Below are positions 1 to 64,000 of a stretch of DNA of 64,000 nt, one piece after another. Within the stretch, counting starts at the first letter, position 1. Each line of letters starts with the position of its first letter. A program made the position numbers and the translations under genes. The stretch spans positions 41,991-105,990 of the forward strand of contig NZ_JAAXMS010000007.1 in assembly GCF_012290005.1 (NCBI RefSeq), given 5' to 3'. The notes under the pieces are model-generated. The model did not search any database. It was not told the origin of the DNA and worked only from the letters and a program-made list of their open reading frames with translations. Origin of the DNA: Crateriforma spongiae. Its GTDB lineage: Bacteria > Planctomycetota > Planctomycetia > Pirellulales > Pirellulaceae.

Positions 1-461
1 AAATCGACCCAACGCTTATTCAGATAGCCGACTTCCTTTTGGATGCCCACCGTTTCAAAGCCGTGACGTTGGTGAAACGCCACGCTACGCTGGTTATCCG
101 CGATGATCCGTGCCATCACGTGATGGACGCCATGGCGTCGACAATGATCAAAGATCGCGTTTTGCAGCGGATCGGCGATGCCACGTCCTTGGGCGGCCGG
201 CAAAAGATAGATGGCCGATTCGCACGTGTGCCGAAACCCCTCACGCTGGCTGATCGGTCGTAATGTGGTCCAGCCGATCACCGTCGCGTCATCGTCGACC
301 GCGACATACCAACCGCCCGGTGGCTTTGGCGGGATCCAACGCCGAACCACGCTTTCGGTCCAGCGGATCGTGTCAAACGTTGATCCGCCGGCCGAAACAT
401 AGTGGTTATAGATCTCTGCGATTTCGCTGGCGTCATCGACACAGGCCGGGCGAATCTTCAT
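1..461 (-). CDS. GNAT-family N-acetyltransferase (phosphinothricin-acetyltransferase-like); 3' end cut by the window edge
   Basis: This ORF is absent from the supplied track because it runs off the left edge. My own minus-strand translation from the ATG at 461..459 reads MKIRPACVDDASEIAEIYNHYVSAGGSTFDTIRWTE...VIGWTTLRPISQREGFRHTCESAIYLLPAAQGRGIADPL...ARIIADNQRSVAFHQRHGFETVG. It has a QxxGxA acetyl-CoA motif (QGRGIA). It starts 16 nt downstream of the metG stop. Confidence 0.7.
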   Translation of the reverse strand, partial: MKIRPACVDDASEIAEIYNHYVSAGGSTFDTIRWTESVVRRWIPPKPPGGWYVAVDDDATVIGWTTLRPISQREGFRHTCESAIYLLPAAQGRGIADPLQNAIFDHCRRHGVHHVMARIIADNQRSVAFHQRHGFETVGIQKEVGYLNKRWVD

Positions 462-476
462 GGGCCATGTCGCCGA

Positions 477-2510
477 TCAGTGAACGCGTTGCCCTGGCAG
501 AGCGCCGTCGTCGACTCCTAGGACGAAGACGTCCGCGCCACCGGGGCCGGCCGCGGTCACCATGCCTTCGCTCAGCCCGAATCGCATCTTACGCGGTTTC
601 AAATTGGCGACCATGACGACCAAACGACCGACCAGCTTTTCCGGTTCGTAGGCGGCTTTGATGCCGGCGAAGACTTGACGCGTTTCGTCACCGCCAAGCC
701 CCAGGGTCAACTTCAGCAATTTATTCGCTTCGGGAACCTGTTCGGCCGACAAAACACGAGCGACCCGCAAGTCCACTTTGGCGAAGTCGTCGATGGTGAT
801 TTCATCGGCAATCGGTTCGTCCTGCAGCGGCTGGTCGGAATCGCCAAACGGATTGACGGGCTTTTCGTCAGCGGCCGATTCTTGTTTTCCTTCGTCGATC
901 ATCTTTTGCAAATCCTCTACTTGGACGCGGTTCATCATGCGTTGAAATTTGTTGACCGGGGAACCGACCAACGGCGTTTGCGATTGTTCCCACGACGTGA
1001 TCGGATCATTCAGCAATTCGCCACACTGCTGTGCCAGCTTCGGCAACACGGGGGACAAATAGATGGCCAATTGGCGGAACAGGTTCAGGGCAACCGTGCA
1101 AACGTCACGAAGCTCGTCTTCCCGCTCCGGATCCTTTTTCATCTCCCACGGCTTGGCATGTTCGACGAACGGATTGGCGGCGTCGGCCAATTCCATGATC
1201 AAACGCATGGCTTTGGCGTATTCACATTGTTCATAGGCATCGGCAATGTCCTTGCCCTTCGCCGCGGCGGCTTGGAACAACCCACCATCATCGGGATACG
1301 TTTTGCTAAGGCCCAGTTTGGCGGCGAACTTGCCAACGCGGCTGGCCAGATTAACGACTTTGCCGACCAAGTCGCTGTTGACCTTTTCCGCAAACTCATC
1401 CAACCCCAAGTCCAAATCTTCGACCCGCGACGTCAGTTTCGTTGCATAGAAGTAACGCAGGTAACTGGGGTCCAAGTGTTTCAAGTAGGTTTCCGCCGCG
1501 ACCAACGTTCCGTCGCGTTTGGACATCTTTTTGCCGTCCACGTTCAAAAAGCCGTGGATATGCACTTTGGTCGGCAGACTGAATCCCGCCGTCTTTAGCA
1601 TCCCCGGCCAAAACAGTGTGTGAAAGTAAGTGATGTCTTTGCCGATGAAGTGATGCACTTCACAGTCGTCGCTTTGCCACCAATCGGCCAGCGTTTCGTT
1701 GTTGGCCGCACACCACTGGGCGGTCGACGCGATGTAACCGATCGGGGCGTCGAACCAGACGTACCAGTAGTTGCCTGGTGCGTCGGGGATCTCAAACCCG
1801 AAATAGGGTGCCGGACGACTGATGTCCCAGTCCTTCAGTCCCGCCGACAGAAAGTAGCCTTTCAGGTAGTTCGCCGTTTCGCTTTGCAAGGCATCGGCCG
1901 AATCAACCCAGTCGTTCAAGAAGTCGTGCAGCTTTTCCAATTCCACGAACAGGTGCGTCGCTTCCTTCAGCACCGGCGTCGCACCGCTGAGGGTGCTTTT
2001 GGGATCGATCAATTCGGTGGGCGAATAGGTGTGGCCGTTGTTGCAGTTGTCCCCCGCCTGATCCTCCAGCCCACACACTGGACAAGTGCCACGCACGAAG
2101 CGATCGGCCAGAAACGTCTCCGCCTCGGGGTCGTACAGTTGTTCGATGCTGCGTTCGGCGATCAGCCCGGCCTTGCGAAGGGATTCCCAGAACTGATGGC
2201 AAAGCTGGCGGTTTTCTTCGCTGTGGGTGCTGCCGTAATGGTCAAACCGAATGTCAAAGCCGGCGAAGTCGCGTTGGTGAGCCTCGCTCATGCTGGCAAT
2301 CAACGCTTCTTCGCTGCGTCCTTCGGCCTTCGCCCGGATCATGATCGCCGTGCCGTGGGTGTCGTCGGCGCACATGTAAATCGCGCGGTTGCCCATCAGC
2401 TTTTGAAAGCGGACCCAGATATCGGTCTGGATGTATTCGACCAAGTGCCCGATGTGAATCGGACCGTTGGCATAGGGCAACGCGCTGGTGACCAACAGAC
2501 GTCGTGTCAT
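477..2510 (-). CDS. metG: Methionine--tRNA ligase with C-terminal tRNA-binding (EMAP/Trbp111-like) domain
   Basis: HIGH motif ([10 protein letters not shown]), KMSKS motif (KMSKRDG) and zinc knuckle (CPVCG...CNNGH). The C-terminal sequence [16 protein letters not shown]...[11 protein letters not shown] is an OB-fold tRNA-binding domain. I trimmed the start to M79 of the 755-aa ORF ([17 protein letters not shown]), which is the ATG at 2510. Confidence 0.95.
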
Positions 2511-2854
2511 GACAAGTTTGGGCGTTGTGGTGGAAATGAATGGGAAGATCTGGGCACGGAACCGGCGGATTGTAGCGATCCAGAGACAAAGCGACGACGT
2601 GTCTTGTGCGGCGTTCATCCGGCTTGGTCGATGCAACCCAGCCCTCGCACTGGCCGCGGGTGTCGTTGCATGCAATGCCTTCCAAGGCGGGGGATGACGG
2701 TGGCGTTCGCAAACCGGTCGATCGGGGAAAAGATCGAAAAACAATCCGTGAAACTGGAAAAAAACTCAAGTCACGCTCATTGCCCTTGTGGCGATCGACG
2801 GACATCAGGCAGGATCGCCTCGGTGCCGATCCCACCGGTCAGGATGACCACATC

Positions 2855-4387
2855 ATGGTGCGGATTCGGGTACGCCGACCTCGAATCGCGTCGTTTCGCC
2901 GAAACTCGTGCGGACGACACGCCGTCCAATGCGTCCAGGGAGGGACGACCTTGACTGGTATCAAGTTCGCGCTAGCGTCCGTCGCTATTTCTTGGTTGTC
3001 GATGCTGTCGGTATCGGCCAACGCCATCTTGGTGGAATTCACGTCCAAGCAGTGCCAGCACTGTGAAACGATGAAGCCCGTGCTGGCACAACTGGAACGA
3101 TCGGGCGTTGCGATCCGCCGCGTCGACGTGTCCAGCGAACCGCATTTGGTCCGCCGCTACGGCGTCCGCCAAACGCCAACCTATCTGGTCATCGCCGACG
3201 GCAAAGAAGTCACACGCTTGGTCGGCAGCCACAGCATCGACGAACTTCGTCAAGCCTTGCAAACCAATCCCGGTGGACCCCACATCCCAACCGGTTCCCA
3301 GCAATCCGCCGCACCGCCACGGGCGGCTGAATTCGCCGACACTCCTCGAACGCGTCTGGCTGCGGCCGGTCCGGGGGCAACAAACCCGCCACGCTTGGCC
3401 GCCTTCGGACGGTCCGACGTTCGACCGCAAAACGTGCCATCCGTTGCCACAGCCGGCAACACGATGTCCGAAACCATGCCGAACGTCACGATGGCCGATG
3501 CGGTGGAACGTGCTCGCGCCGCAACGGTTCGATTACGTGTTTATGACGGCCATGGCTTTGGCGTTGGCACCGGAACGATCATCGATTCGCACGGTGCGGA
3601 ATCGCTGGTCATGACCTGCGGTCACCTGTTCCGCGATACCGACGGCGAAGGCCGGATCGAAGTTGATCTGTTCGTCGGCGGCGAAACCAAAACCGTGCCC
3701 GGCCAATTGGTCGACTATGACGCAGAAGATCGTGACATCGCCGTGGTGGCGATCCAGCCGGGGATCAACATCCAACCGGTCAAGGTCATCAAGCACAGCC
3801 AAAAGGTCACCACCGGACAAGCCGCTTTCAGTTTCGGATGCGACCGTGGTGCCGATCCCTCGCGGCGTGATACCCGCATCACCGGGGTCGACAAGTACAA
3901 CCAACATTTGGGTGTCAGCAATCTGGAAATCGACGGTGCACCGATCGACGGTCGCAGCGGTGGTGGATTGTTCGACCAGAACGGATGTTTGATCGGCGTC
4001 TGCAACGCAGCGGACTACAAAAGTGATGTCGGCATCTATACCGGACCGGGCTCGATTCACTGGCAATTGGAACGCGTGAATCTGACACATCTGGCCCAAG
4101 GCGATGCCGGCACGGCGGTCGCCCCAACGAATCAATTTTCCGCGACCGTACCAGCCGGTGGTTCACCGGCCGCCGAACCACCGGTCCGGTTGGCGGCACT
4201 GGATGCACCGGCAGGAGGATTTGACGCGGGCATTGTTCAGCCGTCGGCCCTGGCAAGTCCGGCCGGCCAAGACCGTCGCGAAGTGATCGTGATCATTCGC
4301 GATCCCGACCAACCCGACACCCAGCCGCGTGTGTTGACCATTCGCCAACCCAGCGAAGCGCTGATGAATTCTTTGATGACGCACTGA
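2855..4387 (+). CDS. Secreted thioredoxin-domain / trypsin-like serine protease fusion protein
   Basis: Signal-like segment IKFALASVAISWLSMLSVSANA. Thioredoxin fold with CQHC (codons 3053..3064) and the RQTPTYLV cis-Pro region. Chymotrypsin-fold triad context: TCGHLF (His), DIAVVAI (Asp), GRSGGGLF (Ser codon 3956..3958). The start is uncertain: ATG 2855 or TTG 2951. Confidence 0.7.
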   Translation: MVRIRVRRPRIASFRRNSCGRHAVQCVQGGTTLTGIKFALASVAISWLSMLSVSANAILVEFTSKQCQHCETMKPVLAQLERSGVAIRRVDVSSEPHLVRRYGVRQTPTYLVIADGKEVTRLVGSHSIDELRQALQTNPGGPHIPTGSQQSAAPPRAAEFADTPRTRLAAAGPGATNPPRLAAFGRSDVRPQNVPSVATAGNTMSETMPNVTMADAVERARAATVRLRVYDGHGFGVGTGTIIDSHGAESLVMTCGHLFRDTDGEGRIEVDLFVGGETKTVPGQLVDYDAEDRDIAVVAIQPGINIQPVKVIKHSQKVTTGQAAFSFGCDRGADPSRRDTRITGVDKYNQHLGVSNLEIDGAPIDGRSGGGLFDQNGCLIGVCNAADYKSDVGIYTGPGSIHWQLERVNLTHLAQGDAGTAVAPTNQFSATVPAGGSPAAEPPVRLAALDAPAGGFDAGIVQPSALASPAGQDRREVIVIIRDPDQPDTQPRVLTIRQPSEALMNSLMTH

Positions 4388-4489
4388 TCGGCTGATCGAC
4401 CATCTACAATCGCCACAGCAACGTGGCGATGCCGTCGCCACCGATCTTGCCGTCACGAAGCCATTTGTCATCCCAGGGGGACCGCAACG

Positions 4490-5278
4490 TTGCAACACGT
4501 TGATGTCAAAGTTCACGAAGAAATCGCAACGATCGTTTTGGACCGGCCCCAAGTTCGAAACGCGCTCAGTCCCGGGCTATTGGAAGACCTGAACCAAGCG
4601 TTTTCCGATGTTCATCAAGAAAAACGCGTCAGGGCGGTCGTGCTGACCGGCGCCGGATCCGATTTTTGTAGCGGATTGGACCTGGGGGTTTTGAAAGAGA
4701 TCAACGAGCTTCCTGAATCGGAATCTCTGGCCCAGTCGCACCAGTATTGGCGTCAATGGGCCGAGTCGATTGAAGTCGTCTTGCGCTTTCCAAAACCGGT
4801 GGTCGCCGCGGTCGACGGTCTGGCCGCTGGTGCCGGTCTATCGCTGGCTTTGGCAAGTGACTTGATGGTGCTCAGCCACGGGGCGACCCTGTCGGCGCCG
4901 GCAATCCGTCACGGTTTGGTCGGCGGCATCACGGCATCTCTTTTGGCGTTTCGCCACGGCGGGGCGCTCGCTTCGCAGATGGCGTTATCGGGCGATGCCA
5001 TAAATGCCGAAGCCGCCGTTGCCCGCGGCATCGCCTGCCATGCGGTGGATTCCGAACAAATCTGGGTGGCCGCTTGCGACTGGGCGCGGCGTTGCACCCA
5101 GGGGCCTGCCGCCGCGATCCAAGCCACCAAACGTGTGATCAATGAATCGATCGGTGAAGCACTGATCAGCCAGATTTCCGCTGCCGCCGCCGCCGGTGCT
5201 GCCGGTTGCAGCCACGAAACCGCCGCCCAGGGAATCCAAGCCTTTGTCGAAAAAACGGACCCTCAGTGGCATGGTTGA
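4490..5278 (+). CDS. Enoyl-CoA hydratase/isomerase (crotonase) family protein
   Basis: IATIVLDRPQVRNALSPGLLEDL...VRAVVLTGAGSDFCSGLDL...PVVAAVDGLAAGAGLSLALASD is the classic crotonase oxyanion-hole pattern. Non-ATG (TTG) start. Confidence 0.85.
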   Translation: MQHVDVKVHEEIATIVLDRPQVRNALSPGLLEDLNQAFSDVHQEKRVRAVVLTGAGSDFCSGLDLGVLKEINELPESESLAQSHQYWRQWAESIEVVLRFPKPVVAAVDGLAAGAGLSLALASDLMVLSHGATLSAPAIRHGLVGGITASLLAFRHGGALASQMALSGDAINAEAAVARGIACHAVDSEQIWVAACDWARRCTQGPAAAIQATKRVINESIGEALISQISAAAAAGAAGCSHETAAQGIQAFVEKTDPQWHG

Positions 5279-5479
5279 TGCATGCAGGCGGGGGGCGTAA
5301 CGACGAACAAGATGACGCGATGATGCGTCTAGATGGACCATGGATAAGGTTCGTTTTGATCCCGCGAACACGAGGCCCATGGTGATGCACCCCCCAACCG
5401 GCCCGCTTTGCCGTCGCCAGGATCGATTCGGCCACCTATGATGACCGCCACAGCAAGCTTACATCAGCATGAATGAGTC

Positions 5480-7315
5480 ATGTTCGCCATCCTGCATGCA
5501 AGATCGGGTCCCGACAAAGATCGAAATTACACCCTCGATCCGTCCCGACCTGCGCATATCGGACGTGGCACCAGCTGTGAAATCTTGCTGACCGATCCGA
5601 TGAGTTCGCGGTTCCATGCCGTCGTTTTTTTCGAAGACGGGAATTGGCATCTTCGCGACACCAGCAGCCGAAACGGTACCCTGGTCAATGGCCAGAAAGC
5701 GGACACCGCTCGGCTGCTGGACAAGTCGATCATCACGATCGGCGAAACGGATCTGCAATTGGTCGAAGGCGACGCGGAAGATGTCGAAGAATCATCGATC
5801 AAACAAACCTGGGTTGCCGATCCCGATGATCTGAAAGAACGCTTGCAGGATCGGGAGGTCGATCCGATCAACAAGCTGGCACAGACGGAATACCTACTGG
5901 ATTTGTACCAGTTAAGTCTGAATCTGATGTCGGGTTCCAGTGGCGTCGACACCATCGAAACGGTGCTGGAACTGTTGCGCGATCGCACCGCCGCATCGGG
6001 TGTCACCCTGTATCACGAAACACACGAAGGACGGCTGGTTCCGCAATCCAGCTATCCCAAGGATTCGCACAAACGCCTGCAACTTAGCCGACGGCTGATC
6101 CGACGCATTCAACGCAGCAGCGATCCGATGTGGATCGATCGCGAATACGATCCGAAGGTGCGTGGCGAAATCAAGGCGGCCGACGGCAAGCCATGGTCGG
6201 ATGTGATTGTTTGTCCGCTGTCCATCGACGACAACGCGATCGGAATGCTGGCGATGTTCCGTGATGAATCGGCGTTCGATCACCAGCATTATGATTTCGT
6301 CGTGGCGGCATCGCGGTTATTGGCGATCGGTTTGGTCCAATATCAAAAGACACATTCGTTGGCGGTCGAACGCGCCCACTTGGCCGAACGCAATGCCGAA
6401 GGCCCCGAGTTGATTGGTCAGTGTGACGCAATGACTCGGTTGAAAGAACGAATCACCCGGGTCGGTCGCGCCAGCGGATCGGTGTTGATCCGCGGCGAAT
6501 CAGGCAGCGGAAAAGAACTGGTCGCGCGGGCGGTTCATCGCGCCAGCCCGCGTGCCGATCGACCGATGTTGACGGTCAACTGTGCCGCGATTCCACAGGA
6601 TCTGATTGAAAGCCAGTTGTTCGGTCACAAGAAGGGTTCCTTCACCGGCGCCGATACCGATCACGTCGGTTGGTTCGAACAAGCCCACACCGGAACGCTG
6701 TTTTTGGACGAAATCGGCGAACTGACTTTGGAAGGTCAAGCGAAGCTGTTGCGAATCTTGGAAGGCCATCCGTTCTTGCCCGTCGGTGCGACCGAACAAG
6801 TGTTGGTGGATGTGCGGGTGATCGCGGCGACCAATCGCGACTTGGCTGAATTTGTCCGCGAAGGCCATTTCCGCGAAGACCTGTTTTATCGACTCAGCGT
6901 TTTTGAATTGTTCGTCCCACCGCTGCGTGAACGCGAAAGTGATCTGGATCTGTTGATCGATCACTTCTTGGCCCATTTCTGTCGCCAGCATGGTCGGCTG
7001 AAATTACGTTTGTCCGAAGACGCACGCGACCGGATGCACGAATACCCCTGGCCTGGGAACGTCCGGCAATTAAGGAACGTCATTGATAGTGCGGTTGTGA
7101 TGGCGGACGATCCGATGATCCAAGCCGACGATTTAGGGCTGCGCGACGCGGGGATCAGCCGCTTGGACACGCTGCGTATCGACGAATGGGAACGGCGATT
7201 GATCCGACAAGCTTTGGAAAAAAGCGAAGGCAGCGTTCCCAAGGCCGCCAAAATGTTGGGAATCAGTCGTGCGACGGCTTATCGAAAAATTGCCGAGTAT
7301 GACATCCAAAAATAG
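5480..7315 (+). CDS. Sigma-54-dependent transcriptional activator with FHA, GAF, AAA+ and Fis-type HTH domains
   Basis: N-terminal FHA (IGRGTSCEILLTDPMSSRFHAVVFFEDGNWHLRDTSSRNGTLVNG). AAA+ core with GESGSGKELVARAVH, ESQLFGHKKGSFTGA, LFLDEIGEL and VRVIAATNRDL. C-terminal HTH (AAKMLGISRATAYRKI). Confidence 0.9.
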   Translation: MFAILHARSGPDKDRNYTLDPSRPAHIGRGTSCEILLTDPMSSRFHAVVFFEDGNWHLRDTSSRNGTLVNGQKADTARLLDKSIITIGETDLQLVEGDAEDVEESSIKQTWVADPDDLKERLQDREVDPINKLAQTEYLLDLYQLSLNLMSGSSGVDTIETVLELLRDRTAASGVTLYHETHEGRLVPQSSYPKDSHKRLQLSRRLIRRIQRSSDPMWIDREYDPKVRGEIKAADGKPWSDVIVCPLSIDDNAIGMLAMFRDESAFDHQHYDFVVAASRLLAIGLVQYQKTHSLAVERAHLAERNAEGPELIGQCDAMTRLKERITRVGRASGSVLIRGESGSGKELVARAVHRASPRADRPMLTVNCAAIPQDLIESQLFGHKKGSFTGADTDHVGWFEQAHTGTLFLDEIGELTLEGQAKLLRILEGHPFLPVGATEQVLVDVRVIAATNRDLAEFVREGHFREDLFYRLSVFELFVPPLRERESDLDLLIDHFLAHFCRQHGRLKLRLSEDARDRMHEYPWPGNVRQLRNVIDSAVVMADDPMIQADDLGLRDAGISRLDTLRIDEWERRLIRQALEKSEGSVPKAAKMLGISRATAYRKIAEYDIQK

Positions 7316-7341
7316 CCGGCCAATCCAAAGGTAGCCGGCCT

Positions 7342-9060
7342 GTGAAGATGGCTGCGAAGCTGAAAAACGTTCCCACCCGGTCTGTCGACGATTCCCCGTT
7401 CCGCTGGGCGGTCGATGGTTCCGAATGGCTGCTGTTGACCCTGCTGATCTTTGGATTCAGCGGCGATTTGCCCCCGATGGTCAACGAAGCCCATTACCTG
7501 GTCAAAGCAAAGAACTTTTGGAATCCGGATTGGTGCTCGGGCGACCTGTTCGCCGCATCGGGCAAGGCACATGCCACTTTCTATTGGGTGTTCGGTTGGC
7601 TGACCAAGTTCTTCAGCCTGGAAACGACGGCCTGGATCGCGAGGTGGATCGGATGGGCACTATTGGCCGCCGGGCTTCAACGGTTGTGCCGCGCGGTGTT
7701 CGGCCGACCTTGGTTTGCATGGACCGTCTTGGTTCTGTGGGCCGTCGGAATTGAACGCGCGAACTTGGCCGGCGAATGGGTGTTCGGTGGCACCGAGGCA
7801 AAGATCCCTGCTTACGGTTTGCTGCTGTTTGGGATCACCGCGATGGTGCGGCAACAGTGGAATCGCTGTTGGATATTCATGGGCGCATCGTCGGCGTTCC
7901 ACGTTTTGGTCGGCGGATGGAGCGTGTTGTCGGCGATGCTGGTTTGGGGGCTGACGCAGCGACCGATTTGGCATCGCCCCCTGGCATCGATGTCGATTCC
8001 CCTGCCGCGCATTTTCCAGCCGGGGTTGTTCATCGGTGGTTTGGTAGCCTTGGCGGGGTTGGTTCCGGCGCTTTGGCTGACGATTCACCAACCACAGGAA
8101 TTGTCCGTTCAAGCGGCGAAGATCTACGTCTACGTTCGTCTGCCCCACCATTTACTGTCCAGCAGTTTTCCCGCCCACTGGTTTACGCGGCATTTAGGGC
8201 TGATCGCAATCGCCGCGGTGATGACATGGATCTACGATCGACGTTTGCGATTTTCCGATGGAAACCAATCGCATGCCAATGGTGTGATCCGACGTCTGTC
8301 GATATTCACGTCGGGAACCGTATTGATCGCATTGATCGGCTGGTTCGTGGATGTGGCGCCCTGGTTTGGATCCGATTTCAAAGCAAGCGTGCTGCGATAC
8401 TATTGGTTTCGCATGACCGATGTGATGGTGCCACTGCAGTTAGGTGTGGCGACCACCGGTGTGATGGTGTCATCGCTGCGGGCAAGCGACGAAGCCGGCG
8501 GTGGGATGATCAGTCGACGCCGTCCAGCAACGTTGATCGCACTGATATTGATCACCATTGCGATCGTGCTGGCAACGCAGACGACGTATCGGCGGGTTGC
8601 GCTGGGGGTTCCGCCGTCGGCCAGCAATCGATTGTTGGGCTATGACCCGCACGCTCCGGTTCATGTGCAACGCAAAGTCTTTGCGGATTGGCTGAAGGTT
8701 TGTGACTTCATCCGCTACAGCACCGACACGGGCGAAGTGTTTTTGACGCCGCGGCATCAGCAGACGTTCAAGTGGTACGCCCAGCGGGGCGAGGTGGTGA
8801 ACTTTAAAGACGTTCCACAGGATGCGGAATCATTGATCCAGTGGGAACAACGGTTTCGCGATGTCTTTCCTCAGCGGCTTGGCACCATGCGAGTCACGAT
8901 CCAGTATTCCAAGCTACGTGAGTATCGCCGGAAATACGGCGTGCGTTACATGTTGGTCGACCGCCGCGTCTGCGGGCAACACTTGCCATTGGTCCAGGTG
9001 TATCCACGCGATCCGGAAACCAATGACACCTACGCGATCTACGAATTACCGCCGCTGTGA
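7342..9060 (+). CDS. Polytopic integral membrane protein with C-terminal soluble domain (function unknown, possibly GT-C-like)
   Basis: About 10 or more hydrophobic segments, then a hydrophilic ~130-aa tail. It starts 27 nt after the activator's stop. No catalytic motif recognised. Confidence 0.55.
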   Translation: MKMAAKLKNVPTRSVDDSPFRWAVDGSEWLLLTLLIFGFSGDLPPMVNEAHYLVKAKNFWNPDWCSGDLFAASGKAHATFYWVFGWLTKFFSLETTAWIARWIGWALLAAGLQRLCRAVFGRPWFAWTVLVLWAVGIERANLAGEWVFGGTEAKIPAYGLLLFGITAMVRQQWNRCWIFMGASSAFHVLVGGWSVLSAMLVWGLTQRPIWHRPLASMSIPLPRIFQPGLFIGGLVALAGLVPALWLTIHQPQELSVQAAKIYVYVRLPHHLLSSSFPAHWFTRHLGLIAIAAVMTWIYDRRLRFSDGNQSHANGVIRRLSIFTSGTVLIALIGWFVDVAPWFGSDFKASVLRYYWFRMTDVMVPLQLGVATTGVMVSSLRASDEAGGGMISRRRPATLIALILITIAIVLATQTTYRRVALGVPPSASNRLLGYDPHAPVHVQRKVFADWLKVCDFIRYSTDTGEVFLTPRHQQTFKWYAQRGEVVNFKDVPQDAESLIQWEQRFRDVFPQRLGTMRVTIQYSKLREYRRKYGVRYMLVDRRVCGQHLPLVQVYPRDPETNDTYAIYELPPL

Positions 9061-9083
9061 TCACGACCGTGATGGCAAAGCAG

Positions 9084-10184
9084 TCAATCTTCGAACAATG
9101 CTTCGAATTGATCTTCGGACAAACGCGTCAAACGCTGGTACAAACGATCCGTTTTCGTCGATTGCTGTCCATCGGCTAGCGTCTGCCAGATCGATTGCCG
9201 CATGTCCGGTTTGGCAACGACAGGGTCTAAAATCAAAGCGTCGACTGAATCATCCGCGTCGCCAGAAACTTTCAAGAGCAAACCGGCGCGCAACGCGCGG
9301 GCACGGCGGACTTTGGCTGACAGTCGACGTTCCAAGCGGATCGGGTTGATATCGACGCTCTCGCCATCTTCGTTGGTGGATAGCTCGTCCAAGGTGGCAC
9401 GGACGTCGGCTTCGACGGCTTTTCGGATCTCGTTTCCGGTGATCGTGCGGTCACGATCTTGATCCAGCGAAGCCAAAAACAGTGCGTCCGCCGATGCGAC
9501 CTGTTCGGCTGTCTGCCGAGGTGCTCCGCCACCGTGCCGACCGCGGCCGCCACCATGACCACCACCACCGTGATGGCTATGGCCGCCACCGCCTTGTCGC
9601 ATCGATCCTCCCGACGCGCCGCCACCCCGTTGTCCGCCACCGGATCGCAGTTCTTTCCAGGCAGTTTGGTATTCCTCAAAGCTGACCTCGCCGTCGGACG
9701 ACGCCGGATGAGAACTCATGTAAGCGTTGATCTCGTCGCCTTTCCAAAGGCCGTCTCGGTCTCTATCCATCGAATCGAAACGTGCTCTCAACGACGCCTC
9801 GTCTGTGGGAGGTCCGCCGCCGCGATTCCCACCGGAACCACCGCCGCGGTTGCCACCCCCACGATTGCGACCGGATGCTTGGCCACGTCCCGACGATGAC
9901 GAATCGCCGGGTTTGCCGTAACCGAGGGGCCGAACTTGTCTGACCAAATCGATCAAACGAATGCCCTGCTCTGCGTCACCGCCAGCCTCCGCGATTGCGG
10001 ACGTCAGGTGGTGTGCGATCTCATCAATGGCTGATTCGGCAGCGTCCTGATTCCGCGTCGTTTGCTGCTTCGCGACGGTTTCTGGGGCGGAACCCTGTGC
10101 ACACGCGATGGTCGCACCCGCGATCAGCCCTAAAGCGATCAAGGTGGCAATCAACTTGGTGACGGAACTCCAGGAACGAAACAT
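9084..10184 (-). CDS. Secreted EF-hand calcium-binding protein with Gly/Arg/His-rich low-complexity tracts
   Basis: Signal peptide MFRSWSSVTKLIATLIALGLIAGATIACAQG. EF-hand loops DRDRDGLWKGDE and DQDRDRTITGNE. Low-complexity tracts GRNRGGGNRGGGSGGNRGGG and GGGGHSHHGGGGHGGGRGRHGGG. Start trimmed to the ATG at 10184. Confidence 0.65.
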   Translation of the reverse strand: MFRSWSSVTKLIATLIALGLIAGATIACAQGSAPETVAKQQTTRNQDAAESAIDEIAHHLTSAIAEAGGDAEQGIRLIDLVRQVRPLGYGKPGDSSSSGRGQASGRNRGGGNRGGGSGGNRGGGPPTDEASLRARFDSMDRDRDGLWKGDEINAYMSSHPASSDGEVSFEEYQTAWKELRSGGGQRGGGASGGSMRQGGGGHSHHGGGGHGGGRGRHGGGAPRQTAEQVASADALFLASLDQDRDRTITGNEIRKAVEADVRATLDELSTNEDGESVDINPIRLERRLSAKVRRARALRAGLLLKVSGDADDSVDALILDPVVAKPDMRQSIWQTLADGQQSTKTDRLYQRLTRLSEDQFEALFED

Positions 10185-10290
10185 CGGTGAAAGAATTTGC
10201 AGTGTGTCCGGGGCCGTGATGAGTGTCATGGTGCACCAAGGGATAAACGCCGCAGCAAGAAAGAAGTATCGGTCAGAAATGGGACAGAAA

Positions 10291-11412
10291 TCAGCGATGG
10301 GAGGTAGCGATGTGTTCGGTCGCTGCGGCAGACGACGATCCATGACCTCCGCCACCACGTCGGGAGCCACCCTGGGTCAGGTTGTCGTGCATTCCGACAA
10401 CGATCACCGACGTGAAAACCAGGCTGGCGATCAAAAAACCGCCGCCCAGCCATCGGGTGCGTTTGACTTGCCACCACATGAACAAACCCGAGATGCCCCA
10501 AAACACCATCGACACAAACATCGCGTCGACGACCAAAGCCCAGACCCAGCGGATGTCCATCTGCGGGGTGTACATGCGTGCCAAATGCATTCGACGCATC
10601 AGATTCATCGTGTCCATCGATGGGCGCGCGTCTTGCCGGATGGAACTGATCGAATTGTTGCCAAGGTTGTAAGTCACCAAACAGGGAACCCCGTCCGCTT
10701 CGGCCGCAAAGACCAAGTTGGGGGCGCGACGTCCGCCGAAGGCTTCACCCGATGAGAGTCCCAAATGGTCCAGCAGACCGGGAATGGCTTGGCGGACTTC
10801 CTCCATCGGATTATCGGAAAGCTCCGCACGTTGAATCGCCGCCATCGGATTCGGTTTGGCCGCGGGCTTGGAGTCGTCAGCCGCTTGCACCGGAGTGCTG
10901 CGGATTTCGCCAGTGCCGGTCACCGGATTGACGCTGATGTCATGCGTGGCCTCGTCGCTATTGACGGTGTACGTCAGAAAGCCGCTGTAGGCCGGACGCT
11001 TTTCCGCGGACAACATGATTTCCGGGCCACCGTAAAGAAATGATTCCAGATTCATTTCTTCAATCACCGCTTCGGCCAAATCATCGGCCGACGGAAGGAC
11101 AACGCCGGGGCCGTCGGCTTTGGCCGGAACCACCGAAAACTTGGTGACTTCGCCGTCACGGAAATATCGCGGATGGTTAAAGAACCAGCCGCTGAAGCCG
11201 TACAGCAAAACGAATGGAAACATGAAGATTCCACTGTAAAGATGGACGCGCCGCATTCCCATCACGAGCGACTTGCCGATCTTTTGCCCCAGCGTCTTCC
11301 TCTTTGGTGTGCGGCGAGGAGTCTGGTCGGCGTTGTCCTGTGCCTCGGCGACAACGCAATCAACCTTTGGCGAAGTCGACCGAGTCGGTGGGTTATCTAA
11401 AGTCGCTGACAT
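10291..11412 (-). CDS. PepSY-associated TM-helix (PiuB-like) membrane protein
   Basis: MRRVHLYSGIFMFPFVLLYGFSGWFFNHP near the N-terminus and RRMHLARMY...VVDAMFVSMVFWGISGLFMWW near the C-terminus are typical of PepSY-TM proteins. Start trimmed to the ATG at 11412, downstream of the neighbouring gene's stop at 11507. Confidence 0.55.
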   Translation of the reverse strand: MSATLDNPPTRSTSPKVDCVVAEAQDNADQTPRRTPKRKTLGQKIGKSLVMGMRRVHLYSGIFMFPFVLLYGFSGWFFNHPRYFRDGEVTKFSVVPAKADGPGVVLPSADDLAEAVIEEMNLESFLYGGPEIMLSAEKRPAYSGFLTYTVNSDEATHDISVNPVTGTGEIRSTPVQAADDSKPAAKPNPMAAIQRAELSDNPMEEVRQAIPGLLDHLGLSSGEAFGGRRAPNLVFAAEADGVPCLVTYNLGNNSISSIRQDARPSMDTMNLMRRMHLARMYTPQMDIRWVWALVVDAMFVSMVFWGISGLFMWWQVKRTRWLGGGFLIASLVFTSVIVVGMHDNLTQGGSRRGGGGHGSSSAAATEHIATSHR

Positions 11413-11506
11413 GGTTGACTGACGGATTTGTGAAAACGGGATGACTGGAAGAAAACACAACCGATTGGTGGTAAACGGTGTGGAGTAATCGTCACTGTGA
11501 ACCGGG

Positions 11507-12610
11507 CTATTGCGCCGCCACCACTTCACGGCCGTTGCGGGTCCACATCGCTCGATAGGCGTCCAGATCGACATGCTCTGATAACAGCGTGACGCTTCCG
11601 TCACAATTTGCGACCATCACGCCGCCCGGGTGATTGCTGCGTGGGCCTCTCGCGATGAATGCACGTATGCCCAAGTCGGGATATCGGGAATTGGGAGTGT
11701 GCCAGCCATTGATCGCGGCACCACCACTGCCGAACGAAGAGATCCAGACACTGCCGCGGCGTGTGTCCCAGCTGTTGTGAGTGGTGATGAAAGCGTTGGC
11801 TTCTTGGGACATGACTTGATCACGGAAGTTCATCATGTCCGTCACGCTGCGGCCCTGCCCACCAGCGATCAGCGAACGAGAATGGTTCGGATCGACTACG
11901 GTCGGTGCCTCGGTTCCCGGACCCATCAACGTTTCGGCAAACATGATGGTGTTGCTGGTTCCGTCGATCACGTCGCGGAATCCGGTGCGAGCACCGACCC
12001 ATGTGATTCCGTCGGTGGGCTGGCCATAGTCGACGTAACTGTCGGTACCCGAGCCGACGTTGACAAAGTAGTTCACACCCGCAGCATCTATCACGATCGA
12101 TGGGCCACGTCGGGCCGGCTGGACGACTTGCTTGACAACCTCGGTGGTGTCACCTGGGCAATTCAAAAACGGAATCGCAATTTTCGCCGTTTCATCATGC
12201 GGCGAATTGAACCCGTCGGTCGATCGCCCCAACGGAATGCGATAATCGATCAGGTCGGCCACCTGACTCTGTTCGGCATAGGGCAACAGCTGGGCGTGCA
12301 GCGACCAACCATTGTTGATGTTCTGGCCGATCCCGGGAAAACGCTTGAATGCCGAATGATAGTTCTGCATCGCCAAGCCGAGCTGTCGGATGTTGTTCCC
12401 GCAGCTCATCCGCCGCGATGCTTCCCGGGCCGACTGAACCGCGGGCAGAAGCAGGCTGACCAAGATGCCGATGACCGCAATGACCACCAACAGTTCCACC
12501 AAGGTGAATCCAGATCGAGGTGGACGTCCGCCATTGGATTTGGTCAACGGGCGGGCAACAAAAAATAGACGGCGGCGCATCTTGGGTGGTCCTTTCCTGG
12601 CGTAAGACAA
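11507..12610 (-). CDS. DUF1559 / prepilin-type N-terminal cleavage-methylation protein (H-X9-DG family)
   Basis: [34 protein letters not shown] pseudopilin leader and helix. C-terminal [12 protein letters not shown] is H-X9-DG. Alternative start at 12580. Confidence 0.85.
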   Translation of the reverse strand: [367 protein letters not shown]

Positions 12611-12954
12611 CGTTCAAAGCTTCTGCCGACGTCCGAAAAATCGGATCGGCGGCAGCTTGCGCGTCGCTTGCTGGGACCGTTTGCAAGTTGCAGGAGAAAG
12701 AAGCCGGCCCAATCGCGACCGGATCCACCGCAACCCCCATACTCCACTGGCTGGCTAGCGTCTGACCAAATTCTTGATAATAGTTCTCAATAGCACAATG
12801 CTTAAACGCAGGAAACGATGCAAGAAATTTCAGCAGCGAAAAGCACGTTTTTTGCCGGTCCAACCCGAGCGTTTTGCGGTACGTTCCGGCGTGGGGACGC
12901 AAAGGCTGCATTCCGCGCCGGCCCTCAGGCTCTGCTGGGAACTCGGCTGGCACG

Positions 12955-14481
12955 CTATCGGGCCCACGCCGGCGTGCCGAACCAGTCGTGCATTTCTTTC
13001 TCGAACGGTGCGACGACGTCGCGTGGTTCGGCGATCCAGCCCCGGTCCCCCGTTTCGGTCATCCATATCTGCAAGGCGGTCCGCATGCGAATCAGCGTTT
13101 CGCGATGCTCGGCGATGTCTGATTCGGCCAGATTGTTGATCTCATGGGGGTCGGCTTGTGTGTCATACAACGACTCGGCCGGCATCGGTTTCATCAGTTC
13201 TGCTGCGGGGCCGATCAACAGACCCTGTTGATGCAGGTCACGCATCAGTGGCTTGACCAAGAAGCATTTTTCTTTGTAGCGATTCAGTGTTGCGAACCCC
13301 GTTCCCGGGGTCAGGTTGCGGATGTAGTGATACCGTCCGTCGTGAACGCTGCGTTGCGTGATCTCGGTTTCATCAATTCGGTCTCGCGCACTGAACGCAT
13401 AGCGACGTTCCGGTTGGTCGATCGAGCCAAACAGTGGACGGCCCTGCATGACGATGGGTGGTTTGATGCCGGCGATGGACAGCGTGGTCGCCGTCAGGTC
13501 GATCAAGCTGACCACTTCGTCGCGTTGTTGTCCTGCTGCAAATCCAATCGGGGGCTCGTGGTTGGCCGCCCATTGGATGACCAGCGGGACTCGGATACCC
13601 GAGTCCCAGACCCAGTGGATGCCCCGGGCTTCCAATCGACCGTTGTCGCCAAAGAAAATCACGACCGTGTCATCTTCCATGCCATCGGTCCGCAAGCGAT
13701 CCAAGATCTTCCCGATACGAATGTCTGCACCGGAGACGCTGTTCAGGTAGCGGGCCCATTCTTGACGGACGACGGGATGATCTGGGTAATAGGGAGGCGG
13801 GCTGACATTCTGCTCGGTTGCGACTTTCGGATGCCACTGTTCACCGACCCAGACGACGCGATCCTTTTCGGCTGATCGACGATCGTAGATGTCGTATTCG
13901 GCCTCGGGCAAATTGATCATCGCGAAGAACGGTTGATGCGACTTCAGCGTGTCCCAATTTTCGGTGTGATACAGCGGGCCTTCTGCGGTGAAATTCAAAT
14001 CCAGTTTGCCGGTGCCGACCACGGCATCACCGATGTTGGTGATATTCGCGGTGTAGTAACCCGCATCGCTTAATCGATGGGTGATCGGCCGGACGCCTTC
14101 GGGCAATCGAAATCCGTCGTCGCGATGCGACCGCATGTGATGGGTGTCCGTGGTCGTTTGGTACATCCCGGTCATGAACGCACTGCGACTGGGGGCACAG
14201 ACCGGTGACGTGGAAAACGCATTGACATAGCGGACTCCCCTGTCGGCCATTGCGTCGACGTTCGGTGTTTGGACGTTCTTGGCGCCGTAGCACTGGAAAT
14301 CCAAACCAAAGTTTTCGCCCACGATCCACAGGATGTTGGGTCTTCGCTGTGGCATTTCGGCACACAACGGTTGCCCTGCCCCGCCCAGGCAAAGCCACCA
14401 GAGACCCGCTGCCGCGGCACATGGCAAAATCAATCGATGGTTCCGGTGACGGGTGACTGGGTTCACGGTGGGCTCCGGCAA
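12955..14481 (-). CDS. Cys-type sulfatase (arylsulfatase A family)
   Basis: PNILWIVGENFG and the formylglycine signature CAPSRSAFMTG (C-x-P-x-R). Signal peptide present. Confidence 0.9.
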   Translation of the reverse strand: MPEPTVNPVTRHRNHRLILPCAAAAGLWWLCLGGAGQPLCAEMPQRRPNILWIVGENFGLDFQCYGAKNVQTPNVDAMADRGVRYVNAFSTSPVCAPSRSAFMTGMYQTTTDTHHMRSHRDDGFRLPEGVRPITHRLSDAGYYTANITNIGDAVVGTGKLDLNFTAEGPLYHTENWDTLKSHQPFFAMINLPEAEYDIYDRRSAEKDRVVWVGEQWHPKVATEQNVSPPPYYPDHPVVRQEWARYLNSVSGADIRIGKILDRLRTDGMEDDTVVIFFGDNGRLEARGIHWVWDSGIRVPLVIQWAANHEPPIGFAAGQQRDEVVSLIDLTATTLSIAGIKPPIVMQGRPLFGSIDQPERRYAFSARDRIDETEITQRSVHDGRYHYIRNLTPGTGFATLNRYKEKCFLVKPLMRDLHQQGLLIGPAAELMKPMPAESLYDTQADPHEINNLAESDIAEHRETLIRMRTALQIWMTETGDRGWIAEPRDVVAPFEKEMHDWFGTPAWAR

Positions 14482-14647
14482 CGTGGTGGCATAGAAAACG
14501 AAACAAGCGGCACGGTTTGTTTTACAATGACCGGCATCACCGTGTGGCTGTCGTTGGCGAACGTTCGCCTGCCGATTCGCACCGTTGACCCGCCCAATCC
14601 CACCGGATTAATTCTTTCCCGCCCCCTTTTTTGCGTTCTGGCCCGCC

Positions 14648-16147
14648 ATGAAAAACGATTCGTCCCACCTGAGTACCAATCGCCGTCAATTCACCAAGAC
14701 ATCCGCCGGCTTGTTGGCCGCGGGAACCGCCGCACTGGCGTTTCCCAGACGTGCAATGGCCGATGCAAATTCAAAGATGCGGATCGGTTTCGTGGGTGTC
14801 GGAGGTCGTGGTTTCGGAGCCCATGTCAAAAGCTTGACGAAGCTGGCAAAAGAAGGCGCACCGATCGAATTGGTTGCCGTTTGCGACGTCTACAACGTCA
14901 ACCGTGAAAAGGCTGCGAAATACATTCAGTCCAACTTGGGCAACGAACCGGCCCAGCACGTCGATTTTCGCGACATGTACGCTAAGGAAAACTTGGACGC
15001 CGTCTGCATCGGTACGCCGGATCACTGGCATGCCAAGCAAGCGATCGAAGCCATGCAGGCGGGCATCAATGTGTACTGTGAAAAACCGATGGTCAAAAAG
15101 GTTGAAGAAGCCATCGACTTGGTCAAGGTTTGGCGAAAGACCGGCGTCGTCATGCAAGTCGGTGTCCAGTCGACCAGCTTACCCGTTTGGGATCACGCCA
15201 ATCGATTGATCCGTGCCGGCCAGCTTGGCAAGGTTTTGATGTATCAGACCGAATACTTCCGCAACTCGGATCTCGGTCAGTGGCGGTACTATGAATTGAC
15301 CAAGGAAATGAATCCCAGCAATATCGACTGGCGACGGTTCCTGGGGGTGGACGATGGCTTGTCCGAAGAAGTGCCATTTGACCGCGCGGTTTATCGCCAA
15401 TGGCGTCGATTCTGGCCATTCGGCAGCGGCATGTTCACCGATCTGTTCGTTCACCGAACGACGACGATGTTGAAGGCGACCGGGCTGCGATATCCGGCGC
15501 GTGTGACTGGTTCGGGCGGGATCTATCTGGAATATGACGGCCGCGACGTTCCCGACGTGTCAACGGTCGTGGCGGAATTTAACGAGGGCGTTCAAGGCTT
15601 GGTCACTGCGACCATGGCGTCATCAGAAACGCCGATCAAGCAAGTCATTCGCGGTCACCATGGATCGTTCGTGTTTGGCAACCAAGAAGACTTTGACCAG
15701 TTCACGTTTGTCCCCGAACGACCTCAGGTGACGCACATCAGTCCCAAGGAAGTTCCCTATGAACCGCAGATCATTCGTCCCGATCAGCGGATGCCGGAAA
15801 ACAAGAATCACGCTCACTTTCAAAACTGGATCGATGCGATGGTCGCGAACGATCCCCAACTGTGCAACAACACGCCGGACTTGGGTGCCGCCGCAATTGT
15901 GATCGTCAACTTGGGGGCACGCAGCTATCGCCAAGGCAAGGTGTACCGCTTTGACGGCGATGAAATGGCGGTTTCCGAAGCCGATGGTTCATGGGCCAAG
16001 CGTTGGGAAGACCGGTCGCACCAACGTGGCAAGCCCGAGCATGTTCCGGGCTGGGAAGCCGGCGACACGGGATCCAAGATCTTTGATCCGGATTACCAAA
16101 AGCTGGAAGGCCCTTGGGTCGACGGCAAAGACCCGGCCGGCGCTTGA
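14648..16147 (+). CDS. Gfo/Idh/MocA-family oxidoreductase with Tat signal
   Basis: Twin-arginine leader NRRQFTKTSAGLLAAGTAALAFP. Rossmann motif RIGFVGVGGRG. GTPDHWHA motif. Confidence 0.85.
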   Translation: MKNDSSHLSTNRRQFTKTSAGLLAAGTAALAFPRRAMADANSKMRIGFVGVGGRGFGAHVKSLTKLAKEGAPIELVAVCDVYNVNREKAAKYIQSNLGNEPAQHVDFRDMYAKENLDAVCIGTPDHWHAKQAIEAMQAGINVYCEKPMVKKVEEAIDLVKVWRKTGVVMQVGVQSTSLPVWDHANRLIRAGQLGKVLMYQTEYFRNSDLGQWRYYELTKEMNPSNIDWRRFLGVDDGLSEEVPFDRAVYRQWRRFWPFGSGMFTDLFVHRTTTMLKATGLRYPARVTGSGGIYLEYDGRDVPDVSTVVAEFNEGVQGLVTATMASSETPIKQVIRGHHGSFVFGNQEDFDQFTFVPERPQVTHISPKEVPYEPQIIRPDQRMPENKNHAHFQNWIDAMVANDPQLCNNTPDLGAAAIVIVNLGARSYRQGKVYRFDGDEMAVSEADGSWAKRWEDRSHQRGKPEHVPGWEAGDTGSKIFDPDYQKLEGPWVDGKDPAGA

Positions 16148-16175
16148 TCGAGATTCGCCGACTCTCAAATCGTTT

Positions 16176-16204
16176 CCATCGCGACGAAATCATCGTCGCG
16201 ATGG
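16176..16204. terminator. Perfect 12-bp GC-rich hairpin between convergent genes (putative bidirectional terminator, no U-tract)
   Basis: ccatcgcgacga-aatca-tcgtcgcgatgg. The arms are exact reverse complements. It sits between the stop at 16147 (+) and the stop at 16259 (-). Confidence 0.45.
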
Positions 16205-16258
16205 CCAGCGGATCGACGGTCCGGTGGACCAAGTCCTAATGTCAGTGCACCGAGGATA

Positions 16259-17611
16259 CTACCCTTGATGCGGGTGCTGCCAAGGTTCGCGGTAAGCACG
16301 TGCCAGCCGCGCGGTCGCTTCATCATCCCCAACGATGGTGTGCGTCGCGGGGTCAAATTCCAGCGTGCGTCCCAGTTCCATCGCCTCGTTTGCCATGATG
16401 CACGACGCACTGCTGATGTGGCCTTGTTCAATATCGGCCACCGGACGACTGCGATCGTCGATGCAGTCAAGGAAATTCTGCATGTGTCCGCGAATCGCCG
16501 AAGCGACATGTAATTCCAAACGCCACTTTTCTTTGTCCGTCAGGTCGGTCGGATACTTGTCGGTTTCGATCAGCGGTTCACCGTGCAAGCGTTCGCCGCC
16601 CTGACGTGGAATGAAGTCGTATTTGTGCACGCTAAGTTTCAGCGTGCCCTTGGTGCCATAGATAATGGCGGCCCAGGGATACTCCGGATCGGGCGGTGAT
16701 CCCCAAGTCCGATGTGTCCACACGACATCCAGCCCGTCAAAGTCGAAGGTGGCGGTTTGGGTGTCCGAGATGTTCGCCTTTGATTCGGTATCCACCAGGA
16801 TTCCACCGGTGCTGCTGATGCGTTTGGGCCACCCCAAGTCCAATTGCCAGCGAACCAAATCCAGCATGTGCACACACATGTCGCCAACAATGCCGTTGCC
16901 GTATTCCATGAATGCCCGCCAACGTCTGGGATGCACCCATTCGTTGTACGGGCGCATCGGGGCCGGCCCGGTCCACATGTCGTAATCCAGGTTCGCCGGC
17001 GGCTGTTGGTCCGGCGGATTGCCTTTGGCACGCATGTGGTAATAACAGCAAACTTCGGCATAGGCGACGTCACCCAACAGCCCCGCATCGATCACCTTTT
17101 GTTTGGCTTCGATCAGGTGTGGCGTGCTACGTCGTTGCGTCCCCACCTGAACGACACGGTCGTGCTTTCGCGCGGCATCCAGCATCGCCTTACTTTCCAT
17201 CACGTCGACGCCCGTGGGTTTTTGGACGTACACGTCGGCACCGGATTCGACCGCGGCGATCATGGGCAATGCATGCCAATGATCCGGCGTGCCGATGATG
17301 ACGATGTCGTGTTGGTGATTGGCCAACTGCTTGCGGAAATCGCCATAGGTTTTCGGACGATTGCCCGAGGCTTGGCGTTTGGCAAACAGGTCCGCCGCTT
17401 CCTCGCGCATCTGCGAATCGACGTCACAGACCGAAACGATCTCCACCGGTGCAATGTTCAGCAACTGCAACGTGTCACATTTGCCGTACCAGCCCGATCC
17501 GATCAGCCCGACTTTGCGTGGCGAATCATTTCCGGCCGCATGGGCCGACCGAGCAATGGCCGCGGTGGTTGCCGCGGTCGCAGATCCGCGCAGAAACTGA
17601 CGACGATCCAT
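16259..17611 (-). CDS. Gfo/Idh/MocA-family oxidoreductase with Tat signal
   Basis: MDRRQFLRGSATAATTAAIARSAHA leader. KVGLIGSGWYG Rossmann motif. GTPDHWHA motif. Confidence 0.85.
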   Translation of the reverse strand: MDRRQFLRGSATAATTAAIARSAHAAGNDSPRKVGLIGSGWYGKCDTLQLLNIAPVEIVSVCDVDSQMREEAADLFAKRQASGNRPKTYGDFRKQLANHQHDIVIIGTPDHWHALPMIAAVESGADVYVQKPTGVDVMESKAMLDAARKHDRVVQVGTQRRSTPHLIEAKQKVIDAGLLGDVAYAEVCCYYHMRAKGNPPDQQPPANLDYDMWTGPAPMRPYNEWVHPRRWRAFMEYGNGIVGDMCVHMLDLVRWQLDLGWPKRISSTGGILVDTESKANISDTQTATFDFDGLDVVWTHRTWGSPPDPEYPWAAIIYGTKGTLKLSVHKYDFIPRQGGERLHGEPLIETDKYPTDLTDKEKWRLELHVASAIRGHMQNFLDCIDDRSRPVADIEQGHISSASCIMANEAMELGRTLEFDPATHTIVGDDEATARLARAYREPWQHPHQG

Positions 17612-17667
17612 AAATCAAACCTGACGTGATGGGGAAACGAGCAATACGGTAAGAAAACAACCGGTCG

Positions 17668-18570
17668 CTAGACGACGCACTGTCGAACGGCGTCGGTCAG
17701 TCCGGCAAGCGGATCGCCGGCGGGGATGAATTCATGGGCAAAGTAGCCGTCGAAGCCGGTTTCAGCGATCGCCTGGGCGATCGGCGGGTAATACAGTTCT
17801 TGAGTGGCGTCCAGTTCGTGGCGTCCCGGATTGCCGCCGGTGTGGTAGTGGCCAAACGCGTCATGGTTTTCGCGGATGGTCCGGATGATGTCGCCTTCCA
17901 TGATTTGCATGTGATAGATGTCGTAAAGCAACTTGAAATTGTCACTGCCGACGCGTTTGACCAGTTCGACGCCCCAGGTGCTGTTGTCACACATGTAATC
18001 GGGGTGATTGACTTTGCTGTTCAGCAATTCCATGTTCAGGATGACGTTGTGTTTTTCCGCCACTGGGGTGATCTTCTTTAGGGCATCCACACAGTTCTTC
18101 ATGCCGGTTTCGCGATCGATACCCCGTGCGTTGCCGCTGAAACAGATCACGTTGCGCCAGCCTTCCTTTGCAGTCGCTTCGATCGCCGCGTTCATCTTTT
18201 CCAACGCTTCGTCGTGATACTTCGTATCGCACAGGCCTTTGCCCAGGGAGTGTGAACTGACCATCGTGCAGATCAATCCGTGCTTTTTCAGCGTGGGGAA
18301 ATCCTTCGGTCCCAGCAGGTCGATTCCGACCAATCCAAGGTTGGCGGCTGCGGCAGCCATTTCCTCCAGCGAAAACATCTTGTAACACCATTTGCACACC
18401 GATTGGTTCAGCCGGCCTTGCTTGGCATCGACATTCTCGGTCGCCGTGGCGGGCTTCTCATCGGCCGATGTGACACTGGTGGTCGCGGCAAGGCCGGCGG
18501 CGGCACCGCCCACCGTTCCGGCGATGGCTTGGCGGCGTGAAAGGACGTTGTTTTGATCGGGGTGGGACAT
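17668..18570 (-). CDS. Sugar phosphate isomerase/epimerase (xylose-isomerase-like TIM barrel; hydroxypyruvate-isomerase-like) with Tat signal
   Basis: SRRQAIAGTVGGAAAGLAATTSV leader. VILNMELLNSKVNHPDYMCD, DIYHMQIMEGD and HYHTGGNPGRHE match the AP-endonuclease-2/Hyi-type TIM-barrel pattern. Start trimmed to the ATG at 18570 (alternative 18600). Confidence 0.75.
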   Translation of the reverse strand: MSHPDQNNVLSRRQAIAGTVGGAAAGLAATTSVTSADEKPATATENVDAKQGRLNQSVCKWCYKMFSLEEMAAAAANLGLVGIDLLGPKDFPTLKKHGLICTMVSSHSLGKGLCDTKYHDEALEKMNAAIEATAKEGWRNVICFSGNARGIDRETGMKNCVDALKKITPVAEKHNVILNMELLNSKVNHPDYMCDNSTWGVELVKRVGSDNFKLLYDIYHMQIMEGDIIRTIRENHDAFGHYHTGGNPGRHELDATQELYYPPIAQAIAETGFDGYFAHEFIPAGDPLAGLTDAVRQCVV

Positions 18571-18851
18571 CAGCGGGCTTTCATTGAAATCGCGGGCCAT
18601 GCGTCGGGGGGACGCCACGGCACTGCGAACGTGCGGGAAATCAGCCCGCATTGTCTTCGCCCAACGGGCGGAAAGCAAGTTTATGCGGCCTGTCCCAGAT
18701 TGCCGCGTCTGACGCGCCGACGGAATTCGCTTTGCACCCGAATCGAACTTGTCGGGGCGTCATGGCGATGTGCTGTCTCTCGACGCGATACGATTGTGGG
18801 CACATCGCTTTGACGAAATCGTCTGCCGGCCGACCATGAAACGGAGTCCCA

Positions 18852-20297
18852 ATGCAATCGTATCAAGCCGCATGTCGAATGATGACGTGGATGGTGCTGG
18901 TCGTTGGGTGCACGCCTGCGACCTTGGCGACGGGCAACAACACAGCGAATCCCGACGTTTTGGTAATCGTTGTCGATGACATGAACGACTGGGTTTCCCT
19001 GTTGGATCCCAACGCCCCCATCAAAACTCCTCATTTGAAACGTTTGGCAAAGCGGGGCGTGTCGTTCACGCGAGCCTACTGTGTTTCGCCGGCCTGCAAT
19101 CCATCACGGGCCGCGACTTGGACTGGACTGCGACCGTCAACCACCGGTGTGTACGGCAACAAGAGCGATTGGCGGCAAGCGGTTCCCAGTCGTCGGACGA
19201 TCATGCAGCAGTTCATGGCCGCCGGTTATGACGTACGTGGTGCGGGGAAAGTGTTTCATCATCATTTGGACGGAGCCTTTCACGATGGTGCTTCGTTCCA
19301 TGACTTCCAGCCGATGCGTCCGCAGTCGTATCCACGCGAAAAGCGGAACCAAGCGGATGAATACGGATCTCGGAACACCGATTGGGGGCCGTGGCCACCA
19401 CGTGAATCCGATGCGATCGATGTTCACACGGCTGACTATTGCATCGATGCGTTGCGTCAGCCTTCCGATGGAGGGCCACAGTTTCTGGTCTGCGGAATCT
19501 TCAAGCCGCATTCACCCTTCTTTGCTCCCGCGGAGTATTTTCCGGCTTACGATAACATCGGCCTTCCTGTCCGCGATCCCAACGATTGGAACGATCTTCC
19601 AGACGGTGCCCATTCGTTGTTGCAACAGAAAGCGTGGTTCTGGCGGGGCATGATGGACCTGGAACGTCGTGCGAAAGGTTCCTATCACGACTTCGTCCAG
19701 GCCTACGCAGCATGTGCTAGTTTTGCCGATGCGCAAATTGGCCGAGTCTTGGATGCACTGGATCAAAGTCCCCGCCGCAACAACACGATTGTGGTGCTAT
19801 GGTCCGATCACGGTTTCCATCTGGGCGAAAAGGACCACATCGAGAAGTTTGCGCTGTGGGAAAAGGCGACGCACATTCCCTTCATCGTGGTGGCCCCAGG
19901 AGTGGCGGTTCCCGGTGGGCGTTGTGATCGTCCGGTTGACATGACCGTGTTGTATCCGACCTTGCTTGAACTTTGTGGTTTGCCTGTCGATGCGCGGTGT
20001 GATGGAAACAGTGTGGTTCCTTTGTTGCGGGATCCTCAGGCCCGATGGGTTCGTCCGGCGTTGATGACGTACCTGCCCGGGAATCATGCCGTCCGAAGTC
20101 AGCGTTGGCGTTACATCCGATACGCCGATGGCAGCGAAGAACTTTATGACCACAACGCCGATCCAGACGAGTGGATAAATCTGGCCGGCGAACATCGCTA
20201 TGCACCCGTGATCAAATCACATCGACGGTGGATTCCAGAATCCGAAGCCAAACCGGTCGTTGATTTACAACGCGCCGGTAAGAAAGCCGGGCAATGA
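18852..20297 (+). CDS. Cys-type sulfatase
   Basis: VLVIVVDDMNDW and CNPSRAATWTG (C-x-P-x-R). WSDHGFHLGEK conserved region. Confidence 0.9.
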   Translation: MQSYQAACRMMTWMVLVVGCTPATLATGNNTANPDVLVIVVDDMNDWVSLLDPNAPIKTPHLKRLAKRGVSFTRAYCVSPACNPSRAATWTGLRPSTTGVYGNKSDWRQAVPSRRTIMQQFMAAGYDVRGAGKVFHHHLDGAFHDGASFHDFQPMRPQSYPREKRNQADEYGSRNTDWGPWPPRESDAIDVHTADYCIDALRQPSDGGPQFLVCGIFKPHSPFFAPAEYFPAYDNIGLPVRDPNDWNDLPDGAHSLLQQKAWFWRGMMDLERRAKGSYHDFVQAYAACASFADAQIGRVLDALDQSPRRNNTIVVLWSDHGFHLGEKDHIEKFALWEKATHIPFIVVAPGVAVPGGRCDRPVDMTVLYPTLLELCGLPVDARCDGNSVVPLLRDPQARWVRPALMTYLPGNHAVRSQRWRYIRYADGSEELYDHNADPDEWINLAGEHRYAPVIKSHRRWIPESEAKPVVDLQRAGKKAGQ

Positions 20298-20339
20298 CCA
20301 TCAATCTGTACCAGGCTCGGACCATCATAAGATCCAATC

Positions 20340-21278
20340 ATGCATAAGAACAGACTTTCTGGTTTGGTCGCAGCGACGTACACACCGTTGCGGGATGACG
20401 GAACGGTGAATTTGGATATCGTCGATCCTTTTGTGGAACACTTGTTCAACAACGGCGTCAGCGGTTTGTACGTCTGTGGCAGCACGGGTGAAGGCATGTC
20501 CCTGACGATCGCCGAACGAAAGGCCACCGCGGAAGCATTCGTACGGGCGTCCGGTGGTCGTCTGCCCGTCATTGTCCAGGTCGGCCACAATAGTCTGGCC
20601 GAGGCGAGAGGGCTTGCCGGGCACGCGCAGGAAATTGGCGCGGATATCATTTCGGCGACTTGCCCGTCCTACCATAAAGTCGGTTCGGCCGGCGGATTGA
20701 CTGATTGCATGATCGAGGTCGCCGGCGGCGCGCCGGATCTCCCATTCTACTATTACCACATTCCGGCCCTGACCGGTTCGAATCTGGATGTGCTTGAATT
20801 TTTGAAACGCGGCGGCGAAAAGATTCAAAATCTTGTCGGTTTGAAGTATACCGACACAAAGCTGTTCGAATTTCAGGAGTGTTGCGAACTGGATGACGGT
20901 CGATTTGATGTTGTTTGGGGATGTGACGAAATGTTGCTGGGTGCTTTGGCCACCGGAGCCACAGGTGCGATCGGCAGCACTTACAACATTGCCAGCGGCC
21001 TGTACCGCCGAATCATTAGCGCGTTCGACCAAGCCGATTTTGCACAAGCACGCCGGTGGCAATCGCTGTCAGTCAAGATGATTCGCACGATGAATGGCTA
21101 TCCGTTCCACCCCGCGATGAAAGCCGTTCTGGAGTTGCGCGGGTTTGCGATGGGTGGTTGCCGACTGCCGCAGGGACGTTTGACTTGCGACGAGATCATA
21201 CGATTGAAAGCCGAGTTGCAGTCAATTGGTTTTTTCGATTGGTCACAAGACGGTCCAAATCCCGGAACGACACAATGA
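20340..21278 (+). CDS. nanA: N-acetylneuraminate lyase-like class I aldolase (DapA/NanA family)
   Basis: GLYVCGSTGEGMSLT, FYYYHIPALTG and the VGLKYTD Schiff-base lysine context. The C-terminal half resembles animal and bacterial NPL/NanA rather than DapA. The genomic context (NanM-SSS fusion downstream) supports this. Confidence 0.7.
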   Translation: MHKNRLSGLVAATYTPLRDDGTVNLDIVDPFVEHLFNNGVSGLYVCGSTGEGMSLTIAERKATAEAFVRASGGRLPVIVQVGHNSLAEARGLAGHAQEIGADIISATCPSYHKVGSAGGLTDCMIEVAGGAPDLPFYYYHIPALTGSNLDVLEFLKRGGEKIQNLVGLKYTDTKLFEFQECCELDDGRFDVVWGCDEMLLGALATGATGAIGSTYNIASGLYRRIISAFDQADFAQARRWQSLSVKMIRTMNGYPFHPAMKAVLELRGFAMGGCRLPQGRLTCDEIIRLKAELQSIGFFDWSQDGPNPGTTQ

Positions 21279-21443
21279 CTGCCTTCTGGAAGACTGACCA
21301 ACCGACGAATCATGCCATCGCATGTCGGTCCGTTGCTTGTTGCGTTTCGAGCACTGGCATAGTGCCGGGACACCGCTCGTTCGCAGTAAGACGAAGCCTG
21401 TGTGTCGGTGCGATGATTTGGATGAACAGAATAGGCAGACAGC

Positions 21444-22943
21444 ATGAACGACCTTCGGTTTGATAATCAGGTTATCTCGAGTTCTTCCTTGGCGTATCGG
21501 CGGTATCGTGACAGTTGGGCCTACGCGATTTTGAGGCTGATTTGTGTGCCTGCGGTGATGCTGATGGTTGGGTCCAATCCGATCGTCGCGGAATCGGCAG
21601 ACACCAACGTGGTTCTGATCTTGATTGACGACCTGGGTTGGAAGGATCTCGGTTGTTACGGGAGCGACTATTACCAAACGCCCAATGTCGATCAGCTCGC
21701 CCGCGAAGGCATGAGGTTCACCAATGGGTATGCCGCGTGCAACGTCTGTTCTCCGTCGCGAGCCGCGATTGTTAGCGGCAAATACCCTGCTCGACTACTG
21801 TTGACGCAGTGGTTGCCGTCGGGGCGTTGGGATCCGCAAAAGATGCGACTTCGCGAAGGTCGCTACTTGGCCAATCTTCCGCTGGAGGAATTCACCGTCG
21901 CCGAGGCGATGCGAGATGCCGGTTACCGAACCGCTTTCATTGGGAAATGGCATTTGGGAACGGAGACTTACTACTATCCCGAGCACCAAGGTTTTGATGT
22001 CAATATTGCCGGTCGCGATTATGGGGCACCCGGCAGCTACTTTTATCCCTTTGAAGGTACTTGGAAGATTCCAACCACGGGAAAAGTGCTGCAAAAAACG
22101 TCTCCGCTTGCAGGCACCAAAGGCGACTATCTTCCGGATCGTTTGGCGGAAGAAGCTGAGGCGTTCATTCGCAAAAATGCCGAGCATCCATTCTTTCTGA
22201 TGCTGTCACACTACGCGCTGCACACCCCGTTGCAGGCGAAGCAGGAGAAGATCGACCGCTATCGTCAGATTCCAGAAAGCCAGCGGCAAGGAAAGCCCAC
22301 CTATGCGGCGATGGTGGAGAGCATTGATGAGAGTGTGGGACGCGTGATGGCGACGTTGCGGGACGTCGAGATCGATGACCAGACCCTGGTGATCTTTACA
22401 AGTGACAACGGTGGGAACGCGAATGTAACCAATCACAGTCCGCTGCGTGGGAACAAAGGGTCGAACTACGAAGGCGGTCTTCGTGTGCCGCTGATCATCA
22501 AATGGCCCGGAAAGACTCGCCCAGGTTCGGTGTCGGACGAACCTGTGATTGGAACGGACTTTTATCCAACCATCTTGGAAGCGACCGGCCAAGCGTTACG
22601 ACCGCATCAGCATGTGGATGGCGAAAGTCTGGTTCCCGTGCTGATGGAATCGGGCGGTTTGAATCGAACGGCCATTCATTGGCATTATCCGCATTACAAC
22701 CAGCATCCGTCGGCTTTCCCGTCCGGGGTGATTCGTGCAGGCGATTGGAAGCTAATTGAAGCCTACGAATCGCGAGAACTGTCACTGTACAACCTGGCCG
22801 ACGACCTTGGTGAAACCACAGATCTGTCGGAACTTCGGCCTGACAAGCGAGATGAGTTGTACCGACGGTTGAAAACTTGGCGCGACGCGGTTGGTGCGGA
22901 TCCGATGAGACCCAATCCGGAGTATCAGGAAGACCAACAGTGA
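21444..22943 (+). CDS. Cys-type sulfatase
   Basis: [29 protein letters not shown] and FTSDNGG. Its TGA stop overlaps the next gene's ATG (tgATG). Confidence 0.9.
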
Positions 22944-25576
22944 TGCGTCCCGCAATACTGCCCTGTGCCATCGTCCTGTTTTTCGTGCTTGCCGGCGCGG
23001 GCGATCCGAGCGTGTGTGCGGAAGACACGATCAGGCTTGATTGGCAAGAAATGCCATCAGTGCCGGACGAGCTAGGATTCGCCGGTCCGTTCGTCGGAAT
23101 TCATAATGATGCCTTGATTGTGGCCGGCGGTGCAAATTTTCCAAAACCGGTTTGGGAACAATCCAAGGTTTGGCACGATCGCGTCTTTGTGCTGACGCAA
23201 GCTGGTCTGAATGATGGCTGGAAAGAGGTCGGCAGACTGCCTCGGCCGATCGCATATGGTGCTGCGGTTTCGACGCAGATGGGCGTCGTTTGCATGGGCG
23301 GAAGTGACTCGCAGACCACTTATGACGACGTGTTTCTTTTGCGCTGGGACCCGGACACCGAAGCGATCGACGTCACATCGTTCCCAAAACTTCCCCAGCC
23401 GTGTGCGTATTCTACAGCGACGGTTATTGACGATGTGATCTATTTGGCCGGTGGCCAAAGCGGTCAATCGCTGGACACGGCGATGGCAAATTTTTGGTCA
23501 TTGGATTTGTCCCACAGGTCAAGCGGCGACGGCTGGCGATGGACCCAGCACCAAGTTTGGCCGGGGCCTGGACGAGCATTCAATCTGACCGTCCGGCAAC
23601 ACAACGGCTACAACGATTGCGTTTATGTCATCAGCGGACGCCGGCAGGATGGCGATCCGAACGATCCGGAGGATATTGAGTTCTTGCGGGATGTGTGGGA
23701 ATACAACCCGTCGACCGGTCACTGGCGTCAGCGTGCAGATGCACCACGATGTGTGATGGCGGGAACTGGCATTGGTGTGGGCCAAAGTCATGTCATGGTC
23801 TTGGGCGGTGCGACCGGGGAGTTGTTCTTTCAGGCGGATGAACTGAAAGATGATCATCCCGGATTTATCCGACAGGCTCTGGCGTATCACACGATCACTG
23901 ATACGTGGGTCCCTGCCGGTGAAACACCAATCAATCAAGTCACGACGACAGCGGTCAGGTGGGGTGACGCGATTGTCGTACCTAGTGGCGAAATTCGCCC
24001 GCGTGTTCGTACGCCGCGTGTTTTTCGTGTCAGCGTTGGTCGATCGACTGTTCGTTTTGGGGCCGTCAACTACATCGTGCTGTTCGGGTACCTGGCATTA
24101 ATGGTGGGAATCGGTCTGTATTTCGCACGAAAAAACAAAAGCACCGAAGACTATTTTCGTGGCGGAAAACAGATTCCGTGGTGGGCCGCCGGATGCAGTA
24201 TTTTTGCAACAATGTTGAGTTCGCTGACCTTTACAGGAATTCCATCCAAGTCGTTTGCGCAAGACTGGGTGTACGCCATTGGTAACTTGATGATTCCTGT
24301 CGTGGCGGTCATTGCCGTCTACATTGCGATGCCGTTCTTTCGAGGTATCGATGCGACCAGCGCATATGAATACTTGGAGAAGCGATTCAGTCGCTCCGTA
24401 AGATTATTCGGAAGCGCCAGCTTCACCCTGTTCCATTTGTTTCGCATGGCTGTTGTCATGTCTTTGACCGGGTTGGCCTTGTCGGTGGCCACACCGCTGA
24501 CACCCACACAATCGGTATTGCTGATGGGTGTTTTAAGCATTGTTTATTGCACAATGGGCGGCATCGAAGCGGTGATCTGGACAGATACGATTCAAACGGT
24601 CGTCTTGTTGGGTGGCGCAATGTTGGCTGTGGTGCTGCTGATCGCTGGTGTGGACGGTGGCGTGTCCGGGTTTTGGTCCGTCACCACGGAAGCGGACAAA
24701 TTCAAGCTTGCCAATTTTCACTGGGACATCACGAGCAGCCAAGTTGCTTTGTGGGTGGTTGTTGTGGGGGCCTTTGCCCAGAACATTTCGTCCTACACCG
24801 CGGATCAGGCCGTGGTCCAGCGTTACATGACCACCGCGGATACGCGATTGGCGGCGCGTTCGATTTGGACCAATGCGGTTCTGACGATTCCCGCGACGAT
24901 TTTGTTTTTCGGTATCGGAACCGCGTTGTTCGCTTTCTATCAATCGCATCCGCAAAAGCTGGATCCTACGATCACGACGGACCAAGTGTTTCCACTGTTT
25001 ATCGCTCGCGAGATGCCCGTTGGTTTTGCCGGACTGATTGTGGCGGGTATTTTTGCTGCGGCTCAGTCTACGGTTTCAACCAGCATGAATTCCACGGCAA
25101 CCGCGGTCGTGACCGATTTCATGCGTCCGAGGCAATTTTGCCGATCGGAGGCCGGGTATCTGGCCGCGGCAAGATGGTGCACCTTTTTGATCGGCGTCGT
25201 CGGTACGCTGCTTGCGATGGTGTTTGTGGACCCAGAGATCAAATCACTCTTTGACACATTTCTGCGTGTCATCGGTGTTTTTATGGGAGTGCTGGGCGGA
25301 CTGTTTGTCCTTGGCGCGTTGACGCGGCGAGCCAATGCAATCGGTGCGATGATCGGTGCCCTGGTCGGTGCCACGGTGATGTTTTGCCTGTGGAAATTTA
25401 CGCAGGTTAACGGATTTCTCTATACGGCAACGGGGATCACATCCTGTGTCGTGGTCGGGATGCTTAGCAGTCTGGTCTTTCAGCGGCCGGTTCAAGATTT
25501 GACCGGCTTGACCATCTACACCATGACTGAACCAGTCGACGCGCAACCGTTGTCCCGGGCGGAGGAATTGGGCTAG
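22943..25576 (+). CDS. Fusion of an N-terminal Kelch beta-propeller (NanM-like sialic-acid mutarotase) with a C-terminal sodium:solute symporter (SSS) permease
   Basis: Signal peptide [20 protein letters not shown]. Kelch/NanM-type repeats ([46 protein letters not shown]) run up to ~24050. From ~24060 there are ~13 TM helices with SSS motifs ([26 protein letters not shown]). Start trimmed to the ATG at 22943. Confidence 0.8.
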
Positions 25577-28500
25577 GAGCCCTCTTGGGTTTTGCCTTCC
25601 TCGAACGCCTTTTCAACGTCCTGGTAGGTCTGCACCATTCGATCCAACTGTTGTTGCAGTTGTTGCAAATCGGTGCCGCTTTCGATCTGGTTCTGCAGGA
25701 TCGGCCGCAGCCATTCTTGCATCAGATGAAATTGGCCTTTGACCAATTCGGCCAGTACGCGGGGAACCTTGTGCTGGACCAGTACCTTCTGGTCCGGCGG
25801 CGAAGCGGCTTGCTGTTGGGCGATTTGTTCCAAACGCTGTGTCGTCGCGTTGAGCGATTCGGAAAGCTGAGCTCCCGAAGTGACCAGTCCGTCTCGGATC
25901 GATTCGACACGTTGGTCCATGCGGCGTTGTTGGTCTTCATCACCGACCGCGACGGCACGACTGATCACGGCGCGGATCGATTCCAAGCCGTCGCGCATTG
26001 ATGCCAGTTGTCGCAGCAATTGCCCGGTCGTGTCGCTGTCGTCCAGGCCCGACATGCGGACGCTTTCGACGAAGGCGTATTTGATGCCGTCCCAACGTTC
26101 TTTCTGTTCTGGCGTCAGAACGCCCAACAGTTCGCGGAACTTCAGCATGTTCGCTTCGTTATCCGTGGTCAGCGTCTGGGCATCTTGTTCGTAACTGCTG
26201 ACGATCAGTGACTGCAATTCGCGATCGTTCATCACCGGCGCGACCTTTTCGGCGATCCGGTTCATGTTTCGATAGCTGCCTTGCAGTTTGAAAGGTGGTT
26301 CGGTTCGATAGGCGTCCGCTTGGGCGGCACTTTGGATGTAGGTTCGGTTGACTTTCAGGACGACGTCACGCACACGCAACAGTTTGCGAATGACTTCGTA
26401 CATGTCGTTCAGCTGGTCGGGGCTGATCTTGGTTTCCAGTTCGATCCCTTCCATCGAATCGCGCTGAGCCGCCGCGATGATGGCGCGGGCGTCCGATGGT
26501 GGCGCTGTCGATAGTGGTGCCAAAGTCGGATTGCTGGTCAAACAGTTTTCCAGATACGACATTTCGAATGCGTCGGAAGATTCACCGATAATTTCGCCCA
26601 AGTTGTATACGTCCGCACGGTTGGAAAGCATGTCGGGGATCTGGAACCGTTCGCCCGATTCGGTGTAGGGGTTGCCCGCCATGACAACCGCGACACGACG
26701 ACCGCGCAAATCATAGGTGCGTGTCTTGCCGTCGCGGACACCTTCGATCTTCCGCGTGGCATCGCACAAGGAGATGAACTTCTGCAGTAGTTCCGGATTG
26801 GTGTGCTGAATGTCGTCCAGGTACAGCATCACGTTGTCACCCATTTCCAGGGCTAAATTCAATCGCTGGACTTCTTCTCTGGCGGCGGCGTTGGGGGCTT
26901 CGGCGGGATCCAGCGAAGTGACACCGTGGCCGATCGCCGGGCCGTTGATCTTCATGAAGACGATCCCCAAGCGATTGGCGATGTATTCCATCAAGGTCGT
27001 CTTGCCGTACCCCGGTGGCGAGATCAATAGCAACAGCCCCATGCGATCGGTGCGTTTGCCGGCACCCGCAGCGCCGATTTGTTTGGCCAAGTTGTCACCG
27101 ATCAGCGGCAGATAGACTTCGTCCAGCAACCGGTTACGGACAAAACTGGTCAAGACCCTTGGTTTGAATTCATCCAAACGCATGGAGTCACGCGACTGTT
27201 CGACGATCCGGTTTTTCGATTCGTGTAGCCGCTGAAAACTCGGAACGACCGAACGGACGTAATGACTCATTCGATCGGTGAATTCGTGATAGTCCAACGA
27301 CAGCTTTCCGCCGCTGATTCGCGGATGGCTGCCGACGATTCCGGAAAGCGTTTGGGCCGTCTCTGCGGTGGCGGTTTTGAACGAATCCGCACCACCCCAC
27401 TGGATCAACAAGGCCAGTTCATTGCGGTGCGCGCTGGCTTTTTGACGATCGGAATCGGAAAGTGAATCGATATGGGCGTCCGCCCAGTTGCGGGCGAGAA
27501 CAAAGGCTTGTGTCGCCGAAACACTGGCTGTTTTTCCAGTGGTCGGCATTTTTCCTGCGGTTTGGAACTGCGTGTACAAGTCCGCCGCGTCACGGCTGAT
27601 CGTCGACTTGCGGACCGAGGTCGTCAGTTGGTCGAACAGGTAATCGGCCATCCGATGCGGTGTCAAAGTCGAATCAAACAGGGACGAAAATTCATCAAAT
27701 TGTGCGGTGATTGCGTCACACAATTGCTGGTGAAATTGACGCGCCGGTGTGGCATTTGGATACGCCTTGGCAAGTCGGCCGTAGCCGCCCACCCAATCAG
27801 AAAACGATTTCTGTGTGGCGGTGTCGGTTAGCTTCTTCAGCCACAGTAGTGACGCCGCACGGACCGTTGGCGAATGACGCAGCAACCCCAGTTGCCGATC
27901 CATCGCAAGCAGCGTGGTCAGCACGATCGCCGCATCATGATCGTGCACACCTTTTGCGTAACCTTCTTCGAAACGGCCCGCCATCTGTTTTTGGACCCAG
28001 GTGGTCCATTGCGGCAATGCCTCGGGATCGTCCGCATCAAGTTCGGTTGGAAGCGTTCCGCTGCTGATGGAACGAAACAGGTCGTACGCCAGGTATTCGC
28101 CACGATAGACATCGCGGTTTTCGCTGATCAATTCTTGATCCCAAAGATCGCGGGCATCTTCCAACGCCGCATCATGCAGGGGATCAAAGTACTGGGTGCC
28201 GGTCAAGTGAAGGCACATTTGACCGTCACGTAAGACGGTGGTCAGGTCCAGCGGTTGGGTATTGACGGCAAAACGCTTGTCGCCCAGACGGATGACTTCG
28301 CCGCCGTCCTCGTACAACTCGCGACGATCCTTCAATTGCCGAACGGCGTCTTCGCGAGCCGATTTCAGTCGTCCACGGAGGTCTTCGGCGCGGACGGCAT
28401 CGTTCAAGTCATCCAGCGAATCGACGATGTCGCGGACCTTTTGGACCATCAGATCGCCGGCAAAGTATGCGGCGATTTCCTCGGGAGTCTCGATCGTATC

Positions 28501-30819
28501 GATGCGCGACTTGATGCTTTGCAGGATCCGGTCCGCCGCAGTCGCCAGCGATTGTGCCCGCCGGTTTTGCTTTTCGACCAGCGCGACCTTGCGGCTTTCA
28601 AACGCCGCGTAGATCTCTTCCCGCCGAGTCGCCAATTGTGGAATGAAGTCGTCGAATTCCGCAAACCGGCCTTCCAGTTCCTCCAGTTGCAACATGACCT
28701 TGGTCAGGTACTGGTCACACTTGGCGGGCGTGTCGCAGATGTCCAGGTATCCGGCCGTGCTTTGGGCCAGCAACTTCATCTGTGACGCAAATTCCGCACG
28801 ACCCTCGACCGATTGAAGGTCCTGGATTCGGGCCTTTAGCGTACTGCGGACGCGATTGACCGACGCCAGCACGTCGCCGATGTTGTCGACGATGGTCGTG
28901 CGTTTGGTGGTGTCGTCGATTTTGAGATTGCTGACGGTTTCGGTCAGCATTTCCAGGTGTTCGGCCGTTTGGTCGATGCGTTCCTGGATCTCTTTTGCGG
29001 CTGCTACGGTTTCCGTTTGCTGGATCGTCGCATCGATCTCTGAAACGCGTTGCGTGTAGGGGGCCAGTGCGTCGTTGCCCAAAAGAAAATCGACACAACG
29101 TCGGCTGATCCGTTCGGCTTTTTCGACGACAGAGGTTTCCAGTGATTGCACCCGAGATTCGTCGACGTATCGCAAGTCTTTCAGGCCCAATGCGGCGGCC
29201 CGTTGACGTCGCAGTTGCGACAGGACGTCGACGAAATCATCGATCGATTCGAAACGACTGCGGTCAACCGTTTTCAGCAGTTCGTCGATCGCTTTGGCAA
29301 CACGTTTGGTCGCAGATTCCGTTTCGTTTTTTGCGCGGACGACCTTTTCGAATTCTTCGATCGCCGTGTTGGCCGCTTGGCGGATTTGAATCAGCGGCTG
29401 ATTCAGTCCCTGTGTTTCCGCTTTATCGATCCAAAAATACGAATCCAGGATGTCGCCAGTCTTCTTGGCAATGTCGACGTACAGACCTTCATAGCTGTCG
29501 TCTTTGTCGATCAGTTGCAGCACTTCGCTGCATTCGGACATGCCCCGAACGATTTCTTGGTTGCCGATTTTGAACAGTAGCGAATCGCTTTGGTGTTCGG
29601 CGATGAAGTCGGGGCCGGTAAACGGAGTCTGCCAGACCTGGATCGCGTGGTGTTTTTGCGGCTGGTCGTTCCCGGTGAAGCAGACCATTTCGCCACGCTG
29701 GAAAAACGTCTGGCCATGGCAGACCAACGGCGTGTCCACGGTTTGGTTGATCAGGTTGTAGCGAAGCTGGATGTAGGTGCCGCTTTCCGGGTTGTAGAAC
29801 AAGTACAGAAAGTCTTCGCCGTTGGGTGATGCGACGGTGCGCTGGAAACGCATGTCGATCAAGCCGTGATCGAAGCGTTTGAATTGACCCGTCTGCAGAT
29901 AATAACCGCCGGGGAAAATCAGCCCCTGGTCGCTGGGCAACATCACACAAGCGTGTTCGATTTCGTCCAGACGCATCGCCTGGCCCAATTTTCCGTTGAA
30001 CACAAAATGGCGGAACGTGTTTTCTTGGTAGGGTTTGATTCGGATCAGAATCAGGTTGCCGACGACCGCGTAATAGACCTCGGCGTCGTCCAGGGTTTGA
30101 TCCGGATTTTCGACCGGTTCGGCCAGAATGCCTTCGCCGCTTTCGGTGTTGTCTTCAATCTTGATCGTCAGGTCGCCACCGACCGTTTCGACGAACACCC
30201 GATCATCCAGACTGATGTGCGGATGTTTTCCGTAGACGTGTTGGTCGCGGGTGGTCCGCGTCCATCGGAATTCGTGCTGCGCGGGGTCACGGACTTCGTG
30301 TTCGCTGCGGTTGTCGACATAGACCAAGCGGTCATCGTCGATCCGCCATTTGAACGATTTGATATCTCGCGGCGTTTTGCCGACGCGAAAGACCATGTGC
30401 AGCAATGGCCCGTCACGAAAAAAGCGGGCGAAGGTCGTGCCTTTATAGAATCGATACAGTTCGGCAAAGTCGCTGTGGAATCGATCGTCGCCGATCAAGT
30501 CCAGCGATTCGGTGTGGAACTGGTGGTCATCGAATCGATAGGCGGAAAACACGTCGCCGATTTCGGTTTCCAGTTTCAGGCCGAACTGGACGTTGTACCC
30601 GAACAAAAAGCGGTCGCCGACGCTGATCAGATCACGCGGGACACAATTGTGTGTGGTGGTGACGCGTTCGGTCGTCACCAATTTCGTTTCGATGTTGCCA
30701 AAGACTTCGCTGCGTGAATCGTTCAAACGACGCAGTCGGTCACGCAGGTCCTTGGCGGCATCGCGGATGCGTTGACGCAGGACTTCGTACGTCCCGGCGG
30801 CCAGCTGGGTGTCGGTCAT
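25573..30819 (-). CDS. Giant (1748 aa) uncharacterised protein with an N-terminal beta-rich domain, a ~450-aa coiled-coil/helical region and a C-terminal AAA+ ATPase
   Basis: One uninterrupted ORF. Walker A SPPGYGKT (nt 26998..27021), Walker [10 protein letters not shown] (~26806..26832) and [29 protein letters not shown] (sensor/arginine region). Residues ~440-900 are heptad-rich and helical. I recognised no nuclease, protease or TM segment. Confidence 0.8.
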
Positions 30820-30950
30820 GGCACTAGGCGTTCATCGATGGCTGGATGGTTGATGATGGAGCCACCGCGACGGCCGTCATATCGCAGCGGCATGGCCGGC
30901 TGCGATGGTGGGTGTGGCGCGCGTGTGGTGTCCGTGGGAACCGCAAGGAA

Positions 30951-33014
30951 TCAAGATTTCGACAGCATTCGGCCGGCTTTTTGATCCGCGATGTTGGCGG
31001 TTCCCGCCATCGACAGCAGACTGGTCAACTGGCTGCGGACATCATCGGTCGACGCCATGCCCATCATTTTGGCGATCAGGGCGGCGATCGACAGGTCTTT
31101 GACGCCATCGGTGTCCAGGTTGAATTGGCTGATCAATTCGGAAAGTTGGTCACGGAAGTATTCGGCGTTGCCGTCAAAGAAGGTGTCTTTGATATCGGTC
31201 GCAACTTTGCTGTTGTAGACGAACCGGTCGATGGCTTTGCCGCCCTTGACCGCAGTTGTGATCTGATCGAAGAACTCGCCGTCGCCACCGACGATATCGA
31301 TGCGTGCCGCCTTCAGCGCGTCGGCGACTACACCGGCTTGGCTTTCGGCGATGCCGCGTTGTGCATCGATCGCAGCGATTTCGACTTGCTTGGTCTTTTC
31401 CAAGTTCAGTTTGAATTCTTCGTGGTCCTTGCCGACGCCGTCCAGCAATTTCATGGCTTCGGCCTTTTCGGTGATGCCGGTGGCTTCGGCGTGATAGGTT
31501 TCGCTCATGACCTTGGCTTCGGCCAAACCTTCCTTTTCGATCGCGACGGCTTTGGCTTCTTGTACCTTGGCTTCGGCCAGTCCGGCGGCCGCGGCGGTTG
31601 CTGTTTCGCCTTCGGCCAGCATCTTCGCACCTTCGGCGTCCTTGGCTGCCGCGTCGCGTTTGGCTTCTGCTTCGATGCGGATCTTTTCAGCCAACAGTTC
31701 ACTGGCGTCACGTTCGGCCTGGGCCAGTTTGGTTTGGCGAATCAATTCTTGTTCGGCGGCCATTTCCGCAGCGGTGACTTCGACGCGTTTCAGACGATCG
31801 GCGGCGGCGTGTTCTTCGGTGTCCTTGATGCGTTCCTGTTCTTCGACGACCGCACGTTCGACGGCGACGCGTTCGCGGATCACTTCTTGGATGTTTCGCT
31901 TTTCGACTTCGATCGCTTTTTCTTTCTCGACATCAGCGACGCCGACCAAACGCATCCGTTCGGTGGCTTCCAAGTCACGGTCACGGGTGACACGTTCCAG
32001 TTCCACCGCATCGGTTTTTTCTTTGTTCCGCTGGGCGACCAAGACCTGCCGTTCTTTGTTTTCGGTCGCGATGCCGATTTCTTCTTCGGTCGCGATGCGG
32101 GCACGTTCGGCTTCTAAACGTTGTTCTTCTTCGACTTTGGCGGCTGCGGCGTTTTCGCGAGCGGTGATTTCGGCGATTTCACGCTGTTGTTTCTCGACCG
32201 CTTCGACGCGTTGTCGTTCCAGTTCCAGAATGGTTTCTTCCGCCTCGACGTCTTGCTTCTTCAGCGTCTTTTCTTTGTCGCGGGTGAACTGGTTTTCCTT
32301 GACCTTTTCATCGGCGGTCAATTCGGTGATCTTTTTGATGCCTTCGGCGTCCAGAATGTTGTTGGGCGAAAGCAATTCGATCGGCGTTTGTTCCAGATAA
32401 TCGATCGCGGCGTCGTCCAGCCGGTAACCGTTCAAGTCGGTTCCGATGACTTTCAAAATTTCTTCTTTGAACTTGTCCCGTTGGTCGTACAAGTCGACGA
32501 AGTCGAACTGCTTGCCGACGGTCTTCAGGGCTTCGCTGAACTTCGCATCAAACAATTCACGCAGCGTGTCGATTTGCGCACAGCGTTTCGCACCGATCGA
32601 CTGGGCCACCTCCTTCATTTCTTCCGGTGTTTTATCGACACGCACGAAGAACGCGACTTTGATGTCGGCACGGATGTTGTCTCTACAGATCAAGCCTTCG
32701 CTGCCCTGACGATGAATCTCGAATGACTTCAGCGTCAGGTCCATGAATTCGTGTTGGTGCAGCAGCGGGACGACGAACATGCCGTCGCCGGTGGCCACTT
32801 TCAGGCCGCCGGAACCACTGCGAACCAGGGCGGTATCGGGACCGACCTTGATGTAACACTTTTTGAAGATCGCCGCGGCGATGAAAATGCTGATTGCCAG
32901 AAAGCCGATCAAGATGATCGCGGCATCGGCGGCAGCGCTGTTGGTGATCAATTGCGCAAGCATGGTGGAGTCCAACAAGGGTGTTAAATCGACAATGGGC
33001 AATGGGAAAGTCAT
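30951..33014 (-). CDS. Flotillin-family SPFH/band-7 protein (YqiK/FloT-like)
   Basis: N-terminal TM (AAIILIGFLAISIFIAAAIF). SPFH core (VRSGSGGLKVATGDGMFVVPLLHQHEFMDLTLKSFEIHRQG...IRADIKVAFFVRV). Long Ala/Glu-rich flotillin coiled coil. Start trimmed to the ATG at 33014, which lies 13 nt after the upstream TAA and has taAGGTG 9 nt upstream. Confidence 0.9.
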   Translation of the reverse strand: MTFPLPIVDLTPLLDSTMLAQLITNSAAADAAIILIGFLAISIFIAAAIFKKCYIKVGPDTALVRSGSGGLKVATGDGMFVVPLLHQHEFMDLTLKSFEIHRQGSEGLICRDNIRADIKVAFFVRVDKTPEEMKEVAQSIGAKRCAQIDTLRELFDAKFSEALKTVGKQFDFVDLYDQRDKFKEEILKVIGTDLNGYRLDDAAIDYLEQTPIELLSPNNILDAEGIKKITELTADEKVKENQFTRDKEKTLKKQDVEAEETILELERQRVEAVEKQQREIAEITARENAAAAKVEEEQRLEAERARIATEEEIGIATENKERQVLVAQRNKEKTDAVELERVTRDRDLEATERMRLVGVADVEKEKAIEVEKRNIQEVIRERVAVERAVVEEQERIKDTEEHAAADRLKRVEVTAAEMAAEQELIRQTKLAQAERDASELLAEKIRIEAEAKRDAAAKDAEGAKMLAEGETATAAAAGLAEAKVQEAKAVAIEKEGLAEAKVMSETYHAEATGITEKAEAMKLLDGVGKDHEEFKLNLEKTKQVEIAAIDAQRGIAESQAGVVADALKAARIDIVGGDGEFFDQITTAVKGGKAIDRFVYNSKVATDIKDTFFDGNAEYFRDQLSELISQFNLDTDGVKDLSIAALIAKMMGMASTDDVRSQLTSLLSMAGTANIADQKAGRMLSKS

Positions 33015-33027
33015 CGGCAAAGGCACC

Positions 33028-33774
33028 TTAATCTTGGGCCGCGTTTGCATCGGCGGCCGTGACGGTGTAGATGCGACGGTCGGAATCAAAATCAATAATC
33101 CGCACGATGCCGTCACGTGGGACCGTGCCTTCGGTCGTGCGGATGTTCAACAGCAACGGCGCCGCGTCGGTTGTGAATTCGCCTTGGCCAAAGGTCGGCG
33201 AAACTTCACTGGTGGAAACGCGACACGTCTTGCCGATCAATCGAGCGGCTTCGTACGTCGGACCGCGCCGCGACAGAAAACCAAGTCGATCGGTCAGAAC
33301 CTTGGTCGCCAGTGTTGCCATGACCACGTTGCGGGTCGTCAGCAACAGTGTCGGGATCAGCGCCGGTGCGAAATGGTCTTGGTCATAGCTGTACCACATC
33401 GCGTAACTGACGGCCCAAAACAATGACGTGAACACCGAACACCAAATCACCAAAGGGATTTTGCCCAGGTTCAGCCAACGGACCGTCATCGCACCCAAAC
33501 CGCTGACCGTGCCACCATCGGCGGCGGATTGCCAGGCGCCATCAGCGGCGGGAATCTCCGTTTCCATCGAAGCGTCGGCGTCACCGAGATCAATGTCGCC
33601 GGCGTCCATTTCCATTCCATCCGGATCGATGTCGGCACCCAGTCCGAAATCAAAGTCCAGCAGGCCGAGCGCAACGACAACGGCATAGATCAGCATCACG
33701 CCGACCATGACCGATGCCGGCCAGACCGGTCCGACGAACAGTCGTTCCAGGAATTGGATGATCGATTCGGACAT
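33028..33774 (-). CDS. YqiJ/NfeD-like inner-membrane protein (DUF1449-type N-terminus, C-terminal NfeD OB-fold)
   Basis: TM helix, an acidic linker (DFDFGLGADIDPDGMEMDAGDIDLGDAD), 2-3 further TM helices, then a C-terminal beta-rich region (GKTCRVSTSEVSPTFGQGEFTTDAAPLLLNIRTTEGTVPRDGIVRIIDFD). Its position directly upstream of the flotillin gene mirrors yqiJ-yqiK and nfeD-floT pairs. Confidence 0.65.
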   Translation of the reverse strand: MSESIIQFLERLFVGPVWPASVMVGVMLIYAVVVALGLLDFDFGLGADIDPDGMEMDAGDIDLGDADASMETEIPAADGAWQSAADGGTVSGLGAMTVRWLNLGKIPLVIWCSVFTSLFWAVSYAMWYSYDQDHFAPALIPTLLLTTRNVVMATLATKVLTDRLGFLSRRGPTYEAARLIGKTCRVSTSEVSPTFGQGEFTTDAAPLLLNIRTTEGTVPRDGIVRIIDFDSDRRIYTVTAADANAAQD

Positions 33775-33872
33775 GGAAATTCGAAAAACGGCGGGGATGA
33801 AGGGGCGGTCTGGGATCGTGGGCATGGTCCCGGCGGATCCTTGGCGCAAAATCCTTCACGAAAGCCAGAATT

Positions 33873-33888
33873 GGCCCCGGTGGTGCCA
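33873..33888 (-). promoter_or_regulatory. Candidate sigma-54 (-24/-12) promoter upstream of the YqiJ-like/flotillin operon
   Basis: The minus strand reads TGGCACcaccgggGCc. The -24 hexamer is perfect and the GC dinucleotide is at the canonical GG-N10-GC spacing, but the -12 TT is replaced by GG. It lies ~100 nt upstream of the ATG at 33774. It is the only intergenic TGGCAC with correct spacing that I found. Confidence 0.3.
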
Positions 33889-34050
33889 CCGCGCAGCGGG
33901 GGCCGTCCATGACAAGATAGGTCAGAAACGCGACGCCGTGATGCTCGTGATCGCTTTGCGCCTCACGCTGCCCGGATTATCCGCCGGACCCGCATGACCG
34001 TTCGCTGAAAACGTTGGGCTGTCCCGTGGATGGGAACGGGCCAACGGCCG

Positions 34051-35367
34051 TCACGACAGTGCGTCGAACTGGGGCGGATGGTTTGGCGGCGGATCGTAGG
34101 GGCCCAGGCTTTCAATGCCGCTTGGGGCCGCCGCAGATATCGGCGACGTCACGTCCGTCGCGGGAACGATGGATTTCAACGTCCCACGCAGCAGCAGCGT
34201 GTCCAGATCCAGCATGCCGATCAGAATGCCCCCGTCATCGACCACGGGGATCGCACGTTGGTTGCGGTCACCGGACAACAGAATCGTTTCCAAGTCTTCG
34301 TCCAGCGTCGCCGGTGTGATTGAATGGTCCGCCAAGCCGCCGATCGGCGTCATCGGGTCGACCCGTTGTTCGATCGCTTCTCCGACGTCCTTCAGACGCA
34401 CCACCCCGACGACGGTGCCGATTCGTGAAACGACCGGCTGGGTGGCCGCCGAGTTGTTTTTCCAATCAAACGCGACGCGACCCAGTGGCGTGTCCATGGG
34501 AATGCCGGCCACACCACGGATCATCACATCATCCACGCACAGACCACGCACGGATTCCATCACGTCGACTTGTCGTGCTTCGTTCATCCCAGCAAAAGCG
34601 ATGAAGGCGGCGATGAACACCGGCATGAAAGCGCCCACCTGCAACGCATAGAACGCCATCAATGCGGCACACAGCAATCCGATCCGCGAAGCGATAAACG
34701 TCGCGCGACGGTACGACATCAACATCGCCAAACCGCTTCGCAAAACACGGCCGCCGTCCATCGGGAACGCGGGGATCATGTTGAATACGATCAGCATGAT
34801 GTTGACCAGCAACATGGTCAGAACGAATCCCCATATCGATGGCTCGATCAACAGATCACTCAGTTCGATCTGTGATTGGGTGTCCCATCCCAAGCGGATT
34901 CCCAGATCGCCACCGGTGAAGGCATAGATTCCCAAGATCAGCAAACCGGCAATGACCACGTTCACCGCCGGGCCAGCCACTGCGACCAATAATTCTTGCC
35001 ACGGCACACGCGGCATCTGCTTCAAGCGGGCCACGCCACCGATCGGCAACAACGTGATGTCCACCGTGGGCACATGAAAGATTCGGGCGGTCAATGCGTG
35101 GCCGTATTCATGCAGCGTCACGCACAAGAAGACGCCGAACAGACGGGCGACGCTGTAGACAACGCCCAAGGGGCCTTCGGACCAGGACGTGGCGACCATG
35201 TACGCGATCAACAACCCGAACGTCCAGTGGACGAACAGATCGATCCCGAAGAAGGTTCCCAGTCGCAGGCGTCGTTCCAGCACAATCAGTTCGTCGGGTT
35301 GGTGGAGAAAGCAATGGCGGCATCGGAGGCGTTGGCACCCGATGGCCGGGAGCCTGGTTTTCGTCAC
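34051..35367 (-). CDS. Site-2 protease family (M50) intramembrane metalloprotease with tandem CBS domains
   Basis: HEYGHAL (HExxH), NMIPAFPMDGGRVL (NxxPxxxxDG), and a C-terminal CBS pair (VMIRGVAGIP...VVGVVRLKDV...AIPVVDDGGILIGMLDLD). Confidence 0.85.
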   Translation of the reverse strand: MTKTRLPAIGCQRLRCRHCFLHQPDELIVLERRLRLGTFFGIDLFVHWTFGLLIAYMVATSWSEGPLGVVYSVARLFGVFLCVTLHEYGHALTARIFHVPTVDITLLPIGGVARLKQMPRVPWQELLVAVAGPAVNVVIAGLLILGIYAFTGGDLGIRLGWDTQSQIELSDLLIEPSIWGFVLTMLLVNIMLIVFNMIPAFPMDGGRVLRSGLAMLMSYRRATFIASRIGLLCAALMAFYALQVGAFMPVFIAAFIAFAGMNEARQVDVMESVRGLCVDDVMIRGVAGIPMDTPLGRVAFDWKNNSAATQPVVSRIGTVVGVVRLKDVGEAIEQRVDPMTPIGGLADHSITPATLDEDLETILLSGDRNQRAIPVVDDGGILIGMLDLDTLLLRGTLKSIVPATDVTSPISAAAPSGIESLGPYDPPPNHPPQFDALS

Positions 35368-35484
35368 GGTCCCCTGCGGCGGCCCATCGGTGCCAAGGGT
35401 ATGTTACGCGTCCACCCAGTCTAGGTTTCCGCCAAAGTTTGCGGCACCGCAGTTTTGATCCTCCAGCACCCTTGATGGCTTCCC

Positions 35485-35931
35485 ATGTTGCGATCCCGCC
35501 TGATCCATCCCCAGATCAACGCCGTTCTTGCCGCCGCCGGGCACCACAGCACCATTCTGATCGCCGATGGCAACTACCCTGCCCTGAACAAACGTGGCCC
35601 CAACGCCGAATTGGTCAGTTTGAATCTGATGCCGGGATTGGTCACGTGCGATCAAGTCCTGCAGGCGGTCTTGTCGGCCGTCCCGGTGGAGCGGATTCAG
35701 ACGATGCAGACCGAAACCGAAGGCCCTTATGCGCTGGACGGCGATCCACCGGTTTGGGACGACTATCGAAAATCGATCCGGGACGCCGGATTGGATTTAC
35801 AGATCGAGCCGATCGAAAAGTGGGATTTCTACAAAGCCGTCGAAACTCCCGATCACGTGCTGACGATCCAAAGTGGCGACCAACAGCGGTACGCCAACAT
35901 TTTGCTGTCCATCGGCGTCCGCATGGACTGA
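35485..35931 (+). CDS. RbsD/FucU family sugar mutarotase/pyranase
   Basis: MLRSRLIHPQINAVLAAAGHHSTILIADGNYPA and the C-terminal QQRYANILLSIGV are typical of RbsD/FucU. Confidence 0.75.
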   Translation: MLRSRLIHPQINAVLAAAGHHSTILIADGNYPALNKRGPNAELVSLNLMPGLVTCDQVLQAVLSAVPVERIQTMQTETEGPYALDGDPPVWDDYRKSIRDAGLDLQIEPIEKWDFYKAVETPDHVLTIQSGDQQRYANILLSIGVRMD

Positions 35932-36100
35932 TTCTGCGTCCCGAACGCCATCAACTTTGAGGCCTGTTCACTTGACGCAAGTGTGGCCAGGCGTACAGTT
36001 GTCGGGCCGTCGGTGCGGTGTCGATTCTGCGGCACCTGCTGGCCGACCGCTGGGCAAGACCGATGTGCAAACACCAACCAGGGAAGTCGTGAGGTGATTG

Positions 36101-38095
36101 ATGGCGTCTTCTGCACGTTCAACCAAACGTTCGACGAAAAGTGCGTCCGGATCCGTCGATCCCCCGGCGTCACCACGACCGATCGGCGGCGATCCTCGCG
36201 AAGTCTTGCGTGACACCTTTGGTTTGCCGCACTTTCGTGACGGCCAATACGCGGTCATCGATCGATTGTTGGCAGGCAAAAACGTCGCCGCCGTCTTTCC
36301 GACGGGCGGTGGAAAGAGTCTGTGCTATCAATTGCCCAGCCAAATGTTGCCGGGCGTCACCGTGGTGGTGTCGCCATTGATCGCGTTGATGAAAGACCAA
36401 TGCGATTCGCTGGCCGCGCGTGGTGTTGCGGCGGCACGCAGCGATTCGGGTTTGACCCCGGCGGAATTCCGCGCCGCCAGCCAGGGTGTCCGTGACGGAT
36501 CGATCAAAATCTTATTCGTTTCACCCGAACGCTTTTTCAACGAAAGGTTCTTGGCGTCGATCGACGGGTTGCCCATTTCTTTGTTTGCGATCGACGAGGC
36601 GCATTGCATCAGCCAATGGGGCCACAATTTTCGGCCCGACTATCTGAAACTGGCCGGGTTGACCCGACGCCTGGGAGCCGAACGAGTGTTGGCGTTGACC
36701 GCCACCGCGACGCCGGAGGTCTTGGCCGACATTCGTGACGCGTTTGACATCGCGCCGGATGATTGCATTCAAACCCCATTTCATCGGCCCAACTTGCGGC
36801 TGCGCAGTTCGCTGCATTCGGCCGAACAGCAATACAGCGCACTGGCGGACAGAATCCGCAGTCGCCCCCGCGGCAGCACGCTGGTCTATGTGACGCTGCA
36901 GAAAACGGCGGAGGAAGTCGCCGAACGTTTGACCGCCGACGGCATTCCCGCGACGGCCTATCACGCGGGGCTGGATAAGGATGAACGTCAAGCGATTCAA
37001 CAGGCGTTTGTCCAAGATGATGATGCCATCGTGGTCGCAACAATCGCCTTTGGGATGGGGATCGATAAATCCAACCTGCGGTACGTGTATCACTTCAACC
37101 CGCCAAAGTCGATGGAGTCGTACGCCCAGGAAATCGGCCGTGCCGGGCGCGACGGCAAACCGGCGACTTGCGAAATGCTGTTGGTCCCCGAAGATCGCGT
37201 GGTGCTGGAAAACTTTGTCTATGGTGACACCCCGTCACGCCACGCCGTCGGCCGGTTCATCGATCTGGTCGCCGGCCAAGCGGACACGTTTCATGTGTCG
37301 CATTACCGGTTGTCCAGCGAATCGGACATTCGCGTGTTGGTGATTCGGACGTTGCTGACGTATTTGGAACTGGAGGGGCATTTGCAGGCGACGTCACCGC
37401 GGTTTGATTCTTATAAGATCAAGCCGCTGGTCACATCACAGGCAATCTTGAAGCATTTTGATGGTGAACGACGACAATTCGTGGCCGGGATTTTGTCGTC
37501 GCTGACCAAAGGACGCACTTGGTTCACGCTGAACATGGTGTTGGCGACGCAGCGTCTGGGCGGCGATCGCCAGCGGATCGTCAAAGCGCTGGACCACATG
37601 GCCGAACAGGGATGGATGGAATTACAGGCGACGGAACTGGTGCACGGTTATCGTTGGATCAAACGATTCGATGATCGAAAGACGGTGGCCGATGACTTGT
37701 TTGATCGTTTGGCCCGCCGTGAAGAAGGCGAAGTGCGTCGTATCGATGAGGTGTATCACCTGGCCGCGGCCGACCGTTGCATGGCGGCAACGTTGGCCCA
37801 GCATTTCGGCCAGTCACTGGAAGACGGCTGTGGCCAGTGCAGTCACTGTACCGGTGATGCGGCGGGCCCCGTCCCCGCCACCAAACCGCGTCCCCTGGGA
37901 TCATCGGTTGCCCGTTTGTTGGGCGATGTCACCAAACAGTATCCGGACCAGTTCACGCACACGCGGGACAAGGCACGTTTTTTGTGTGGTCTGTCATCGC
38001 CCGCGTTGATCCGGTCTCGGTTGACCCGCCACGCAGGCTATGGCGTCTGTCAACATTTGCCGTTCGCCCATGTTTTGGAGCAGTTGGACGGATAG
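36101..38095 (+). CDS. recQ: RecQ-family ATP-dependent DNA helicase
   Basis: FRDGQYAVIDRLLAGKNVAAVFPTGGGKSLCYQLP, AIDEAHCISQWGHNFRPDY, VATIAFGMGIDKSNLRYVYH and QEIGRAGRDG. C-terminal Cys cluster CGQCSHC. GAGGTGA sits 5 nt before the ATG at 36101. Confidence 0.85.
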   Translation: MASSARSTKRSTKSASGSVDPPASPRPIGGDPREVLRDTFGLPHFRDGQYAVIDRLLAGKNVAAVFPTGGGKSLCYQLPSQMLPGVTVVVSPLIALMKDQCDSLAARGVAAARSDSGLTPAEFRAASQGVRDGSIKILFVSPERFFNERFLASIDGLPISLFAIDEAHCISQWGHNFRPDYLKLAGLTRRLGAERVLALTATATPEVLADIRDAFDIAPDDCIQTPFHRPNLRLRSSLHSAEQQYSALADRIRSRPRGSTLVYVTLQKTAEEVAERLTADGIPATAYHAGLDKDERQAIQQAFVQDDDAIVVATIAFGMGIDKSNLRYVYHFNPPKSMESYAQEIGRAGRDGKPATCEMLLVPEDRVVLENFVYGDTPSRHAVGRFIDLVAGQADTFHVSHYRLSSESDIRVLVIRTLLTYLELEGHLQATSPRFDSYKIKPLVTSQAILKHFDGERRQFVAGILSSLTKGRTWFTLNMVLATQRLGGDRQRIVKALDHMAEQGWMELQATELVHGYRWIKRFDDRKTVADDLFDRLARREEGEVRRIDEVYHLAAADRCMAATLAQHFGQSLEDGCGQCSHCTGDAAGPVPATKPRPLGSSVARLLGDVTKQYPDQFTHTRDKARFLCGLSSPALIRSRLTRHAGYGVCQHLPFAHVLEQLDG

Positions 38096-38182
38096 GCCGC
38101 GACGATAGAATGAGGGTTGGACGTGATCGCGACCTTGATGACCGAAGGCCGCGATCTTCCCGCAAGCAAAGCTTGATGCCCC

Positions 38183-39253
38183 GTGACCATGACCGCATCG
38201 CAACCGACCGAATCCTCCGCTTCGCCCTGCCCGCCGGCTTCGCCCCGCTCCGCCGATCCGATCGTTGTCGCCGCGATGTACCGGTTCGTTCGCTTGGCAG
38301 ATTTCGAGTCGCTGCAGACGCCGATCAAGGATCAAATGCTTCGCTGCGGTGTGAAGGGGACCCTGTTGTTGGCGGCCGAAGGAATCAACGGGACCGTCGC
38401 CGGTGATCGGCAAGCCATCGATGGGTTGCTGGAATACTTGCGTGCGGACGACCGGCTGGCGGATTTGGATGTGAAGTTTTCCTTTTGTGATTCGCCGCCG
38501 TTCAAGCGAACGCGGGTGCGTCTGAAAAAGGAGATCGTCACGATGGGGGTCGACCAGATCGACCCGGCCCGGTCCGTCGGAACCTATGTCGAACCACAGC
38601 AATGGAATGATTTGATCAGCGACCCCGACGTCGTGCTGATCGATACCCGCAACGATTATGAAGTCGAAATCGGTACGTTTGACGGCGCGATCAACCCGCA
38701 GACGACATCGTTTCGCCAGTTGCCGGAATTCGTCGACAAAAATCTGGACCCGACCGTCCATAAGAAAGTCGCGATGTTTTGTACCGGAGGTATTCGGTGC
38801 GAAAAATCAACGGCCTATCTGAAACAGCGTGGTTTTGAAAACGTGTATCACCTGCGGGGCGGCATCCTGAAATACTTGGAATCGGTTCCCCAAGACGAAT
38901 CACGATGGAACGGTGATTGTTTCGTGTTTGATCAGCGGGTTTCCGTGGGCCATGGTTTGGCCGTGGGCCAGCACGTGATGTGTTTCGGATGCGGCTGGCC
39001 GGTTTCGGTCGACGAACAGCAGGACCCGCGATACGTCCGAGGTGTGCACTGTCCCCGTTGCGTCGACAAGTTGACCGAAGACCAAAAACGGCGTTTCGCC
39101 GAACGCCAGCGACAACTTGACGCGGCCGATGGGGCGGGCACGCCAGCCCCCGACATCGCAGAAACCCACGGCGAACCACGGACGAACGGTGACGACGGAC
39201 ATCCATCAAATCACCGCGACAGCATGGCCGCCGAATCGCCGATGATCCGTTGA
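38183..39253 (+). CDS. trhO: Rhodanese-domain tRNA uridine(34) hydroxylase (UPF0176/YceA family)
   Basis: [18 protein letters not shown]...[16 protein letters not shown] and the rhodanese active-site loop [36 protein letters not shown]. Start is GTG 38183 or ATG 38189. Confidence 0.85.
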
Positions 39254-39394
39254 CCGGGGCTGCCCCGCTTCGGCTAAACTGTTCGTTTGCCGGGATCCTT
39301 GTACGTTTCCCGATTCGAAAGTCGATCGACCGTCGGTTTGCCACCGGTTACGTTCGACGCAACTGTTTTTTTTGTGAATCACGGGCGTGCTGCT

Positions 39395-39637
39395 ATGAAA
39401 AGTCGCTTTGCTGCAATCGGTCGGATGTTGATGGTGTTGGGCGGTTGTTGTGCCGGCGGTCTGGCCAGCGCGCACCCGGGGCACGGTTTGGTGGACGAAG
39501 GGCCGGTGCATCAGGCCACATCCCCCGAACATTTTCTGTCGATCGTCGCTGCCGCCCTGTTTGTGGGTGGTCTGGCCGTGTTGTCCGCGATGGTTCGTAA
39601 ACCGGTTTCCGGCAAAACATCGTCGACAAACGAGTGA
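39395..39637 (+). CDS. Small (80 aa) secreted or membrane-anchored hypothetical protein
   Basis: MKSRFAAIGRMLMVLGGCCAGGLASA signal, an HPGHG motif, and a C-terminal TM (FLSIVAAALFVGGLAVLSAMV). Its stop abuts the permease start. No homology recognised. Confidence 0.4.
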   Translation: MKSRFAAIGRMLMVLGGCCAGGLASAHPGHGLVDEGPVHQATSPEHFLSIVAAALFVGGLAVLSAMVRKPVSGKTSSTNE

Positions 39638-40974
39638 CACAAAAATCGCCGATGTCACAGGGGCGTCGATGTTTGGATTTGACGTCGGCCGTGGCGATCG
39701 TCGCGGCCAGCATGATCGGCGCAGGGGTTTACACCACCAGCGGGTTTTCGATTGCGACCGCCGATTCGGCATGGACGGTGGTCGTGTTGTGGATCATCGG
39801 CGGTTTCGCGGCCGTGTGTGGCGCGATCGGTTATGCCGCGCTGTCGCGTCGATTTACCGAATCCGGCGGTGAGTATCTTTTTCTGTCCAAAACGCTGCAC
39901 CCGGTCGCGGGCGTCGTCGCCGGATGGGTTTCGGTGCTGGCAGGTTTTACCGGCCCAATCGCCTTGGCCGCATTGGCTTTGGATGTCTATTTGGTCGATG
40001 CGGAAACGTCGGCCCTTCCCGCCGGCAGCATCGCGGCATTGGCAATTGTGGCGGCCGCTGTTTTGCATTCGATCAGCGTGCACCCGTCTGCTCGGGTGCA
40101 AGATGTTGTGGTGGCATTGAAGCTGATGGTCCTGTTGGGCCTGGTTTGTTTTGCTGCCACCGTGGGACCATCGAACTGGATGGGGTTGCAGGCAACCGAC
40201 ACGCCACCCTTTTCTTGGGGCGAAACCGCGACGTCGCTGTTGTACATCTCGTTCAGCTATGCGGGTTTCAATGCAGCCATCTATATCGCCGGTGAAGTCA
40301 AAAATCCCCAGCGGAACGTGCCCATGGCGATGGTCATTGGGACCGTGGTCGTTGCGGTTTTATACATCGCCTTGAACGCGGCTTTCGTGTTGATTCCATC
40401 GCGTGAATCCATCGCCGGCCAGCCGGACGTTGCCACCATCGCAGCGGGCGCCATTGGCGGGACGACTTTGGAAACGTTGGTTCGATGGGTGATCGTGGTT
40501 TCCTTGGCGACGTCGATTTCCGCGTTGGTGATGACCGGACCGCGGGTGTACGCCAAGATGGCCGACGATGGCTTTTTGCCCAGGTTCTTTAGCTTTCAGC
40601 ATCGCGTTCCATTGGTCGCGATTTGGATCCAAGCGGTGGCATCGATCATCGTCGTGTTCTGGACTGACCTTCAGTTCCTGTTGGGGTACCTGTCTTTCAC
40701 GCTGATGTTTTGCTCCGCGTTGACGGTTGCAATGGTTTGGAAGCAGCGTGACTTGGATTTGTGGGGTTCACAATGGTTGCCAAAGATCGCGTCGGCGATC
40801 TTTGTTCTGTTCAGCGTGATGACCATGGTGGTATCAGCCCGGGTGAACGTCGGCGGCACCATTGCCGCTTTTGTCACGCTTGCGATTGGCGTGGGCGTGT
40901 ATCTGTTGCGGTCCAAGTCGAACACGCCGGACGCCCAGGCGAACATGAGTTTGGAACGCAAGCGGGAAGAATGA
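39634..40974 (+). CDS. APC-superfamily amino acid/polyamine permease
   Basis: LTSAVAIVAASMIGAGVYTTSGF, 12 predicted TM segments, and FSYAGFNAAIYIAGEVKNPQRNVP. Alternative ATG start at 39652. Confidence 0.8.
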   Translation: MTQKSPMSQGRRCLDLTSAVAIVAASMIGAGVYTTSGFSIATADSAWTVVVLWIIGGFAAVCGAIGYAALSRRFTESGGEYLFLSKTLHPVAGVVAGWVSVLAGFTGPIALAALALDVYLVDAETSALPAGSIAALAIVAAAVLHSISVHPSARVQDVVVALKLMVLLGLVCFAATVGPSNWMGLQATDTPPFSWGETATSLLYISFSYAGFNAAIYIAGEVKNPQRNVPMAMVIGTVVVAVLYIALNAAFVLIPSRESIAGQPDVATIAAGAIGGTTLETLVRWVIVVSLATSISALVMTGPRVYAKMADDGFLPRFFSFQHRVPLVAIWIQAVASIIVVFWTDLQFLLGYLSFTLMFCSALTVAMVWKQRDLDLWGSQWLPKIASAIFVLFSVMTMVVSARVNVGGTIAAFVTLAIGVGVYLLRSKSNTPDAQANMSLERKREE

Positions 40975-42404
40975 ACGACCAGACCACGAGATCATTGGGA
41001 CATTGGATCGACGGTGATTGGCGTGATCCCGTCGATGGCGTTTGGCGGGAAAACCTCAGTCCCATTGATCAGCGGTGTGCCGGGCGATTCGCGGTGGCAT
41101 CAATCGAGGATGCCGATTCGGCTGTTGCATCGGCACGGCAAGCTTTTGAACAGAACCGTGATGCCAAGCCTAGCGACCGCGAGGCCTGGTTGTTGGCCGC
41201 GGCGGACGGTTTGCAAAACTCAGCCGATGAAGTGGTCGACGCGTTGATCGTGGACACCGGTTCGCCGATCAGTAAAGCACAGCGTGAAGTGGCAACGTCG
41301 ATCGGTGTGCTGCGCGCGGCCGCCGGCGCTTGTCGCCGGATCTTGGGACAGACACTGCCCAGTGACGTCCCGGGCCGATGGAGCTTTGCGGTACGGCGCC
41401 CATTGGGCGTGGTCGCTGGCATTACGCCGTTCAACGTACCGCTGATCAAAGCCGTCAAGCACAGTGCGTTGCCACTGGCCACCGGGAACGCCGTGGTGAT
41501 GTTGCCGTCACCACAAGCACCCCACATGGCGGCGATGTTGGCCGAGATTTATCAGGATGCGGGGGTTCCGCGTGGGCTGTTCAATGTCGTCTTTGGTGAC
41601 GGTGATGTGGTCGGCGATGCACTCACCATCCACCCTGACGTTCAGATGGTTGGCTTCACCGGCAGCACGACGGTCGGTCGCCGTGTCGCGACGCGGGCCG
41701 CAGCCGATGGCAAACGAGTCACGCTGGAAATGGGGGGAAAGAATCCGGCGGTCGTTTGTGGTGATGCCGATTTGCAGTCGGCGGCACCGATGATTGCGAT
41801 GGGCGGCTTTCTGTTCCAGGGCCAGCTTTGTATGTCCACCAGTTGGGTACTGGCCCACGAAAGTGTTCATCGCAAGTTGTGCGAACGACTGGTCAACGTT
41901 GCGACGCGTTTGCCCGATGGCGACCTGCGTGATCCCGCCACGGTGATCGGACCGATGATCAGTGATCGGCAGTGCGAAAGGGTCCAGCGGTTGGTCGACG
42001 ACGCCGTCCATCGCGGCGCCAGAGTGCTGTGTGGTGGCGGGCATTCCGGGCGTACGTTCCAGCCAACCGTGCTGGCCGATGTCGATGATTCGATGGACGT
42101 CATGAAGCAGGAGATCTTTGGGCCGGTCATTTGTATCCAGGCCTTCACCGAATTGCAGGACGCCATCGATCGCATCAATGATCGTCGGTTTGCCCTTTGT
42201 GCCGCCATCCACACCGATTCACTTGGCGATGCCAGAATGTTTGCCAAGCAATGTGGATCCGCGATGGTTCACATCAACGGGCCGACCGTCCAGGAAGAAG
42301 CACATGTGCCATTTGGTGGCAGTAAGGATAGTGGCTTTGGACGCGAAGGCGCGTTGGTCGGCATTGATGAATTGACCACGTGGCAGTGGGTCACGGCGAA
42401 CTAG
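40971..42404 (+). CDS. NAD(P)-dependent aldehyde dehydrogenase
   Basis: ITPFNVPLIKAV, LEMGGKNP, FLFQGQLCMS (catalytic Cys) and EEAHVPFGGSKDSGFGREG. The ATG at 40971 overlaps the permease stop (ATGA). Confidence 0.9.
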   Translation: MNDQTTRSLGHWIDGDWRDPVDGVWRENLSPIDQRCAGRFAVASIEDADSAVASARQAFEQNRDAKPSDREAWLLAAADGLQNSADEVVDALIVDTGSPISKAQREVATSIGVLRAAAGACRRILGQTLPSDVPGRWSFAVRRPLGVVAGITPFNVPLIKAVKHSALPLATGNAVVMLPSPQAPHMAAMLAEIYQDAGVPRGLFNVVFGDGDVVGDALTIHPDVQMVGFTGSTTVGRRVATRAAADGKRVTLEMGGKNPAVVCGDADLQSAAPMIAMGGFLFQGQLCMSTSWVLAHESVHRKLCERLVNVATRLPDGDLRDPATVIGPMISDRQCERVQRLVDDAVHRGARVLCGGGHSGRTFQPTVLADVDDSMDVMKQEIFGPVICIQAFTELQDAIDRINDRRFALCAAIHTDSLGDARMFAKQCGSAMVHINGPTVQEEAHVPFGGSKDSGFGREGALVGIDELTTWQWVTAN

Positions 42405-42429
42405 TTCCCGTGTTTGGACCACGGGGAAC
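42404..42429. terminator. Stem-loop immediately after the aldehyde dehydrogenase stop (putative terminator, no U-tract)
   Basis: gttcccgtg-tttggac-cacgg(g)gaac forms 9 bp with one bulged G. It begins within the TAG stop. Confidence 0.3.
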
Positions 42430-42470
42430 GAATCGCAGTGAGCGTAATTCCCTCGACACCGTCGCGGTGG

Positions 42471-42569
42471 TTACAGGATCGAACTGGTCAAGATTCCCAC
42501 GATGGTTGCCAGAGCAATGACGACAAAGGCGATGGTCGGGTCGGTCGGTTGGGTGTGTTCGGACATCAT
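42471..42569 (-). CDS. Candidate 32-aa single-TM micro-protein
   Basis: Own translation: MMSEHTQPTDPTIAFVVIALATIVGILTSSIL*. GGGAG lies 9 nt upstream of the ATG. It is below the track's size cutoff and has no homology evidence. Confidence 0.25.
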   Translation of the reverse strand: MMSEHTQPTDPTIAFVVIALATIVGILTSSIL

Positions 42570-42793
42570 CAGGCGCGGCTCCCGTCGGCGAATCTGGGTC
42601 AAGACATCGGGGTTTCTTCTGGTTGGGAACATCGGAGGCGTTTGCCCCATGCGGGATCAGAACGCTGAATCCGTTGTGCCTTTAGTGCCCAGCGGAAGCC
42701 ACGGGAAAACGTGACAAGAAAAACCGCAGATTTGTCTTTTTCCCGCCTCAGGCCGTGCCGTGTCAGATTCGCTGACCCCGTTGCAGACGTCTT

Positions 42794-44794
42794 TCAAAGC
42801 CCCATTTCGCCCGCGAATTCCCAGACGCTGTGATAGGCCGACTGGTCATCGAAGTACTGCAGCATGTCGGCATAAAACGCATCATTTCCAAGCGTGCCGC
42901 TGTCACCGACGACCACCAGACGGCGTTTGGCGCGGGTCATCGCGACGTTGGTCCGACGGGTGTCTTTCAGAAAACCGATTTCCCCGGTTTCGTTGCTGCG
43001 GACCATTGTCAACAGAACGACGTCTTTTTCGCGTCCCTGGAATCCGTCCACCGTGTCGACTTCGATACGGTGGTCATCCAGTCGCGAACGCAGACACCGG
43101 ACTTGGGCGGCATAGGGGGCAATGATGGCCATTTCCGATGGCCGCACGCCGCTTTCGATCAATTGTCGGACCAGGAAAACGATCACGTTGGCTTCGCCTG
43201 GATTCAGTTTGCTTAAACCGTCGGGTTCCAATTGTTCGTCCATCCCCGCGCCGGCGGTGTCGATCAACATCAGGGGGGAATCTGTCCAGCGGTTGTTTTC
43301 AACGTGCGGCAGGTCGGACAACAACCGATCTTTGACCGAGGCGTCAGCCACCAGATCGCCGTCATAGAACGTATCGGACGAAAACCGCATGATCTGTTGA
43401 TGCATCCGGTACTGGACCTTCAAGCGTCGATAGATCGTTTCGCCGTCACGTTCGACCAAACGCTGCATCGTCGAACGTCGCATCCCGTCGTCGGCGGCTT
43501 GATCGCTTAGTACGGTGGGAGGAAGCTGGAAGTGATCGCCGGCGATCACCAACCGCTCGGCACGATCCACGGCTTGCCAGATCCCAGGTTCGGTGCACTG
43601 ACAGGCTTCGTCGATCACCACCAAGTCAAAATCGCGTTTGCCCAGCAAGTCGTCGTCGATCGTTGTGGTGGTGCAGATCACATCGGCGCCGTCCAAGACG
43701 CCACGAACGATCGAACGCTCCAGTGCACGGATTTGTCCGCGCAGCTGGCCGGCTTCGGCAAACAATTGCCCGCGTCGTTTGTAACCATCACGTCCGCTGG
43801 GACGTTTGGATGCGGCGTTGACCAATTGGTCGACTTCTCGGCGCATGTCCTCGATCACGGCGGCCGACGGATCCGATTCCACCCGTTCGTCCAACGTGTG
43901 TCCGCGCAGCGATTCAAACACCCGCGCCGGATGCCCCACACGGATCACGGCGTCGTGCATGTCGACCAATTTTTCCATCAGGTTGTCGACGGCGGTATTG
44001 CTGGGGGCACACGCCAGCACTCGGCCGCCAAGCCGCACGGTTTGATAGATGATTTCGGCAACGGTTGTGGTTTTGCCGGTCCCCGGCGGACCATGAATCA
44101 CGGCCACGTCTTGGGCGGACAACGCGAATCGTACCGCTTCGCGTTGCGGCGGGTTCAGGTCGGTCAGAAATTCTACTTGAGGTTCTTGGCCGAACCGCAG
44201 CGGCCGGTTTCCCAGAATGACGTCGCGCAGTTTGGCGGCGCGGCCCTCGGCGGTTTGGCTCTTGGCCATCGCGGCCAACTGACGACGGCGTGTGGTTTCA
44301 TCCGGCGACAGGTCGATGCGAAAACGGTCGCCTTCGGGCCAGCGTTCGGTGGCCACTTGGATCATGTGGGACTTGCGTCGACTGACCACGCCGGCGACCC
44401 CTTCATCGGAATCATCGGCGTCGTCGCTGATGACCACCGGCGATCCGACCTTTAGCCGGTTCATGGGCAGCGGTGCGGAGGTGGCTTTGACAAATTCCAG
44501 TAGGTATCGGCCCGCCAATCCGATTTGGTGATCCGACATGTCCATCGCCAGCAACGTTTCGCCGGTTCGTTCGACGTCGGCGCGGCGTTGCATTTGGCGG
44601 CGTCGAGCCATGCGTTGGCGTTCCGCTTCGGATTCCAGATCCAACCAGCGTCGCAAGAGATCGAAATAGCGTTGTGGATCTTGGAAATCTGCGTCGGTGG
44701 CCGGTTGTGGATCCGCTAGTCCTTCGGCGAACCTGTCGGGATGCGACCGCTTGGATGAGTCTTTGGATCGTTTCGGGCGGCGGCGTGATGACAT
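42794..44794 (-). CDS. Superfamily 1B (Upf1/IGHMBP2/DNA2-like) helicase
   Basis: VIHGPPGTGKTTTVAEII (motif I), VLACAPSNTAVDNL, VVIDEACQCTEP (motif II), AGDHFQLPPTV, LKVQYRMHQQI, VDGFQGREKDVVLLTMVRSN and NVAMTRAKRRLVVVGD. Confidence 0.9.
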   Translation of the reverse strand: MSSRRRPKRSKDSSKRSHPDRFAEGLADPQPATDADFQDPQRYFDLLRRWLDLESEAERQRMARRRQMQRRADVERTGETLLAMDMSDHQIGLAGRYLLEFVKATSAPLPMNRLKVGSPVVISDDADDSDEGVAGVVSRRKSHMIQVATERWPEGDRFRIDLSPDETTRRRQLAAMAKSQTAEGRAAKLRDVILGNRPLRFGQEPQVEFLTDLNPPQREAVRFALSAQDVAVIHGPPGTGKTTTVAEIIYQTVRLGGRVLACAPSNTAVDNLMEKLVDMHDAVIRVGHPARVFESLRGHTLDERVESDPSAAVIEDMRREVDQLVNAASKRPSGRDGYKRRGQLFAEAGQLRGQIRALERSIVRGVLDGADVICTTTTIDDDLLGKRDFDLVVIDEACQCTEPGIWQAVDRAERLVIAGDHFQLPPTVLSDQAADDGMRRSTMQRLVERDGETIYRRLKVQYRMHQQIMRFSSDTFYDGDLVADASVKDRLLSDLPHVENNRWTDSPLMLIDTAGAGMDEQLEPDGLSKLNPGEANVIVFLVRQLIESGVRPSEMAIIAPYAAQVRCLRSRLDDHRIEVDTVDGFQGREKDVVLLTMVRSNETGEIGFLKDTRRTNVAMTRAKRRLVVVGDSGTLGNDAFYADMLQYFDDQSAYHSVWEFAGEMGL

Positions 44795-44827
44795 GAGGGA
44801 TGGTTTCGGGGGCTTCGGAGCGAATCA

Positions 44828-45121
44828 GTGTTGGATTGGCAAATCGGCTGGATGATCGTGGCGGGTTGGATGCTTGTTTGTTCGTCGGCCGAGATCGCCG
44901 CCTATGGCTGGGACAAGTGGTCAGCGATTCGCAACCGACGACGAATCCCCGAATCCACTTTGGTAACCATCGCCGCGTTGGGGGGATGGCCCGGGGGGAT
45001 GCTGGCATCGCGATGGTTTCGGCACAAGACCATCAAAGGCAGCTATCGGATCAAGTTTGCGGTCGCCACGGTCGTCAACCTGGCTATACTTGCCACGCTG
45101 GTGTACCTGTTCGTTTGTTAA
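44828..45121 (+). CDS. DUF1294 small membrane protein
   Basis: YGWDKWSAIRNRRRIPESTLVTIAALGGWPGGMLASRWFRHKTIKGSYRIKF is the DUF1294 signature. GTG start, 33 nt from the divergent helicase start. Confidence 0.7.
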   Translation: MLDWQIGWMIVAGWMLVCSSAEIAAYGWDKWSAIRNRRRIPESTLVTIAALGGWPGGMLASRWFRHKTIKGSYRIKFAVATVVNLAILATLVYLFVC

Positions 45122-45194
45122 GTGGCTGGCCGGTGGGGCTGGCGGTTTTTCGCGTCCCGTGAATTCGGCCCACTGACCCGATTTCGTCGTTTCC

Positions 45195-48100
45195 ATGTCG
45201 TACGTCGAACTGCACTGTCGCAGCAATTTTTCGTTCCTGCGGGCTGCATCCCATCCCGACGAATTGGTTCAACAGGCTGCGGAACTGGGGTACGCGGGGA
45301 TCGCGATCACCGATCGTCATTCGATCGCCGGTGTCGTCCGCGGGTTTGCGCCGGCAAACGAATTGGGCATTCAGTACATCGTCGGCGCGGAATTGCATCC
45401 GGTCGATGCCCCGTCCATGGTGGTTTGGCCGACCGACCGGGCGGCCTATGGTCGATTGTGCCGTCTGCTGTCACGCGGAAGGATGCGATGCGAAAAAGGC
45501 CAGTGCAAGCTTCATTGGTCGGACATCGTCGAATTGAACGATGGTTTGTTGGCCGGCGTGTTGCCCGATGATCCGTCGTCCGTGTGGAACGACGATGAAC
45601 GCTCCGGTGAAATCGCTGGTAACCGGTCGGGCATGACGCCACAAGCGATGGCACGACTGGGACGATTCATGCGGACCCACTTTCGCGACGTGTTTGGTGA
45701 CCGTGGCTACTTGATGGCCGAACTGCATCAGGGCGTCGACGATGACTTGCGGTTACAAACGTTGGCCGATCTGGCATTGCGCTATGACGTTCCCTTGGTG
45801 GCATCGGGGGGTGTGGCCTATCACACACCCGATCGCATGTTGATGCACGACTGTGTCACGGCCATTCGGTTGGGAAAGACCATCGCCGAAATCCATGCGG
45901 ATCGATACGCCAACAGCCAGCGACATTTGAAATCGCTGGCACGAATCCGACACCTGTACCGTGACCAATCGCGTGCGGTCAGTCGAACATTGGAAATCGC
46001 ACAGCGTTGCCAGTTTCGCTTGAGTGAGTTGCGTTACGAGTATCCCGAGGAAATCGCACCGCCCGGGATGACGATGATCGAGCACCTGAAGCGGTTGACT
46101 TGGGAAGGCGCCAAACAACGATGGCCCGGCGGCGTGCCCGACAATGTACTGGCGTCGCTGAAGCACGAAATCCAGTTGATCGAAGAACTAAAATACGAAG
46201 CCTATTTTTTGACCGTCTGGGACATGGTGCGTTTCGCCCGCAGTCGGGGCATTCTGTGTCAGGGCCGCGGTTCGGCGGCCAACAGTTCGGTGTGCTATTG
46301 CCTGGGCATCACGGCGGTTGATCCCGGCCAAGGTGAACTGCTGTTCGAACGATTCATTTCACGTGAACGGAACGAAGCCCCCGACATCGACGTCGATTTC
46401 GAACACCAGCGACGCGAGGAGGTGCTGCAGTACTTGTACGAAAAGTACGGTCGCGATCGCGCGGGGATGACCGCCACGGTGACAACGTATCGCGGCAAAA
46501 GTGCGATTCGTGAAGTCGGTAAAGCTTTGGGGGCATCGGCCGACGCGATCGACACGTTGGCCAAGTTGGCCGGCAGTTATGACCGGAATCCTGATTTGCC
46601 CGATCGGTGTCGCCAGTCGGGGATTGACCCCGATTCGGAACTCGGGCGGCGTTGGATTCATCTGGTGATGACGCTGATCGGATTCCCCCGGCATCTGTCG
46701 CAACACGTCGGCGGGATGGTGATGACGGCGGGAAACCTGTGCGAATTGTGTGTGATCGAAAACGCGGCGATGCCGGGCCGGACGGTCATCCAGTGGGACA
46801 AAGACGACTTGGATGAACTGGGCATTTTGAAAGTGGATGTGCTTTCACTGGGAATGCTTTCGGCCATTCGGCGGGCATTTGAATTGGTTCACCAGCATCA
46901 CGGTCGTGATTGGAATCTGGCCAATCTGCCACCGGATGATCCGGCGACGTATGACATGATCTGTCGTGCCGACACCGTCGGGGTCTTTCAGATCGAAAGC
47001 CGGGCACAAATGAGCATGCTGCCGCGACTGAAGCCCAAGTGTTATTACGACTTGGTCATCGAAGTGGCGATCGTGCGTCCGGGGCCGATCCAAGGCAATA
47101 TGGTGCACCCGTTCTTACAGGCTCGTGAAAATCCCGATGCGGTGGTCTATCCCAACGATGCGATCCGGAAAGTATTGGAAAAGACCCTGGGGGTTCCGAT
47201 CTTTCAAGAACAGGCGATGAAGTTGGCCGTCGTTGCGGCGGGATTCACGCCCGGCGAAGCCGACCAGTTGCGGCGGGCCATGGCGGCGTGGCGTCGTCCA
47301 GGAATCATCGACAAGTTTCGAATCAAGTTGCTCCAAGGCATGACCGCCAATGGCTTGACCGGTGAGTTTGCCGAACAAGTGTTTCGCCAAATCCGTGGCT
47401 TCGGCGAATACGGATTTCCCGAATCGCACGCGGCCAGTTTTGCACTGTTGGTGTATGCATCGGCGTACTTGAAGTGCCATTACCCCGCCGCTTTTTGTGC
47501 GGCCCTGTTGAACAGCCAACCGATGGGATTTTACGCACCCGCGCAACTGATCGCTGATGCGCGAAATCACGGCGTCACCGTGCGACCGCCCGATGTGAAT
47601 CACAGCCAGATCGACGCGACGTTGGAAGACGCCGGGCAGACGGTGCGATTGGGCCTGCGTTCGGTTCGCGGCTTGGCGATCGATCATGCCGAACGTTTGA
47701 TCCAGCGGCGTCCAAGAACCGGGTATCGGTCGATGGCCGATCTGACCCGCCAAGCCGGCGTCGGGCAAGCGGGCATCACTCGGTTGGCCGATGCCGATGC
47801 GTTGCAGTCCATCTGTGGGGATCGTCGTGCGGCACTTTGGCAATCGCTTGCCCAAGAACAACGACCCGATGCCACGCCGCTGTTCGCATCGGCTGATGAC
47901 GATGAAGCGGTCCCCGAATCGGTGACACCGATGGGCGACCTGCAGGAAGTCTATGCCGATTACGAGACGACGGGGCTGAGTTTAAAAGGACACCCGATCG
48001 CGTTCGTCCGACGTGAACTGGATGCCCAACGTTGTGTTCGAAGTTGTGATCTGCCCCGATTGCGTGATGGGCGTCACGTCCGAGTGGCCGGTTTGGTATT

Positions 48101-48353
48101 GATGCGCCAGCGACCGGCGACCGCCAAAGGCATCACCTTTGTCACGATCGAAGATGAAACGGGACCGATCAACCTGGTGATGTTTGCCGATGTGTGGAAA
48201 CGGGAGTTTCGGGTCGCCAAAGGCAGCAATGCATGGATGGTCGACGGAAAACTGGAAAACCGCCAAAACGTGATTCATGTCATCGTCGGCAATCTGACGG
48301 ATCTGTCCGAAAAGGTCACCGGTTTGATTACAAAGTCACGTGACTTTCGCTGA
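45195..48353 (+). CDS. dnaE2: Error-prone DNA polymerase (DnaE2-type Pol III alpha homologue)
   Basis: MSYVELHCRSNFSFLRAASHPDELVQQAAELGYAGIAITDRHSIAGVVRGF is a DnaE2-type PHP N-terminus. At 1052 aa it has DnaE2 length. Palm and fingers motifs are GRGSAANSSVCYCLGIT, PDIDVDFEH and LKVDVLSLGML. C-terminal OB fold. Confidence 0.9.
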   Translation: MSYVELHCRSNFSFLRAASHPDELVQQAAELGYAGIAITDRHSIAGVVRGFAPANELGIQYIVGAELHPVDAPSMVVWPTDRAAYGRLCRLLSRGRMRCEKGQCKLHWSDIVELNDGLLAGVLPDDPSSVWNDDERSGEIAGNRSGMTPQAMARLGRFMRTHFRDVFGDRGYLMAELHQGVDDDLRLQTLADLALRYDVPLVASGGVAYHTPDRMLMHDCVTAIRLGKTIAEIHADRYANSQRHLKSLARIRHLYRDQSRAVSRTLEIAQRCQFRLSELRYEYPEEIAPPGMTMIEHLKRLTWEGAKQRWPGGVPDNVLASLKHEIQLIEELKYEAYFLTVWDMVRFARSRGILCQGRGSAANSSVCYCLGITAVDPGQGELLFERFISRERNEAPDIDVDFEHQRREEVLQYLYEKYGRDRAGMTATVTTYRGKSAIREVGKALGASADAIDTLAKLAGSYDRNPDLPDRCRQSGIDPDSELGRRWIHLVMTLIGFPRHLSQHVGGMVMTAGNLCELCVIENAAMPGRTVIQWDKDDLDELGILKVDVLSLGMLSAIRRAFELVHQHHGRDWNLANLPPDDPATYDMICRADTVGVFQIESRAQMSMLPRLKPKCYYDLVIEVAIVRPGPIQGNMVHPFLQARENPDAVVYPNDAIRKVLEKTLGVPIFQEQAMKLAVVAAGFTPGEADQLRRAMAAWRRPGIIDKFRIKLLQGMTANGLTGEFAEQVFRQIRGFGEYGFPESHAASFALLVYASAYLKCHYPAAFCAALLNSQPMGFYAPAQLIADARNHGVTVRPPDVNHSQIDATLEDAGQTVRLGLRSVRGLAIDHAERLIQRRPRTGYRSMADLTRQAGVGQAGITRLADADALQSICGDRRAALWQSLAQEQRPDATPLFASADDDEAVPESVTPMGDLQEVYADYETTGLSLKGHPIAFVRRELDAQRCVRSCDLPRLRDGRHVRVAGLVLMRQRPATAKGITFVTIEDETGPINLVMFADVWKREFRVAKGSNAWMVDGKLENRQNVIHVIVGNLTDLSEKVTGLITKSRDFR

Positions 48354-48527
48354 CCGCGTTGCCGCTGAAGTCTTAAGGCTATCAGGCCATGCATCGAAGG
48401 ACATGTGTGCGACCGCTTGACGCACAGTGGCTTTGAAATGAACGGCGGCGAAGCTGGCGGTTATTCTTTGCCTGTGTCGTCGACCCTTGGGCGATCGCGT
48501 CAAGAATGACTCCACCGGAACAATCAC

Positions 48528-50024
48528 GTGAATCTTCAACATTCATCGGTATTTCGACGTTGTCCGTTTCTTGGGCAAGGGATTGCAGCGTTCGCCGCGT
48601 GCGTCGTTGCGTTTGTCGCGGGCACGGCGTCGGCTGACGATTGGCGGGAATTGTTCGACGGCGTTTCGTTACAGGGATGGAAGGCCGCCGAAAATCCGCA
48701 GACTTGGCGGGTCGAAGATGATTGCCTGGTTGCTGATGGACCGCGGAGCCATTTGTTTTATGTCGGAAACGTCGGAAATCACGACTTTCAAAACTTCGAA
48801 CTCATTGCCGAATATCGAACGCAAGTGGGGTGCAACTCTGGCATCTTCTTTCATACCGCATTTCAAGAGTCCGGATGGCCGAAGCGTGGGTACGAAGTCC
48901 AAATCAATGACACCTATGTGGCAAAGGGCAACTACCGCGAACTCAAGCGAACCGGCAGCCTGTACGGTGTTCGAAATGTCTACGATCGGTTTGCCGGCGA
49001 CGGCGTCTGGAACCAATTAAGAGTCAAGGTGGCCGGCCGACGTATTCGAGTTTGGGTGAATGATGTGCCAACGGTCGACTACGTCGAACCAGACGATGCC
49101 CCGCGAGCAGAGTCGCGTTCGAAACGAGTTCTGTCACGGGGAACCGTTGCTTTGCAGGCCCACGATCCCGACAGCCGGATCGCCTTTCGCCGTGTCGCAA
49201 TCCGCATGATTGGTGATGAGACATTTGATGACGCCACCGCCGGTCCAGTTGTCAGCGGGTATGGGGTGTCGTCCGAACAAATGGATCGTTTGGCGTCGGA
49301 GAACATCCCTGTCATCGACTATCACGTTCATTTGCGCGGTGGCATGACGGTGGACAAAGCCGTTCATCGGCGTTGTGTCACCGGCGTCAACGTGGGAGTG
49401 TTACGCAATCTTGGTGCGGGCTGGCCAATCGAAACTGACGAGCAACTCGAATCCTTTCTCGATTCCATCGGATCGAAGCCAGTGTTTGTGGGACTGCAGG
49501 TCAACGACCGCGATTGGATGGATCGTCATTCGCCGCAGCTACTCAATCGGCTCGATTTCATCTTGGCCGATACCATGATCATGCCCATGCCGACCGATGA
49601 CAGCCCACCGGTCAATCTGTGGATACCCGAAGGTTATGACATCAAGGATCCGGATGCATGGATGGAACGCTACATGCGTCACAACCTAAAAGTTTTGTCC
49701 GAACCCGTGACGATCCTGGCCAATCCGACGTACCTGCCGCCGCCGGTGGAACACCTGTACGACGCATTGTGGACCGAGGAAAGGATGCGAACGATCATCG
49801 ACGCGGCGATCGAGAACGAAGTGGCGCTGGAGATCAATGCCAGCAGCGGACTTCCCAGTGACCGGTTCATTCGGCTGGCAAAATCGATGGGGGCAAAATT
49901 CAGTTTCGGTACGAACAACTTTGATGATCAACCGATCGACATGGGACGCTTCGTCGAAGCGATCGAAAAGTTCGGTCTGACCAAAAATGATATGTACGTT
50001 GCCGATCAGCCGGGCGACGATTGA
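48528..50024 (+). CDS. Secreted DUF1080 (3-keto-disaccharide-hydrolase/LamG-like) domain fused to a PHP/amidohydrolase-like domain
   Basis: DUF1080 pattern WRELFDGVSLQGWK...WRVEDDCLV...NFELIAEYR...NSGIFFH...GYEVQINDTY...GTVALQAHDPDSRIAFRRVAIR. The C-terminal half has VIDYHVHLRGG, ILANP and VALEINAS, but FSFGTNNFD where PHP enzymes have GSDAH. Confidence 0.7.
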   Translation: MNLQHSSVFRRCPFLGQGIAAFAACVVAFVAGTASADDWRELFDGVSLQGWKAAENPQTWRVEDDCLVADGPRSHLFYVGNVGNHDFQNFELIAEYRTQVGCNSGIFFHTAFQESGWPKRGYEVQINDTYVAKGNYRELKRTGSLYGVRNVYDRFAGDGVWNQLRVKVAGRRIRVWVNDVPTVDYVEPDDAPRAESRSKRVLSRGTVALQAHDPDSRIAFRRVAIRMIGDETFDDATAGPVVSGYGVSSEQMDRLASENIPVIDYHVHLRGGMTVDKAVHRRCVTGVNVGVLRNLGAGWPIETDEQLESFLDSIGSKPVFVGLQVNDRDWMDRHSPQLLNRLDFILADTMIMPMPTDDSPPVNLWIPEGYDIKDPDAWMERYMRHNLKVLSEPVTILANPTYLPPPVEHLYDALWTEERMRTIIDAAIENEVALEINASSGLPSDRFIRLAKSMGAKFSFGTNNFDDQPIDMGRFVEAIEKFGLTKNDMYVADQPGDD

Positions 50025-50259
50025 TCCAACGCCGTCGACTTCTGGGATACCCGTTCTTTTGTGAACCCTTCTCTTGTTTGGGGCATGAATTGACGACAGC
50101 GATGGCGTCATTGACGCTCACTCGTCGAACCAAGTTCTCCATCGTGGATAATAGGGTCGGGTATCCGGTGACAAGCATTGTCCTCGTCGCACCCACGGCT
50201 ATCGCTGTCGGATCAGATACCACGATACGACTCATGAATCGACAGTTCCCAGCATGCGT

Positions 50260-51072
50260 TCATTCGCTGGGTGTTTTTAGGTTTCGGTAAAGCCAGCCGA
50301 AACCGCCGACCATTGCTGCGCAAAACGCGATCCAATACCAAGGGAAGCGTCGGGGCGTCGCCGCGACTTGGCCCACTGGTAACCCTTCCGCGTCAACATG
50401 GACAGCGGACACGGTGGCCTTCAAGGGTGTCGTCGTCTGTCCGGTTGTCGCCCAGATATCAATTTGTCCGGATTTTCCAACCGGGCCTGCAGCCCTGCAT
50501 AATTCTTTTGCCATCGCCCCGCCACTGGCACCAAAAAACGCATATTGTCCTTCGCCCAAATGGCGGATCTCCATCGCCGATGCACCCGATCGTGCAGGGA
50601 ACTGTTGATAGGTTGATTCACCGTCGCGTTTGCTATTGACGAACATGATGATTTGACCGCCTGGTCGACGCACGTGGCCGATCGTCGTGATGTTCGCATC
50701 ATCGCCAAAATGGATGCGGAAGAGGATTCCCACACCGCCGCCCCTGGGCGGCGTGTCCGCCTGGGTCAACGTGTAATTCAGACGGGCCGTGAAAACGCCA
50801 TCCAACTTGAACCGGCTTTTGAAACCAGCCGTGTTCATCGGCTGGGCACCATCACCGCCGCGATAGTTGGTTTGCCAACCACCGCGATCCAGTTGGAAAT
50901 GTTCCAATGCCGGATTGTATCGACGCATCCATGCCGGATCACCGAAACTTCCGGGGCCAAATTGATGCGTCAATTCCGTGGCATTGACGGGTTGGGGAGG
51001 CATGATGATTGCCCCCAACCAGACACAGGCACTGACCGTCGTGATGATGATGTTTGCTGATCGCCTATTCAT
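50260..51072 (-). CDS. Hypothetical secreted beta-rich protein with C-terminal membrane anchor
   Basis: Signal peptide MNRRSANIIITTVSACVWLGAIIMPPQPVNA and C-terminal TM WYWIAFCAAMVGGFGWLY. Its start overlaps the upstream stop by 8 nt. Confidence 0.55.
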   Translation of the reverse strand: MNRRSANIIITTVSACVWLGAIIMPPQPVNATELTHQFGPGSFGDPAWMRRYNPALEHFQLDRGGWQTNYRGGDGAQPMNTAGFKSRFKLDGVFTARLNYTLTQADTPPRGGGVGILFRIHFGDDANITTIGHVRRPGGQIIMFVNSKRDGESTYQQFPARSGASAMEIRHLGEGQYAFFGASGGAMAKELCRAAGPVGKSGQIDIWATTGQTTTPLKATVSAVHVDAEGLPVGQVAATPRRFPWYWIAFCAAMVGGFGWLYRNLKTPSE

Positions 51073-51958
51073 TTGATTGTTCCGTTTCGCGACCGGCTGG
51101 ACTTAGCAGTCCTCGCAACACCAACCAATCGATTTGTCGTGAGACAAGATCTGCTGAACCGTCCAGCCGTGCAAACACGGCGCCGCCCGGATGTGACGAA
51201 CCCCAGTTGTGTTTGTATTCAATTTCGGGCTGATCGGGCTGGATCAGCACGCCGTCCCGCACCGTTCCACGGCTTCCGCCGGTAAAAATCGGCTCGTCCC
51301 AATACCAACTGGTCTCCGTTTGCACCAAAGGATCAAACGCTTTTTCACCGAAAGCGATGGTCTGACTCAAGCCGTCAATGATGTGCGCCGGTCGCAATGC
51401 TTCGGGATAATTCAGCATAATCATCCCATTGCCGGCATAATCGGTTTTCGCCCAAGCGCGACCGCCGGCATCGTATTCCCCGTTTTCATCATCGACCGGC
51501 GGCAGCGGTTCGCCTCGCGACCGACTGGGACAACGAAACAGCGGTCCCGCGTTTTCGACACGGATGCTTTGATGTGATTCCACTTGCTCCACCATGGGCA
51601 AAATCGCATAGGCCCAACTGCCGGTCTGTTTTGTGGGATGCGCAAACGGTATCCCAACGCCCCACCAAAACCGTTGATCGATCTGTCGATCGAAGGTTCC
51701 GACCCTGACCATTTCACCGTCGGTATTCTTGATGCGGCTTTCGCCATCGTCGCCACCGTTACCCGGCAGGTATTTCATCCGGTCGATGTGCATTTGAATC
51801 CCCAATCCCAACTGTCGGGATTGGCTGAGGCATTGCGCGCGTCTTGCCGCCTCGCGCGCCGATTGCGTCGCCGGTGCCAGCAACGATATCAGAACGGTCA
51901 CGATCGAAATCACCACCAACAATTCGATCAGGGTAAAACCACTACGGCGATACATCAT
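51065..51958 (-). CDS. DUF1559 / prepilin-type N-terminal cleavage-methylation protein (H-X9-DG family)
   Basis: GFTLIELLVVISIVTVLISLLAPATQSAREAARR. C-terminal HPGGAVFARLDG is H-X9-DG. Confidence 0.85.
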   Translation of the reverse strand: MMYRRSGFTLIELLVVISIVTVLISLLAPATQSAREAARRAQCLSQSRQLGLGIQMHIDRMKYLPGNGGDDGESRIKNTDGEMVRVGTFDRQIDQRFWWGVGIPFAHPTKQTGSWAYAILPMVEQVESHQSIRVENAGPLFRCPSRSRGEPLPPVDDENGEYDAGGRAWAKTDYAGNGMIMLNYPEALRPAHIIDGLSQTIAFGEKAFDPLVQTETSWYWDEPIFTGGSRGTVRDGVLIQPDQPEIEYKHNWGSSHPGGAVFARLDGSADLVSRQIDWLVLRGLLSPAGRETEQSNE

Positions 51959-54047
51959 GGCTCATTTCCTTATGCTTCGGCACCGCGACAAGGAAGCGTC
52001 CTGCGGTGTCGCGCTGGCGAAAGGCTTCGGGGTGATTCTGGATCCACTCGGGGACCAGTGCATAGGTTTTGGTCCAGTGGCGGTCTTCGTGAAAGGTCAC
52101 AATGATATCCGGCTGCCACTGGTGAATTTCCTGTTGGACTGCATCAAGCGTTGGCATGTACAGTGGCCGGACCACATCCCGCTGCCGGTACGAACCCAGC
52201 AGTGAATAATAACGGTAAAAACATGCCATGATCCGCGGTTCGGATTCGTCCACCATGGCGGCGTCGATCGTACTTTGCCAAGTCGGACGAGTGTCTCGCG
52301 CCGAATAGAAGGACTCATATTGACGGTGCCAGGTCAGCGAAGCGTACGCAACGCCCACGAAAACAAGCCCGGCACAGGCGATCCCTGCGGTGCGCATGTG
52401 ACGCGACAGCCAGCCCTTCGATTCACAAGCAATGAAGTAAATTAGGGCGATGTCGACGGTTGCCAACGGCCAAAAGAACCATGCTTCGCCCGCGTCCCGG
52501 GCAATCGACTTCATCTCGATCCTGAACATCGTCGGCCACGCCGTCAGTCCCATGGCCACCGTCGCATGAAGAATGACGTCCACACCGACCAAGACGGCCA
52601 CCACGATGCCCAGGAATTGCCCCAGTCGACCGCGATGCCATGCGACAGTGGCAAAGCATAATACGGTCGCGATCGCCGCCAGCGCGAAACCGAAGCGGAC
52701 GCTGTGGTAACGCATCGCCAGCATGTTCTGCGTGCCAAAAACCGTTTCAATCACGTTGGGCGTCATGACATAGACGCACGTCGAACCCAGCGTCAGCCAT
52801 GCCAGGAAAACCAGATAGTTTTGCTTCGGCTTTGACCACCAGTAATACAGTCCGATCGGGATCGAAACGCAAACGCCGGTCATCGTCGCCAGCCATGTCG
52901 ATGGACCGTCCTGTTCAGCCCAGGCCCAAGACAGCTTGCGGAAAATCTCCGCGTCGCCACCACGCATCAAGGTGCTGAATCGATTTCCCGGCCTCATCGC
53001 ATCCCATTGATCCGCCATCCCCAAGGCTTTGAAACCTTTTGGAAACAATGGTGTGCCTTCCAGCAGCCAGTTGCGACCGTACCACACCCCCGCCAACAAA
53101 ACGATCGCAGTCACGCAACACGTCAGCCAAGTCGCGGTCGATTTCCATCCGCCGGTCCGCAGTGCAAAGGCGGCAACGACGCCGACGACCACCAACGCAT
53201 AACCGATCGCGTAGTATTTGATCCCGAACAACAAACCGATCGACATCGCCGCCAGGTACGGTAACCGTTGTCGATCGTCGGCCAACCAACGCCATGCGAA
53301 ACAAGCCGCGGAAACAAGCAAGGTGGCGACGGCCAGGTCGTTCTCTTGGCTGATCAACTGTCGACTGACCACCGATGTGGCCGACACTGAAAAACAGGCC
53401 GCCAATCGCATCACGGCGGGGACTCGTGCGTCGATCAAGGCTTCGTTGACCACACACAACAGCAACAAAGCGACAAAAAGATTGGTCAATCCGGCAAAGA
53501 AATCCCCGCTATAACCGGCGACCCAAAAATAGGTGACCAATTCGTTGTTGCCCGGAACATACCAGAACGCACAACGTTGATTGAATAAGTCGGCGGTCTG
53601 GATCCAGTGATCCACGATGGGCAGGTGATAGGCCAATGAATCCCAGTCGACCGGATACCTGGAAACGCCATACATCAACACGTGGGCGATCATCGATGAA
53701 ACCATCAACGCCGATCCCAACCGCACGGCCCTTTGACGACCGGACTTGCTGAATATTCGCATGCCTGTCGGCCGCCCATTGCGCGTCGGCGGGAACCACC
53801 GTCGAAAAGCGAAACCGATCACAGCCAACGAAAGCTGAAACACCCAAGGGTGAAACATTCCCAAAAAGCCCGAAAACGATGCCACCAAGACCACGCACGA
53901 CCAGACCACCACCAACGTCGCGGCGAACCGAGACGTCAGTCTGTCGGGAACTTGCAACGCGGCAAATCGGTGGCTGCCGGACACCAGCAGCCCGACCGAC
54001 ACCGCCCAAAGCACCGTCCAAGATAGATCCCAAACTACGACGAACAT
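51942..54047 (-). CDS. Large polytopic membrane protein (GT-C / ArnT-PMT-like glycosyltransferase candidate) with C-terminal soluble domain
   Basis: About 15 or more hydrophobic helices followed by a ~130-aa hydrophilic tail. Start trimmed to the ATG at 54047 (MFVVVWDLSW...), overlapping the sulfotransferase stop by 13 nt. No catalytic motif confirmed. Confidence 0.5.
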   Translation of the reverse strand: MFVVVWDLSWTVLWAVSVGLLVSGSHRFAALQVPDRLTSRFAATLVVVWSCVVLVASFSGFLGMFHPWVFQLSLAVIGFAFRRWFPPTRNGRPTGMRIFSKSGRQRAVRLGSALMVSSMIAHVLMYGVSRYPVDWDSLAYHLPIVDHWIQTADLFNQRCAFWYVPGNNELVTYFWVAGYSGDFFAGLTNLFVALLLLCVVNEALIDARVPAVMRLAACFSVSATSVVSRQLISQENDLAVATLLVSAACFAWRWLADDRQRLPYLAAMSIGLLFGIKYYAIGYALVVVGVVAAFALRTGGWKSTATWLTCCVTAIVLLAGVWYGRNWLLEGTPLFPKGFKALGMADQWDAMRPGNRFSTLMRGGDAEIFRKLSWAWAEQDGPSTWLATMTGVCVSIPIGLYYWWSKPKQNYLVFLAWLTLGSTCVYVMTPNVIETVFGTQNMLAMRYHSVRFGFALAAIATVLCFATVAWHRGRLGQFLGIVVAVLVGVDVILHATVAMGLTAWPTMFRIEMKSIARDAGEAWFFWPLATVDIALIYFIACESKGWLSRHMRTAGIACAGLVFVGVAYASLTWHRQYESFYSARDTRPTWQSTIDAAMVDESEPRIMACFYRYYSLLGSYRQRDVVRPLYMPTLDAVQQEIHQWQPDIIVTFHEDRHWTKTYALVPEWIQNHPEAFRQRDTAGRFLVAVPKHKEMSHDVSP

Positions 54048-55063
54048 GCCTGCGATACTGATCGATTGATCAGCGCTGAACGATTGAAGATGCCTCGGCC
54101 GTCTCTCAAGCGGTAAGCCATTTCGGAACACCACACAGCCGGCGGCAGGCCAATCAACGAACGAGCCAGTGAAGCATTGGCGGCAATCAGGTCGGTCATC
54201 GAACACCCACCGCCGTTGGTCGCTACACGATCGTATCCGATTCGATCCATGGTTTGTCCGCAAACACGCTCCACCGGCTCCGCGATGGCGGCACGATTTC
54301 GCCGCCAAGCGGACACCCGGGCAAGGTCGGGCGGATTCAATGCCGTCTGCTTCCAGGCCCGTTCGCGTTCGGGAAAGCAAGAGGCATCGTGGACGCTAGG
54401 CCGCTGAAGCGTCGAAAGAATCGATTCGTCCGCCGACAAACCCAAGAATGTCAGTGCATCGGCAAGTTCCTGTTCGGGACGCGTGACCAACCGTTCGAAA
54501 CGCACCCAGCAAATACGTCGTGGCCAACGTTCGGCCGCGTCCAACAAGCGACGCTGTGTTCGGTCCCAAAGCAATGCCGCACCTCGCACGCTGGTTCGCA
54601 GCCACGGAACGCCCGTCAGGCTTAACGCCACATCCCGTGGATCACGCACGACGAATATCCAACGGCTATCGGGAAAGACTTCATCGATCCAGTCCAGACG
54701 GTACGAGTACTCAGGAGTCTTGTCGCCCAACAAACATTGCCGCTGCGGCGCGTGCCCGACATCGGTCGTCGACACGCGGTTCCGATCGATTCCGTGACTT
54801 GGATAAAGTCGATGCAAGTAGGCATAGATCTCATCAACTCGGCGATCGCCACGCAGCATGTCGGCGGGAAAGGCGACCGAACAATCCGATTCAATCCGTC
54901 GAAGCGTCTTTCGTCGGACCCATCGGGGGCAACCGTGATATAAGAAAAACAGCTTCAGCTCCGGAGGCACCCAAGCATGCGGGTGTCGGTTCAACAACAC
55001 CTGCAGGAAAGTGGTTCCGGATCGCGGGCAACCGACGACGAAGAATGGAAACTGGCTGGACAT
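54035..55063 (-). CDS. Sulfotransferase-family protein
   Basis: 5'-PSB loop FFVVGCPRSGTTFLQ and 3'-PB region FVVRDPRDVALS. Start trimmed to the ATG at 55063; upstream in-frame ATGs exist. Confidence 0.75.
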   Translation of the reverse strand: MSSQFPFFVVGCPRSGTTFLQVLLNRHPHAWVPPELKLFFLYHGCPRWVRRKTLRRIESDCSVAFPADMLRGDRRVDEIYAYLHRLYPSHGIDRNRVSTTDVGHAPQRQCLLGDKTPEYSYRLDWIDEVFPDSRWIFVVRDPRDVALSLTGVPWLRTSVRGAALLWDRTQRRLLDAAERWPRRICWVRFERLVTRPEQELADALTFLGLSADESILSTLQRPSVHDASCFPERERAWKQTALNPPDLARVSAWRRNRAAIAEPVERVCGQTMDRIGYDRVATNGGGCSMTDLIAANASLARSLIGLPPAVWCSEMAYRLRDGRGIFNRSALINRSVSQACSS

Positions 55064-55375
55064 CTGGGAAAAAGGTACGCGGGATTCTTCGCCCAGCAAG
55101 TTAAAAGAAATCCGACTCCGGCCGGTCTTCACCGAAACGTCCGTTTTTTTCCAAACGCCCGGTTCTTTTCCAGCCGCCTCGCTGAGCAAGACCTCCTTGA
55201 ACGCATCGCGACTGATCCTAGCGACCCGGACCGAGCGCATCATACGCCAACCGTGTGACGCAGAATCGACGGACACGTGTCAGCGGCAAACCGAGGTTTT
55301 TTTGACCGCCTTCCCCGGTGGGTGTACAGTTACTGGCTTCCAATTCAGGCAACCGATCCACCGTCTGTCGCGTTG

Positions 55376-55407
55376 GCAGGGGTGCAGGGGTGCAGGGGTG
55401 CAGGGGT
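55376..55407 (+). repeat. Four perfect tandem copies of the octamer GCAGGGGT (a G4N4G4N4G4N4G4 quadruplex motif) abutting a start codon
   Basis: gcaggggt x4 spans 55376..55407. The G-runs are at 55379-82, 55387-90, 55395-98 and 55403-06. An ATG at 55409 follows after 1 nt. Confidence 0.9.
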
Positions 55408-55408
55408 G

Positions 55409-56218
55409 ATGCAAAAACTGGAGCCACAAGCGGGGCAGCTGGCCAAAATCGACCGACTGGCCATTCAATTGGCCGAAAGCGACGATTTGGCGGAAGTCGC
55501 GGAGATCCGAGACAAGTGCGCGTTTCTTCAGGACATGGCGAAAACCGTCTTCAGAAACCTAGACGCCCAGAACCGCGCCGCGGCCAGCAAGCTGCGAGCC
55601 GAGCGGAAGGCCGGCAAGATGCTTGCCGCGATGCGACTTCGTGGGGGCGACCGCCGATCAAGTGGTCACGGCGACCGTTTGAAATTGCACGATCTAGGGA
55701 TTTCTCATAACGATTCCAAACGCTGGCAAAAACGCGCTTCCATCCCGGATGAATGGTTCGAAGCCTATTTGGCGACCGCGGAGAAGCTCGGTGAAGAGAT
55801 CTCGGCAAGCGGTTTGGAACGAACGGCCAGAAAAGCCGAAAGGGCAACCCGGTCCGAGGAGGGTTCGTCCGTGTCGGCCAACGATGGCTGTGCGAAAGAG
55901 GCCAGAGATGGCCCCGCAAATGAAAATACCAACCGCCCGGATGATCGTTCTGAAGTAAAAAGCCCTGCCCGCGACGAGGAAGTTTCAGAGCCGAGCCCCA
56001 GCGGCGTCGCGCTCCTCGGGCACGCGGATGAAATACTTGGCAATGCAAAGGGTCACTGCGACACCTTGGCTCGTCTGGTTTCTCCGTTGGCACAAGACCC
56101 GGACGCAGAATTGTTACCCGCCACGCGGCGAGGGTTGGTCCGTTATGTCGACGAATTGCAGCGGACGCTCAACGAATTATTGAACCTATCCGAATCAAAA
56201 AATGAATGCAGATCATAA
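55409..56218 (+). CDS. Hypothetical protein resembling a prophage/plasmid-borne helical protein family
   Basis: The pattern AEIRDKCAFLQDMAK...NRAAASKLRAERKAGKML...KLHDLGISHNDSKRWQKRASIPDEWFEAYL recalls proteins I associate with phage/plasmid ParB- or methylase-linked regions. This is from memory only. Acidic, disordered C-terminal half. The ORF could start further upstream (55277). Confidence 0.45.
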   Translation: MQKLEPQAGQLAKIDRLAIQLAESDDLAEVAEIRDKCAFLQDMAKTVFRNLDAQNRAAASKLRAERKAGKMLAAMRLRGGDRRSSGHGDRLKLHDLGISHNDSKRWQKRASIPDEWFEAYLATAEKLGEEISASGLERTARKAERATRSEEGSSVSANDGCAKEARDGPANENTNRPDDRSEVKSPARDEEVSEPSPSGVALLGHADEILGNAKGHCDTLARLVSPLAQDPDAELLPATRRGLVRYVDELQRTLNELLNLSESKNECRS

Positions 56219-56988
56219 CGGGATGCTGTTGGTGTTTCCTATCGATCCAGCCTGGCATTGGGCAGCAGCCAGGTTATGCACGGCAGGGCTTTCCGTCAGA
56301 TGCACGATGGTCAACCGCATCGATTGGCGTGCGGGGCCTGCCAGGCGTTCACCCTGCTTTCTCAAAAACGCAAGTCTCGGGGATTCACGAGATCGGCGGG
56401 GATGCTCTGGTGAACGGTTCACTTGAACCCAATCGTACTTTTGGGACGGAGATTTTTGGGTTCCAGGAATTGACGGGCGAACGATCTGGCCCTGTACGAA
56501 GTCCGATGCGGCGTTGGCGCAAGCTCTTCCGAAAATGGTCAGAGTTGACCGGTTTCCGATTCTGCGAAAGAAAATGTCTTGAATCTTCGAAGTTTTGACA
56601 CTTCTCTTGTGGGAAAAGCCTTCGGGGACCTTAAGTTTGCGTTCGTAGTTTCGGTGCCGCAATCTGGAACTTCAGCTATACAAAATTGCGGGTAAGTACA
56701 AAGACACGAGGGCCAGTTTGGCCCGCCGGCGCGTTGCCGTTTCAAAGTTTTTGTCGACGCGTGTGTTCAGGCATGGTTTTTCCATTGTTTTCGTCGTCAA
56801 TCCGCACTGCAAGTTGATGTTGGTCTATTCGTGAGTGATTCGCAAATTGCAGGTCTGGCACCCTGCATCGTGAGGCTCAGTCAATTTCCTTGTGCCTTCA
56901 TGGTTTTTCGGAGGCCCTTGGCGTGTTGATTTGTATTGCGAAATCGCCAGCTGTGACAAGAAACGACAATTGCCTGGATCGTGTTGAT

Positions 56989-58125
56989 ATGTTGAATAAG
57001 CAACGCCCGAGAATGGTCGACCGCAATCGTAAGGTGGCTGGCACCATCGCGTTGGCCTTCTTTTCCTACGCAGTTGGGACTGTCAGAGGCGAGGGGATCA
57101 ATCTGACTCAGGCCGAAGCTGCGACTCAGGAGAAATTTGAAAAGGTCAACCGCCAGTTTCAGGTTTCCTATGTGGTGACGCAGAAATTTGTTGGCGAAGC
57201 AGAGAGATTTGCACCGGCTCACGTTGGTAGCAACGGCACTATGGAGCGTCTCGCTTTGAAATGGTCTGCCGTTCACGCATGGGATCGGCCATCAAAAAAG
57301 TACTATCATCAATTGGGAGCAGGTGCCTCCGCGGATGTTCCCTTCGCGAAGCCCGACGGACGTCGTAGTTTGATGTCCGATGGAGAATTGGCGTATCGTC
57401 TAACAGGGGCTGGCGATGGGATTCACGCCACTCGCGACATTGATTCGACCTTGAACGATCCCACCCGCGTTGGCTCCGATGATCTTTATCGGGAACTGTT
57501 GGGGATGGTGTCGGTTCGGGACGGCTTTGGTGTCAAATTGCGGGACCCGGCTCTTGAAAAGTATGTTTCGCTTCTTGACATTCTCCATGAAGGGTCATAC
57601 GCCGCGACCTGGGTGACACGGCGTGACGAACGCATGCTCAGGCTTGCTGATGAGGGTCGAGATGAAATATTCCTCGATCCGGCTCGAAATTTTGCTCTGG
57701 TCGAACGGGCGCATTATTGGAAAACCTTTCCGGGTGAGGTGCGAACCTCGCTCATTGTTGAGTCGTTCGAAGAAGTCGAGCCGAAGATTTGGATGCCAGT
57801 TCGTGTGAAACTTGAATACTTCTCGCAGCCTCCAAGTTCCGCACCGGTCGTCGAAGCGATCTTGGTTGCTTCGAAGATTAGCCTAACTCCCGATCCCATG
57901 TACTTTCGACTTCCTATCGAGAACGCCCCGGGCATCATCGATGAGGACCGAGGGATCGCCGTCGATATGGCTGATTTGGAAGGCAAGAGCGTTCGCGAGT
58001 TCCTCGACTCTCAGCCGCTGGCGGAAGGGTCGCGAGGTTTTTTCAGTGCACCTGTTCTTTTCGTGGTGCTCAGCAGTTTTCTGTTGGTCGCCTTTCTGAT
58101 CTTTCGCAGGAGAAGGGTTTTGTGA
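56989..58125 (+). CDS. Hypothetical secreted, C-tail-anchored protein (LolA-like/lipoprotein-sorting-fold guess); island paralogue A
   Basis: N-terminal signal/anchor VAGTIALAFFSYAVGTVRG and C-terminal TM FFSAPVLFVVLSSFLLVAFLIF followed by RRRRVL. Lower-GC region. Confidence 0.55.
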   Translation: MLNKQRPRMVDRNRKVAGTIALAFFSYAVGTVRGEGINLTQAEAATQEKFEKVNRQFQVSYVVTQKFVGEAERFAPAHVGSNGTMERLALKWSAVHAWDRPSKKYYHQLGAGASADVPFAKPDGRRSLMSDGELAYRLTGAGDGIHATRDIDSTLNDPTRVGSDDLYRELLGMVSVRDGFGVKLRDPALEKYVSLLDILHEGSYAATWVTRRDERMLRLADEGRDEIFLDPARNFALVERAHYWKTFPGEVRTSLIVESFEEVEPKIWMPVRVKLEYFSQPPSSAPVVEAILVASKISLTPDPMYFRLPIENAPGIIDEDRGIAVDMADLEGKSVREFLDSQPLAEGSRGFFSAPVLFVVLSSFLLVAFLIFRRRRVL

Positions 58126-58156
58126 CGGAGACGATGTACGTGAGCGGACCGACTCA

Positions 58157-59776
58157 ATGAAAAGAAAACTAGCATTTTTCGTGTGTGCGATGTTGGCGTG
58201 CGATGCGTATGCCTTGGAATCGCAACCTCCCCAGAGTGCTCAACGGTGGCGAGATGAGAGATGCTGTGGCCCGGTCAGTCTTTACGTACTTGCGAAATTG
58301 GCTGATCAGCCATTGGATTTGGAGGAGATCATTCGAATCGCCCCACCAAGCGACAAAGGCCGGACAAAAAGCCTGGGAACAGTGGGGGCTTTCCTTGCGG
58401 CGTTTGTTTATTTTCTTTGTAAGATGGTGCGTCGTGGAGTAAGAAAAGCGTTGCTGAAAAGTTTTGTGACCGATGGCACCCGAGCGACTGGTCTGATTCG
58501 GGGGTGGCGTCTGCCATCGTCGCTGACTCGATCAAGTTTCTTCAAGCTCGCCATTTTGTACTGTGGGTTTGCATTTGCTAACGAGCATGCGTGGGGCGAA
58601 CATGTGTTGCCCCGCTCCGTTAGGGCAGCTCTTGAGCAAAACTCATCGCTGTTTTCGAAAGCCAGCATTACTGGTCAGAAGAGTCGAAAAATAATTTCTT
58701 CGATTGAAGACGTAAAAAGCTTGTTTGGAACTCTTGAATCGCGGGACGAGTTCGAGAAAACGCTTGGTTTTGAGCTGAAGTTCAACGGGCCACTTTTTCG
58801 AGAGTCCGTGGTGCACCCCCCGGGGGCCTACTATGCGAGTGAACTCGTAAATGAAATATCTTACGATGGACAAAAGTTTTATCACGGATCGAAAGATCTT
58901 AGTGATCCTGCTTTGAGCAGCGTGTTCGTCTACACGCCGGAGATAGCCACTTCGCGACAAGAGCGCATGGAAGGCCTGGACTATTTGGCATCGATGGAAT
59001 TTTGGTATCTCGATGAAATTGGTTTTAGGGGGCCACACTCCGTGGCGGAGCTTGGTCAGCCGGTTAAATCTGTCATTCTCGATGCTGAGAATCGCGGGAA
59101 AGTCATTTCAGTTGAAGACCTCAGCAACGGGGCAATGGAGTTGATTGAGGTCATCATCGAGCAGCCAGAGCCCTGGCAGAGTCAGATGACATTTGACATC
59201 AAAACGCATGAGCCCTTTGCACTTTTGACGGGCAGTAGTCGCGAATTGCAGATGCGCATTGAGCAAGAGCGGCGAGAGTTGCTGGGAGATAGCCGGAAGA
59301 TTCGATATCGTCTCAGAAAGTCCTTGGGTTACGCCGTCGAAGAGAAATGGGTTTCGAGAGCTTCCACAGGTGATGTTATGTTTCACACGCGGAATTCGGA
59401 CTTTTTGCAAGTTGGCTCAGCTAACGCTTGGATTCCAAGGCGATGTGTCGTTGCGTCATTCGCCTACGAAACTTCTCCTTCATCGATTGCACCTGCGGCA
59501 GTGTTTCAGACTCTGATTGAGATCGTTTCCTATCAAGCGATCGAGTTGGGCAACAGCGAATTCAAGATTTGGTACGACGAAGCCGGTGTAAGGGTTTCCG
59601 ATTGGACCAGTCCGCGAGCCACCCTCGAGGATGCGGATTTCTATCGTGTTCCAGCTTCAATTTTTGATATGCCCCAAAAGTCGCCGTTGATAAGAAATGT
59701 TTTGATTCTAAATTTGATTGTCGTTTTGGGTATTGTCGGGTGGTGGGTTTATCGAAAGAATCGAAAAAACACCTGA
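58157..59776 (+). CDS. Hypothetical chimeric protein with signal peptide, short peptidase-C39-like fragment, TM segment, paralogue-type domain and C-terminal anchor; island paralogue B
   Basis: MKRKLAFFVCAMLACDAYA signal. ERCCGPVSLYVLAKLADQPLDLEEII resembles the N-terminus of C39-like domains. TM VGAFLAAFVYFLCKMV. C-terminal TM VLILNLIVVLGIVGWWVY followed by RKNRKNT. Confidence 0.55.
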   Translation: MKRKLAFFVCAMLACDAYALESQPPQSAQRWRDERCCGPVSLYVLAKLADQPLDLEEIIRIAPPSDKGRTKSLGTVGAFLAAFVYFLCKMVRRGVRKALLKSFVTDGTRATGLIRGWRLPSSLTRSSFFKLAILYCGFAFANEHAWGEHVLPRSVRAALEQNSSLFSKASITGQKSRKIISSIEDVKSLFGTLESRDEFEKTLGFELKFNGPLFRESVVHPPGAYYASELVNEISYDGQKFYHGSKDLSDPALSSVFVYTPEIATSRQERMEGLDYLASMEFWYLDEIGFRGPHSVAELGQPVKSVILDAENRGKVISVEDLSNGAMELIEVIIEQPEPWQSQMTFDIKTHEPFALLTGSSRELQMRIEQERRELLGDSRKIRYRLRKSLGYAVEEKWVSRASTGDVMFHTRNSDFLQVGSANAWIPRRCVVASFAYETSPSSIAPAAVFQTLIEIVSYQAIELGNSEFKIWYDEAGVRVSDWTSPRATLEDADFYRVPASIFDMPQKSPLIRNVLILNLIVVLGIVGWWVYRKNRKNT

Positions 59777-59785
59777 TGTATTGAA

Positions 59786-60317
59786 GTGTTATTGTTCATG
59801 GTGTTTCAGATTCTAGCTTTTCCTGTGGGGGGCTTCGAGAGAGTTTTACCGGTGTTCGATGAAAGCATGACTGCGGATCAGCTTGCGGAGTTTCTAGTGC
59901 TTCATCATGATGCGTTGAAGTCGCTGTCGTTGGTTTGTCAGACTTTTCCGCAGAGTATTGAAGATGAGCCTGAAGGGCATTATTGGCGGAGGACAGTGTC
60001 GGTGAATGGATCGAAGTTGATGTATAGGAGTGACAATGGTCATGGGTATTTAAGGCTGCCCTGGGGATTTGATCCGTTAAAAAAAGACGTTCGTAATGGA
60101 CCCCGATGGCTCTTTGGCATTTGAACATGTAAATCGGAAGTTCACGGAGTGTCAGTTTCGTGCCGGCAATGCGCCGCTTTCGGTTCATTTTTGGCGTATC
60201 GCGATGGCTTTGGGCTCTCCTTGGATGCCTGTTGACGGTGTTGTCCGAGCGTTTTGTCTCACGTTGATCAATCGCGTACTGCCATGTGATTGGTTTGGCA
60301 ATTCCTCGGGGTATTGA
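59786..60317 (+). pseudogene. Probable frameshifted or truncated remnant of an island paralogue
   Basis: Two short ORFs (59786..60124 and 60096..60317) overlap by 29 nt in different frames. There is no signal peptide and no C-terminal anchor. The first ORF resembles the N-terminal mature region of paralogues A and D. Confidence 0.35.
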
Positions 60318-60375
60318 TCCAATCTATTCGCTTGTAAAATCTATTTGAATCGAATTATCTGTTGGGAGATTTTGG

Positions 60376-61545
60376 GTGGAGCGGTTAAGTATGCAGTGTC
60401 GGGTGCTGGTTTGGAAACGGATGCTTCCGATCGCTCTCTTGTTTTTCTGTCCGCTGACAGAGTCGTGGGGGTTAGAGCCAGCCGACGCATTCGAAAGGCT
60501 CTACGGACGACGACTTCAGTGTACGAAAGCGGAAGTGACCGCGAAGTGGACGGTCAGAAAATCCGCGACCGGTGAGACTTATGGTCTGGATCTAAGCCCG
60601 CAGCAGGGATTGGCCAAGATTGCCTTCGACGACGAGGTGCCGATATGGCAGTTGAAAATGGAACGCAATCAGGTTGTCGGTTCGAGATTTCATCGAGATA
60701 CTCCTACAACCAGAAGGCAGATAAACCAAGATAGCTTTTTGCTCGCTGTCGAGTTGGAGAATGACAGGTACTTCTTTAACCCATTTTATATGGGAGCGTT
60801 TCTGTATACGGCACCAAGAAACATTCGTCCGCCGAGGGTTAGTTTTGATCGAATGTACCCTTCGATTCATCCGCGGATGGTCGGCTTGTTTTCATTAGAG
60901 AGTTTTCTTCACGGTGTTTCCCATCAATCGATGGATCGCCGGCGGGAGTGGTCAAAACAACCGAGTACGAAATGTATTGAGACTGAAAATGGGTTTCAAA
61001 TTGTTGGTCCCTCGTCGACCGGACAGCAAGTGGAATACTCCTATGATACGAAAGATGAGCCAATTTTGAGTATTGTGCGAACGATCGGAAGAGTATCCGA
61101 AGACGGCAACTTCGTTCTCGCCGGTGAACCCTGGGCAGTCTTAAAGACCGAACACAGGGAGTTCGGGAAGGCCGTTCTTCCGATCCACGCGAAGCAAGTT
61201 CAGACCGAATACAAGGAGGCCTTTAAAGAAGAAACGAGGGAACCCGTCCATGTTTTGGTCAAAACGGTGATTGATCTGGAACTCGATTGGGACCACGTGA
61301 ATGACAACGACTTCTCGCTCACGAGTGACTACCAATCATGGGGCCTGCCTTCCGGTACACGTGTGCTGGACGCGTCGAAAATGCAGCCAAACACAATCGA
61401 TCGAATCGCAGTGACGTCGATCAAACCACGGAAGCCAAAACCGAATGGATTGCCAGTAATCATCATCCTGTCTTTCGTCACGGTGGGGCTTTTGGTTTGT
61501 CGTTTCCTTTATCGTTGGTGGAGCAATCGTAGGCTTAGTATGTGA
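60376..61545 (+). CDS. Hypothetical secreted, C-tail-anchored protein; island paralogue D
   Basis: Signal RMLPIALLFFCPLTESWG and C-terminal TM LPVIIILSFVTVGLLVCRFLY followed by RWWSNRR. Same architecture as 56989..58125. Confidence 0.55.
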   Translation: MERLSMQCRVLVWKRMLPIALLFFCPLTESWGLEPADAFERLYGRRLQCTKAEVTAKWTVRKSATGETYGLDLSPQQGLAKIAFDDEVPIWQLKMERNQVVGSRFHRDTPTTRRQINQDSFLLAVELENDRYFFNPFYMGAFLYTAPRNIRPPRVSFDRMYPSIHPRMVGLFSLESFLHGVSHQSMDRRREWSKQPSTKCIETENGFQIVGPSSTGQQVEYSYDTKDEPILSIVRTIGRVSEDGNFVLAGEPWAVLKTEHREFGKAVLPIHAKQVQTEYKEAFKEETREPVHVLVKTVIDLELDWDHVNDNDFSLTSDYQSWGLPSGTRVLDASKMQPNTIDRIAVTSIKPRKPKPNGLPVIIILSFVTVGLLVCRFLYRWWSNRRLSM

Positions 61546-61554
61546 AGGCGTGAA

Positions 61555-62814
61555 ATGCGCTCCCGGCGAAACTCGACGACCGTGCTTCGTGCCGTCGCGA
61601 TCGGAGTTGCGGTGATAGCTTCGATTGCGATCGCTGATCGACGCTATGGAGATTCGCTTCATTCCTGGCGATTAAGTATCGAGTACCGAGTCGGAACAAA
61701 CTTCGTTGATACGGGGCAGTTTGCAAACGCGTTTTCCGACGAAAGTGGTCCGACGGGTTGGGTTGCCCCGATTCCGACCGTCCTGTTGGGTGTGGTTTGC
61801 AAGGCAATGAATCACGATGAGAAGCGGATATCGTTTTTTGTTTTGTTGCTAAATGCGTTTTGTTTGTTTTTGGGGGCCTTTTTCGTAGCAAACGGTGATC
61901 GTGTCGGGTTCTCGGTTCCCGTTGTCATCATTCTCTTGACTGCGTTTGGCTTTGAACGCTTGCTGCGTTATCAACCGGAAATCCTTTGCGTTCCAGCGAT
62001 CTCCTTGTGTTTTTTCAGCGCAGGCGAATCGTCTTGTCGATTGCTTCGTCTTTCCAAGCGGAAACTGCTTGTTGCGAAATATCTGAGCCAGAGTCTAGCT
62101 ATCTTAATTTCGCCTATCGTGGGTCTTGCGCTCACAGTGCACTCCGCCGTCGGGTTTGGTCGTGCGCATGGTAGATTTGTGAAAACGGCGTTTGCCTTGT
62201 CGTGCGTCCTTTCACTTGGGTTGGTAATCCTGTGCTCAGTTCGGAACTGGTGGGTTGTCGGGTTGCCAGGATTCGTTAAGACCAACGGTTGGTACGAACT
62301 GTACCAGTCCCAGGTTCTGGATGATGACGGCGTGTTGGATGCGATTACACTTGATCAGCATCCCATTTCGGTGAATTCAAGGGCCCACCTTGATTACTGC
62401 TCAGTTGGTGAAGCCCAATTCATTCGGCAATCCCGAAGTCGCTGTATTGAAGCGATATTACGTAGTCCACTGGAATATTTGAATCGGGTTGTGTACCGAT
62501 TGGCTTCGTTGGTTTTGGGCAGTTTCGTGTTCTGTGGCCAACTTCGACATGCTGATGTGTTTCGTCTGATGGTGTTCGGCGCGGTGCATGGAACAATTGC
62601 TTTCCACTTGGTGGTTCACCCAAATCGCAAGCCGTCTTTTGACCACGCTGTGTTTCTGATTGCACTCTTGGCGGCGCCGTATGTTCTTGTGTCGTTCTAT
62701 GAAAGGTACCGCATCATCTTTTTTCCACCCGTCTATGTTGCGTTCCGATTGTCCATCGAGGCTCTCGCCGGATGTTGGTGGCGACGGGGCCCTGCCATCA
62801 ACCCAGGGATGTAG
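61555..62814 (+). CDS. Polytopic membrane protein (GT-C-like candidate), hypothetical
   Basis: About 10 hydrophobic helices. The N-terminal loop with SGPTGWVAPIPTVLLGVV resembles the first periplasmic loop region of ArnT/PMT-type enzymes (weak). It starts 10 nt after the upstream stop. Confidence 0.5.
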   Translation: MRSRRNSTTVLRAVAIGVAVIASIAIADRRYGDSLHSWRLSIEYRVGTNFVDTGQFANAFSDESGPTGWVAPIPTVLLGVVCKAMNHDEKRISFFVLLLNAFCLFLGAFFVANGDRVGFSVPVVIILLTAFGFERLLRYQPEILCVPAISLCFFSAGESSCRLLRLSKRKLLVAKYLSQSLAILISPIVGLALTVHSAVGFGRAHGRFVKTAFALSCVLSLGLVILCSVRNWWVVGLPGFVKTNGWYELYQSQVLDDDGVLDAITLDQHPISVNSRAHLDYCSVGEAQFIRQSRSRCIEAILRSPLEYLNRVVYRLASLVLGSFVFCGQLRHADVFRLMVFGAVHGTIAFHLVVHPNRKPSFDHAVFLIALLAAPYVLVSFYERYRIIFFPPVYVAFRLSIEALAGCWWRRGPAINPGM

Positions 62815-62827
62815 TGTTTCATTCGTC

Positions 62828-63143
62828 GTAGGCCACGTGGTGGGTGACGGGAAGCTGATTCGACGTGGGCAAAAAGGTGTACCCGTTGGCTTACCGGCGT
62901 GGTTGTCATGCGGAGCATGACCTACGGATGTAGGTCACGCTGTGCGTGACGGGAACCCAGATTCGACGTGGGCAAAAAGGTGTACCCGTTGGCCTACCGA
63001 CGTGGTTGTCATGCGGAGCATGACCTACGGATGTAGGTCACGCTGTGCGTGACGGGAAGCTGATTCGACGTGGGCAAAAAAGGTGTACCCGTTGGCCTGC
63101 CGGCGTGGTTGTCATGCGGAGCATGACCTACGGATGTGGTGAC
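62828..63143. repeat. Tandem array (~2.9 copies) of a 102-103-nt highly structured non-coding unit
   Basis: Units at 62844..62945, 62946..63048 and 63049..~63143, with only a few substitutions or 1-nt indels between them, plus a degenerate partial copy at ~62828..62843. Each unit carries gtcatgc-gga-gcatgac, tgacctac-ggat-gtaggtca and gtcacgc-tgt-gcgtgac. The array lies between convergent genes. Confidence 0.9.
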
Positions 63144-63154
63144 TGAGACTTGTC

Positions 63155-63937
63155 TTAGTAGACTGATTCAGCGACCGGTTGTTCCTGGTCCCAGGTGCAG
63201 CGTTTGACGTACCACTGGCGATCGCCGGTTTCCGCGTCGATTTTGAATGCCATCGTGACGATGATGTCGTTCTTGAACGGATCGGTGTGATTGTTCCAAT
63301 TCGTCTCCACGTATTGTTCGCCAAAGTGGGTGTACATCCGGGCCGAGCCGACTTGAAACAATTCGATATCGCCGCCGATGTCTTCCAAGGCGGCGACGCA
63401 ATCGTCTTCCTTGTAGTTTTCCATCGGCGACATCCCCATGCCATCTTCCATCGCCCGCACTTCGGCTTCCAGTTGTTCGTAGTGGGTCACAAGCGGTGTG
63501 CCGGGTGAAACGCGGTTGATGTGATCCTTGCGCATTTCCATCACCATTTCGCGGTCGCCGCGGGCCATCAGCCGCAAGTACTCTTTAGCGAAATACGCCG
63601 ATTCAGTGCCCACCGTTTGCGTTGCCAGCAAAGGCATCAGAGTTCCGCAAACACCAAAGCCCACCGCCAAAACCATTCCGATCTTGGCCGGTAGGGTCCC
63701 GATCGGTCGGCCGCGGTCGCTAGGCCGCAACGCGATCAACCCAAGCAGGATCGCGATCACGGGAAGCACCAACAGAGGCGTGCCCAGCAGACAAAATACG
63801 CTGGCCAGCCCCGCTAGTAGTGCGAAAAAACCCGAGGCGCGAATGGGCGTGGGTTGTTCTTCCACCCCGTACCCGGTTTCGGCACCGATCAAAGGCGAAC
63901 TGGACAACGAATCGCTGACAGCGGTCGTATCGGACAT
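63155..63937 (-). CDS. Hypothetical membrane protein (two or three N-terminal TM helices plus a soluble C-terminal domain)
   Basis: TM segments FFALLAGLASVFCLLGTPLLVLPVIAILLGLIAL and IGMVLAVGFGVCGTLMPLLA. Start taken as the ATG at 63937 (MSDTTAVSD). The ORF is open to the window edge, so a longer form cannot be excluded. Confidence 0.5.
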   Translation of the reverse strand: MSDTTAVSDSLSSSPLIGAETGYGVEEQPTPIRASGFFALLAGLASVFCLLGTPLLVLPVIAILLGLIALRPSDRGRPIGTLPAKIGMVLAVGFGVCGTLMPLLATQTVGTESAYFAKEYLRLMARGDREMVMEMRKDHINRVSPGTPLVTHYEQLEAEVRAMEDGMGMSPMENYKEDDCVAALEDIGGDIELFQVGSARMYTHFGEQYVETNWNNHTDPFKNDIIVTMAFKIDAETGDRQWYVKRCTWDQEQPVAESVY

Positions 63938-64000
63938 TGCGGAATCGACGAAGCAAGTGGGAACGTTGGTTTGGGAAGCTTCGGCCGTGCGATGACGCAA

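Follow-up and report, generated by a model that had tools for sequence, protein, structure and literature searches.

The tandem array that fills the space between two convergent genes of Crateriforma spongiae is probably a cluster of GTAG-tagged REPs (repetitive extragenic palindromes), the kind of repeat that is mobilised by RAYT transposases. In the most likely reading, this type of repeat is already familiar from bacteria and only the sequence of its stem is new; it is notable mainly for rearranging far faster than the DNA around it. In what follows, the window is the whole 64-kb stretch of C. spongiae DNA that was analyzed, and positions are counted from its first nucleotide.

Tandem Repeats Finder places the array at 62828-63137, with a period of 103, 3.0 copies, 92% matches, and a score of 539, which makes it the top-scoring repeat of the 64-kb window by a wide margin. 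A self-comparison identified it as the sole internal duplication within the window, in which no IS was detected. Its three units span 62828-62929 (102 nt), 62930-63032 (103 nt), and 63033-63135 (103 nt), and an 8-nt remnant, GTGGTGAC, directly follows unit 3 at 63136-63143. These dimensions bear out the first-pass annotation, a reading of the letters alone that had described about 2.9 near-identical 102-nt tandem copies filling the gap between convergent genes. The gap measures 340 bp and separates a plus-strand ORF (61555-62814) from a minus-strand ORF (63155-63937). The first REP starts 13 nt past the stop codon of the former; the distance from the array to the latter is about 11-23 nt, and the last element ends 11 nt before that stop codon. 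According to Di Nocera et al. 2013 (PMC3733652), REPs favour convergent intergenic regions, where less than 20 bp separates them from either ORF. REPs typically lie outside genes, close to the 3' ends of convergent or co-directional ORFs, and the placement of the array is of this kind.

Two REP subtypes of 21 nt each build the array: GTAG followed by GTCACGC-TGT-GCGTGAC, here called REP(+), and GTAG followed by GTCATGC-TCC-GCATGAC, here called REP(-). Three times over, the array repeats the series REP(+), 56/57-nt linker, REP(-), and GGAT, with a degenerate REP at its left edge and a truncated one at its right edge. Written out in full, the order is a degenerate REP(+), two blocks of 56/57-nt linker, REP(-), GGAT, and REP(+), and then a 57-nt linker, REP(-), GGAT, and the truncated REP(+). 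The elements and the two flanking genes are listed below with the analyses that define them in parentheses; bit scores are those of the covariance model R1, and the C. conspicua genomes named are described further on.

61555..62814, plus strand: upstream convergent gene of a 419-aa multi-pass membrane protein (ORF list; without a Pfam match; the same 419-aa gene is called in C. conspicua V7)
62828..62848, plus strand: left-edge degenerate REP(+), GTAGGCCACGTGGTGGGTGAC, with GTAG kept and the stem decayed to about 4 bp (R1, 31.7 bits)
62849..62904, no strand: long linker A1, 56 nt, beginning with the conserved GGGAA tail of REP(+) (unit dissection, alignment)
62905..62925, minus strand: REP(-) copy 1; the minus strand reads GTAG GTCATGC TCC GCATGAC (exact pattern; GTAG-hairpin scan with gap 0, stem 7, and loop 3; R1, 30.4 bits)
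62926..62929, no strand: short linker GGAT, which separates the two tags of tail-to-tail dimer 1, whose 46-nt palindrome spans 62905-62950 (invariant in all five genomes)
62930..62950, plus strand: REP(+) copy 1, GTAG GTCACGC TGT GCGTGAC (exact pattern, GTAG-hairpin scan; R1, 36.4 bits)
62951..63007, no strand: long linker A2, 57 nt, similar at its start, GGGAACCCAGATTC, to the type-B linkers found in C. conspicua (unit dissection, alignment)
63008..63028, minus strand: REP(-) copy 2 (exact pattern, GTAG-hairpin scan, R1)
63029..63032, no strand: short linker GGAT of tail-to-tail dimer 2, whose 46-nt palindrome spans 63008-63053 (unit dissection, folding)
63033..63053, plus strand: REP(+) copy 2 (exact pattern, GTAG-hairpin scan, R1)
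63054..63110, no strand: long linker A3, 57 nt (unit dissection, alignment)
63111..63131, minus strand: REP(-) copy 3, found at this position in all five genomes (exact pattern, R1)
63132..63143, plus strand: right edge, GGAT plus GTGGTGAC, which we infer to be the remnant of an internally deleted REP(+) (GGAT GTGGTGA(C/T) is kept in all five genomes)
63155..63937, minus strand: downstream convergent gene, encoding a DUF4190-like membrane protein of 260 aa (same sequence as WP_168566372.1 from Crateriforma spongiae)

The five full REP copies share a perfect 7-bp stem and a 3-nt loop, in agreement with the form of a REP (a stem-loop of 20-40 bp with a stem of 5-13 bp, a loop of 2-20 nt, and an unpaired GTAG or GTRG tag at one end), and in each of them an unpaired GTAG lies directly 5' of the stem (gap 0), on the strand that fits the orientation of the copy. 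The underlying pattern, GTCAYGC-N3-GCRTGAC, occurs five times in contrast to 0.08 expected by chance, and the three hairpins quoted in the first-pass annotation exist as written. R1 scores the six REPs of the array at 30-36 bits and nothing above 15 bits elsewhere in the window. The two subtypes take turns in opposite orientations, a short linker follows each long one, and the whole motif is repeated in tandem, so the array has the organization of a BIME-like, tandem REP-dimer cluster.

A 46-nt nested palindrome, GTCATGCGGAGCATGAC-CTAC-GGAT-GTAG-GTCACGCTGTGCGTGAC, is present at 62905-62950 and 63008-63053, and it consists of two 21-nt REPs placed tail to tail, 4 nt (GGAT) apart. The array holds only two full palindromes; a third is truncated at the right edge, and a degenerate half stands at the left edge. 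Because the ends are degenerate, there are only two complete sets of the three hairpins. Within each set, hairpins 1 and 3 are the small stem-loops of REP(-) and REP(+), and hairpin 2 closes around GGAT; it is hairpin 2, and not hairpin 3 as had been stated, that spans the junction between units in the phase originally chosen for them.

The predicted energies of the 46-mer are -30.8 kcal/mol for a single 19-bp stem-loop, -18.0 for hairpins 1 and 3 together, and -11.6 for hairpin 2 alone, each small REP hairpin accounting for -8 to -10 kcal/mol. The proposal that either hairpins 1 and 3 or hairpin 2 alone can form is therefore incomplete, the extended 19-bp hairpin being far more stable than either. 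Since the long hairpin dominates by 13 kcal/mol, we reject a three-state RNA switch, and the idea that the mutually exclusive hairpins constitute a special switch finds no support. The halves of tail-to-tail REP dimers are described as folding separately or as one stem-loop (PMC3733652), so hairpins that appear mutually exclusive are to be expected in such a dimer.

The loop sequence distinguishes REP(+) from REP(-), as does a single compensatory change in the stem, from C:G to U:A. Each small hairpin stays perfect, while the same change places two G.U pairs (plus strand) or two A.C mismatches (minus strand) in the long hairpin. Covariation, which had been suggested as a check, gives thin support: one compensatory pair is found among six distinct sequences, and 30 of 500 shuffles do as well, so that the single REP covariation is suggestive rather than significant. 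For either strand of the array, the predicted fold is more stable than that of shuffled sequences (z = -5.0 and -4.7; -157.7 versus -120.9 kcal/mol). The head-to-head unit, that is, GTAG-REP(+), linker, and REP(-)-CTAC, is predicted to form a single extended hairpin on the plus strand, with an energy of -39 to -46 kcal/mol.

In the GTAG REP superfamily, as Di Nocera et al. (2013, PMC3733652) describe it, the GTAG tag is unpaired, most stems measure 6-9 bp, and many loops have 2-3 nt. They form head-to-head dimers, with GTAG outside, and tail-to-tail dimers, with GTAG inside, some partners being 1-5 bp apart; heterodimers of two REP subtypes occur, as do clusters of dimers reiterated in tandem (PMC3733652). 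The planctomycete Rhodopirellula baltica carries GTAG REPs together with "a plethora" of RAYT transposase genes (PMC3733652). Every anatomical point of this superfamily, which includes GTAG-20, -21, and -22 of R. baltica, is shared by the Crateriforma array, and the subtypes of the superfamily differ by complementary stem changes, as do those of Crateriforma (PMC3733652).

Planctomycete REPs next to RAYT genes, at two loci from complete genomes, served as positive controls. Around its RAYT gene, Roseimaritima multifibrata has the element GTAG-T-GGATCTT-GTTA-AAGATCC in four copies. In Rhodopirellula sp. P2, nine copies of a 24-nt REP lie on one strand within 8.6 kb beside the RAYT gene, which has an array with a period of 97 nt (1.8 copies) upstream and another with a period of 147 nt (4.0 copies) downstream, both made of head-to-head REP dimers. 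Planctomycete REPs are therefore documented to build tandem arrays of dimers, with periods of about 100-150 nt. The same Rhodopirellula RAYT locus contains an intergenic singleton, GTAGGCCATGTCTCACATGGC, that is matched by R1 with 21.8 bits (E = 0.004); its build is that of the Crateriforma REP, with two stem positions changed in a compensatory way. Of the four earlier proposals, that of a REP/BIME-like element is thus the one supported, given the GTAG-tagged stem-loops of 7 bp and 3 nt, the inverted alternating subtypes, and the RAYT-flanking planctomycete REPs that are built alike. Two differences should be set beside this likeness: the Crateriforma stem sequence is unlike those of the planctomycete REPs compared (GGATCTT..., CCGGATTC...), and Crateriforma shows one locus in about 100 kb, in contrast to at least nine copies in 8.6 kb beside the RAYT gene of Rhodopirellula sp. 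P2.

The BIME-2 elements of E. coli, composed of Y and Z2 REPs, resemble the Crateriforma array in having two inverted, alternating subtypes with short and long linkers in alternation, and both are tandem arrays of variable number that lie extragenically at gene 3' ends and differ in copy number between strains. They have no sequence relationship, and whereas the linkers of BIMEs belong to a few types conserved genome-wide, the long linker of Crateriforma is an entirely different one from strain to strain (types A, B, and C). Interactions with IHF, gyrase, and Pol I are known for BIMEs. The Crateriforma head-to-head unit is also REPIN-like in folding as one long hairpin (Bertels and Rainey 2011, PMC3116915; PMC3337134), its length being 84-99 nt for linker types A and B and 175 nt for type C. 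A REPIN is a proposed mobile unit with tens to hundreds of near-identical dispersed copies and a single-copy RAYT (PMC3116915; PMC3337134); all the Crateriforma REP copies seen in about 100 kb sit at one locus. REP families can be limited to few loci, as GTAG-23 of Thermomicrobium roseum shows; these elements differ from the Crateriforma repeat in phylum and in sequence.

The orthologous locus was compared in four assemblies of Crateriforma conspicua: Mal65 (CP036319), V7 (SJPZ01000002), CP178615, and Pan14r (SJPL01000001), of which V7 and CP178615 are identical at the array. REPs occupy the same slot in all four genomes, with linkers and copy numbers that differ from those of C. spongiae. The slot holds three units with the type-A linker (about 52 nt) in the window; one unit with the type-B linker (about 38 nt) in Mal65, where the left REP is degenerate; one unit with the type-B linker (about 38 nt) in Pan14r, where the left REP is perfect; and, in V7 and CP178615, one unit with the type-C linker (about 130 nt), one full 46-nt palindrome, and then a type-B-like unit. 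These lengths exclude the shared GGGAA tail. An alignment of seven units from the five genomes shows that the REPs, the GGGAA tail after REP(+), and CTAC plus GGAT are invariant or nearly so, while the three linker types cannot be aligned with one another except at their ends.

The window and V7 are colinear, with 98.74% identity over 9,742 bp up to position 62853, where the similarity stops; it restarts at the last REP, and no linker is held in common. The genes that flank the array in these two genomes are 98.1% and 99.4% identical. Given that linkers and copy number differ despite flanks up to 98.7% identical, the array is a rearrangement hotspot: its structure turns over much faster than the surrounding sequence, and the 21-nt REPs are nearly unchanged. 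The left-edge degenerate REP(+) of the window is identical in Mal65, and a perfect REP(+) stands in the same position in Pan14r. Mal65 and Pan14r, with a flanking gene that is 98.6% identical, differ at 4 of the 21 positions of the left REP, a difference that suggests out-of-register recombination between repeats and not point mutation. In other genera, more remote orthologues of this gene are found without the repeat and with a different convergent neighbour.

Further copies were sought at several scales. REP families usually comprise tens to thousands of dispersed copies. A pattern search that tolerated four mismatches revealed no other REP, either in the 64-kb window or in another 40 kb or so of Crateriforma sequence, and R1, run unfiltered, detected no further copy in about 100 kb of Crateriforma DNA, its next best match scoring 15 bits versus 30-36 for the array. 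The absence of a further copy in about 100 kb speaks against a very abundant REP family: if at least 300 loci were placed randomly in 7 Mb, finding none in a further 100 kb would be unlikely, whereas tens of copies would still be compatible with the result. When 185,579 species-representative genomes, JGI metagenome contigs, and viral contigs were scanned for the 20-base tail-to-tail core, all four matches were attributable to chance: they comprise the core alone, within unrelated flanks. A single 21-nt REP had two chance matches among viral contigs, both without the hairpin, and the plasmids of PLSDB gave no match by distant blastn. Peptides from the six frames of the REP dimer found no counterpart at E <= 10 among about 15 billion predicted proteins. 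In Rfam 15, which the first-pass annotation had proposed to scan, no family matches the array even at E <= 10, and three weak matches outside it are far below their gathering scores.

It had also been proposed to look for RAYT-type transposases in the genome; a RAYT gene flanked by its own REP is called a REPtron. A tblastn search with the R. baltica RAYT, whose sequence was taken from the supplement of PMC3733652, detected no RAYT encoded in the window or in the orthologous Crateriforma loci. The family of this RAYT comprises 863 homologue clusters in Planctomycetota, and none of the 120 clusters listed is labelled Crateriforma.

Among the alternatives to a REP cluster, the one that survives best, although we consider it unlikely, is a locus-specific duplication of a hairpin-bearing 3' UTR whose hairpins would act in place as non-canonical bidirectional terminators or stabilisers, the likeness to REPs being convergent. 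The searches just described are in keeping with such an origin: about 100 kb of Crateriforma DNA contains this locus alone, representative genomes and metagenomes yielded no true match to the palindrome core, and REP-derived peptides are absent from predicted proteins. A role in RNA would also suit the better-than-shuffled folding of both strands (z = -5.0 and -4.7) and the outermost hairpin beside each gene end, kept in all five genomes. However, three of these genomes have let the left-edge hairpin decay, a sign that selection for a terminator is not strong at that edge, and the U-tract is absent from the array. Moreover, a terminator needs no GTAG tag, whereas both subtypes carry one, placed exactly as in the RAYT-flanking planctomycete REPs; the alternating inverted subtypes with their fixed 4-nt tail-to-tail spacer are typical of REP dimers; and Rhodopirellula has a comparable GTAG hairpin whose stem shows compensatory changes.

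The identity of an intrinsic (Rho-independent) terminator was rejected separately. No terminator-like site was reported on either strand of 62828-63143, and with no U-tract the hairpins are not canonical intrinsic terminators; two terminator-like sites were called within the downstream gene, as many as chance would give. The earlier suggestion of a terminator or mRNA-stabiliser stack can accordingly be kept only as a plausible consequence of the hairpins, by analogy with other REPs, and not as a canonical terminator.

A second alternative, which we regard as very doubtful, is that the array is a single-locus, self-renewing hairpin array outside any dispersed RAYT-driven family, in which the dimers would be joints that exchange, delete, or amplify the non-coding linker cassettes A, B, and C. 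If it were true, two membrane-protein genes would share at their 3' ends a hypervariable, hairpin-delimited locus whose turnover exceeds that of point mutation by orders of magnitude, and this locus might tune the flanking genes or serve as the substrate of a dedicated single-stranded DNA recombinase.

It is highly improbable that the 17-bp palindromes GTCATGC-GGA-GCATGAC and GTCACGC-TGT-GCGTGAC are double-stranded operators for a dimeric nucleoid-associated or partition-type factor. Five perfect 7-N3-7 palindromes, versus 0.08 expected, and their strong conservation between genomes with variable spacers are what operators would show; but the sites lie at convergent gene 3' ends with no promoter-like site nearby, no DNA-binding gene was recognised among the neighbours, the compensatory pair preserves the hairpin and not a fixed half-site, and the conserved GTAG tags sit outside the palindromes.

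We give almost no credence to a multi-copy sRNA or decoy array or to a CRISPR- or attC-like cassette system, in which the palindromes would be processing or recombination sites and the linkers the payload. Conserved palindromes do alternate with strain-variable segments of 38, 52, and 130 nt that turn over much faster than the flanks, but the linkers share homologous ends and resemble indel-ridden variants of each other, the array lacks an Rfam match even at E = 10 and a promoter-like site, with no sigma-70-like promoter within it, and the neighbour proteins that were scanned contain no cas, integrase, or recombinase domains. The sRNA or decoy and the protein-binding array entertained in the first-pass annotation thus gained no positive evidence, the missing Rfam match and promoter-like site bearing on both.

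Three further identities can be set aside briefly. A CRISPR array, already discounted at first reading, is incompatible with spacers that in the window are more than 90% identical to one another and that range across strains from 38 to 130 nt, a more than three-fold variation unlike that of CRISPR, with no cas domains in the scanned neighbours. Integron attC cassettes would have no integrase among the scanned neighbours, and the "cassettes" are without ORFs. A coding repeat conflicts with a period that is not a multiple of three and with stop codons in four of the six palindrome frames.

Returning to the array as a GTAG-REP cluster, its REPs may derive from the activity of a RAYT-type HUH tyrosine transposase and could still be its substrates; such an enzyme would recognise the single-stranded hairpin and cleave at GTAG. 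Units could be gained and lost through slippage or unequal recombination between the direct repeats of 46-51 bp, and an ancestral array with linker types A, B, and C might have given rise to the five present states by a handful of deletions and duplications. By analogy with other such sequences, the palindromic DNA might be extruded into hairpins or cruciforms and thereby promote the observed instability. Transcription from either of the convergent genes would place stem-loops of -8 to -31 kcal/mol in the 3' UTR, where they could shield the mRNA from 3' exonucleases or damp read-through into the opposing gene. For enterobacterial REPs, slowing of 3' exonucleases or of read-through has been shown.

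If the array is indeed a REP cluster, it adds a GTAG-REP family with a new sequence, from a genus that has received little study. The genus belongs to Planctomycetota, a phylum in which REP/RAYT systems are documented for few species only. The general understanding of REPs is unchanged by it. Its interest lies rather in being a clean natural example of the speed at which REP clusters restructure, with 98.7% identity over the adjacent 9.7 kb and no linker in common, and the locus is well suited to asking whether REP clusters turn over by transposition or by slippage. Because no linker is shared at this level of identity, the locus is also a potentially sensitive strain-typing marker for Crateriforma.

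A minor observation concerns the octamer CGACGTGG, which had been described as occurring twice per unit. This holds for unit 2, the only one with two exact copies, while units 1 and 3 each contain one exact copy and the variant CGGCGTGG.

The RAYT locus of Rhodopirellula sp. P2 (CP118225; RAYT being the transposase linked to REPs) is a textbook REPtron, its RAYT gene being flanked on both sides by REP-dimer arrays. The locus (L012) holds the following features, given in its own positions:
3778-3953, tandem head-to-head REP-dimer array, period 97 nt, 1.8 copies
4001-4576, RAYT gene
4594-5176, tandem head-to-head REP-dimer array, period 147 nt, 4.0 copies
5968-6562, further REP dimers in the next intergenic region
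6163-6183, singleton GTAG hairpin, GTAGGCCATGTCTCACATGGC

The singleton hairpin is similar to the Crateriforma REP, from which it differs by two compensatory stem changes, and this likeness may indicate a REP type common to several genera. The R. baltica-type RAYT family, which comprises 863 clusters and is widespread in Planctomycetota, is unusually uniform, with mostly about 60% identity to the query among the matches listed (P0008-P0127). None of these listed homologues carries a precomputed Pfam domain; therefore, the family seems to be missed by the standard Y1_Tnp annotation.

The similarity of window positions 53135-64000 to the loci of C. conspicua V7 (L009, SJPZ01000002), Mal65 (L005, CP036319) and Pan14r (L011, SJPL01000001) was compared. 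V7 is nearer to the C. spongiae window, with which it shares 98.7% identity across 9.7 kb, than to Mal65, the type strain of C. conspicua, where the figure for the DUF4190 gene is 94.3%; the order of relative similarities flips from one gene flanking the array to the other. This closeness and this switch suggest either mosaic recombination or a questionable species boundary.

The right side of the array is conserved, with the DUF4190-like gene, LpxB, CinA and a Ser/Thr kinase, and the genes on its left, for which Pfam gave zero matches, look like a strain-variable island. Two differences between strains lie to the left of the array:
window 58360-60333 versus L011 13387-17828, Pan14r replacement segment, separated from the array by about 2.5 kb
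L005 14676-15964 (window about 59045-59048), IS3-family insertion sequence of Mal65, 1.29 kb

Pan14r has about 4.4 kb of other genes, including a PMT_2 glycosyltransferase and a Peptidase_C39, in place of roughly 2 kb of the window. In the Mal65 element, GAGGGAAAC is the site of the -1 frameshift of orfA/orfB, and an rve domain is present. This element is absent from V7 and from the window, which has no copy of it at any position.

Two further details of the window are these:
62899-62921, 63002-63024 and 63105-63127, + strand, GTGG with REP(-) hairpin
55376-55408, 8-nt unit GCAGGGGT repeated perfectly in tandem, 4.1 copies, scored 66 by Tandem Repeats Finder

On the + strand, GTGG stands two bases upstream of each REP(-) hairpin (CGTGGTT-GTCATGC...), which in the window thus has a tag on both strands. 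This GTGG is probably incidental, since it is part of linker type A, the long C. spongiae linker, and is missing from the C. conspicua linkers.
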